A stretch of 64,000 nt of DNA from assembly GCA_964016885.1 (NCBI GenBank), contig OZ024743.1:31682001-31746000 (forward strand), written 5' to 3'. The DNA comes from Eledone cirrhosa (lineage: Eukaryota). The position numbers and the translations under genes were made by a program. Positions 1 to 64,000 of the stretch are shown one piece after another. The number at the start of each line of letters is the position of its first letter. Position 1 is the first letter of the stretch. Under the pieces are notes generated by a model. That model saw only the letters and a program-made list of their open reading frames with translations. It had not been told where the DNA came from and made no database searches.

Positions 1-267
1 CAGTGCTTCACCCACCCTTGCAGAGGGTGACGATTTGACATCCTGCGAGATGAAAAATAATACCCGCTAAATGTTTATTAGGAGAGGGAAACAGTGGTTA
101 CAAAACCTGAAGATGAATAATTTGCTGGTCGGCTATTGCGTTTTTCTGTTGCTTTACCTGCAAAGTGGGCGTGCTTCTTTGCAAGCCACGTCCTCTACAA
201 TCAAATTCGCACACAAGAGCTTTTTTTACGCATACGCGAATATCGGAGTGGAAAGCTGGCAGCTTTC

Positions 268-1200
268 CACTCAACACCCATACACAACGGCTCGAGGTCA
301 AAGAAAAAAAAAATATATATATATACACATATCAACACATCATCAAACCAGTAGAACTATAGGTAACAATTAGTGTGAGTGGGTACACACACACTACCAC
401 ACACACCGAAGCGATGTCATAGAAAAAAAAACAAATATAAGAATAAGAATATACCAATACAGCATTCACCGAAAGTTCGTTTACAAAACAACAAATGCTA
501 CATTGGTGGTCAAATCTCAATTTGACGGTGTAAATTGGAAATATTGGGTTAACCACAGTCCATACACATACACACACACACGCACAAGCAAGTTACTTCA
601 GTTCAGTGTTCTGTTATACATATATAGATTGAATTGTAACATCCGTATCTTCAAGTGTATGTTATGGTATATACACATCCGTATCGTTCGAAAAAGTGTA
701 TGTCAGGTATATACACATCCATGTGAAGAGCAGGCAATCAGCTCATGTCGAACTGTGTACAAACTCACACTAATTGTGACCTTCTATAGTTCTACAGGTT
801 TGATGCTGTGTTGATATGTGTATATATATATTTTTTTTTTCTTTGACCTCGAGCCGGTGTGTATGGGTGTTGAGTGTGTGTACCCACTCACATTAACTGT
901 GACCGACTGTATTTCTACAGATCTTATTAATGTCCAGCGTCCTTTGCAGCTATGGAGATTTGACAGTTTTATGTCCCTAACTGAAGCTGATAGCAGTCGC
1001 CGTATTTCTGACTACTGGATCTTCATATGAGGAAATAAACTCTGTGAGTGAACATTGCTAATTTTCTCCCTAATATCAAGAATTTGAAGACAATTCATTT
1101 TCACCTGATGAGATCAGTGATAATTGATCATGGCATTACAATCGATCTATCTCTTATTGAAACATGTGTCGTGATTAAAATGATTGGAATTTTATCTTGC
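268..1200 (+). mobile_element. Fold-back PLE terminal-repeat remnant (inverted arms ~268-380 / ~763-877) followed by a hammerhead motif
   Basis: Arms are near reverse complements (cactcaacacccatacac...ctcgaggtcaaag...aattagtgtgagt vs actcacactaattg...ctttgacctcgag...gggtgttgagtg). The hammerhead at 1101-1174 lies downstream, the same layout as other PLE remnants in the window. Confidence 0.55.
1101..1174 (+). ncRNA. Minimal type-I hammerhead ribozyme motif (canonical CUGAUGA core)
   Basis: tcac-CTGATGA-[long stem II region gatc...gatc]-GAAA-CATGTG-TC-gtga; stem I tcac/gtga; GUC cleavage triplet; extra unpaired bases before GAAA. Confidence 0.6.
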
Positions 1201-1312
1201 CTTCAGATTTTCCTTTTGATATATATATATTATAGCGTATTGTGTACGGCTACACACTTGAAATGGCCAAAACAAAATACGCGCACTCTCTCTCACACAC
1301 ACACACATATAA

Positions 1313-1349
<37 letters not shown>

Positions 1350-1432
1350 TGTATAGGTGCAAGATAATTGCATCGGTAGGCTGTATGCCGGGTAAGCATA
1401 TGATAATCTTGCAGAACAGAGTATCAATAGTA

Positions 1433-1697
1433 TGAGAATAAAGGAACAAAGAATCAGTGTTGCATCATAACATATTTAGTAACATATTATATATGTTTCA
1501 CTGTGGATCAAGTCGAGGGACGATCTGTTATTGATCGAACCTGACTCTGGAATCGAATTGGGAGGTATTAATACAACATCAGGGAAGAGCTTGCATATTG
1601 AAGCTTATCAGAGGATCTTTTGAGCGACAGTGAAGCATATGTAACATGACATTAAATATGTTATGATGCAACACTGATTCTTTGTTCATTTATTCTA
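1433..1697. repeat. Inverted repeat (arms ~1433-1510 / ~1620-1697), PLE-like remnant with a decayed hammerhead 3' half
   Basis: gaacaaagaatcagtgttgcatcataacatattta vs taaatatgttatgatgcaacactgattctttgttc; acagt-gaaa-catat(a/g)-ta-like motif in both arms; abuts (TA)n. Confidence 0.6.
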
Positions 1698-1700
1698 ATG

Positions 1701-2110
<410 letters not shown>

Positions 2111-2111
2111 G

Positions 2112-2359
2112 CAGTCGTGTTTTTTCAGTACGCCCTCGTGAGATAAAATATATAAATTGATGTACGAGGGCGTACGTAAAAAACACCACAGTACCTCGGA
2201 AATATATATAATAAAACATATATTTTGAGTGGGTGAATGTCTCCATATATTAATATTTTGAATTAATATTAATAACTCCAGAAACTTACTCTTGAGTGCT
2301 TCTAATCTATTGTAAAACTATATTCACAGATTAATCAATGAACCTTGTTTAACTTTTGG

Positions 2360-2365
<6 letters not shown>
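2112..2365 (+). mobile_element. PLE pLTR remnant, same family as 26680-27088, with a decayed hammerhead and short fold-back
   Basis: gagtgcttctaatctattgt..aaact..ttca..ga..tca.tgaaccttgtt is shared with 27014-27085; gtacgccctcg / cgagggcgtac inverted pair. Confidence 0.55.
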
Positions 2366-2396
<31 letters not shown>

Positions 2397-2857
2397 TGAA
2401 AAATGGCGTGCTGCGTTGTTGTAAATGTGTTACACCTTCTCTCGGCTGGCCTCTTCCTCACACTTTCACTCACTCACTCTCTGCTACTCCCCCTCTCTCA
2501 CTTCCTCCCGTCTGACCCGTGTGAAATCCTTTTCTCGCTTACAATTCGCAGGGTTCGGTTGCGTCCTTTGTCTTCTCGTCAATAATTTGCTAGAATTTAA
2601 GTTCACATGTATCACTGACTTGTTTTCTCATTTTCCTCTCTTTACGTTGCCTTACCATTTTTGTTTGTTTACATGTCTCTCTTTCTCCACCCAATTCTTT
2701 TTATCCCAATATCTTATTTGAGTTATTGTTCGCGCTGGCTTGAGGTATCTGGTCTTTAATGCGAATAAATACCGATGATGGCCAGAAGAACAATGATGAC
2801 TGATAGTCCTGGTTACTTGCACTATTTTTTAATTCATATATATATATATATATATTT

Positions 2858-3290
2858 CTAGGGCGGATAAAATTCCCGAGATACATGGACGAGTTCTCTC
2901 CAGCAGTCCCTGTCCCTTATTATCGCTGCCATGTCCTGCGTCTCCAACAGACCAGTGTCTGTCCTTAGGGCATCAACATACGTTAACCTTGGTCTTCCTC
3001 TTCCAGTGTGTCCATGTAGGGGTCCCACGGGAGCACTGAGTGCAATGTCAACTCTGGATGTCGGTGAGCATATCCAGCTAACCTCAATCTCCTCTGTGTC
3101 ATTTTTTAGCTGACTTTTAGGAGGCTCCCAAATAGCTCTGAGTTTTTCATCCTCAGTGTATACTGATTTATGTTCAGAGACATCCTCAGCATTCTCGTGT
3201 AGCACCCATCCACCATCTGAGTGAGTTTCTTGGTCAGCGTCCAAGTCTTAGACCAGTACAGCAGCACAGACTCCACTACAGCAATGAATA
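2858..3290 (-). mobile_element. RTE-clade LINE 3' fragment (degraded)
   Basis: Minus-strand peptides VESVLLYWSKTWTLTKKLTQMVDGCYTRMLRMSLNI and GRGRPRLTYVDAL...DRDCWRELV are typical of the RTE RT C-terminus; frameshifted. Confidence 0.8.
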
Positions 3291-3491
3291 TATATATATA
3301 TATATTCTGTATATATATATATATATACATATATATGTACAGAGAGAGAAAGAGAGGAAGTGAGAGTGAGAGAGAAAGAAAGAAAGAAATAAAGAAAGAA
3401 AGAGAAGATTTAGTAGTATACAATTTCCATTAGTGTAATCAATTATTTGAAGTGATTAGGCAGAGACCTGACCTGAACATATATGTATATT

Positions 3492-3523
<32 letters not shown>

Positions 3524-4749
3524 GTGTGTGTGTGTACGTGTGCGTGAGTGTGCGTGGGGGGATGTATGTGTGTATGTGTGTGTGTGTCTGTGTGTGTGCA
3601 TTCAGCTTTTATTTGCTGACTTACTTTGCTATTCATGGCTATGTTTAATTTTCATATACTCCGATATCTAAATAGTACAAATATCTGTGTCCATCCATAG
3701 AACTAGCGATTAAAGGGAGGCTTTTGAATATTTAATAGAAGAGATTTGCACTAATAGAAGAGATTTGCACTAAACTCTGTTGAAATTAGATTTCAAATAT
3801 GTTATTTAAGCATTCTCTAATATAAAACAATTATTAGATGTATTCAGTAATAAGTACATCTTAATTGCAAATGCCTAGAATATATTTATTTTGAACAACT
3901 CTCACTTCACATTAAATTTCATTACATGTTTTATGATCCAATTGAATTATTCAGTTTATTCAATAAAATTATGTTTTAATTGTTTATTATACTAATGGAA
4001 AAGCCTTACATATTACCATATGAAATATCTCTATTCATCAGACTGTATATACATTGGTTTTCTGAGTTAATAATCTATGTAATCCAATTTTCTTTAAAGC
4101 AGTCATGATGAGGCGTTAAAGTGAATATTAGCTGGCAAATCTTAGAATATGTATTTCCCCTCATTATTTCATGTTTTTAAATCTTTACAATATATAGCTC
4201 GAGATGAAGAGTTTATTTTCCTATATTCATTATACTATAATGAACTATAATGACTACATGTATATACGAATAAAAGAAATACAAACATCTAATGGTGTGT
4301 AGTTTATTGATAAGACTAAAATATTTTCTTTCTCATCATGTTTGTTTGTAAGCCATTACATTATACCATTGTTACTTATACCACGAGACAAAGTTCCATC
4401 TCATATTATAGCTTTTTAACTGAATAATTACAATACGTACTTAGCTTAGAAAGTATATTTCGACATACGATATACAAGTATATCCAGACAAATTTAAATA
4501 TTCACGAGGAGATGATGCAACGTAATTTTGTGTTGTATATCTTAATTATAATTTCGTCAGACAGTGGGCACTTTCGTATGCTCTGTCACTCTTTTTCTCC
4601 CTCTATCTGCTTTTTTCGATCTGTATTTATCTATCTATTACGATAAGAATTTGTTCAGATTTAAATTTATCTGTTATGTCTTCAATAAGATTGATGCGAG
4701 TTCCACAATTAGGATTGACCAGGGTTTGTGACTGTTTGTGCTGCGTTCA

Positions 4750-5500
4750 TAGTAAGCAATTTGGCACCGGCTAGATGCAATCAGAATTTACTCAACAAAG
4801 TTATGGGGCTATGGTAATGTGGATTTCGATGAAGGATGGAAACTCTACTATTCAGGTGGGGCGCCAGTAATGATTACACAGAAGTGTGTGGGGATACTCA
4901 CAAGACACCAGCTGTCAGAATGTGTTATAAACTGTGTCTCATTGGGAGGAGGTTTGAACATTAGGCCTCTGTGAATTGTGCAAGTTTATGTGTCAAACAA
5001 AGAAGATGAAAACAGACCCTTCCTTCATGAAATCACTGCAGTGATGTAGTTATGGCGGTGCAATATATCTTAATTGACATTTTCAATGTTAATTCTGACC
5101 ATCTGACATGGAATGAACGGTTATCTCTATCTAAATACGAATGTTCAAGTAATGATCTCGCTAATATGAACACCTTCTTCTACTGGAAGACATCCATAAA
5201 AATACATGGTATTAGGAGAATCAGGGAAAGAGAAATATAATTGATTTTTTTATTGTCTCTTATCTCTTTCATTCTCAGCTAGAGGTTCGTATTACGAGAG
5301 GGGCTGAGTAGTCAACTGATTGCCATCCAGTTATCAGTAACTTGAGACTTCTCACTACCTAAAGATGAGTAAGCCCACAAAACTGACTCAAGCATGTCAA
5401 CCAAAAACTTATAATGTGGGAAGCCTTGGTGGATAAGGAAGTCAGGACAAGGCATGCGGAAACTATTGCATCCAAATTCAGCTTACTCCCTGAGCAAACT
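4750..5500 (+). mobile_element. RTE-like LINE apurinic endonuclease fragment (degraded)
   Basis: Reads DEGWKLYYSG...VGILT..QLSECV, MNTFF and RGAE*STDCHPVISNLRL (SDH-like motif) across frames with stops. Confidence 0.7.
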
Positions 5501-6899
5501 GATTATATATATATAATCAATATAACTAACTTACATTCTGAATCCCAAAACATAATTTACCGTCCCGCAACCACTATCCTCAGCACCTCTCTGTCTCAGG
5601 CATCATTTGATACCGCAGATACTAAGCCACTGATACTAAAACCGAGCAGAACTCAGCCTTTCACATTGTAACTATTTTCCCGACGGGCCTCAACTCCTCT
5701 ACAATTTTTGTAACATTTCTTTATATTTGCGCATACTTGTCGGCTCAGAGTATACAAGTAATATCTCCCTTCTAAAATGTCATAATCTCAAAGATACCCT
5801 CTGATCTGGATTGCTCCAAATCGCTGACTAAACTCAGATCTGCCTTTTCTAAAGAACCTTTTTATGTTTCCTCCTCTGCTTTCTCTTCTCTATGATTCTA
5901 ATTCTTTTATTTCTCGTTCCTGTTACTTGATGAAGAAGAGTTTCCAAAATGTTCGATTCCTACTATATCAATTGGTAAACAATATATATATATATATATA
6001 TCCGTTGTTCTATATTCTATATTTTGTAGTTAATTTTCGCACACACACAAACACACATACAAACACACACACACGCACGCACACAACACATATATATATA
6101 TACATGTATGCATATATGTATATAATCTATATGTGTGTGTGTATGTATGTGTGTAAGTGTGTGTGTGTAAGTGTGTGTGTATTTATGTATGTGTATGTGT
6201 GTTTATATATTATATAAACATTTAAAACTAGCAAAATATTGAGAAAAGCGCATCACATATTCGCAGACGTAATATTTCCCATATTTTTAAATTGCTGTAG
6301 GCTACGTCTTAAATGGTATATTTCCTTATAAACTAGTTATAAATTACATATCTCATGTTTTATTGGCCTTACATTCTGCCCAGAATTTAAGACAAAATTT
6401 TATCAAATATATCAATTTATAGTTATCCAATTTCAGTTTTTAATTTCTCACCGAATATCGGAAATCTTATCACCAGATAATTAATGCATACATATTCTAC
6501 AAAATTCTGAAAACAACGCGGGCCTTTCAAGTGGATGGGTTTCTGCAATAATATGTCTATATTTGTCTACTTTCATAGATATAACATTAGAATCTGCCGT
6601 AACTAACACTTGTATTTCTCCCATATATGCACATCTCTGTGCATATACCATTACATAATGTGATTGCATAATGGAATAGCTATTCCTTATGTATGTAAAT
6701 CTATATATGCGGCTATAACTATGAATGTGTAGGTATATTTGCGTTTGCAAAGTTTAAATATGCGCTTGTATATCGAGAGACAATGAGAATTCTATCATTG
6801 AAAGTATATCCCAACGAAAGCATTTTTCTTCTCTGTATCAAACTTGCTTAAATAGTTGTTCAGACAAAAAATATCTGAATTAGTATAGAGCCTAATAAA

Positions 6900-7119
6900 T
6901 AATTGTTTCCCATATAGCCACAAGGCCAGCAATTTTGGAGGAGGGGAAAGTCGATTACATCGACCCCAATGCGTGACTGGTACTTTATTTTATCGACTCC
7001 GTAAGGATGAAAGGCAAAGTTAACCTCGGTGGCATTTGAACTCAGATCATAAAGGGCCGTAACTCTATGCTGCAAAGCATGGCGTCCGACCCTCTACCGA
7101 TACTGCCAATCCACCGCCC
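6900..7119 (-). mobile_element. tRNA-derived SINE with Nin/Deu-like core (octopus-type), with target-site duplication
   Basis: Minus strand: A/B-box-like head GGCGGTGGATTGGCAGTATCGGTAG...GAGTTCAAAT and core gcctttcatcc..ggagtcgataaaataaagtacc; flanked by tagagcctaataaataat (6886-6903) / tagagtctaataaataat (7121-7138). Confidence 0.85.
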
Positions 7120-8399
7120 TTAGAGTCTAATAAATAATACTGTGATCATGGTATTTACAGCTACCTCTCGCAGGCGCTATCTCCCTTGTATATTTGTTAC
7201 TCAAAAAGATAAACGTGTCTACTGTATGAGCTAACATAAAAAATATTTACACATGCTTAGTTGAATTTATTGAATAATCATTCGAGGTTCGACTAGCAGG
7301 GAAATATCTGTTAATTTGGAAACCTATATATACCCAAGGAGAACATGTTTCTGGTCCCTACACATGCGTATTATTTGTGCATAATCATAAACATCAATAT
7401 CTGGAGCAACAGGCATTCACTAGCAATATATGTTTAAATGGATTATATATGCTTTGACTAACATGAATTGTTTTAGTTCATTGATATTCAATAACTTATG
7501 CTGTACTAAGCCATTTCGTTACAGAATAAGTTTGTGTTTCTTATTTAATATTTTTTGCTTTTGTTTTGAGGTTATTTTTCTCCTTTCACTCATTAATCGA
7601 TATTACTGCAAATAGTCTCAATGTTTTCCTAATCAATCAAAAGAATAATGTAATTGTTCAACTGTGCAACACATCGACTTGTTGATTTTGATTTTGTATT
7701 TTTACACTAATCATAAACAGAAAAATGTTGAATACCTAAATCTATGAATCTGCATAATGTTTAATAGTTACTATGGTTAAAACATTTTGCTGTTGCCCTT
7801 TTCTTTGATGTCGTTGCATTGTTTGAATTAGTTATTATTGCTGTAGTTTTTGCCTCTGCCATTATTTTTTGTTATTTTTATGGTAAAGAATCCTTATGCT
7901 ATTGTTGATTGTTATCGAGTTTATCCTTACCGATCCTGGCTACGAGCAAAGGCATTCCAGACATGACCATCTCATATTGACCTTATGAGTCATAAATTCA
8001 TCATTCTATAAGAAAGAAGGTTAAGATTTCAATAGTATATGATATGTACATTAGGTCGAACAACCAAGTAAATCCGTTTCCATTGGCCCATTTAGTCATT
8101 AGACACGTGTTATCACTAAAATGTATGCCTCTAATAAAATAAACAATCCTTATTTTACAGATGAGATAGAGTGTCTAATCGGTAGTGTGCTGAACTAAAT
8201 GCATACCGTTCTTTTATAGTTTCATTATTCTACATTCTGCTTTCAGTTCCTTTGAAGTTTTAATTTGCATTTTCTTCTCTAGGGCCAATAAAAGCATTAA
8301 ATATATCAAGAAATCATAGTGATATCCTCATCGTGCTTGTTAATTTTGAGTGTCTATCGAGGAATCATCTTGTTAGTAATTTCGATTCGAACACCTCTA

Positions 8400-9075
8400 A
8401 GACATCTTCTTCTTCGGCCACTTATTACTGAGAGAATCGTAAGGGGCTGACTCCTCAAACATTCCTTACGGCGGGTCCTGTCAGAAGCAATCGTCTCCAT
8501 CTTCTCCGGCTGAATACCCAAGCGAGAGCAGTCAAGCTCATGAATCTCATCCAACCATCTTGCTCCGTGTCTAGCCCTGGGTCCCCTGCCAGTTAGTTGG
8601 TTTGGCTCGTAAAATCTGTCCACTGACGATTCCTTTTTGAGACAATCTAACCACATTGCCCATAGTATCGGAGCTGTGATATTTCAATTCGGCGTAACGT
8701 CTAACTAGAGTGACTCTTGATATCAGAGCTATATACTCTATCTAGAAACATTACTCCAAAGACCCTTTGGAGGAACCCATTATTCCACATGTATTCGTGA
8801 TCGTATTCTTCCACTCATTACCCAAGTTTCATGACCGTTGGCACGAATATCAAATTGAAGATAGCGAGTTTTGCTTTTACTCTAACCATACTTCATCTGA
8901 ATGCCGAATACTCAAGCTGGCACATTACTGCACCAAATCCTGCAATTTTTGCACTTAATTCAGCCTCCTGCTTTCCACTAATCATGAAAACGGTCTCGAA
9001 ATACTTGAATTCCTCTATTCTCTTCACTGGAACTCCATTCAAATGTAGAGTGAATCTGCAAGATTCAAATGTAGT
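8400..9075 (-). mobile_element. RTE-clade LINE 3' fragment
   Basis: LHLNGVPVKRIEEFKYF...GKQEAEL and GRGPRARHGARWLDEIHEL...ASDR, ending at a short (GAA)n tail. Confidence 0.75.
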
Positions 9076-9099
9076 GTGAAGCTGATCTCTGAATTTTAC

Positions 9100-9320
9100 T
9101 AGATAGTTTGATGCCGAGTGCTGCTTGGCTGGTATGAAAATCAATGCTACGAAAACTGAGTCACTCGTCCTTTCAAGGAAGTCTGCGTAGTGCACTCTTC
9201 ATGTGGATGGAGTTCCACTGAAGCAGGTGGAATAGTTAGGTATCTCAAGGCCATGTTCACACGTAATGGGAGGCAGGAGGCTGAATTAAATGCAAGAATT
9301 GCAGAAGCTGCTGGCATCTA
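9100..9320 (+). mobile_element. RTE-clade LINE fragment, opposite orientation
   Basis: GMKINATKTESLVLSRK..CTLHVDGVPLKQVE..RYLKAMFTRNGRQEAELNARIAEA, homologous to the adjacent minus-strand copy. Confidence 0.7.
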
Positions 9321-9576
9321 TGCCAAAAATAGAAACAAATATAAATATGTAAAAAAGATAATATTTAAATTAGAAATCCCACCTGAACATTATTTAAAGA
9401 TATTTATGGAAAGTGTAAGGTACACACCAGATTGATATCAATAACGACAGATATACTATTCTAGTGTATTCAGTATTTTCCAAAATAATTTTAGTGTGTA
9501 CGTAGTGTATGTTATTGGAAATAAGATCGAGAAATAGGACCAATAAATATATTGAGTGCTGAGTGAAATGAAATCA

Positions 9577-9713
<137 letters not shown>

Positions 9714-10900
9714 GTGTGTGTGTGTGTGTGTGTGTGTGTCTGTCTGTATGTCTGTCTGTCTGCTTGTATGTATGTATGTATGGCAATTAGTGCTTCAATA
9801 TTTTGGGATGGTGATCGTAATACCGGGTTCGACTGCCAGTATGTACGACACATTTTCTTTTTTTTAGAAGCACCATACATGTTATTTCTGTCACCTCGCT
9901 CGTAAAATAATGTAATCATTTACAGTATGTTACCCAACGATGTACGTAACGCCAATAGAGTAATACGTGTGTGTTTGATCGTGTCTGAAACTCTGTATGT
10001 GCCTCTTAACATTTATTCCTTGTTTAACCATTTAATATGTGTACAAGTTTTATTTTTAACGCTTCTGTTCTAGCCTAATATTGTCTCTATTACATTTCCA
10101 GTTTCATGTGTTCTATATATTTATGAAATGCACTTATCGCAGTATAATTAATCATTTGAGGAGTTCTATGTTATAATTGTACGATTATTTCCTGAAATAT
10201 AACGATGAAAATGTCATGTCATATAATAGCATTTCTTTAGTAAGACAAATCTATTTTATGGCTGTTAATGATGTAATGTAGTATTTTTATATTTGCAATG
10301 TTTACAATCTGCGTAAATATGTGTGATGAGCAATGAGTGCTTTAAATGTATCCTGCGTGGAGATGTGATGTCAAGTGGTGTGTTTCTAAAGACACTTCCT
10401 GTTTTTGCTGCGTTTACTGCTATTATTATTGCTTTCCTTTCTTTATTTGCCTGCATTTTATGGAATTTATATACATGTTTTTTTTTAAATTGTATTTCTG
10501 TTTGCCTTTCAGATATCATTAATTCTAATGTTTAAAGATTCTAAATATTGTTTCATGCGGAGAGTTCAGTTTAAAGGATCTCTAATGCCGTATGTTACAA
10601 CGCGGGATGTTGTTTTTGTCACCTTTCTATTTCTATCGACTCTCATTACTGCCGAGATCATCTGTCTTCTTTCTTGACATATCATCCTCAGGAATATTAA
10701 ATGATACATTCATTAATATTAAGACAATGCAATAAATATTTGAGATATAGTTGCTCATGTCAGCAAACTAGTCAGTCATTTCCCATTGATTTCCCATTCA
10801 CATGCTTTAAAGAATCGTCAAGGAATCGCATGGTTAAATTCAGTTTTCTATCGAATAATTGTAAATCACTGTATTATATATATATATATATATATATAGT

Positions 10901-10962
<62 letters not shown>

Positions 10963-11050
10963 TAGTAATAATAATAAATTTGAAGACTAAAATCCAAAGA
11001 GGGCTCGATAAGGATAAATATATATCAAATATATGAGAACCGTAGAGCAA

Positions 11051-11182
11051 ATATTTATTAAAATAACAGATTAAAGTTTAAGCAAAGAATGGCTGCTTTC
11101 ACCCTTAACGGAATCTTCTGAAGATCCCGTTAAGGTGAAAGGACCGATTCTTTGCTTAAACTTTAATCTGTTATTTTAATAA

Positions 11183-11185
<3 letters not shown>
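11051..11185. repeat. Near-perfect 135-bp palindrome between (TA)n tracts
   Basis: atatttattaaaataacagattaaagtttaagcaaagaat...attctttgcttaaactttaatctgttattttaataaatat; centre at atcttctgaagat. Confidence 0.85.
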
Positions 11186-11225
<40 letters not shown>

Positions 11226-11407
11226 AGATCCCCACATATATTGAGACAGGTATCATTTGGTGGTTATAGCACGATGTCTTGAATAGATATTTGACACGGC
11301 TGGTTTTATGTGATGTTCATCTGAAATGGATGTAGTGTGCCCAGTCTGTAGAGATTCAGTATGTTAACAGGAACTTAATAGCAGCGTATATACCATATCC
11401 ATATAAT

Positions 11408-11597
11408 AATTGTTTCTACTTTTGACAAAAGGCCAGCAATTACCCTGTGCATTACTGGTACTTTATTTTATCGACCTCGTAAGGATGAAAGGCAAAGTTA
11501 ACCTCGGTGGGATTTGAACTCAGAATATAAGGGACCATAACTCTATGCTGCAAAGCATAGTGTCTGACGCTCTACTGATACTACCAATGAACCGCCT
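11408..11597 (-). mobile_element. SINE, same family as 6900-7119 (short-tail variant)
   Basis: Shared core ggtactttattttatcgac..cgtaaggatgaaaggcaaagttaacctcggtgg; TSD-like atccatataataatt / atccatatcataatt. Confidence 0.85.
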
Positions 11598-12167
11598 ATT
11601 ATTAAATCCATATCATAATTCCAGTTAACGATGGCACCTATAGTCAAATTTTGAAAGTTTATATAAAAGAATTTACCATCTTAATATCCTATTTTCCCCT
11701 GTACACATGCCCATCAAAACACACTGCATGTTATCTATTTAGTTAGAAGCAAATCAAGTTTGTGTAATTAACATTATGTATTAAATCACAAAAACATACG
11801 TTTGCATGTTATATAATGTTATGGATAAATAGCTTATAATTCCTTACGTATCTACTCAAAGACTGTGTGTCATAAAGATTATGAACTTGTAGTAAGTTCA
11901 AATGAAATGAGTTAGACAAAAGAAGCATTTTGGCATTTTCTCTCAATGAACTAAATTGCAATAAATACAAGAAAGTTTATATATTATGATTGGTGTTTCT
12001 GCAGCTGAAGTAAATTATATGTGGCTATATTAATCTTATATGGTTGATACGCTTGAGATATGCATCACATTTCACTTTGCGCTAAAATGCATAATTTCTA
12101 TCTATGAAATCTTTATGTCTTGAAGGTACAAATTTACACACATGTGGTAATATCTAATATATATTGA

Positions 12168-13051
12168 TACGAGGTGTGTCAGAAAAGTTCCAGGACTGAT
12201 GTCACAAAAGATGTGTTTCAAACCCAAACTTCACACTAATAGTTTTCTCCTTCAAAGGAATCCCGTTGGAGTATGTAACTGTAATCTTAAATCTCTGCAA
12301 CGATCAAACTTTTTTCTTCATAATTGTATATAAATGTCCTCTGTTTCAGGTCGTCAAGCAATGAGCACAGAACAACGAACATTGAAGTTTCTGGTACGGT
12401 TGGGGAAAAACTCCATCAGAAAAACTGGGATTGCTGCAGCAAGTGTATGGAGATCAGACTATGTCACGCTCACGTGTGTTTGAGTGGTGCAAGATGACCC
12501 CAGGAGCGGAATGCCCTCAACAACCAGAACTGAGGTCAACGTTGAGCGCGTCAGGCAGATGGTGCGTAGCGATCGTCGGCTGACTGTTCGACTGATGGCA
12601 AATGAGCTGCGCATGAATCGGGACAGCTTCTGGAAGATTCTCAGTGAAGAATTGGACATGCGGAAATTCTACGCGAAGATGATGCCAAAACTTCTGAACG
12701 ATGACCAGAAGGGTCGACGCATGCAAGTGTGCCAGGACATCCTCGAGCCTCTTGATACCGAATCAGACTTGCTAGGGACAGTCATCACCGGTGAATCATG
12801 GATCTTCGAGTACGACCCGGAGGGACGCGTTTTGAAGACGTGGACGCCATCAAAAAGGCCGTGACAACGGAACTGCAGAGGATCCCGGAAATATCCTTCC
12901 AGGAGTGCATGCAAGCGTGGCAGAAAAGGATAGAAAAGTGCATTAGACTCCAGGGGGATTACTTTGAAGGAGAAAACTCTTAGTGTGAAGTTTGGGCTTG
13001 AAATAATTCTTTTGTGACATCAGTCCTGGAACGTTTCTGACACACCTCGTA
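12168..13051 (+). mobile_element. Non-autonomous mariner (Tc1/mariner) element, internally deleted, ~103-bp TIRs, TA TSD
   Basis: TA|cgaggtgtgtcagaaaagttcc...ggaacgtttctgacacacctcg|TA; transposase remnants DDPRSG, AKMMPKLL, WIFEYDPE, RFEDV...LQGDYFEG. Confidence 0.92.
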
Positions 13052-14030
13052 TACCCTGTGGGCTGGTGAGTCAATTATGAATATATACGGTATTCATCAG
13101 TCAGCTAAATCAGGAGTCTGGCTAGATGTTTCCCATTACAGCAATTCTGGGTCAATCGTGTAAGACAATTTACCTATGAAATAAGCTGTGATTGAGTAAT
13201 ACAAGACAGGAAATCACATTTTCACGAGCTGCATCACTGCAGAACTGGCAGTATTTTCAGATCCATGTACCTAAAGTGTAATATTACATTGGAAAAGATA
13301 TGTGTTATCTTAAATTATGCCGACACACGGAATAATGATCCAGTTTTAAAACGTATCCCCCACTATTCGCACGCCGTCTGAATGTGTACATATATTAATA
13401 AAATACAATAGAATATTTCGTATATATGCAACGGGATTTTATAATATGCGTTATTATACCGATTATCAAATGATTGCATCTGTTATAAGATGATTTAGAT
13501 ATATTTCCCGATGATTTGATCACATTCAAAACATATACACTGGTCAGAAATGACAAGATATGAAAATACTTCGTAATGTTTCATAGAACTCCACATAGTT
13601 TTGCCTATTCATTATATTCGCTAGTGACTGCACAATGGACCAGTTGCTGCATCTTAACCTAGCAACCTGATGGAACTGAACCTTAAATATTCCCGGTGTT
13701 ACAGTATCACCTTGTCGAAAAACATATTTGCAATACGCAAACCCGATATCTACAACAAGGCGTAAATAGAGTTGTATTGCATTGAAGCAGAAATCAAAAT
13801 AATTAAAGGGAAGATCTTATTAATGTTTCAATCGGCATATATTATAATGCATGTTAATTTGGATACGGATAATTCTGTATATTTGAATGCATCTACGCTC
13901 TCACATGACCATATGCAGGGATAGAAAGAGATATACATATGAATGCGAGAAGGAAAAGAGGAATCCCACAAAACAGATATTAGAGATGTCCTCACACACA
14001 CACACACACACACACAAACACGCACATACT

Positions 14031-14103
<73 letters not shown>

Positions 14104-14718
14104 CAGTGTGGCTCGGTACTTGCTCCCTGCTTGTGTATAGTGAATAGCTATCCATTCAAACAAAGTACATTGAGTTTTATTTTTTCATTAATACTTCATT
14201 TCTCATTTCTCATCTCTCATCTCTGTATTAGTGTTCTCTCTTTGGTATGGAACAGTGTTTTATTAATCTAATATTTCCAGACCCTCAAACAGATAAATTC
14301 TAGCACAAGTTTGCATAATATCTTGGCAATATTTAAACATCTGCTTCGCAGCAGATGTTCTTCTTCATAATTTTACAAAGGATGTACGATCATATCCATT
14401 TTAAATTTCAGATCATGTGAATGTTTATCATTTATGTTCCTTTTCATTTTTATTTCATAATATTTGAATGCCATATATTGGTATGATAAATTTTAAAAAA
14501 ATGGTTTACCTCCCTATCTATTGATGTTTCTCTCTTCTATGCTAAACATTCGTAAAATTAATAAAATTAATACTTTCATACAATTATTGGATTTAACCTA
14601 TGGGTTATACCCTGGAAGTATCTGCTCTTCCCCGCTGTGGATTGTACAAACATATTGATCTTTAAATCCTTCTCTGATTAAATCCTTCTCTGATTAATGA
14701 TTAATGAAATAATTTATA

Positions 14719-14785
<67 letters not shown>

Positions 14786-14817
14786 TAAGATCAAAAGATG
14801 GTTAAAAGAGTTCCATG

Positions 14818-14888
14818 TATTTTATTATGCGCATTTCAAAAACAAATATCATCATGAGATGACATTTGCGTTTTCGTCAGATAAAATA
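14818..14888 (-). ncRNA. Minimal hammerhead ribozyme, canonical CUGACGA core
   Basis: Exact reverse complement of 16471-16541. Confidence 0.8.
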
Positions 14889-16470
14889 GGGAGAGATGAT
14901 ATGAAGGTTAAAAAACACTTGTGAATAGTGCAGTTTTAAATCAACATATGAAAAGTAATTTAAGATTGATGTGAGATATTGGGAAAAAATGAGGGTGGGT
15001 TGGTAAGGATGAAAAAGTGGAGGAGATGAGAGTAAAGAATGGTTGGGGTGGAGAATAATAACGAAGGATGAGATAGGAGGAGAGATGGGTGATAGAAAGA
15101 GAGAGATAGCCTTTATAACTGAGAAAAGTATATATTGTTTCACAGAGTGACGTTAAAAAGCCGTTGGAAGATAATATATAATTTAAAAGAATTCGATAAT
15201 TGATGAAGAGAAAAAAATAAATGAAGAGCAAAAAAAAAAAAAAAATTAAGAATAATATTAAATTAAGGTTTGTATATTGAAGGGTTTAATAATATGTGCG
15301 ATGAAAAGAAATTGTTAATATGTATTAAGAATAATATTAAATTAAGGTTTGTATATTGAAGGGTTTAATAATATGTGCGATGAAAAGACATTGTTAATAT
15401 GTTTTATTAAAATTAAAATATTAATGTTATTAAGGATATAGTGTGAAAATAAGTAGAAGTTTGGATGCATTATGAATTTAGATGAATTTTTTGACGTTAG
15501 ATTATTCCTGCACAGTTCATTATATTTTTCTCCCTTTCATGCTCGTCTAACTTTTACATATTACATATCACAATACATAAAGACAAACTTAAACCCTAAC
15601 TAATCTCCTTTATTACATTATAGTATTACCATTAGGAAATACTTCATAAACATATATATTTTGATGTTAGAGTCTTCTCTTCCTTAAACACTATTTTCTT
15701 CTTTGCTCTCTGCGCTCATTTGTAAACAAACTATTTACATATATTACGCATACATATTACATTACATAAAAACAAACTTAAACACTAACTAATTCCTCTA
15801 AATTCATAATTCATCCACTCTTCTACTTCTTTTCACATTATATCCTTAATAACATTAATATTTTAATTTTAATAATACATATTAACAAATTCTTTTCATC
15901 GCACATATTATTAAACCCTTCAATATACAAACCTTAATTTAATATTATTCTTAATACATATTAACAATTTCTTTTCATCGCACATATCATTAAACCCTTC
16001 AATATACAAACCTTAATTTAATATTATTCTTAATACATATTAACAATATCTTTTCATCGCACATATTATTAAACCCTTCAATATATAAACCTTAATTTAA
16101 TATTATTCTTAATTTTTTTATTTTTGCTCTTCATTTATTTTTTCTCTTCATCAATTTTCAAATTCTTTTAAATTATATATTATCTTCCAACGGCTTTTTA
16201 ATCTCTCTCAGTGAAACAATATATATTGTTCTCAGTTATAAAGGCTATCGCTCTCTTTCTATCACCCATCTCTCCTCCTATCTCATCCTTCCTTATTATA
16301 CTCCTCCCCCACCATTCCTTACTCTCATCTCCTCCTCTTTTTCATCCTTTCCACCACCCACCCCCCTCATTTTTTCCCAATATCACACATAAATCTTAAA
16401 TCACTTTTCATATGTTGATTTAAAACTGCACTATTCACAAGTATTTTTTAACCTTCATATCATGTCTCCC

Positions 16471-16541
16471 TATTTTATCTGACGAAAACGCAAATGTCAT
16501 CTCATGATGATATTTGTTTTTGAAATGCGCATAATAAAATA
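16471..16541 (+). ncRNA. Minimal hammerhead ribozyme, canonical CUGACGA core
   Basis: tattttat-CTGACGA-aaacgcaaatgtcat..atgatatttgttttt-GAAA-TGCGCA-TA-ataaaata; 8-bp stem I, long stem II, palindromic TGCGCA stem III, AUA site. Confidence 0.82.
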
Positions 16542-16665
16542 CATGGAACTCTTTTAACCATCTTTTGATCTTATATTATTATTTATACTCCAGTCCTACA
16601 AACTGTAGAATGCTACTTATCCGATATCTGCATTGCTTTATTGTAGTACAATAAAACTCACCTCT

Positions 16666-16779
<114 letters not shown>

Positions 16780-16813
16780 GTATGTATATATATATTAGAA
16801 GATAGAAGCTTGT

Positions 16814-16847
16814 ATGAGTATTGACGTACATGTACGTCAATACTCAT
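16814..16847. repeat. Perfect 34-bp palindrome
   Basis: atgagtattgacgtaca|tgtacgtcaatactcat. Confidence 0.9.
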
Positions 16848-16920
16848 CTTTTTCCATTTCTCTGAGGGTTCTAAACCCCATTACCTGGCTAAAATTTCTT
16901 TAGTAAAAAAAAAAATATTA

Positions 16921-16965
<45 letters not shown>

Positions 16966-18337
16966 GGATACACACATTAATATAATATAACATTATTATC
17001 TCTCCATATATTTCAACAATTCTCAAAAACCATTCTTAATTATTTTAATATTTTTAAATATTCTTCGCACATTTTTACTCTTTTTACTCCTTTTAAGTAT
17101 TTATTTTTATCTTTTATTTTTCATATTTTATACCATTTTATATCACATTAGATATAAATTATTTATTTATTTATTTATCAATTTTTATATATTTTTTAAT
17201 ATATTTTTTCAGATATTTTTATATATCTACTTTTATTTTTATTTACATTTATTCATGAATTAATGTTTATTCATTTATTTGTTCCTCTATTCTTCTTTCT
17301 AACCTACGCTATTTCTACTTATGTTTCTCTCTTCACTATCTACCATCATCTTCTATATATCTGCTTCCTTTTATATTTCTATCTATAATAATTTCTCCTT
17401 TTTCTTCTTCTGTCTATTTTTCTTTTTCTTTTTCCTTCTTCTTCTTTCTACTTCCTTTACTTTCTTTGTTTACTGTATCTATCTCCCTTTCTTTCTCCTT
17501 TTCTCTCTATATCTTTATTATTAATATTATTATTGATGATGTAATTTGAATTTTTGAAATTTGCCGGTTAGATATATATTTTTTTAACAGTTTTCGATGA
17601 TCTAATAGAGTTAACATCGTACACAAAATTGAGTGGCACTGCTTTTAGTGTTCAGCAATCTTTAGACAACTCTATCAGTGAAACAATTATTAGACTGCAA
17701 ATAATTCCTTTTTTTGTACTGTTGACCATGTTATTCTCCACTTTTTCAATTTTATATATATATATGTGGGGGGGTGTATGTGTGTGTGTATGGTTGTGTG
17801 TGTGTGTGTGTGTGTGTGTATAATATTGTGTGTATCTTGAAATGTGTACATAATAAAGTCGACATTTTCTGTAGATTCATGTTCGAAACAACAGTGAGTA
17901 AATTGTGCACAAGAGAGTCGTTGACCTCTTGGGATTACCAACTTTATAACTTCATCTAAAGAAAATTGAAATGTGTAATGAAATTTCTACATAAAATGAT
18001 TTACTCCAATACCGTGCGTTGAAACTGAAACAATTTCGATGTTAGAAATATATATAGAAATTTAAGAATCAGACGCACTAAAGAGTTAATGCCAGAAGTA
18101 CAGAACTAAGAGCAAATGCTTTGACATAATATAGAATGTTATTAAGAAATAAACCAACACGTCTTTTCTTAAACGTCTTCAATATATCTTCCACCATGTA
18201 ATAGTCATCACTTTTGTGCATGTAAAACTTTATTCGGAAGTTACATTTAAAAATTTAAAATCATGATCATTACAAACATACACAAATATACGTAATATAT
18301 ATATATATGTTTATGTATATATATATGTAAATATATA

Positions 18338-18390
<53 letters not shown>

Positions 18391-18394
<4 letters not shown>

Positions 18395-19706
18395 CAAGAC
18401 AGATACTATTCAGTGCATATCTAGAGATGCGCTAGTGATAAGACACCCAAATTCCAAGTCTTCCCATTTTATCTTTGCGCTGACAATACAACAGAACAAA
18501 TACGAATAAATGAGGAAAATATGTTTATTCAAAAATATAGACCAGCGTTAAATATAGTTTAATATACAGTGTTAAATATAGTTTAACATGGTTAGCATGT
18601 TATGGTGTTATGTTAACACCATAACATGCTAAACATCCAAACAGACATATACATACACGCACACACACATAACACCTATATTCGAAAATAAAAACCAGAT
18701 CTAAGTAAACCTTAACATACGTTAATACTCCAACACCTTAACATGCTAATCATACCCCCCCCCCCACACACACACATATCTCTCTCCCCCATTTCTACTA
18801 ATGGAATCATATTCCTACACACACACACACAAAAGTATATATATTCTCTCCATCTTAACATGCTAACTATACTCCCACACACACATATACACACACATAT
18901 AACACCCATACACACACATACCTCCTTCCCCCATTTCTACTAATAGAATCATCTTCCTACACACACACACACACACATACACACACACCAGCACGCAAAT
19001 AAAATACATATCTCTACTTTCTTTATTTCAATAGAAAGTCTGAATTTTGACACCCCAGCACATCAGCCATACTCTCTAAACCAGAACAATTCTCCCCATC
19101 CCTTTTCTACAAAAAAATTCCCAAATACCGGCGCGAAATTTAATGTACTTGTTCAATGCCAGTCATAATTTCATTTATAACCAATCAAATTACATTTATA
19201 AAAAAACCTTCTTCAGCCACTTTTTTTAAGTAAAAAGAAATTCAAACACCAACTGGCGCGAAAGTTGCTGTGCTTATTCACGTGACGACATCAACCAACC
19301 AAATTTCACTCATATATGAAAAAACGACCTGGCCACCCGCCCATTTTTTTTAAAGGCAAATATAACAAGAACTTTGTAACGCGAACTAGCGTGAAATTTA
19401 ATATACTTATTCACATGACAGTCATGAACCAACCAAATTACTTTTCTAAAAGCCTAGCATTTCGAACCACTTTTTCCCATATAAAACAGAAGTAACATTC
19501 GAACACCAAACATATGCGAGAAAAACCACAAACCCTGCATCTCAATTCTACTTTTGAAAACCACAAGAACTGTGAAACCAGTGAAAGAACCAAATAAATA
19601 TTTTTAAAAAGACTCCCGTTGCATTTTCGATTTCATCATTTTTCCTTATACTTTCAGTCGTGTAGGACATCTCGTTTTTTTTTCATTTTGTAAAAAAACC
19701 TAATTT

Positions 19707-19710
<4 letters not shown>
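18391..19710 (+). mobile_element. 5'-truncated Neptune-type PLE (GIY-YIG C-terminus + 3' terminal repeat)
   Basis: 18394-18563 reads TRQILFSAYLE/CASDKTPKFQVFPFYLCADNTTEQIRINEENMFIQKYRPALN, aligning with PNFKIFPFYKCSDSFTQQQRINKENLFLNKFKPKLN of the 60.5-kb element; (TA)n at both ends; decayed UUGAAAA hammerhead at ~19551-19586. Confidence 0.82.
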
Positions 19711-19780
<70 letters not shown>

Positions 19781-19782
<2 letters not shown>

Positions 19783-20248
19783 AAAAAATGAAACTAAATT
19801 TCATTTCTCACTTTAGTACGGCTGTTACTTAAATATAAGTATGTATACGTATACACATATATGTATACAGACGTATGTATACATATATGTATGTACGTAT
19901 ACATACTTATATTTAAGTAACAGCGGTACTAAGAATGAGAAATGAAATTTCGTTTCATTTTTTCCATTTATCGTTTTCGGTGCGCCCGGCCGACTAACTC
20001 ACTCGATATGCAAATTAGGCTGCTCAGCCGTTAATATGCATAAAGAAAATATATACTTTCAGACGTTCAATCAACTGGCAGGAAGGTTTACTATGCTGAC
20101 CATAGCTAATAAGCTTGAAACTAGTACATCGTTCCTTTGTCGAACAAAACGGCAACGGTGTTTGCTAAACACTGTACGGCTTAATTTGGGCGGTTTGCTT
20201 ACAAACAAACCGAGCATTATAATAAATGTTCGGTAAACCCATACGTAC

Positions 20249-20313
<65 letters not shown>

Positions 20314-20382
20314 GATGTATGTATATATATTCATAGTACTGTATGTCTGTATACATATATGTATGTACGTATACATACTTAT
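19781..20382 (+). mobile_element. Fold-back remnant (arms 19781-19868 / 19874-19965) with a near-canonical hammerhead at 20093-20129
   Basis: atg-CTGACCA-tagc-taataa-gctt-GAAA-CTAG-TA-cat (G8 altered to C); related pieces at 55430-55500 and 55992-56035. Confidence 0.6.
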
Positions 20383-21010
20383 ATATATATATATAAAGAG
20401 ATTTTATTAACATAACGGTTAAAAATAACCATTGTTGGTAGCATTAATAAACCAACATTCGGATTGTTCATTACTTCATTAGCTTAAGATAATATAAGAT
20501 AAGTATAGTTCTTACGTTTAGAAATATCACAGCAGAGATAGGTGAATATTATTAGAAAGGAACAATATATCTTCAAACAATAAAACGATAAATAATTGTA
20601 AATAGGCATCTTTTACCGAAAATATAAAATCAATATTGAGAACATTGCAATTTATTTTCAAACTAAACAATATTCTGTCTCTACACTACTGTCAGTGCGA
20701 ACTCCAATTCTTTATTTGTTTACTGCGTTCTTTTTTTTGTCAATGCTTTTTTTTTTATTCTTCATATCTTGTTTTCGTTTGAGTTTTAATTTTGAATATT
20801 TTTCTAGAATTTTCTATTTATTATGAGAAAATTCAATCACATTTCTAAAATACTACTCTTGTTTAACATCATTTTCGTTATATTAATATTGATATTAAAG
20901 ATGATGATGACGATTAAAATGATGATGGTGAAGGTGATCCTCGTGATGATCAAGGACGTGAATAGTGATGGTGAGGAAAAGGATAATGGTGTTGTTGTAA
21001 ATTTGCTGCA

Positions 21011-21012
21011 GC

Positions 21013-21051
<39 letters not shown>

Positions 21052-21082
21052 CGTAGTAGTAGCAGCAGTAGTGGCGGTAATG

Positions 21083-21146
<64 letters not shown>

Positions 21147-21380
21147 AAGTAGTAGTAGTAGCAGTGGTGGCAGTAGTAGTAGTAGTAGTAGTAGCAGTAG
21201 TAGTAGCAACAACAGCAGCAGCAGTAGTAGTAGTAGTAGAGGCGGCGGTGTTGCTGGTGCTGGTAGAAGCGCCGGCAGTGGCAGCAACAGAAATAGCAGC
21301 AGCAGAATCAGCAGTAGCAGTTGTAGTAGTAGTAGTAGTAGTAGTAGTACTAGCAGCAGCAGCAACAGCAGTAGCAGTAG
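21011..21380. repeat. (TAG)n/(CAG)n trinucleotide microsatellite
   Basis: Direct inspection; it produces the poly-V/L/T ORFs in the track. Confidence 0.95.
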
Positions 21381-22724
21381 ATGTGTTTAATTCCATATAT
21401 GCCACAAATGTACAGAACTATCATATCAGCCCTTCCAGCCGTGTCATTCCCTTATTTTCATATATTTCTGTATATCTAGTACTAGATCATCAAATGTTGA
21501 AATGCCTTATGGTGTTGCTTTCGGAACTGTTCACATGCATTTCTGGTACGTTGAGCAACAGCGTAGTCTTATTCATTGTTTTTTTAATAGTAGCAGTTTT
21601 AGTAGTGATTCGTCTTATGTTATAATGCAAAAGCAATGTCGTACAGGCTGCGTACCTTCAACGTTGTTATTGTTGGTATATGCTACATATGTTGCTCATA
21701 CTGGTCGTGTTATCGGTGTTAGCATCATTGTCCGTTTTTTTGTCGTTGTTCCGCATATAATTGTAGGTATTTATTCATTGAGACTAGCAAAGAAGGAAAG
21801 CGATAAACTCCAGTACATGGATTACTGACGGTTGATGCAGTACATCAAAATAAGTTTTCTTAATACCAAAGGACTGTTCCAAAGGCTTTGAAGAAATGGG
21901 GATTTGGTAAAAGCACCATCGAATCTGTTCATGTTGAACCATCCAGGGTATTAAATATATGAACTAAAACAGAATATTGATAGGGAACATTCCGCAGTGC
22001 TCTGAACACTTCGATCAAAACGTTATTGCAAATAGAATATTTTTAACCAAGTAGCTATAACTGAATGTTGCTGTCGATTCTACTGCTGCTTTTGTTGGAG
22101 GCTGTATTCCGAGTGTTGTTGATTTAGTGTAAATAAATATATGAAAGGAGAAAAGAAAGAAATGGGTGCTAAACAAAGAGACTGGTGAAACCTGATAATA
22201 GAAAAATAGTGAAACGAAAATGTGTGAGAGAGGGAGACATAAAAGAGAGAAGACATTTTCTTTCTGAAAATGAGCAATAGAGAAAGAAAGAGGAATGATA
22301 AAGAAAATGATGAAACAGTTGGCTGAAAAATTACGAAAGAAAGAAATGAGTGAAAATGATAAAATTGGGTAAAACACAAATAGACTGTGAAAGGACAATA
22401 GAGAAGGAAAATTGACAGCGAGATAGAGATACGTGAGGTGTGAATGAAAGAAAGTTTTAGGGTAAATATATGTTGAGGGGTAGGAAAAGAAACCGAAAAA
22501 TCGGAAGAAATAAAGCAAAGAAAACAAAGAAATATAAATTCCCAGTTTGAACATCAGAAAAAAGTTATACGAAAGAAAGGAGAACGGAATACAATAACAT
22601 AGAAATTACTAGAGGATGACGAGAATACGGAAGTAAAAACAAAATAAAGTAGACTACAGAAAGAAAGAATGAATAAAATTATTTGAATCATTGACATAGT
22701 GGCGGATGAAGAAGCAGAATATAA

Positions 22725-24458
22725 CACAGTGTAACATATTTTTTGTTCTAAGTGTCATTTTCTGGTGTGTTATATCCCATTATTATAAAAAAACACTATT
22801 ATTTAATCAAAAGTTTGGGTTTGTGGTCAGGAGTTTGACATTTCGAAATTTTCATATTTTTCAAGAAAAAACACATTTTTTTAAAATTTATCAGTTCATA
22901 TAATTAAATCAAGAGTATATATTAATTTTATTACACAAGCTTATCAAAAACAAACAAGTAAAAACAAATAACACTTATAAAGCAACATATACACGTCAGA
23001 AATGACTGGATTTTCTGGATTTGCAGGTTGTAGTCCAGGTCGCATTCACGCACTAGCCTTCAGATATAGTCCCCCATCATTTTTCACTGTAGTGGCTCTG
23101 GGACCTCCGCTCTATCTCGTTCACATCTTGGTCAAATTGTTCGCCTAGTTCTTCTGAGTAGGCGCCCATATTGTCCTTGAATTTTTACAGGTAAGCGTCC
23201 AGCATATGGAGTTTAAGCGACATCCTGCATCCCATGGCGCCAAAAGCCATTTATCAGATCCTGCACCAGTTGCTGGTAGTTTTCAGCTCTGTAGTTGCCC
23301 AGGAAGCCCTTAACAACTGCCTTGAAACAGTTCCATGCTGTTCTCTCAATCCTATTGAGCTTATTGGAGAACTCGATAGACTCAAAGACCTTCTTTATCT
23401 GAGTTCAACAAAAATTCCACCTTTGATTTTAGCTTCAGATAACTTGGGGAAGAACTCAAGAAAGTACTTAAAAGCGGCTGATTCTTGGTTGAGAGCCTTC
23501 ACAAACTGCTTCATCAATCCCAACTTAATTTGCAGTGGCGGCATGAGCACAATCCTGGGATCAACCAGTGGCTCCCACATGACGTTCCGGGTCCCAACTA
23601 CAAATTCTGTTCGCTGCTCCCAGTTCTTTCTTTTATAGTGATCAGAGGTGGCCTTGCTGTCCCAAAGGCAGAGAAAGCATTGGAATGTCATAAAGCCTCA
23701 TTGGAGTCCAAGCAGGAAAGCCACCATCTTGAAGTCTCCAATGATTTCCCAATTGGACTGATTGTATTGCAGAGTTTCCAAGAGGACTTTCACACTGTAG
23801 TAATCGCCCTTCAGGCAGACTGAATGAGCTAGGGGAAGTGTTTGGAACTTGTTCCCTTTGTGGAGGAGGACAGCTTTCAAACTTGTGGTGGTGCTGTCTA
23901 TAAATAGCCGCCATTCCTTGGGCACAAACGGCACCCCAATAACGTCAAACAGTCCAGGCATGTCATGGCAGAAGCAAAGGCTATCCCTAAGAGTGTAAAA
24001 GTCGGAGAAATGTTCGTGTCGACTTCTCTGACTTGTCACCTGCACTTCCTCCTCGACCAAGTTCCACTGCTTCATCATGGAGACGAATGCTTAAAACACA
24101 ACTTACTCTTTATTCAGGGTGCGAAAATCCAGTATCAATAAATCTCTGTAATCCACCTTTTAACAATTGTATACTTTATTGCACTTTTAGAATTTTCTTT
24201 AGGTATTACTCTTTATTTTATAAGTTTAATTTAACTTGAAACATATATAAACAAAATCATTTAACATAAGCAAATTAAACTTACATACAACGTAAATTCA
24301 TTCAGCAAACAAATAATTATAGTGAATAGCTTAGAATTTTTACAAACCCATACTTTTAACTGTTTAATAGCACTTTTTTATTTATTTGGGACCTAAGCAA
24401 CACAAAAAAGTGATTACAAGCCAGGAACAGAGAAAAAGAATTTTTTGGTTAGACGGTG
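22725..24458 (-). mobile_element. Chapaev3-like (CMC superfamily) DNA transposon, internally deleted, TAA TSD
   Basis: taa|CACAGTGTAAC...GTTAGACGGTG|taa with imperfect ~100-bp terminal similarity; transposase motifs WRLFIDS..SLKAVLLHKGN, WEIIGDFKMVAFLLGLQ, CFLCLWDS, PPLQIKLGLMKQFVKAL, MSLKLH..SEELGEQFDQD. Confidence 0.82.
23030..24078 (-). pseudogene. Chapaev-type transposase pseudogene (frameshifted, N-terminus deleted)
   Basis: ORF pieces 23698-24078 and 23395-23691 plus downstream motifs in other frames. Confidence 0.8.
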
Positions 24459-25001
24459 TAATGGAAGTATGTTAGAATGAAAGCAGATAGGAAATAATTT
24501 TAGAAATACACGAATAGTCAAGTAGAAAAATAAAATTAACGAGATCCAATAGTAGGGCGATGACAGTGCAATGTTGGTCTACATTTAGCCATCATATATT
24601 TCTAAAAGTATGCAAAGCATTGATATAATCTCTATTGTAATGTACACCGATTTATTCGAGCTATTATAGATTGATGTTACAGCCAGTTTAGTTTTGCACA
24701 TGATATATATGGTTTTGCTATCGGAGTAGACGTTTCTCTGGTGCATTCTTTTCTAGTGTTTCATTTTATAGAATGGTTGCAAATAAAAAAAATTAAATAC
24801 TGATCAAAGAATGTATTCTATGTATATGTCTTACAAAAACCAGATATTGTATATTGTACAAAATATGATAAATAAGAACATTTCTTTATACGCGTATGCA
24901 TCTAAATATATATGTACACACACACACACATACAAGCGCGTGACAGCACAGGCACACACACACACTCATACATACATACATGTATACATACATACACACA
25001 C

Positions 25002-25070
<69 letters not shown>

Positions 25071-25139
25071 GCCACACACAAAAACACACACACACACACA
25101 CACATGCACACATACGCACACACACACACACACAAACAC

Positions 25140-25191
<52 letters not shown>

Positions 25192-25479
25192 TAAAATGGC
25201 TGTATCTATGGACTTGGTAAACCTGTACGTACATTTCACTTCCATGATACGATCTGTAATTTAAATTATTTTTCGATTATTATTCATGTTCTTGGTTTGA
25301 TGTATGCTAAATATTCTGTCTTAAACTCATTATTTTCTGAATCATGTGTGGTACAAGTGGTCTAATGCTTATCTTCGGATCTCTCAATGGAATGTGAAAC
25401 TATGCATCAATAGGAGGTTTAATCATGAGTAGTTGTTTCTATAATAAGAAATTAGTCACGTTTAAGACGGGCCTCCAAT

Positions 25480-25612
25480 AGTTTCCTCTATTCAATTTCG
25501 ATCACAATACTTGGATTAAACCAAAGCTATAATAAGCCCACTTAGCCAAGTTGCCACACGTTGGGACTGAAGCCTAGGCTTTATGTGTGCCAAGCCAAGA
25601 TCTTATCCACTC
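25480..25612 (-). mobile_element. Degenerate tRNA-derived SINE of a second family
   Basis: Minus strand gtggataagatcttggcttggcacacat...ggcttcagtcccaacgtgtggcaacttggctaagtg resembles a SINE tRNA head followed by a core-like segment. Confidence 0.5.
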
Positions 25613-25809
25613 GATGCTCAGACGAACCACTTTTCGAATTAACAATGCTTATTTTCTAAATTAATTAATTTAGGAGTCATTTCTGATTTAAGTCGTCTGA
25701 TTATAAATTGTCATTTACTATCTGATACCATATCGGTTTCGGTCATTCGCATACCCGAATATCAATTTTCATTTTCATCTCAAGCATATGTATTTACTTT
25801 ATAATAATG

Positions 25810-25824
25810 ATAGTAGTAGTAGTG

Positions 25825-25900
<76 letters not shown>
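25810..25900. repeat. (TAG)n microsatellite
   Basis: Direct inspection. Confidence 0.95.
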
Positions 25901-25901
<1 letters not shown>

Positions 25902-26307
25902 TGCAGCAGCAGCATCAATTGCTATTTCAGTTGATGATATACTGGCAAACATATAGGAAATGTTCGACTTGTAAGAATTATATCAGAACGAAAAACAGAA
26001 TATCACTTTCATTCAAATCACTGGAGAATATGTCAATTGAAATAAATTCATCGGAACACATACTCCACGATTACATTTCTTCCAAAAGGAGAATACTAAC
26101 ATATGAAAATCACCACTTGTACAGAAATGTACTTCTTTCCTTGTCATGTTAATCTCTATAACATTAAACACAACAGATTTTAAATAATAATAGAATTAAA
26201 ATAACTAAAAATAAAAATAACTAAACGACGACGTTTATTACTCTAAATCAATAGATTTGAAAAAATACAGAGAGAAAAGAAAATATTATATGTCTGAGAG
26301 TGTCTGT

Positions 26308-26358
<51 letters not shown>

Positions 26359-26679
26359 CTTTTCGTCTGACATAGATTTAGAAAGATTCTGTGATCAATG
26401 TATTATTTGTTTTGTTATTTTATAACCCTACTATCAAATGATTCTCAATCATAAAAGAATGCACCAGAAACAAGATTTCTTCGGAAACAAAAACATATTA
26501 ATCTAGTGCAAAACTGACTCTTCTGGTTGAGAAGAAATCGGATAAATATGTATGATTTGGATCATATGATATATATAAATATAAATGTGTGTGTGTGTAT
26601 CTGTGTTGTATTTGTTAAATAATTCAGTTATTTTATGTATATATATATATGTGTGTGTGTGTATATATATGTATATATA

Positions 26680-27084
26680 TTACTTCAAAATATTAATAAA
26701 TATAGACATTCATGTGATCAACTATATTTTATTATATATATTTCATAGATACTGAGCTATTTCAACAGTACGTCCTCATCATATAAAATAAGTTGATGCC
26801 TGACATACCTTGACTATGTTGATTGTTATAATTTAGTCATGGCAGTAATTATATGACTAAATTATAACCATCAACATAGTCAGGTATGTCAGGCATCAAC
26901 TTATTTTATCTGATGAGGAAGTACTGTTGAAATAGCTCAGTATCTCTGAAATATGTATAATAAAATATATTTGATCACATGAATGTCTATATTTTTTAAT
27001 ATTTTGAAGTAATAGAGTGCTTCTAATCTATTGTGAAACTTTATTCATTGATGAATTCATTGAACCTTGTTAAACTTTTAATCA

Positions 27085-27088
<4 letters not shown>
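26680..27088 (+). mobile_element. Fold-back PLE pLTR remnant (arms 26680-26840 / 26853-27013)
   Basis: ~160-bp arms with a 12-bp spacer, between TA-rich tracts; hammerhead motif in both arms. Confidence 0.8.
26902..26967 (+). ncRNA. Minimal hammerhead ribozyme, canonical CUGAUGA core
   Basis: tattttat-CTGATGA-ggaagtactg..cagtatctct-GAAA-TATGTA-TA-ataaaata; the inverted copy in the left arm has C3 changed to A. Confidence 0.78.
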
Positions 27089-27156
<68 letters not shown>

Positions 27157-27648
27157 CCGACGGACTATAAGAACCACCACATTTTCCATGATGTCACATA
27201 AAATCCTATGTACTTGCTTTAGCTTAATTGGTTTAAATAAATGTTTTTCTCTCGTCTCTTACTCCACTGCACAATGCTTGGCTTATATCAGACGCTGTAG
27301 CACCGGGTGGACCAGCAGTAGCGTTTGTAGGGGTCCAAACTGCCAAAGTCCATCTCAACAGCCGATGACTCTCTGTCTTTCGTTTATATTTTTTTAATTA
27401 AATTTTTAAGTTCCCCTTCAAAAAAGTGTGTTTCGTGTTGCCTTGTCCTATGTTTGTTAATTTTCCTAGTTCAACATTATATATACGAGAGGGGCTTCAA
27501 AATGTTCGTGGGCAAAAAATGTAATTTAGATGGCAGCACGGACCATATCTATGAGTAGAAACAACAGCTATAATCTTTATTTCTACACGATTTTCTAGGA
27601 TTTTATTTTTCGGTTTATTTTCCAGATGCCTGATGAGGTCATAATAGT

Positions 27649-27698
<50 letters not shown>

Positions 27699-27702
<4 letters not shown>

Positions 27703-27980
27703 TACTTCGGGAGGGTCATATTGTTGTAATAATATTCCGAGAAATAATAACAGAACACACTCACTATGTGGTTGGTTTTCGCTCCTGTATCTTATATATC
27801 TTCACAGTTAATTCATTTGGTCCTCAATGTTTATCATTGACTGACAAACGGTCAAAAATACAGATATAAACACACATATATAGTCTAACAAAGTTCTTTC
27901 GTTTCACATCAGCAACATCATCAGTCTGTTATTGTTTCTGGCAATATTATTACAACAATATGACCCTCCCCAAGTATAAC
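27699..27980. repeat. Inverted repeat, ~55-bp arms with ~170-bp spacer
   Basis: gttatacttcgggagggtcatattgttgtaataatatt / aatattattacaacaatatgaccctccccaagtataac. Confidence 0.75.
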
Positions 27981-28087
27981 AATAGTTGTTTCGACACACG
28001 ATTTCACATCAAAAACCTCGCAAAACAAATACATATATATATATGTATATATATATGTATATATACATATGTGTGTGTGTGTGTCTC

Positions 28088-28118
<31 letters not shown>

Positions 28119-28709
28119 GTCTATATATATGTATATACACACACACAAGCACATATGTGAATATAGAATTTTAAACTGGCTTATTTCCTCAATTTGAAAC
28201 CCAATTATCTGCTTTGTCACTCCTAGTAATTCACATTGTTCTGTCTGTGTGAACATGGTGGGTGGGGTCTTGGTCTCGTGTCTTGGTGCTGGATTGAAAA
28301 AAGTCCCTTCTGTGCAGGAATGATTGAACTGATGGTCAGGCTGTTATCGTCTGACAAAATGAAGCAAATATCACCTGTTTTTGTGTGTATGCACGTTTGT
28401 ATGTTTATGATGGCTGCATTTCACTTTCGAGAATAGGCATCACTTGATTCTTTTCTTACACATGAGGGGAGGCATAAATATGATTCTTTACTCCTGCCAA
28501 GGACATACATTCCCTCCCGCTTATGCCGCGGGGAGGGGGTGAAATTTAAAAAAATACTACTTTTTAGCTGCAGTCAGCCAAGCTCAGGCAACACACATGT
28601 AAGATGTTTAGATCAAGAGATGCCTGTGCTTGAAGGCTTTTTAAGTGAGGAAAAGCCTTACCATTGAACTAATCCCACTCTGTCAATATATATATATATG
28701 TATATATAT

Positions 28710-28822
28710 AGGAAAATGTTTGACCCCGACGGCAGAGCTCACGCCGTTTCGACGGCTATTTCTGAACTGGAAATAGCCGTCGAAACGACTTGAGGTCTGC
28801 CTTTGGGGTCAAATATTTTCCT
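28710..28822. repeat. GC-rich hairpin (probable fold-back PLE end)
   Basis: ggaaaat.tttgacccc..ggcaga...cgtttcgacggctatttc / gaaatagccgtcgaaacg...tctgcc..ggggtcaaatattttcc, next to (TA)n. Confidence 0.75.
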
Positions 28823-28900
28823 AATACCCACTCTACTACCCTAAGTATTGAGTACTCTGGTGCGTTATGGCCATCTGGTTTCTTACCACACCTCCTTCGT

Positions 28901-28974
<74 letters not shown>

Positions 28975-28978
<4 letters not shown>

Positions 28979-29242
28979 TATGTTTATTAGGAAAATATGT
29001 TTATTCAAAAATATAGACCAACATTAAATAAGGTTTAATATACATTATGTCAACACCACAATATGACATACACACACACACATAACACCTACTTTAGAAA
29101 ATAAAAACCCGAACTAAATAAACCTTAAACATACGTTTGCACTGGCAATACAACAGCAAACACGAAAAAGTCAGGAAAATATGTTCATTCAAAAATATTC
29201 CTACTAAAGGAATCATTTTCCTACACACACACATACACACAC

Positions 29243-29273
<31 letters not shown>

Positions 29274-30200
29274 TCTCTTCATCTTAACATGCTAACCATA
29301 CTCCCACACACATAACACCCATACACACACATAACACCCATACACACACATAAAAACCCCCACACCTACAACACCCTCCCCATTTCTACTAATAGAACCA
29401 CTTTCCTACACACATATATATATACACACACACAAAAAATATATATTCTCTCTATCTAACATACTCGCACACACACACATAACACCCATATACACACACA
29501 CACAACTCCCTCCCCCATCTCTACTAATAGAATCATCTTCCAATACACACATACACACACACACATATACACACACACAAGCACACAAATATACACATAT
29601 CTTCAGTCTCAATAGAAAATCTGAACTCTGACACCTGAACTCTGACAGCTGGCCATATTCACTGAACCAGAACATTTCTCCCAATCCCTTTTCCCTTGAC
29701 CACTATCTCTCCATTGTCATAACATTCACTATAAAGACTACAGAATAGTTTTCCAAATAAGGGCGCAAAAATGTAATGAAAACTTGTTCACGTGACAGCC
29801 AAATTTCATTTATAACCAACCAAAAAAAAGCCTTCGTGAGCCTCATTTTTTCAAGTAAAAAGAAATTCAAACACTCATATATGAAAAAACAACCTGTGAC
29901 AACCCCCCCCCCCTCTCTTATTTGAAGAACTATTGTAACGCGAACTGGCGCGAAATTTATTATAATTATTGACAAACCAATCAAATTACTTCTCGAAAAA
30001 CCTGGTTTTCGAGCCAGTTTTTCCATATAAAACAAGTAACATTTAGAGACCAACCAGATGTGAGAAAAACCACAGACCCTCCATCTCAACTCACCTTTTG
30101 AAAAGCAGAAGAACTGCGAAACCGGTAAAGGAACCAAATAAATATATATATTTTTTTTAAAAATAAGACTTCAGTTGCATTTTCGATTTCATCCCTTTTT
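28975..30200 (+). mobile_element. Neptune-type PLE 3' end, same family as 18391-19710
   Basis: Shares gaaaatatgtttattcaaaaatatagacca, the CA-rich tract, ggcgcgaaattt subrepeats and the gttgcattttcgatttcatc end; flanked by (TA)n. Confidence 0.8.
30094..30131 (+). ncRNA. Hammerhead ribozyme motif with U3:A8 covariant core (UUGAAAA)
   Basis: cctt-TTGAAAA-gcag-aagaa-ctgc-GAAA-CCGG-TA-aagg; stem I cctt/aagg, stem II gcag/ctgc, palindromic CCGG, GUA site. Confidence 0.72.
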
Positions 30201-30426
30201 CTCTCTCTCTCTATATATATATATAAATTCAATACTACAACGAATATGGACTAGTATCTGAATTATTTCAAGGATGACCAGAATCTCACGTCTGCTCGTC
30301 AAGATTCGTAGCTTTCAGAACAAGACTGCTACACCAACATGATCATTCAGTAAAGAGAGAGACCACTTGTTCGTGATGTCCTAGTCGTCTAGGGAGAGAG
30401 AGGGGGGAGATGAGACAGACAGACTA

Positions 30427-30459
<33 letters not shown>

Positions 30460-30735
30460 AGATAGATTGACAGTAAGAATGGTGTATATATATATATACA
30501 GTATATGTAAGTAGATAGATGGATACATGGATGGATAGATGGATAGCCATTGCTAGTTCAGACCAGTAAGACCATTATTCAAATTAATACGCTATTCTTA
30601 TTGAAAGGGATAGATTATAAGTATTCTCTGCTATCCGAGTATACGTATGCCGTTTTGATAGACATTTTCAATCAAAATTTTAAAAGCAGCTGTAGAGAAG
30701 TGAATCCTCATAAGAATATATTTATATGTGCCTGG

Positions 30736-30777
<42 letters not shown>

Positions 30778-30781
30778 CGCG

Positions 30782-30831
<50 letters not shown>

Positions 30832-31789
30832 TATATAAGTTGACGGCACTAGCATGGTTTTCACTGCTATTACCGGTTGCATCTCAGCGTATATATATAA
30901 GCAATGTCTGTGTATGTATTCAAATGTTTGTCAGTTATGGAAGGAGGTCGTGAGATTTATGTGACAATATGTGTATGTGTGTCTATAATTGTATTTTTGC
31001 AGTATTGTCTTTTTTTGTGATTTTTATATGTTCATATGCATTCTATATATATAGATCACGAAATCTGTACATATCATGCAACTATCGAATTTATTACAGT
31101 GAATATATTTTGTGAAAATATTATAATAGGATGATGTTTGTGAGAGTAATAGTAGCATTGCTAGAATTGGGCGGTTAGTGATGAACACTAATAATTGTAG
31201 AAGGTTATAGTGAATATTCTCTATAAAACTATTTGCTCTCAATTATTCACATTGAGATATAGTTTGAACGTGTGTCAAGCAAAACCTGTCTCAGAATACT
31301 AACAAAATATATATTCGTATTGTGGCATATACACTTGAATGTCTGGACCTTCGACAGGCGCAATTTGCATCTTGCCGAATACTGTGGTTTTGTGTAGCAT
31401 ACTGTTAGTAGCCTCTCCATTAGTTTCATCAACAGACATAGTAACTGTAGAGAGTGAAAAGATCTACTCGATTGACCTGGGGAACGCTAATATGAGAGCC
31501 ACAGGTAGGCATTTCAAATGGTTCCCAAAGGAAAGCCCCATCAAATATGGAGATCGCACCACACGATCTCCAACATGACCTAGAGGGTAATTACCCCCAC
31601 CCTCTTATTTTCTCTTCAAATGGCCATTATAAGGTTAGGATGCTTGATTATTCCTGGCCTGGGGTTTTCCTGGAAACAAGATCGTTTACTGAACGAACTC
31701 AGCTCACTAGATATCAATATTATAGCCGGCAGCAAAACCGGTATTTCAGAAATGTGAATTCTAGCTCCCACTTTTGATGACTTTCAGAT

Positions 31790-33330
31790 CTTTGAATCTC
31801 TTAATCAACTTAGAATGGGGGGGGGGGGGTGCAGTCCTGTTTAGAAAAAGCCAGGATATCGAGGTACTAACTATTTTCCTGGTCGTGGACGTGAACAATA
31901 GCGAAGGTATTGCTTTTAGACTGGTTGCCATCTATACTCCGATCGGCGCTGTACGGCCGAATTTTTAAGGCGCCTAGAAATCCTTCAAGAACATTTTGCT
32001 CGAACATGTTAGAACGGCATACTGGCTGAATTCAGGGATTGATGCGAGTAGCAGATAGAAGCAGGATGAGGTGCAAATCCGCAGAACCTCATCAGGCAGT
32101 TCCAACTCTCTGACAGGTACCGACTCAATTTCTCAAATAACCCAGTGTCGAGCTGAACTAGAAGCCTAAGGTCAATGTAAATCGTATATTGATAGGTCTT
32201 CTATTATATTAACATATAAGGATACCCCTGGGTGTCAGATGTTTCATTCGCTCACTTATTCAGACCACAAATTCATGATCTGTGTGCTCGACCTTTATAA
32301 ACAAAATGTAGATATTTACCTGGTTACTGAAAGCTTGACTCGGCGTACTCGGTGCGGAAAGTCTTCAGAGACCGAGTTAGCACTTCAGTTAATCGAAAGT
32401 TATCAGGTTTGCCGTCAACATGGGGTAGATGCTCGCAAAAGAGATATTACAATAGAATAACAGCTTTTAGAAAAGATGTAGCAAAAGAAAAGAATAAAAA
32501 GAGGGGGGAGTGAGTAGCTAAATTAAAAGAGGGGATTAAATGTGGCATTGCAACCGACATGCTAGCAAATTATCAAGGTTGCATTGTTACATCTAAGGCA
32601 CGTGCTCAAAGAAACGAGTGAACGAAAGGGATTCAATGGGCTCGGTGACAGAGGTGCAACTTGGCAGGAAAACCACATTTCGGTCATTGATGGAGCGGAA
32701 CGAGGCTGTGCTGGTCGATTATATGCAGATTAGTGCAGCCTTTCACCAGCAATTTACACAAACTGCTCGGAGTAAGCGGCTTGGTCGGAGACAGTAGCGG
32801 AATGATGTTCCTACCTCGACGGCCTGCCGCAAATCTCAACGAATGATGCGTTGCTCTGCAAAACGCAGATAACAGTAGCCGAGATTCGGAAAGCCCTAGC
32901 CTGGTCTATGAGGGGAAAATCGCCCAGTTTCGATGGTCGGCACTGAAATTTCGTAGATATCCCAGACTTGTTAACTGATCTCCACGAAGCCATATACTGC
33001 AATTGACAACGGAACAGGAGTATTCCCAGTTCTGTGAGTCGGGTCGTAGTAATGCTGACGAGGAACAATGGGAACAGGACGGATAGAATTCATAATATCC
33101 GGCCCATATCCGTGCTAAACACAGCCTGTAAGATGTTGTCAATCTGCTAGTAACAACGTTGGCGCATGCTGTCGTGAACCTAGTAAGGGAGGCGCAGACG
33201 TATGCAATCTCGATCATGTCTATACACTACATCCTCCACCTCATTTGATACATCGTATAGAGCGTTGGCTTCGGTGAGGCTATGTTCAAATTACATTAAT
33301 CGAAAGCTTTTGATAGGGTCGTCCACGACC
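31790..33330 (+). mobile_element. Tx1/L1-clade LINE ORF2 remnant (APE + RT N-terminus), heavily degraded
   Basis: GGGAVLFRKS...FRLVAIYTP, YSDHKF, GKSPSFDG, RPISVLN...KML and KAFDRV motifs across frames. Confidence 0.75.
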
Positions 33331-33946
33331 CCATCACTCTGCTATCAGGTCATTTGTAAATCCTTTATCAGTAGAGGTTTACATGATGGCCAAATATTGA
33401 ATTTGGTGGTGGTGGATGATGGAGTTAACTATCTCTATACCAATAGGTAAATCTGCAACAATAACATCTCAGTCAAACAGGGGTAAGTAGGGATCGGTAT
33501 AAATGGTAGTTGTGTTAGTGATAATATAACCAGCTTAGCTATTGTGTAATATATAATAGGCGGACAGGCATAAGTGAGAACCAAGGTTAAACATAAAATA
33601 AAATAATCGTTGTAAATAAAGGATGAAAAGAGACAATAAACAATACGTAATGAATAAATAAAATAAATACATGAAACGAAAGAGAAATTAGAATAAAAAT
33701 AAGTATAAAGTATAATAGAGGAGAAAGTGATGCAAAATCAACAAGGAAAGTGTGAGAGATGTGAAAAGTACCAAAATACAATTATGCCAATCCCTAATGA
33801 ATATCACAAAATTGATGGTCGTAGATAGATATTAAATAAATATGTTAAAAATGTAGCTCAGTATGAATTTCTAAATGTCAACAGTGAAACTAATATAACT
33901 TTGTATTTTTACATATTTGTCTTTGTCTTCTTACTCCATCTCCCCA

Positions 33947-34035
<89 letters not shown>

Positions 34036-34039
34036 AGGA

Positions 34040-36590
34040 TGAATATAAAATGAAAGTGATTTTTTAAAAAAAGGAATTTATTAGGTATTGACGTATGTTT
34101 CTGTAACAGACTGAATACCTATGTATCGCTGTTTGCGTAATCATGTAATGTTAGCAAGTATTCGATTGCAAATGTATAATCAGTTGTCACTTATTCAGAG
34201 ATTTCGGATAAATTGGATAAAATCAGAAAAATTGAAGTATTTATATTAGTAGTAGGGGAAGAAACAGAGGGGATTGTATATGACAGATGGTAAATTAATT
34301 TACTGCTAAACAAGTATATAATGGGTTTCTAATGAGAATACCATGAGTAAATCTAAATAAGAATTTTGGGAGTGCCAATTTTAAACTCTACTTGACCAAC
34401 TGGACAGTGGACAGGGCTGGTCATTTGGTGCAGTAGTATTAATTATAAAGTGTCAATTGGGGAAGGGGGAGATTTCGATTGCTACTAAATAACATCAATG
34501 CTAGTAGCCAGCTGGTATATGCATTAGGGAATTGAATCAAGAAATCAGAAATCTCATTTTATCTATAGCAGTTTGTATTAAAAGGTAAATAATAGAAGAG
34601 TTGATAGAATTAAGACTAATAAAGAATGTTAATATCTATTTTGACAATCAAACGGGGATAGAGACAGGCGTTCAATCCTGGTAGTATTTATAATATGAAA
34701 ATGTAGATTTTAAGCGATGGTTACAGTATAACGATCGCTCTATTCTGTTATTTAATAAAATGTTTTTGTATTTCATAATACAAAATAATTCTACATTACA
34801 TAATTTACAAAATTCCTGTCCATGGGTATATTATATCCCATTTTAGGTGAAATTGTTGGTTATTTTCACGCAGCTGCCAAGCCTTGTCTGCGAGTGTTGT
34901 TACATAACGCTGGTTTTCATGTTTTATCGAGTAACGATGTCTATAAAGGCGTGATTTAAAGGAGGTGGCTGTAGATCCTACATAGTACCACTTCTGTCTA
35001 TCCGATTCGATAGTACATTTGTATACGATGTTGCGTTCAAGACATTGATTGTTCAACGGACACATTCCTGGTTGGACACAGTTGCAATTATAATTTTGCG
35101 TTGTTGTATTGCCATGGATGGGTTGATGAGGTTGCTTATGTAGGACAGGATGTTGTTTGTTGTTTTGTGATGTTATAGCTAATGTTTTACGTGTATTGTT
35201 ATGTGTTGGAAGGCGTTTATACAACCGTTTTGCGTTAAGCTTTTTTATATGTTGTTCAATATTAGGGGTGGTTGAATATGAAAGTCGAATAGTGTTAGGG
35301 TTTAATATTTTATTATATTTATGTGATGTTGGAAAGTGTTTTTTAACTAATCGAAAGAATTTTGAGGGTAGATTGGTTTTAATAGAGTTGTTATAAACCG
35401 GGTTGTACCAAATATACTCCTTACATGGCCTTCTGTTTGGTGGTGTGCGACTATTATTGTGTCTATTGCGGTAGTGTATGTATGGTGGTGATTCTGTGCT
35501 ATTTCTACTCCTATGGGATTTATTTTGGGTGTTTTGGTGATCTTTGACTATATACTCTATATTATCTAGGTGACCGGCTTTCCTAAGTGCATCATCATAA
35601 TATTCGGCATGTTCTTTGAAGGTTTGTTGGTTGGACGACAGGCGGGAGATTCTAAGAGAAACATTTCTAGGGATGGATTTAATTATAGAGAGTGGATGGT
35701 TAGAACTCGTATTTACATATTTAAGGTTCTCATTTAGTTTATGGAACGGTATAATCGTATCTGTATTGAGATTGAAAGTAACATCAAGGAAATTGACCTC
35801 TTTGAGGTTATATTCAAATGTAATATTTAATCCTAGTTCCTTAAAAAGCTTTCTGATATTTTTACGCATCCTTTCTAAATTCTGGTTATTCATTTGCTTA
35901 ACTAATAGGAGCGCATCGTCACGGTAGATTCCACCGTGGAGATCCTTGAATTTTCCTTGTAATCTGTGGGTGATATAAATTCCCACAAGATCTGTTACTT
36001 CCGCCGAATCATTAGAACCCATAGTGATATCAAAATTAGAAGGTCTATCTTTGCGAACCCAGTAGCTATCATCGAATTTAACTATAGTTTTCTTCGCTTC
36101 CATAATAATTTTAATTTCAGCATCCGTAAGGTCGGAATTATCCTTAGCGAACGAAAGCGCTTCATGTAGAGTATCAGGTGAAATTGAGGAATAATATTCA
36201 TCAATATCAAACTGAATAAATTTTGATTTTTTTCTTATCAGTAATGTTATTAAACCATCTTATTGCTTCATGAGTGTTACCCCATAGTTTAATCTCTACT
36301 TTAACCTTAACTTGGGGGATAATTCTGTCTAGTATATATTTGCTAATTTTGCCTATATCAGATTTAGAGGGGCATATAAGTCTAATATTAGGGTTAGTAT
36401 CGAAGTTTACCTTGTGGTCCTTCAGGTTGAACGATGGTATAGCTGGTGTTAAGGGTTGCGTTCTATCGTCAATACAAAGTTTTTTAACAATATCACCTAG
36501 AATATATTCCCTTTTTGCCTGAATAGGTATGTTTTTTAACGACATATCCAATTGGTGCCTTTCCATTTTAGAGGCGTATGCTGAATTAGT
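34040..36590 (-). mobile_element. Naiad-type Penelope-like retroelement (RT + GIY-YIG), decayed
   Basis: N-terminal SLKNIPI, LKDHK..F..NP.IRLICPSKSDIG, FDITMGS.DSAEVTDLVG, YRDDAL, CNC-x5-CPL-x3-C, IVY...YYVG; boundaries approximate. Confidence 0.9.
34673..36566 (-). pseudogene. PLE RT/GIY-YIG polyprotein pseudogene
   Basis: ORFs 36207-36566 and 34805-36103 joined by an A-run frameshift; a further frameshift near 34810 continues CKLCNVELFCIMKYKNILLNNRIERSLYCNHR; ~420 nt missing after the N-terminus relative to the 46-48.8 kb copy. Confidence 0.88.
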
Positions 36591-36623
36591 TATATATATA
36601 TATATATAGTTATATATATAGTC

Positions 36624-36660
<37 letters not shown>

Positions 36661-36769
36661 TGGGTGGAAAGAAGGAGTAAGAGAGAGAACGTTCAAGAAA
36701 AAAAGGCCGAACACAATGATGTATATATATATATATAATAATAATAATATTATTATTTATACTTATATA

Positions 36770-37678
36770 TACACTACTATATATAATTATAAACAGGAAA
36801 GTTCAGTAATTCATTATCACCTTATTACCAGTAACAAAAATGCATCAATGTAAATACATCGGATGTCTTACAGAGCCGGAATATAAATTACAGAATAATC
36901 AAAACTATGTTAAAAACATTTTATTGCTAACAATCGTTTCTTCCAAACTTTCGTTTGGATTCATTGGAGCACTAGCAAAGTTTAGACATATAATTAACCT
37001 CCTATTCCACAGAAGAATCATAAAGATAGGTAGATGTTAGTGTTGTCATTACCAATGTCATATTTAAAGATTGAAGAGGATGTGGTGATTATCAGGGGAT
37101 GCGACAAAGATTATAAAAGAATAATACAACAATTATAGAGGAATTAAAGAAGGTTACTCACAAAACGAGGACATTAGCTGTACATATGCAAGCGTATAGA
37201 AAGAGTGTAGAGGTCTTAGGCATGTACAGAATAACCAGGTAAGAAACAAGCAACGGTACTAAGCATATATATATCACAGTATGGCAAAGGTATCACATAA
37301 TACAATACAGGTATAAAAGCATATTAAGCAGACAGAGATGCGTGGGTATGAAAAACATTTTCTATGAGGTTTATGGTGGATGTAATGCGATAATTGTACA
37401 TTTGATCATTACCGGAACAATTATCACATTACATCCACCATAAACCTCATAGAAACTGATTTTCATACTCACGCATCTCTGTCTGTTTAATATGCTTTTA
37501 TTCATGTATTGTATTATGTGATACCTTTGCCATACGGTGATGCTTAGTACCATTGCTTGCTTGTTACCTAGTTATTCTGTACATTCCTAACACCTCTACA
37601 CTCTTTCTATACGCTTGCATATATACCGCTAATGTCCTCGTTTTGCGAGTAACTTTATTCTTTAATTCCTCTATAATT
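36770..37678 (-). mobile_element. Naiad-type pLTR upstream of the ORF with inverted 5' segment (arms 37131-37397 / 37417-37678)
   Basis: Homologous to 44843-45300; decayed hammerhead (CCAAUGA core) at ~36924-36971; ~265-bp hairpin with 19-bp spacer. Confidence 0.78.
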
Positions 37679-39299
37679 TATAGAATTTTCCAACGTATGT
37701 TAGGAAAGGCATAAAGGAAAAGCGTAGATGTTCAATGAACTTTCTATTGTAGAAATATGGCGTGGCAAATAGGGGTACATTTATGTATATAAAATTAAAG
37801 CCGAAAAACGAAATATTTGTTTGGCAGGCGAAGTTCATTGCCGTGTCGGATTTGATTGATTACTATAATTCAGCATTTAGCTGTTCGGAATTAACTTAAT
37901 CAATAATGTACGATGCAATGTTGATGACATCAGGTGACGTCAACTACTTTATCATGCACACTCAGCAGTTATTTTCTAAAGTTGATTAAGATCAATTCTG
38001 TAGTGAGTGTGGTATCAGGCAAAATTTCGACAATTACTTTTACGAATCTTGTATTGCTTTATATTAATTTGTATGGTCGATTAAGAACATGTTTTTGCCA
38101 GACAAGATGTTATAATAATTTGAGTCATTTGTAAATGGTTTCCTTATACTATGAATATCAATCAATCGCTCTCCTGTTTCAAGCTAATTTTTAAAATTGA
38201 TATGTCATGCATCAAAAGGCGTTCGACAATTATATTCTTTTCGGGGTTAGACGACCATATTTAATTAGTGATGTTTCACTTGCCTATTGAGGATACTATA
38301 ATCTAACACTTAGCCGGCAGAATATTTGGCACAAGGATCAAGATGCAATTGCCACTGTATAGAAACATTTCCGCCGTTGAAATAATATGTTCTGAAAAGG
38401 GAGTCATTTATTTCATTGGTATTGTAACAGAAGATTTCACTATCACTTAAAGCTTTCTTGCTAAAACTAAATATATTTTATTATTTTATTGTGAGCAAGA
38501 TTTTATTTCAGTTTTAATGCCACTGAATAATTGAATACCCTTAGGTTTGTTTGTAACTATCTAATCCCCGAATATAAAATATATATTTTTTTGTTTTTAG
38601 TTTTTGCCTATTAATCAAAGAAAACATTTCTATTAGATAGTCAATGTTTCCAATTCAAATCCCACCGGCATAGATACTGCGAATGTGTATGTCGATAAAA
38701 TATATATCAAACTATTTAAAGATGGAGTGAATCCCGCAAGAACGCTTACGCATACATAGATCTGTGTGTGTGTATATACTTATGTCACGGCCTTGGTAGT
38801 TGTACTATACATAATATGAAGCTTCCCGAATACAGCATTACAAGGATCTGATCCCTCAGCCTTTCTATTTAAACTATACCAACCCAACTTTCCAATACAT
38901 CCTCATAGCATCGCAAGATATCTGGCACCATGATATTTTGCACATAATGCGCTTTCAAATGTTACTTTCACGAGAAAACTACCTACTAAATATTAAAGGA
39001 TACCAAGTTATGTGAGAACAGTCTGTTGTGTAAAGTCCAAACACGACATTGCAGATTTTCAATTACAAAAGGCAAATCTACAAGGATAATACTACGTAAT
39101 ATAACCGAGACATCCGGTTAGTATACACGAGCAGTGTTGAAATAAAGTATAAGGGTTGGTGGACAGGGTCATACGCTGACTGTGAAGAAGTGATTCTAGA
39201 AATGTGATATATACGGCTTGCATTAATTTCAATTCAGTTATTACTAACTGCATTGTTCTCACCAGGACAAGTGACAACTGACTCTGCAAAGAAAGCTTA

Positions 39300-39522
39300 A
39301 GAAGTAACCTGTATTGCAGTGATGATGATGTCATAGCTGCTGTTGATGAATCTTTTGGCCAACAAGATGAAGGCTTCTTCACCAATGAGATCCAAGCTTT
39401 GTAACACCGATGGAAGAAGCGTGTAGGGCGCAAAAGAAACTAGCCTGAAAAATAAACCCGGTTTGGTTACATTCCATAAGAGTATCTTTGTCAACCTGTG
39501 AACCTTTAAGCTTATCCTCGTA
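39300..39522 (+). mobile_element. mariner 3' remnant (transposase C-terminus + TIR)
   Basis: YCSDDDVIAAVDESFGQQDEGFFTNEIQAL*HRWKKRV...EK*, ending in cctcg|ta. Confidence 0.75.
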
Positions 39523-40285
39523 GGTAACAACACACAAATCATTAATTATACGGTTCTATTATTAGCAATATCAATCTGATTCTTCAAATTATTACGTACC
39601 CTTCGATTCCATACTCCCAATAGTTCTTTCTCTCCTCACTTCCATCTCTTCCTCTCTCCCCTCTCTCTATTTATATATATATATCTTGTATTCCTCTGTC
39701 TCTACAACTATAGTTTCTTTATCATCCTTTATCACTCTTATATTATCTCTATATCTCCGTCTAACATTGTCTCTTTACGCGTATCTCATTAATGTTATCT
39801 TACTTTCTTTGCTTCTATCTGGTTACTACTCTTTATCCCAAGAACTTTAATTCTATATCTCTCTCTATCATTCTTATTATATCGTTGTCTCTATGTCGGA
39901 CAATGTCTCTTTGAGTATATCACTCTATCTTTATTTTCTACTTTTTCCCATTATCTGTTTCTTTATGCTTTCTGTTGTTGATCATCCCTTATATAATTGT
40001 CTCCGTTTTAACTCTGTTAATGAAAAGTCCCTTCCTTCCCCACTTTCTGGGTGCGTCACTGTCTGTCTCTCACTAACAGCGTTTCTAACTACGTCTTTCC
40101 CTCTCTCATACTGTATTAGGAAATTTCTCTTTATTAGAATTAGATAAACATAACACTGCCATTAGAAACTCTTTTTCAAAACGAATTTCACATTTATCGT
40201 TTCATTTTCCCTCCGGATGAATCAAAATATATATATATATATATATATCCTCGACGCGGATCACATTGCTTTTGTTAATAATAAT

Positions 40286-40467
40286 AATTGTTTCTACATT
40301 TGGCACACGGCCAGCAATTACCCAGTACATTAATGGAACTTTATTTTATCGACCACGTAAGTATGAAAGGCAAAGTTGACATCGGTGGGATTTGAAATCA
40401 GAATGGCAAGGGCCGTAACTCTAGGCGTCAAAGCATGGTGTCCGACCCTCTACCGATACTGCCAATA
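40286..40467 (-). mobile_element. SINE, same family as 6900-7119 (short-tail variant)
   Basis: Shared core and head; inserted in (TAA)n. Confidence 0.85.
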
Positions 40468-41708
40468 ATAATAATAATAATAAAAAGAATAATAATATAT
40501 AAATATATAATACTGAAACGAAGCTAACGAATAGAACTGATATTCCTTTGATTGTTTCCCACTAACTCAATGATTTAATTAGGTCATAAGATACCAGTCC
40601 AAGGGAATAAGAGTGGACATTAATACGTTAAATAGTGAGAAAAACGATTTCGTGTAGATAGAACATTTTATTTTCTGGCCTCGGACCAATGCATTAATGT
40701 CTGCAGCACAATCTGTTCACGGCAGTCCAGAAATTAGGTAATACTATTAAGCATTACGTAATTGGCTAATATTAGCCTCATCAGGAAAGAATTAGCTCTT
40801 CCGGAACAGATCACCTACTAACTGACTCCTCGTGTCAATTTTTTAGGCATTGCAGTTTTAATCTCGACCTTCAATGTCACGTGATATATATATATATATA
40901 TTTCTCTGAGTAAAAAGCGTTGGGTGATGAAGCAATTCACCGATAGTAGTATAAACAGACGTAAGCACTGCGTGACGTGGGTAACTTAAGGTATTACTTA
41001 TAAGGTATCAGCCGGAGCGTCAATATTATAAAAACATAGAAGAGAGACGGTATCACGTATACTTCATCTGTTCATTATATCATCATGTGATGCACATTTC
41101 GAAGATATTAAACTAGCTGCGTAATAATCATTTGATGGGTTGTCATCAGACAGGTATTACGGTGTAACATTATTTTGATTTTGTTTTCGATATACTCACC
41201 ATAGTATGAAAAATGATGTTAGATGTCCGGCTATAAGCGACCATATGATGTACAACCGATGGCAATAAGCATGTATGGGGTGGAATATAAGGCTCTTTAG
41301 TACTAGGTGGTGAGACTTGGTCGTTGGATTACGTTGTCACGTTATTAATTCAAGTCAGCTGCTTCGATTTAAAAGGGATAAAAAGTAGTCTGGTATATTT
41401 AATTATTTATTGTATTATTAGTAGCAGTATTCCATACTTGCAGTTCAGTTCGGGGCTGCTTTGTTTATACAAATTAGAGTATACAAAGATTTCTGAGACA
41501 GGGCTTTGGAATTATGAAAAAAATGTGTGAAGCCATACAATCATACACACACAGACACACACACACACACACACCCATACATAGATACACTCACCTTGAC
41601 AACATTCGTGTGCTCGTATACATACACGGGTATATATAAACATGCACACACACGCACACCCACAGACACACACATATATATACACACATATATATATATA
41701 TATATATT

Positions 41709-41777
<69 letters not shown>

Positions 41778-41999
41778 ATAAAAGATAGAAGGCCATATCG
41801 AGTTGATTCAGGTTTATTTGAAACTCCGTTATACATATTGCACTGAGGAGTATCAGTTATGATAACCTGAGCTTTTCTGACTGTAAAAGAACTATAAAAA
41901 CATTGAAAGTTTAAAAAAGAACTATACATTTCGAATGATACAATAATTTCTTCGAAAAAGATTTTCTTTTCTTCACACATTATAATCAAAACATGTATA

Positions 42000-43222
42000 C
42001 AGGCTTCGACAACTACAGACTCTCAGGAGCCGACTAGGCTTGCTCAACGGCCACCCAGCTCTCTTTCTGTTGAGAAACTACTTCACCATGCCGAAGCTCC
42101 TCTCTACCCTCGCAGTGCTCCGTGCTACACCCTCACATCTCTCCTCGCTGACCTCGATACTTGTATCCGAGCAGCAGCGGAGGAGATATGCAACGTCAAG
42201 TTTGACGATATTGGATGGCAACAGGCCACTTTACCTGTCAGGTATGGCGGCCTTGGCCTCCGATCCCCGATCTTGCTGGCTTTGCCGGCGTATCTTTCGT
42301 CGGTAACCTCGTGCCGCGTCCTCGTCAGCAGGGTTCTTCTAAACACAATAGAACCCTCTGTGTTCAGAGAACGTGAGCCTTTCTGTGAGGCGTGGGACCG
42401 ACTGGGACTTAGCCCAGCAGACGTCCCTCCTCCTTCTCCTCCTGTTGACGTCAAGTCCTCCAAAAGCACTTGGGATGCCATCCAGTGCAGCTTGGCCTCA
42501 GACAGGCTCACGCGCCAGCTCGACCATCACCGCATTGCCTGCTTTCGTGCGTCCTCCAAACCCCACAGTGGTGCCTAGCTTCATGCCTTGCTCACCTTCT
42601 CCAATGGCACGGAGCTAGACAACAATAGCCTGCGCATCGGCGTTTCTTTTAGGCTCGGTTTCCGGATGTGCGAGCCACACCAATATCGTTGCGGATCAGC
42701 CGTGGACTCTTTCGGCCCCCACACGCTGTCCTGTCGCCACAGTGCCGGCCGCCTTCCACGCCATGCTGCCCTCAACGAGGTCATAAAGCATGGACGGGAC
42801 GCTGCGAGCTTCCCTTCCCAGCTCGAGCCGGTGAGGCTTTACCGAGGGGACATAAAAAGGCCAGATGGCATGACCATCTTCCAGTTCCGCGGTGGAAAAC
42901 CCCTGGTCTGGGATGCTACTTGGATCGACACTTTCTTCAGCCGCAACCCGGTCAGTCTGCCACTAACCCAGGTTCTGCTGCACGTCGGGCTAAGGAGGCC
43001 AAGCTCCAAAAATACCGGTCACTCTCCGACAGGTTTGCGGTTGTACCCCTAGCAGTGGAGACTTCTGGTGTCCTCGGCCCCAGGGCTACCTCACTACTCA
43101 CCACCATGGGCGCTGAGCTGGCCAGCCGCAGGTGTGAACCCCACGAGTTGGAGTGGCTTTTCCAGCTCGTCTCCCTTGCCGTCCTCCGCGGGAACGCCTT
43201 TTCCATCCTGTTCACCGGTTCT
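42000..43222 (+). mobile_element. CRE-like non-LTR retrotransposon 3' fragment with restriction-like endonuclease
   Basis: WWQQATLPVRYGGLGL (RT thumb), degenerate zinc knuckle RCG..D..G.H.LSC, RHAALN, KRPDG...WDAT..DT, K..KY, PLAVETSG.LG, RGNA; GC-rich; frameshifts. Confidence 0.85.
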
Positions 43223-44417
43223 GTGTGTGTTTGTGGAGGGTTGCATCGTGTAACATTCCGTATTTAGGTATCCAGATTAATGGTGTTAGGGTATTATTAC
43301 TACATACACATCTATGAATGATTAAAGAAGAAAGTGTGAACAAAAATAAAAATAAAAATAACCAGTAAGGCATATTTCAACATTTCATCATGTGAAGGTT
43401 ATGTGCTGTCGTATCCAAGCACGGAAGGGGAAGTTGACTAGCAGTTCGTTACAAGCAATTATGCAAGCACGTGAGTACAGGCAGCCTATGCATTGTGTAC
43501 GTTTACATGGAAGATACAATAGCAGTAGCCATGTGCGGCTGCAGATATTTTCCAGGGTGGGTAGTTAGTATTTAGCGACTACTGAATCGAAGTAATTAAT
43601 GATTCGAGGTGCAATAAGCTGAACAAATGGAGGTGTTAGAGGAGGAATCGTACAGCTGTCTAAGGAAAGTGGAGTGCTAGGCTGTCAATAAAAAGGAAAG
43701 ACAAATGTATCAACACAAAGAAGCACTTGAGGGTTTCGGAGTTAAATAATTAAATAGTCGGTAAAAGTTGGGGTACAGGGTTGAAGTCTATGGACAATGT
43801 TGACTATATTCTAAGGAATATTTTACATATATTGTGCCTACATGTGCTGAAGAAGTCTGCACGTTATTTATTTCCACCATTAATAATATACAAACGTTCG
43901 GTAGTGCACAGATCACAACCACACGAACAATCTCCACACACGTACGATGGCGCGACTACATGGCAGCGTTGTCCATGACAGAGAGCATTGTACTCCATCA
44001 TGTTTAAGCCTCCATATGAACTCGGATATTGTCGCGTATCCATCCGGTTAAAGGAGTTGCGATATTATACCACCTAACCTTAAACCTGGTGGCTGAGACG
44101 CCAATATATCTGTATATTATTTCACTAGTGGTAATCCTACACCCAATATGCCTTCGGCTATTACATCTGCAATTTAAGCGCGTACGATGCAGAGTCTGCT
44201 TGCACTCGCATGCTTGCCAATTTGCATTGCAAAAATATCTCTGTAGGTGGGAAATTATGTATATATCAGTATTTGTATACGGCTATGCGTGAGTTCAGTT
44301 GTTTCTTATGAAGTCCAATGGCAACTTCTTCTTCCGCCTTTTAAGGGTTTTCATCCTTTTTTATATGGTATCTTTATAGCACTTTTGCGCTTGAGCATCA
44401 TATATATATATATATAT

Positions 44418-44842
<425 letters not shown>

Positions 44843-47800
44843 ATACTATTTATAGTTATGTATATAGTATAAACAACTATAAACAGGGAGGTCAGTAATT
44901 TCCTACTACCTTATTACCAGTAAGAGTAATAGCTCAATGTAAGAACATCAGTTGTTTAACAGAGCAGGAAAATAAATAAATTAGACAATTATCAAATTTG
45001 TGTTCAAATCATTTAATAGCTGACAATCGTTTCTTTCAAGCTCTCATTTGGAGCAATTGGAGCATTATCAATGTTTGTACATTTAATTAACCTCCTATTC
45101 AACTGAACAATAATATAGATACATATATATTGATGTTGTGAGCAACAGTTTCGTATTTACAGGGTGGAATGGGTGTGAGATATATTTTACGAGAATTGTA
45201 CCAAAATTCAAATTCAAATTAAAAGCAGAGTGGAATACATGCAACAGATAATACAAGAGAGTAGTCTAATAATTAAAGAGGCGTTGTGAAAGGAGATTTG
45301 AGAAAGAAAGAGTTCATTAGCAATACAAATCCATGTGTGTAGAAAGTGCACATGCGTTAGTCATATATATGAGAAGGAAATAAACAAAGTTATTATGCAT
45401 ATATAGATAAATAAATACTGTATTTTAAGCAAAAATGTAATGTATTAAAATCTAAGGAGAACGTAATATGTTGATAGTGTTTGAATGTGTGTGTGTTGAG
45501 GAGAATAAAGTTATTGCAGTCTCTTCCATTACATATGTTGAATTATATTTTAGTTAATGTTTATATTGAATGTTTAAGTTAGTTAAATCAATGGATTGTA
45601 AATTAGTCTTGTTGTATTCATATTCATGGTCTATAGTTGTTCAACAGGTAGGTTTTCCAACGGTTAAAATTTCTGGAAGTGAGTAAGGGGAGCTAATGCG
45701 TAAGGGGAGCTAACTAGCTAATTCAATTCAGTTATTTAAATCGTTGCTCTAATACACATTATAATGTGATAAAATTGAATCTCTATTACATAATGCTATA
45801 CATTTATACTTGATTTTAAACACAGTGTATTTTATTATAATACATTAAAGGTCGCTTAAGATTGTTATCTATTCATTACTGGACACGATATACGTTATGG
45901 AAAATAGCTGCTTATATATCCAAATAGATATATCATTTGTGTAATAATATACATTACTGTTTAAAAATTAATCCCTTATATACAATGCTGTTACATTATA
46001 TATTTAATTATAAATGTATATATACTTTTTTATTATTACATTGTGTTAAAGGTAGATCCCTTATATACATGTTATTAATTTAAGTATTTAATTATATAAA
46101 TATATATATAGTTTATTATTACATATTACATTAAATGTCTCTACATGTTAAATATCCATTACTTTATATAATATAATTAAGGTATATTAGTTATACCAAA
46201 AGGTGGTAACTTTATGTTTAATTCTATCAGTTATTGCAGAGTATAAGGTTAGAGGTACATGGGAGTTGTGTAGAGGAAAGAGCTGATCAAAGAGTGTGTA
46301 GCTGTAGGGGCTGATAAATTCTAGATGTGAAGTGTTAATGGTGGTGGGGAATTCAAATCTGACATTGATATATACTAACAGCTAGGTTTAAAGTTATGGA
46401 ATGAGTGACGGTATCGGTGTTGGCACGAGGAAAATGTCTCTGACTTTCTATTAAGGAGGTCTGGTTTCGAAAAGAGTATAGTATGGGTCTCTAGAAGACA
46501 GAGCTTACATAATTTATTCGGTGGTTTATACGATGAGGCCCTATCTACTACTTCCCATTGCAGTGTAAATGGTCTATTCCTAGTTTTCAGAGAGTGTGCG
46601 TAGCTAAATAAAGAAGTGGAGTTGGCTAGATTGTGTTTTTTGAAAGAGTGGAGATGTGAGTTGTATCTTGTCTTGAAGCTCTTCGAAGTAGAGCCGATAT
46701 ATGTTTTAGAAGAATTGTTTGCGTTAACGGTGCATGAGTAGATGATGTATTTGGTTAAGCAATTATTACCTAAGGGGCAAGTTCTATTAGTTCTACAGTT
46801 ACATTTATTCTGGATGTTAGCTTGCCGGTTCCTATGTTGTGAAGAATTCTGGTTGCTAGGGATAACACTAGGGTAATGATGTCTGTCATTCGTATTGTTA
46901 TTGATTTCATTATTGCTATTATCATTATTACTATTATTACTACAATTGTTTATATGTACTAAGTTTACCTCCTGTTGTGTTTTAATTAGTTGGAAATAAT
47001 TATTAATCCTCCTGTTATTACTACTAGCTATATGGTATGCTATATTAGGTGTGGTGGGGTATGAGATTTTAATGGTATTTTTATTGATAAGGTAATGGTA
47101 CTTGTGGCCGGGCGGGAAGTTTTTTCTAAGATTGAGAAGAAAGCCTTAGGCAAGTTGGTAGAGACGTTTAGATTGAAAGGGGGATTGAAGAATGTATTAG
47201 TTCTCCTTCTATTTTTGTTTTTAGTACTGTTTTTATAGCTATTTATATCCTTGTTTATATTATTATTGTGGTATTTACTTTGGCGCGAGTTAAGTTTGGT
47301 ATTACCCTTCGTCCTAGAGTTATAGTGGCTTGTGTTTTTATTATTTTTCCTCATGGCCATATTATGAGAAATAATGTTGTAGCTATGTGATTTTATAGGT
47401 AGGAATTCAATCTCATTCTTATGTCCTGATTTAAATAAGGCCTCATTATAGTATTGTGAATTATTGTTAAATATGGTTTCATTATATGATAGATTAGAGA
47501 TTATATTAGATATTCCTTTAATAATTCAGTTTAATATGAATTTAGGGTGGTTAGAGTTGGTATTCACATAAAATAGTTTTTCGTTAGGTTTATGATAGGG
47601 TGTGTATATTTTAGTGTCTAGGCAAAGGGTAGCATGAAGGATGTTAACGTTTTTAGTGTTTTTATCTAAGGTGATACTTAAGTTGAAGGTTTTGAAAATT
47701 TTGTGTAATTGTTTCCTAGTTTTTTCTATATTAAATTTGTTATAGTCTATAAGGATAAGTGCATCATCGCGGTATAAACGACTGTTGAGGCAGGGTAGGT

Positions 47801-49199
47801 TCTTATGAATTTCATTAAGTAGATATAGGCCCACCAAATCAGTGACCTGCGCCGAGCCACTAGATCCCATACTTATGTCAAAGTTGTTATGCGTTTCCTT
47901 GCGGGTCCATAATTGGTCTTCAAATGTAATTATGGTTTTTCGGGCCGCAAATATGACAACTATTTGGGATCTTGTCAGGTCACTATTGTTTATGGCCATA
48001 ATTAAAGCCGTATTTAATAGGATATGGGAAATAGAGTGTAGTATGGATTGATATCAAATTGTATGAATTTTTTATTTTTACTCTCTTTAATACCCTTGAA
48101 CCATTCAATAACTTCACCTGTATTTCCCCTTTGGTTAAGATATATTTTGTGCTTAAATTGTGGGATGATTCTATCTAGTATTTTCTTGCTGATAATACCA
48201 GTGTCAAATTTAGAAGGGCAAATTAGTCTAATTGAAGGGTTACTAATGAAGTCTTCTTTATGGTCCTTCAGAGACAATCTTGGGGGACAGGGGTGTATGG
48301 CTGTGTATGTCTCTGAAGTCCTAATTTACACACTATACTACGGCCTTCTATATTTATATCATCTAGGTTTTTAATAGTAGTTTTCTTATAGCTCCTATGC
48401 AGTTCCTTATATATACATTTTCTATAAGTATCGTAATCTAAGATATATATATTATTAGTTTTATCTGCATGTACTAGGACTTTTTTTATTTTTATGAAAT
48501 CCTTTAATAGTGGAGTTAAGTTAGTTTTATGAAGGTGTTGTTTCTATTATGATAGTTTTTGCATCTCATATTCTTAACTAGTTTAATTAGATCATTTTCA
48601 AAAGAGTTTAATATGGTGTTGTGAGGAGGGCTTTTAAATGTTTTAAAGCCATAAGTGTCGAAGTTATTTGTATCTCTGTTTTTGTATGAACGGTTTCTAT
48701 CGTAATGGAATGTCCTCCATCTCACTCTATTGATAAATGTGTTGACACTACTAATCAATAATTTTTCATATGTATCTTAAGGTGGTATTGGTATGTTCTT
48801 AGTAAACATAGGAAGGTAATCTTTGATAAGCATACTGGTAATTTAATGTATGTTAGCTCAACTGTATGAAGCAGTAAATAATAATAATACTATTTATAGT
48901 TATGTATATAGTATAACCAACTATAAACAGGAAGGTCAGTAATTTCCTACTGACTTATTAATTTGAATTTGAATGTTTGTACAATTCTCGTAAAATATGT
49001 CACACCCATTCCACCCTATAAATACGAAACTGTTGCTGGCAACATCAATATATATGTATCTATATTATTGTTCAGTTGAATAGGAGGTTAATTACATGTA
49101 CAAACATTGACAATGATCCGATGTCTCCAAAGGAGAGTTTGGAAGAAACGATTGTCCGCTATTAAATTATTTGAACACAACTTTGATAATTGTCTAATT

Positions 49200-49200
<1 letters not shown>
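44843..49200 (-). mobile_element. Near-full-length Naiad-type PLE with partial-tandem pLTR and inverted 5' pLTR segment
   Basis: Direct repeat 44843-44916 / 48887-48960; inverted copy 48960-49200 of 44977-45221; RT and GIY-YIG coding region between. Confidence 0.9.
46375..48833 (-). pseudogene. PLE RT/GIY-YIG polyprotein pseudogene
   Basis: MLIKDYLPMFTKNIPIPP*...FINRVRWR, SLKDHK..NPSIRLICPSK, FDISMGS, YRDDAL, and an uninterrupted C-terminal CNCRTNRTCPLGNNC..IIYSC..TYIGST...CKLCLLE...LLNRKSE..SCQHR; several stops and frameshifts. Confidence 0.9.
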
Positions 49201-49269
<69 letters not shown>

Positions 49270-49429
49270 TATGAATGTAGGAACGTAATGTTCATGGTAT
49301 AAGACAAGATGTAAATATGAATAATTGAATCCTATTGGACATTGTTTCTTCGTGTTCGGTAAGTTATTGTATGGCAACGTGTAACCAACTAACGTCTCAT
49401 GTATGATGACAAGTTTTCGTTAGAATTAA

Positions 49430-50130
49430 CCAATTGGATTGTCTCGCGTACTGTGTGGGAGAAGCTAGTCAAGGGGCCAGTGTGATGGCGTATAAAGAAG
49501 AATCACTACTATTATTACTATGATTTTCGTGATGATATATACTCATGTTGGGGTTTTGTCTCCATATGAACAGAAATATTTCTGGAAACAGTTTTTAGGT
49601 ATTTTCTTTTATTTTCAACCTTTCGAAGCGATAGATCGAGGTGATAAACCTATCGTTGATGCATAACTTACAGTGTTTGCTCAGCATCAATATGGAGTGC
49701 AGTATAGGAAATATTCCAAATGATATGATTGGTGTTTATTCCACTAAACTCTACTCCTCAGATGCATTGAGTTAGTAGGTTAAGGTGATATTGTCTGTGA
49801 AAATGTGTGCGTACCATATTGGCATAGTTGTTATTTCTAGTCAGATTTAATATAATACCTAAATAATTGAATGATTTAATATTTTTGTGGAAGATCATTC
49901 TTACATAAAATTCCTGGAATATGCTTATAAGGTCTTTTCTAAACCTAATCAAGTTGCAACCATTCCCTAGACAAAATCAGTATGTCCTGCCTTTATAGAG
50001 TTAAACTCTGTGGAGGTAATTTATACATAAATATGTAAAGTGTGAATAACTGTGTGCCATGACAGCACTGAATCTAACCATAGCCATATTCTAAACACTA
50101 AACAACCGTTATAAAACAAAACCGGTACAC
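49430..50130 (-). mobile_element. Old PLE RT fragment
   Basis: RFRKDLISIFQEF...FNYLGIILNL resembles RMRKNIRKLFKELGL..VNFLDVTFNL of the Naiad copies. Confidence 0.55.
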
Positions 50131-50716
50131 TTGTATTCGATATACTGTTGGTTTTAGTATTAGTAATGATAATGAAAGTATTCTCAAATTCTACACCTCT
50201 ATAATAAAGGCATTTCGAAATTTTTGTGGAAGTGGGCTAATCTACAATGCGCTTTCATTTCTACCTTACTGGGCCATTTACTTCTAACGCCAGTTTCGCT
50301 AGCATCAATTCCGTGAATTTTCTAATCATTAATTTCTCTCTTTTCACTTAAACGTGTTTTAAAACTCGAGTTTTATTGTTTTCATAGCGTTATGTTTATG
50401 GATTTATAATGTGATCTATGGCAATCGCATGGCAAACCGCTTTTATTTTCATTTGTGTTGGGATACTGAGATATAACTTTATAAAATATTATAATATTAA
50501 TATAGCTGCTTCTCTTGATGTAAGTTTTATATTTCCTGACAGGAGTTTGATCAGTATTGCGCAATATGATTTGTATAATATTATGGGTTTTTTTACGGTA
50601 AACATATGTATTTAATATATTATACGAACATGCATACATAAACACAGGGGACACACAAACACAGCCAAACTCACACACACACACATATATATATATGTAT
50701 ATTATATATATATATT

Positions 50717-50769
<53 letters not shown>

Positions 50770-50771
50770 AT

Positions 50772-50802
<31 letters not shown>

Positions 50803-50812
50803 AATATATATA

Positions 50813-51703
50813 TACGAGGTGTGTCAGAGATGTTCCCGGATTGATGTCACAAAAGATTTATTTCAAACCCAAACTTCACATTAAGAGTTTTCTCCTTCAA
50901 AGTAATCCCCCTGGAGTATGTAACTGTACTCTTAGCTCTCTGCAGCGATCAAACTTTTTTCTTCATAATTTTATATACATGTCCTCTGTTTCAGGTCGTC
51001 AAGCAATAAGCTCAGAGCAACGAACAAACTTGAAGTTTCTGGTAGGGTTGGGGAAAAGCTCCGTCAGAAACACTGGGATTGCGGCAGCAAGTGTATGGAG
51101 ATCAGACGATGTCACGCTCACGTGTTTTTGAGTGGTGGAAGATGACCCCAGGAGCGGAAGGCCATCAACAACCAGGACTGAGATCAACGTTGAGCGCGTC
51201 AGGCAGATGGTCCGTAGCGATCGTCGGCTGACTGTTCGACTAACCGCAAATGAGCTGCGCGTGAATCGGGACAGCGTCTGGAAGATTCTCACTGAAGATT
51301 TGGACATGCGGAAAGTCTGCGCGAAGATGGTGCCAAAACAGCTGAACGATGACCAGAAAGGGTCGACGCATAAAAGTGTGCCAGGACATCCTCGAGCGTC
51401 TTGAAACCGAACCAGACTTGCTAGGGACAGTCATCACCGGTGATGAGTCATGGATCTTCGAGTACGACCCTGAGGGGACCCGTTTTGAAGACGTGGACGA
51501 CATCAAAAAGGCGGTGACGACGGAAATGCGGAGGATCCCGGAAGAATCCTTCCAGGACTGCATGCAAGCGTGGCAGAAAAGGATGGAAAAGTGCATTAGA
51601 CTCCAGGGGATTACTTTGAAGGAGAAAACTCTTAGTGTGAAGTTTGCATTTGAAATAAATCTTTTGGGACATTAGTCCTGGAACTTTTCTGACACACCTC
51701 GTA
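50813..51703 (+). mobile_element. Non-autonomous mariner, second copy of the 12.2-kb family
   Basis: Same TIRs, TA TSD and the same internal deletions; ITGDESWIFEYDPE|GTRFEDV junction. Confidence 0.92.
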
Positions 51704-52046
51704 TATAAGTGTGTCTGTGTGTGTGAGTGCGTGTGTGTGTGTAACAGTGTATGCGTGTGTATGTAGGTGTTTGGGGGAATTGCATTTATATTGATTATAT
51801 AAAAGAGGCTTATTCGTCTGGATTAGATGCACATTAATCGTCAACCGCTTCAGTTAATATAGGTTCAGGTATTTCGACTTTGATCTAAAGCAAAGCCGAC
51901 ATCATGTTTACTCGACCGTGGCGAGTCTTTGATGAGAATTACCATTGCATCTTCCAGTGATATGTGAAGATTAAATAGATTCTTTTACACTTCATCATTT
52001 GGCATTATAGCTTGTCACTTTTATAAGTATGAGCATAAACACTCAT

Positions 52047-52145
<99 letters not shown>

Positions 52146-52179
52146 TATATACATATAAATATATACATTTATATATATG

Positions 52180-52237
<58 letters not shown>

Positions 52238-52277
52238 AATATATATATATATATAAATATATATATATACATATATG

Positions 52278-52421
<144 letters not shown>

Positions 52422-52743
52422 GTGTGCGTGTGTGTGTATGGTGTTTACGAAGGTGTCTGTGAGTATGTACCTCGTTATATAATCACATACGCTACATTTA
52501 TACATATCAGCATAACTGTTTTATATACGTCCTAGAATCTAGATGACATTATCAAAATATGTGAGTTGCGTGTTGGTATAGATGCGATAAGATGTACATA
52601 AGCACAATACAAAAACGAATATATATCTAACGTTTAGAAATGTCATCGATTACTTGATAATTGTATATAAATATACAAATATATATATATATATATTTGA
52701 ATATATATATATATATATTTGTATATATATATATATATATATT

Positions 52744-52785
<42 letters not shown>

Positions 52786-52847
52786 CAAACATGTATGCGA
52801 AGCAGGTGAAACACCAGAGTAGCAAGACTTTGTAGCCGTAATCTATT

Positions 52848-52897
<50 letters not shown>

Positions 52898-53059
52898 TTT
52901 GTATATATATATATATATTTACCAAGACTTTGTAGCCGTAATCAATTCAATACATATATATCTATATATATCATCATCATCAACATCATCATCGTTTACC
53001 GTTATATATATTTATATATATACATATCTATATCTATCTATCTATCTATCTATCTACTC

Positions 53060-53245
53060 TTCGTACTCCTGGAGATGAGGGTTGCAAATTTTTTCCCATA
53101 TAAACTGTCTCCCCCTATTGGGGAAAATCGACTAATTTTTTAAATTGCATATGTGATAACATTTTACACGTTTTTATTGTATGTAAACTTCCCCCTTTGT
53201 ATTTGTCCCCTTCTTTTGTGCCCCTGTGGCTAATAAAGAATCATA
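53060..53245 (+). mobile_element. Short LINE-like 3' UTR fragment within a (TATC)n tract
   Basis: Ends ...cccctgtggctAATAAAgaatc then TATC repeats; (TATC)n also on the 5' side. Confidence 0.4.
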
Positions 53246-53532
53246 TCTATCTATCTATCTACTATATCTATCTATATATTTATATATATATAGGGGGGGG
53301 GGTTGTATGTGTGCGTGTGTGAAATTAGATATTAATAAATATATAGAAGGATGAATTGATTCATATATTCAATCATATGCGAATACCTACATACAAATCT
53401 TTTGATATGTAAACATATGCATGTTTCTTGATTGATGTTTGAGTGTGAGAAAATATAAATCTTTGTATGCATATTGAAACATGTCCTCACACACACAGAG
53501 TTACATATGTATAAATATAATATATATATACC

Positions 53533-53638
<106 letters not shown>

Positions 53639-53750
53639 TTTGTGTGTGTTTAAGTGTATATATCTATTGATCTCAATATATATATATATATATATATAAC
53701 TGAGTTTTAAATAAACCCGAATCAACTGAATATGTCCTCCAATCTTTTAT

Positions 53751-53782
<32 letters not shown>

Positions 53783-53805
53783 GTAAGTATGCACACGTAC
53801 ACACA

Positions 53806-55250
<1,445 letters not shown>

Positions 55251-55316
55251 TTATATAAAAAAATATATAACCATAAAAGGTTTTATTATATACATAACCA
55301 TAAATAGTATCCTTAA

Positions 55317-55371
<55 letters not shown>

Positions 55372-55709
55372 TATATATGTGCATATATATATATATGTAT
55401 ATATATACATACATACATACACACACACATATGCTCGTATGGGTTATATCGAAAATTACTAATAATTTTCGATTCGTTTGTAAACAACCGGCCCTGTTTG
55501 AAGGTGAGCCCTGCCGGTGACCGATTGACACCTGTTTATTCAACACTGGCTTTGAGGATTAATATATATGTTCAGCCGTTCAAAAGTCTGACAGAAGTAT
55601 ACTTCCTTGAGGAAGGGTATTGACCCAGAAACCTGTTGATTGTTCCTCAAAGCGATATATTACTCGATATAACCCATACTACATATGTATATGTATATAA
55701 ATGTGTGTA

Positions 55710-55838
<129 letters not shown>

Positions 55839-56034
55839 GTGTGTGTGTATGTGTACGTGTGCATACTTACATCTAAGTATTAGCTATGCCAGAGCGAGAA
55901 ATAAAATTCTAATTTTGTATATATATATATATGTATGTATGTATATATGTCTATATATATATATATATGTATATGTATTTATATATATAAACGGAAAAAA
56001 TGAAACGATATTTCATTTCCCACTCTTATACGTA

Positions 56035-56117
<83 letters not shown>

Positions 56118-56824
56118 ATAAATATATATATATATATGTACATACATACATACATACTTACATACATGTAAACACATATTGGCTTATTATAAGATTTTGA
56201 TCAATTGTATGCTCAGTTATTCCGTTCCATTAATTGGTCGTTTTTCAAAGGTGATCTGCGTCTTAACTATGGCAACGGATGATATGTTTAAGCCACGCCT
56301 CATTTATCAGACTAAATACAATGTCACTCCTACTACTTTCATATTAAAGGAAGTATGTAATGTTCAATGATTTAAACACCAAAACATTGAGATTTTTTTA
56401 TAAACAATATTTTTATATCGATCCTCATATTTTCAGAATATATAAAGACTGTGTGTAATAGAATGTTGTCTGTGTATTTGTTCACAATTTTGTGCATTTG
56501 CGCATGATGGATTATGGAGGTTATACACTAAAAATACGGCTGAAAGCATTATATATATGTATTTATTAACGCTATAGTTTCCTATTTTTCGCTAAGCCAT
56601 TTCATGCAACGTCATGAGGCTTCGATAAATATTCAATAAAGATTTTTACAGTTTACAGTTATTTATAGAGTAAGTGATATATGTCAAAGTGCGCAAATGT
56701 TGCATGTGCGCAGGCTAGTACGCATGTGTGCATGTGTGTCTCTGTATCTTAGACGAAAATCAGTGTAGGGATAGTTACTGTTTGTATTACAAGTATTACT
56801 ATATATATATACATATATATATAC

Positions 56825-56856
<32 letters not shown>

Positions 56857-57428
56857 GGGGGAGGGGTGCTTGTGCTTGTGCTTTTATATATGTGTATATA
56901 CAGACGTATGTCTTTGAAACATAGACTATACATTATTATGCAACGCACAGATCAACTAACCCGGACGACAACAGTAACATCAAGCTATATTCAAGACATT
57001 TCCAATGGCAGTTCGAAAAGGATATGATAAACAGTAGTTGTCGCTTTCTTCCAGGAGACCGAAATACTATAGGTTCTCCAGTTACGCCGAGAAACTGAAT
57101 GAACTTTTCCTAGAAGACAGCAATACGATTCAGATCCTATAGCAACGGTACATGGAAATGCGTACTCTGCAGTTCTAGTATGTGGCTTATTTTAAAGGAC
57201 TCATTAGATACTAAGTCTGCCTGAATACTAGAATCGAATTACGAAATCGCTGACCACTCGCTGCAAGTTTCCTCCTCCGTTTCTGGTCACCACGCGAACA
57301 AAGACTTACAGTGCCTTAAGACCAGCCTACTTCATACCCACATGATACCACAGAGGTTATACAGCTGAATGACACTCAAGGCTGAACATTTAGGTCGGGC
57401 GTCATACCACACTTAAACATGAAGGTTC

Positions 57429-57849
57429 TGTAGCAAGCGTTGCCTCCCTTGTTATGACGATCACATCACCAGTAGCGCTCTCTAGACAGGAAGTAGTTGG
57501 AGTTACTTCCCGTTGAGGTGGCAGAACCTTCTTTTTCACTTCCGTCCGGGGAACTATAAAAGAGATAGCTGAAAGCTATCTCCCTCTCTTTTAACCTGCC
57601 TGGCCCTTCGGCCAGGCGCGTTCCACCGAGGGTATACTCTCTGGCAACCTGAACATGGTAATGTAAAGACCTCTTGGTCTCCTACGCGCTGACTTCAAAA
57701 CGGTAAACAACTAACTTTAATTCATCTTTTCATCTCTCTTGACATGTCAATAATTCAGCTCTACATAACTCAACCTTGTTAAATAAACAGTGCCCTGTTA
57801 TAGTTCTTTCATTGACCATATAGTGAACTATCGTGAAGCGACGTTTACA
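57429..57849 (+). mobile_element. LTR (probably the 3' LTR of a Gypsy-like element) with decayed internal sequence upstream
   Basis: TGTA...TACA termini, TATAAAA at ~57555, AATAAA at ~57782; upstream LRPAY and FRSG peptides resemble Gypsy integrase C-termini; no TSD seen. Confidence 0.6.
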
Positions 57850-58344
57850 TGTGCACGTGTTCATATGTGTACGGGTTCATATGTTTGTACCTGTATGGAT
57901 GTGCCTTCACACATGTGTACCTAGATACACAAACTTTTAAATATGTCTATGAGTGATCTGTCCACACAATTGGCATTACTTTAATAGACAACCAACCAAA
58001 TAACCTTACATATATGCCTCTGTGTCTATATGTTGCGTGTGCTTATATATCTATGTACATTGTATCATAGGAGACCATACAACATGTCCTTCCACCACAA
58101 CACACATAATACATGAACACGCCTATACTGGAAAGTCTACATAAAAGTACATGTTAGAATACAGAATTGCTTTTTTTCTGGTTTCATACTGAACTACATA
58201 TTTTTAAAATCTTTATCAGAATTTTTGAAAAAGAACATTTTTGACTTTGATACGTCCACAAGGAATAGCCATTTTTTTAGTTCAGACAACAGTGTCAGTG
58301 TGTATATATGCTATTGTTGTTTTCCTCTATTTTCTCCGCCTTCA

Positions 58345-58530
58345 TAATTGTTTCTACATTTGGCACAAGGCCAGCAATAACCCAGTGTATTACTGGTACT
58401 TTATTTTATCGATATCGTAAGGATGAAAGACAAAGTTAACCCCCGCGGGATTTGAACTCAGAATGGCAAGGGCCGTAAATTTATGCGTCAAAGCATGGCG
58501 TCCGACCCTCTACCGATACTGCCAATCCAT
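58345..58530 (-). mobile_element. SINE, same family as 6900-7119 (short-tail variant)
   Basis: Shared core and head sequence. Confidence 0.85.
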
Positions 58531-59045
58531 TAATCATTATGATGAAGTCCACGGCGATGTCACTCGGTCACTAATCTTGAAAAATATGACATATGCTCAC
58601 ATTCACCTACAACACACTTACACAAAATGATATCCATTATATCTTCAACTATGAATGCTCTTAAGTATTTAGGCTATGAACACACATAGTAATATAGTCT
58701 ATAACTTACGAATCAGTACTTTTGCCTAAGATGCAGTAACACTTCACTTACCCATAAATATCGGTCAGAGAATTTGAAATAGACACCTAGTTAAAGCTGA
58801 CGTATTACTGATCGCACGCATACAATCTGCGTCTAACTATGAAACATAAGGTAGTGTTATCAATTTTCGAGTTTATGATTCATTACAAATTAGCCTATTT
58901 TTATAAAAAGAGCGCATTTTATTCTCGTTTACACATACGCATACACACGCGCGCACACGCACGCACACACACACACACACACATACACACACACGCACAC
59001 ACACAGACACACACACACACACACACACACATACACATACACACG

Positions 59046-59111
<66 letters not shown>

Positions 59112-59585
59112 AAATTGAGGTTGGTAATGGCACATGGAATATATAAGAGACAGAATACTTTTTTGTGAAAAAACATATAATTTTATAAGGTAAGGAAATA
59201 ATAAAGAGTATAAAAAATGACCGGTTACGATGGGTCTGCAAAACCATCTTTTCAAATGTTGATTAATATTAAGAAAAATTAATAAGAAGAAGAGTTAAAA
59301 TTTGAGATTTGAAAATTCAAGTATAGAATTCATTGTAGGATTTCATAGTTTTCATCTTGGTAGCAGCTCGTTGACTGCTTCTGGTAGTGAATGAAAAGTT
59401 ATTTGGGGTCTGGATTATTTTATAAAGGTCAAATTTAGCAATGGCCAGATGGCCAGCTGCTGGTCAGTGAGGGAGTGGAAGCAATATACATACATATATC
59501 TTCCTGTGCTCGGTAGGAGAGGGGAGATTGATAGAAAGGGATTTAGTGCACTTACACCTATATATACACACATAACTTCATCCAC

Positions 59586-59668
<83 letters not shown>

Positions 59669-59731
59669 CACACATACATACACACACACATACATATACA
59701 TACACACATACACACATACATATATGCACAT

Positions 59732-59772
<41 letters not shown>

Positions 59773-60079
59773 TATACATACACACACATCCAGATACACA
59801 CAAACATACATACACACACACACATATATATATATATATGTGTACATACATATATATACACCCATATACATACACATATATATACACACACCCACACATA
59901 CATACACACACACATATATGTACATACACACATACAAACACACACACACACACATATATACACATACACACACATATATATATACACACACACATATATA
60001 TATATACACATACGCATACATCCAGATACACACATACATACACACACACACGCACACACAATACATACATCCACATGCA

Positions 60080-60140
<61 letters not shown>

Positions 60141-60534
60141 ATACACATACATACACCCACACACAGAGAAATGGCCTCCAAATATATATATATACATATA
60201 TACACATATATTGTTTCCATAATATAAGAAGTTAGGGCAGTGAAATTAAAATACAAGTCATTCTGATCACATTTAGTTCTTCATGTAGATTGGGCCCCGC
60301 AACCGACAGTGGTGAATTCTGTGTGCGCATATATATATAGATATATGTGTGTGCACGTGCAGGGTTTAACATGGATGTGTTGGTTACACAAAGGCATGGT
60401 CTGTCAACGAATAAACCTGATTCTACAGAATTGGTCTCTGGTCTTTAATAGTAGTGATAATTATATACATGCACACATACAAACACATATATCTGTCACT
60501 CCGTGCGTATGTGTGTTTATATTTTATGACAATT

Positions 60535-62268
60535 CTATTGGGGTGATAACCCGTTTAGTTTTGGTTTAAATTTGTTAAGGAATAGATTTTCTTTGTTTAT
60601 TCTTTGTTGCTGTGTGAACGAATCTGAGCACTTGTAGAAGGGGAAGATTTTAAAGTTGGGTAGTGTCATACCAGCGCAGTTCGCAATATGGCTGCTCAAG
60701 GGGATTTTTCTTGTGCTAGCGTCCCGGATTTGTTGGCGGTGGATGGTCATTCTTTTGTGTAATGAGGTGCCCGTCTGTCCTATGTAGTTGTGTTTGCACC
60801 CGCCGCAAGTTATTGCGTAAATCAAGTTCTCCGAGTTGCAGGTGAAATTGTTTTTTACTATAAATGTTTGGCCATCTTTAAATGTAAATTTTTGTCCTTC
60901 AGTGAGGTAGAGGCACGTTCCACAGTTTGTTCTACCACATTTGGTAACTGTAGGATTGAGGATTGGTTTGGGTATATTTGGTCCAGTGAGAATGCGTTTT
61001 AGTGATTTGGGTTGTCTTTTACTTTTAAGGATCTTGTGTGTTTCAAGAATAGACTTCATTTTTACATCTTTAAGTAGGATGGGGAGGTTTTTGTGTAGGT
61101 GATCAAACATTTCGGTATTTCTGGGGTTGAAAGTGGATACATATGGCAGGGTGTTGAGTGTGGTTTTCTGTTTTGGATTGTTAAGTTGATGGGGATTTAG
61201 GTGTTTTGCCCTGTCTATTCCATTGTTGATTATTTCAAGTGGAAAGGCTCTTAAGATAAGGGTGTCTTTTAGATCCTTTAGTCTTTGCTCCCGTTAAGGT
61301 GGATCTGATACTATGGTACATATACGTTTGGCCAAATTGTAAGGAATGTTAAGTTTTGTATGTTTTGGGTGACTTGATGTGAAAAAGAGGTATTGCTTGG
61401 AATCTGTGGGTTTATAGAATATATCTGTATCTAATTTCCCGTCTATTACAGAGATGAGAATATCCAAGAAGGCTAATTCCTTGGGATTGGATTCCATTGT
61501 GAATTGTATGTTATTATCTATGTTGTTTATCATGTTTTTAAACATAGTAAGTGAGTTCATGTCTTCTTGCCATAGGATAAAGCAGTCGTCTAGATATCTT
61601 TTCCAATTGGCTTTGAGGTGTGTGTGGAAAGAGTCTCCAAATAAGAGAAGGGACTGACTGTATATTTGTTGTTCATGGAATCCCATGACTAGGTTGGCAT
61701 ATGTGGGTGCTACTTTCGTGCCCATTGCCGTACCTCATACTTGTCTGTATGTTGAACCATTGAATGTGAAGTAGTTATTTTGTAGGATAAAGCGGAGTCC
61801 GTCAGTGATAAAATCTTTGTTGATGCGTGTCGGTATTTCTGATGGGTGTGTGTTAAGCCAGTATTGGACTGCTGTTATTCCATAGTTGTGGGGTATGTTT
61901 GTGTAGAGGTTTATTACGTCAAAGGAGACAAGAATTGTATTTGCACTTATTGTTTTAGGGAGGTGTTTCAGCATGTCAAGGTCATCTCGTATGTAGCTCT
62001 GTATATGTTGTAGAAAGGGTTTCAGTAGGATGTCCAGAAAGTTGCTAAGTCTGTGGGTTTCACATGTAGGGCCTGCTATAATTGGCCTGAGTTTTAGGTC
62101 TTCTGGTGGTGTTAGTTCAATGTAATTGTTGGTTGAGGTGTCACATGCATCGTTTATGGGTTTACATTTGTGGAGTTTCGGTAAGCCGTAAAAAGAGCTT
62201 GTATTGCATTTGAAGTGGCTTATATAGTTAAACTCTTTTGTGGTTAAGCTGTTGCGGTATTTATTCAG
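60535..62268 (-). pseudogene. Neptune PLE RT + GIY-YIG, one reading frame with two internal stops
   Basis: ORFs 61735-62379, 61294-61725 and 60535-61110 are in the same frame; TGA at 61735-61737 (RQV*GTAMG) and TAA at 61294-61296. Confidence 0.9.
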
Positions 62269-62785
62269 TATTCTTGAAACACACAAGATCCTTAAAAGTA
62301 AAAGACAACCCAAATCACTAAAACGCATTCTCACTGGACCAAATATACCCAAACCAATCCTCAACCCTACAGTTACCAAATGTGGTAGAACAAACTGTGG
62401 AACGTGCCTCTACCTCACTGAAGGACAAAAATTTACATTTAAAGATGGCCAAACATTTACAGTAAAAAACAATTTCACCTGCAACTCGGAGAACTTGATT
62501 TACGCAATAACTTGCGGTGGGTGCAAACACAACTACATAGGACAGACGGGCACCTCATTACGCAAAAGAATGACCATCCACCGCCAACAAATCCGGGACG
62601 CTAGCACAAGAAAAATCCCCTTGAGCAGCCATATTGCGAACTGCGCAGGTATGACACTACCCAACTTTAAAATCTTCCCCTTCTACAAGTGCTCAGATTC
62701 GTTCACACAGCAACAAAGAATAAACAAAGAAAATCTATTCCTTAACAAATTTAAACTAAAACTAAACGGGTTATCACCCCAATAG
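62269..62785 (+). pseudogene. Inverted duplicate of the GIY-YIG endonuclease coding segment (open frame, no native start)
   Basis: ORF 62240-62785 differs from 60535-61110 at only about three residues over the shared part. Confidence 0.85.
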
Positions 62786-63172
62786 AATTGTCATAAAATA
62801 TAAACACACATACGCACGGAGTGACAGATATATGTGTTTGTATGTGTGCATGTATATAATTATCACTACTATTAAAGACCAGAGACCAATTCTGTAGAAT
62901 CAGGTTTATTCGTTGACAGACCATGCCTTTGTGTAACCAACACATCCATGTTAAACCCTGCACGTACACACACATATATCTATATATATATGCGCACACA
63001 GAATTCACCACTGTCGGTTGCGGGGCCCAATCTACATGAAGAACTAAATGTGATCAGAATGACTTGTATTTTAATTTCACTGCCCTAACTTCTTATATTA
63101 TGGAAACAATATATGTGTATGTATGTATATATATATATTTGGAGGTCATTTCTCTGTGTGTGGGTGTATGTA

Positions 63173-63212
<40 letters not shown>

Positions 63213-63240
63213 TGCATGTGGATGTATGTATTGTGTGTGC

Positions 63241-63284
<44 letters not shown>

Positions 63285-63317
63285 GTGTATCTGGATGTAT
63301 GCGTATGTGTATATATA

Positions 63318-63348
<31 letters not shown>

Positions 63349-63503
63349 GTGTGTATGTGTATATATGTGTGTATGTATGTGTGTGTTTGTACGTGTGTAT
63401 GTATATATATGTGCGTGTGTATGTATGTGTGGGTGTGTGTATATATATCTGTATGTATGTGTGTGTATATATATGTATGTACACATATATATATATATAT
63501 ATA

Positions 63504-63562
<59 letters not shown>

Positions 63563-64000
63563 ATGTGCATATATGTGTGTGTGTATGTGTGTATGTATAT
63601 GTATGTGTGTGTGTATGTATGTGTGTCTATGTATATATATATGTATGTATGTGTGGATGAAGGTATGGGTGTATATATAGGTGTAAGTGCACTAAATCCC
63701 TTTCTATCAATCTCCCCTCTCCTACCGAGCACAGGAAGATATATGTATGTATATTGCTTCCACCCCCTCACTGACCAGCAGCTGGCCATCTGGCCATTGC
63801 TAAATTTGACCTTTATAAAATAACCCACACCCAAATAACTTCTCATTCACTACCAGAAGCAGTCAACGAGCTGCTACCAAGATGAAAACTACTATGAAAT
63901 CCCACAATGAGTTCTATACTTGAATTTTCAAACCTCAAATTTTAACTCTTCTTATTATTAATTTTTCTTAATATTAATCAACATTTGAAAAGATGGCTTT

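What the first reader, a model, noticed from the sequence alone, without database searches (positions are those of the whole stretch)
30094..30131. Neptune PLEs carry a U3:A8 covariant hammerhead (UUGAAAA...GAAA-CCGG-UH)
Seen: a complete minimal type-I hammerhead geometry (stem I cctt/aagg, stem II gcag/ctgc, GAAA, palindromic CCGG, GUA) with UUGAAAA in place of CUGANGA. The same core recurs at 44.6/44.7 kb, decayed at 19.55 kb, and in a different Neptune family at 59.2 kb with an unrelated stem II (gatgg/ccatc). Known: C3 and G8 form a Watson-Crick pair in the active fold, U3:A8 is a compensatory swap, and PLE terminal repeats carry minimal hammerheads. Inference: a fixed, clade-level variant ribozyme that CUGANGA-based searches would miss.
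Basis: partly seen in the sequence, partly recalled or inferred. Interest (0 to 1): 0.75.

Follow-up and report, generated by a model that had tools for sequence, protein, structure and literature searches.

The report
Penelope hammerhead with known U-A core
This is one of more than 11,000 copies of a small RNA motif at the end of a young Penelope-like jumping gene; it has the layout of a self-cutting hammerhead and likely cuts only weakly and in pairs, and its swapped U-A core pair is already published for such elements and is not a mark of the whole Neptune group, so it is an ordinary new example.

Summary
30094-30131 is a minimal type-I hammerhead layout with U3:A8. It is the family state: 11,625 exact copies, and 0 of 100 flank-anchored copies have C3 or G8. 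It lies 1.06 kb behind the stop codon of a Penelope-like element with Neptune-type architecture (RT, CX4CXXC linker, GIY-YIG). The 59.2-kb sister family also has U3:A8, though that copy carries a GUAA mutation.

U3-A8 is published in Penelope-like elements, with the same UUGAAAA (Cervera and De la Pena 2014). It is not Neptune-wide: all 4 linker-bearing outside relatives with a hammerhead, another linker-bearing family in this genome, and the published Neptune example have C3:G8. The swap needs at least four changes on an RT tree. Positions 3 and 8 pair in 30 of 30 outside loci, which supports a selected ribozyme fold.

Cutting is untested and likely weak. Helix III needs a dimer, U3 can mispair with A17, and most short inserted copies span the cut site.

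The scan noted U3-A8 Penelope hammerheads before in other genomes.

The parts
28986..30202 (+). 5'-truncated copy of Penelope-like family A: last codons of ORF2, 3' UTR, hammerhead, ending at about +75 to +79 from the cut site; flanked by (TA)n and (CT)n(TA)n
   Evidence: Aligns over 1.2 kb at 92% to L001, which carries the GIY-YIG C-terminus; full elements in L119-L122; ends
28991..29038 (+). Last 15 codons and stop of ORF2 (endonuclease C-terminus)
   Evidence: Sequence translates to the C-terminus of the 775-aa ORF2
30055..30066 (+). Hot spot of 5' ends of inserted copies (-73 to -62 from the cut site); inferred RNA start near 30057
   Evidence: 16 of 30 copies start here; summed contig depth rises several-fold here in X1 and X5; RNA start is inference
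30094..30131 (+). Minimal type-I hammerhead layout with U3:A8: stem I 30094-97/30128-31, core 30098-104, stem II 30105-117, GAAA 30118-121, palindrome 30121-126, predicted cut after 30127
   Evidence: folding
44587..44622 (-). Family A hammerhead (3-bp stem I subfamily), left arm of a fold-back insertion spanning about 44514-44830
44699..44728 (+). Family A hammerhead core, right arm of the fold-back; 3' strand of stem I deleted
19554..19584 (+). Decayed hammerhead of an older family A copy (aligned 19307-19646); stem II broken, G17
59219..59255 (-). Family B hammerhead, U3:A8, stem II gatgg/ccatc; this copy has GUAA instead of the family's GAAA
60535..62409 (-). Family B ORF2 remnant (RT, CX4CXXC linker, GIY-YIG) with two in-frame stops, about 1.28 kb upstream of its hammerhead
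62269..64000 (+). Inverted, 5'-truncated second arm of the family B insertion

Best explanation
The motif is the minimal hammerhead carried in the terminal repeat of a young, very abundant Penelope-like retrotransposon, with the core pair swapped from C3:G8 to U3:A8 in this family and its local relatives, and it likely cuts RNA only slowly and only as a dimer, probably with protein help. Shown: each full unit (about 4.7 kb) runs hammerhead, ORF1, ORF2 (RT-linker-GIY-YIG), 1.05-kb UTR, hammerhead. Helix III is only the palindrome ACCGGU. Inserted copies end at +79 or +148 behind the cut site, and short ones begin near -70. Inferred: (1) A read-through RNA, or two RNAs, bring two motifs together so that the palindromes form a 6-bp helix III. 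(2) U3 pairs with A8 as C3 does with G8, and the cut falls after A17 (30127). (3) In family A, U3 can instead pair with A17 and extend stem I, an analogue of the inhibitory C3-G17 pair, which would slow cutting further. (4) The element's RT starts at the two internal sites behind the motif and mostly copies uncut RNA back to its 5' end. Cutting would thus serve occasional RNA processing (unit-length or circular RNA) and not each insertion.
For: Family state. Linkage to RT-GIY-YIG ORFs. Selection on the fold: core and GAAA...GUH are kept across families A-E while stem II changes sequence and stays paired. In 96 outside loci, 30 gave a sense-strand motif (33 motifs against 1 on the antisense strand), and positions 3 and 8 were Watson-Crick in 30 of 30 (25 C:G, 3 U:A, 1 A:U, 1 G:C; 0 of 200,000 permutations, which ignore kinship). 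Dimer need: the monomer helix III is sterically impossible or unfavourable, and the dimer fold is -18.9 kcal/mol. Published minimal motifs show no monomer and low dimer activity. U3-A8 ribozymes are cited as active in vitro (second-hand). A Poseidon-element hammerhead cut only with its protein, was not needed for insertion, and RT started at two internal sites. U3:A17: the extended stem is 1.7 kcal/mol (monomer) and 1.4 kcal/mol (dimer) more stable; the C3-G17 trap is described in PMC3884650. Ends.
Against: No cleavage was measured. Stem I is short (4 bp in A, 3 bp in one A subfamily, 2 bp in B and C), and its pairing probability in the native monomer context is about 0.05. 5' junctions are about 2.3-fold more frequent in the 5 nt around the cut than in one control window 11 nt upstream, but there is no single-base peak at 30128 (16, 9, 17, 17, 16 events at 30126-30130), so the genome gives no clear footprint of cutting. 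Families A and B are so young that uniformity within them shows copying, not selection. The two motifs of a unit are 4.7 kb apart.
Confidence: 0.7

Rival explanations
1. In families A-C the motif is a catalytically dead remnant. It is carried along because it lies in the terminal repeat or is kept as a protein-binding or structural signal, and U3:A8 drifted in under AT pressure.
For: AT-rich surroundings; 2-4-bp stem I; U3:A17 mispairing; 16 of 30 copies span the site from -70; no single-base junction peak; cutting was dispensable for insertion in vitro in another element.
Against: Both positions changed together, and no family in this genome had a mismatched consensus among those sampled. All other core bases are kept across families whose ORF2 proteins are only 57% identical and whose stems differ. 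30 of 30 outside loci keep a 3:8 pair.
Confidence: 0.2
2. One reading: U3:A8 is a fixed, clade-level variant of Neptune elements that earlier searches missed.
For: Fixed in families A and B (sisters, SH-aLRT 100) and in older relatives C-E. Rfam gives no hammerhead hit.
Against: Nearest outside relatives L203 and L279, and L214/L285, have C3:G8. Family F in this genome has the linker and CUGAAGA. The published Neptune entry is CUGACGA. A U3-A8 descriptor was run in 2014. Rfam also missed the canonical 467-nt repeat at its gathering score, so the miss is not due to U3:A8.
Confidence: 0.05
3. The motif is an efficient ribozyme that routinely cuts the multimeric RNA to unit length, and the cut or circularised RNA is the normal template.
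For: One motif per unit at the unit boundary. A 2.3-fold excess of 5' junctions near the cut, and a few small duplications that begin at 30128. The model is proposed in PMC4209133.
Against: About 6,200 copies (16 of 30, scaled to 11,625) run from -70 across the site, against an excess of about 120 junctions near the cut (up to about 250 if the pattern filter hid half), that is 2-4%. A religated circle would not stop at -70.
Confidence: 0.05

Closest known systems
U3-A8 minimal hammerheads of Cercyon Penelope-like elements, Schistosoma mansoni (Cervera and De la Pena 2014, PMC4209133; main text parts 1-2 of 4 and supplement PDF parts 1-2 of 3 read; supplementary file 1 could not be searched)
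   Same: Type I, terminal-repeat location, palindromic helix III, U3-A8 with the identical UUGAAAA core, mostly solo truncated copies and inverted pairs 100-700 bp apart.
   Different: Here there is no bulged base between A9 and G10.1, helix III has a 2-nt palindromic insert (the D. virilis/shrimp type), stem II is 4-5 bp, and family A combines U3 with A17 (the listed U3 examples have U17 or G17). Copy number is about ten times higher, and the host has a Zn-linker and an upstream ORF1.
Natural U3-A8 hammerheads (Perreault et al. 2011, PMC3088659; passages read)
   Same: Same compensatory core swap, stated to be active in vitro on the basis of Przybilski and Hammann 2007 (not held, not read).
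   Different: The passages seen do not tie these examples to Penelope-like terminal repeats or to a helix III that needs a dimer.
Hammerhead of the anole Poseidon element PAc (Frangieh et al. 2024, PMC11167929; parts 1-2 of 4 read)
   Same: Motif just upstream of two fixed RT start sites that give a 'tail'; uncut RNA as the main template.
   Different: PAc has C3:G8, a single ORF starting inside the motif, and no Zn-linker. Here the two 3' ends lie in the 5' leader (+79/+148 in A, +110-113/+152 in B) before ORF1.
Neptune clade of endonuclease-bearing Penelope-like elements (Craig et al. 2021, PMC8557442; passages and section 11 read, Fig. 1 image not seen)
   Same: C-terminal GIY-YIG with CCHH, full CX2-5CXXC linker, (TA)n targets, partial tandems and inverted truncated arms.
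   Different: Clade placement was not tested against labelled references, and the paper itself finds Neptune paraphyletic. The only published Neptune hammerhead seen is C3:G8.

Membership tests
Type-I hammerhead ribozyme | Core N3 U4 G5 A6 N7 N8 A9 ... G12 A13 A14, A15.1-U16.1, H17 | tested here: met
   family state
Type-I hammerhead ribozyme | Watson-Crick pair between positions 3 and 8 | tested here: met
   U3:A8; covariation in 30 of 30 outside loci
Type-I hammerhead ribozyme | Stem II with G10.1-C11.1 | tested here: met
   4 bp in A; different paired sequences in B-E
Type-I hammerhead ribozyme | Stem I closing the motif | tested here: inconclusive
   4 bp here, 2-3 bp in related families; monomer pairing probability about 0.05
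Type-I hammerhead ribozyme | Site-specific self-cleavage after H17 | not testable with these tools
   Needs an assay; the junction footprint was inconclusive
Type-I hammerhead ribozyme | Match to an Rfam hammerhead model | tested here: not met
   No hit at E<=10; a canonical-core repeat of the same genome was also missed at the gathering score, so this does not discriminate
Minimal hammerheads of Penelope-like elements | Palindromic, near-absent helix III that needs a dimer | tested here: met
   ACCGGU
Minimal hammerheads of Penelope-like elements | Located in both terminal repeats flanking an RT/GIY-YIG ORF | tested here: met
   L121, L122, L123, L125; Pfam RVT_1 in both ORF2s and GIY-YIG in A's ORF2 and in B's window copy
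Neptune clade | C-terminal GIY-YIG with CCHH and upstream CX2-5CXXC linker | tested here: met
   C-X4-C-X2-C in both A and B
Neptune clade | Insertion into (TA)n; partial-tandem and inverted arms | tested here: met
Neptune clade | RT phylogeny grouping with named Neptune rather than Nematis references | not testable with these tools
   No labelled references were available; the tree has unlabelled rows
   4 of 4 outside, family F here, and the published entry are C3:G8

The most novel reading that the evidence does not exclude
In the most abundant family (over 11,000 copies) and most of family C, U3 comes with A17, so the core has a built-in off state (U3:A17 extends stem I over the cut site) that competes with the catalytic U3:A8 pair. 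This would be a natural switch that keeps the RNA uncut for reverse transcription until the element's own protein or a partner RNA flips it. Families B (U3/C17) and A (U3/A17) give a ready-made natural comparison. None of 30 outside motifs had A17, and two literature searches found no paper on a U3/A17 pair.
Probability: 0.2. Interest if true: 0.55.

Novelty: new member of a known kind. Interest (0 to 1): 0.22.

Why it matters
As found, it matters little: it adds a large, young, apparently still mobile example of a published hammerhead variant, and it reminds annotators to allow any 3:8 pair. The useful parts are three. All four Watson-Crick combinations at 3:8 turn up in Penelope-like loci. 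U3:A8 has arisen several times. And families with many intact ORFs and natural A17 versus C17 versions offer a clean way to test the open question of what these weak ribozymes do in the transposition cycle.

Tried and rejected
Rfam scans of the window (top 150 of 287 rows shown, none a hammerhead), of the motif and of four loci gave no hammerhead hit. The MALAT1 match at E 2.5 was taken as chance.

Sequencing runs: no RNA holder listed, which says nothing on expression. Contigs of four runs were laid on 29640-30200 only. None of the 40 listed differences falls in 30095-30151, 6 rows were not shown, and contigs cannot show RNA ends.

Viral contigs: no relative.

Cut-site footprint: the first control pattern (65 matches) excluded (TA)n junctions by its design and was discarded. 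The fair control (154 matches) against the test gave, after removing internal indels and duplications, 75 of 97 against 56 of 96 true junctions, about 211 against 90 genome-wide, without a single-base peak. A-rich microhomology, the excess of short copies and CpG decay of the control anchor can explain it, so it is inconclusive.

The tree is the quick version (the careful search did not finish). 5 of 96 outside loci were left out for under 230 aligned residues, and 66 of 96 had no hammerhead call, many because contigs end early.

The 316-nt repeat shows no relation to full family A or B elements beyond a flanking fragment at the edge of L121.

Papers not held: Lunse 2017, Przybilski and Hammann 2007, Arkhipova 2017. 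They may hold U3-A8 or U3/A17 data, or the Neptune ORF1 frameshift. The Hydra-type remnants at 34.8 and 46.4 kb were considered as the host of the motif and rejected.

Full report
Observation. The motif is present as described. 30094-30131 (+) gives stem I cctt/aagg, core UUGAAAA, stem II gcag/ctgc, GAAA, the palindrome ACCGGU and A17, with the predicted cut after 30127. Copies stand at 44.6 kb (-), 44.7 kb (+; 3' strand of stem I deleted) and, decayed, at 19.55 kb. The 59.2-kb motif has stem II gatgg/ccatc but reads GUAA. The window lies in a 3.0-Gb, microsatellite-rich animal assembly. An octopus-like host is my inference and that of earlier scan notes, and I did not test it.

Is U3:A8 the family state? 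Yes. The exact 29-mer occurs 11,625 times, the reversed control 0 times. A pattern anchored only on the flanks found 10,737 copies. Read by eye, 0 of the 100 listed have C3 or G8, and 4 have other damage in the core, one with an indel that blurs the reading. The 59.2-kb family (B) has 2,070 matches, 100 of 100 listed with A8 and GAAA, and U3 in 12 of 12 loci. Older relatives (C/D, 743 matches) gave 24 U:A, 6 single-change forms and 0 C:G in 30 loci. A small family E appears.

Host element. The window copy starts inside the last codons of an ORF (28991-29038), 1,060 nt before the core. Full copies run: hammerhead, about 200 nt, ORF1 (frame of about 410 codons, no Pfam match), an overlapping ORF2 in the -1 frame (775 aa; RVT_1 and GIY-YIG), 3' UTR, hammerhead. 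The units are about 4.7 kb. Family B is built the same way (777 aa; ORF2 57% and ORF1 35% identical to A), and both have many open full-length frames. Both carry a C-X4-C-X2-C linker and the CCHH motif, which is the Neptune architecture in PMC8557442 (passages). Nematis has a reduced linker, and I could not place the elements against labelled references.

Is it Neptune-wide? No. With an alignment of 39 ORF2 proteins I fetched 80 metagenome and 16 genome-collection loci. A descriptor free at positions 3 and 8 found motifs on the sense strand of 30 of 96 loci (33 motifs; 1 on the antisense strands): 25 C:G, 3 U:A, 1 A:U and 1 G:C. All 30 pair; 0 of 200,000 permutations did so, though kinship inflates this. 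On a quick RT tree of 93 rows, A and B are sisters (SH-aLRT 100). Their nearest relatives with a motif (L203, L279) have C3:G8, and U:A needs four changes, all four forced by branches with support of at least 95. The four outside loci with both a linker and a motif (L203, L279, L214, L285; the last two near-identical) are all C3:G8. Two of the U:A loci lack the linker and one could not be read. In this genome, family F has the linker and CUGAAGA (clade unresolved), and 9,940 canonical-core matches (control 246) start with 467-nt tandem repeats. A 316-nt non-coding tandem repeat has U3:A8 in 27 of 28 loci, with a compensatory change in helix III.

Literature. Perreault 2011 (passages) reports natural U3-A8 and cites in vitro activity. 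Cervera and De la Pena 2014 report U3-A8 in Cercyon elements, about 1,300 hits, list the core UUGAAAA, give CUGACGA for their one Neptune entry, and find no monomer and low dimer cleavage for a minimal motif. A full-text search for 'hammerhead' with 'U3-A8' returned only that paper. Searches for hammerhead, octopus and Penelope and for U3A8/U3-A17 forms gave nothing on this case, but Lunse 2017 and Przybilski 2007 are not held. Also seen: PMC6765202 and PMC7229834 (passages), bioRxiv 2026.07.22.740005 (part 1 of 5), PMC7151607 (one passage).

Mechanism. Shown by sequence and folding: a monomer helix III would need a 2-nt loop and is disallowed. Two copies form a 6-bp helix III at -18.9 kcal/mol, and pairing U3 with A17 is 1.4-1.7 kcal/mol more stable than the open core. 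A17 is present in 30 of 30 A and 17 of 24 C/D motifs, but in 0 of 12 B and 0 of 30 outside motifs. PMC3884650 (passages) describes the analogous C3-G17 pair as the presumed cause of inhibition. Copy ends: in family A, 9 of 30 end at +79 and 14 of 30 at +146 to +149, and 16 of 30 start at -73 to -62. In family B, 5 of 12 end at +110 to +113 and 7 of 12 at +152. This matches the two internal RT start sites and the uncut template found for PAc, whose hammerhead cut only with protein (PMC11167929). Inferred: transcription starts near 30057, RT starts at the two downstream sites, and short copies are uncut 5' repeats. Scaling gives about 6,200 such copies against an excess of roughly 120-250 junctions near the cut, so at most a few percent of these templates were cut, unless cut RNA is simply not used. 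There is no single-base peak at 30128, so cutting in vivo is neither shown nor excluded.

Verdict. This is a real, fixed, very abundant U3:A8 minimal hammerhead layout in two young Neptune-type families and their local relatives. It is a known variant in a known setting, not a clade marker, and probably a weak, dimer- and protein-dependent cutter (0.7). Earlier scan notes reached a similar verdict in other genomes; I had the paper and the counts before seeing them. Novelty: new member of a known kind. Interest 0.22.

Noticed in passing
L122:2430-2470, L125:2496-2536; outside L199, L200, L204, L207: ORF1 and ORF2 overlap in the -1 frame with a U UUU UUA slippery heptamer at the same place in families A and B and in 4 of 11 outside relatives checked: a likely programmed frameshift. 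PMC8557442's Fig. 1 legend mentions an optional frameshifted ORF1, but I could not see for which clade.
   Followed up: partly
L169-L198 (G000; 316-nt tandem units): Non-coding tandem repeat (retrozyme-like) with a U3:A8 core and a helix III showing a compensatory change between two variants; roughly 1,000 motifs.
   Followed up: partly
L246:1969 and L249:117: Single natural hammerhead layouts with A3:U8 and G3:C8 beside Penelope-like RT genes in metagenome contigs; family status not checked.
   Followed up: no
L089-L118 (G000): 467-nt tandem arrays with a canonical CUGAUGA hammerhead; all of the first 100 listed of 9,940 matches are of this repeat type.
   Followed up: no
L025, L078/L132, L127 (G000): Family F: Penelope-like element with a CX4CXXC linker and a canonical CUGAAGA hammerhead about 200 nt after the stop.
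   Followed up: partly
window 34805-36692 (-) and 46375-48053 (-): Two decayed Penelope-like remnants with the CxCX5C linker described for the Hydra clade.
   Followed up: partly
window 14880 (-), 16479 (+), 26910 (+): Canonical-core hammerhead candidates with an 8-bp stem I; the first two are arms of a fold-back element at 14789-16570.
   Followed up: no
L122:1108-1160, L324, L419: Small tandem duplications that begin at or next to the first base after the predicted cut; possible template jumps at a cut RNA end.
   Followed up: partly
L279-L294: Contigs filed in bacterial genome bins carry animal-type Penelope-like elements, several with hammerheads; likely host DNA in the bins.
   Followed up: no
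window 41907-43267 (+): GC-rich broken reading frames that look like another retroelement; no Pfam match.
   Followed up: no
window 12150-13053 and 50796-51705: Two 91% identical copies of a 0.9-kb element with about 105-nt terminal inverted repeats and a weak HTH match.
   Followed up: no
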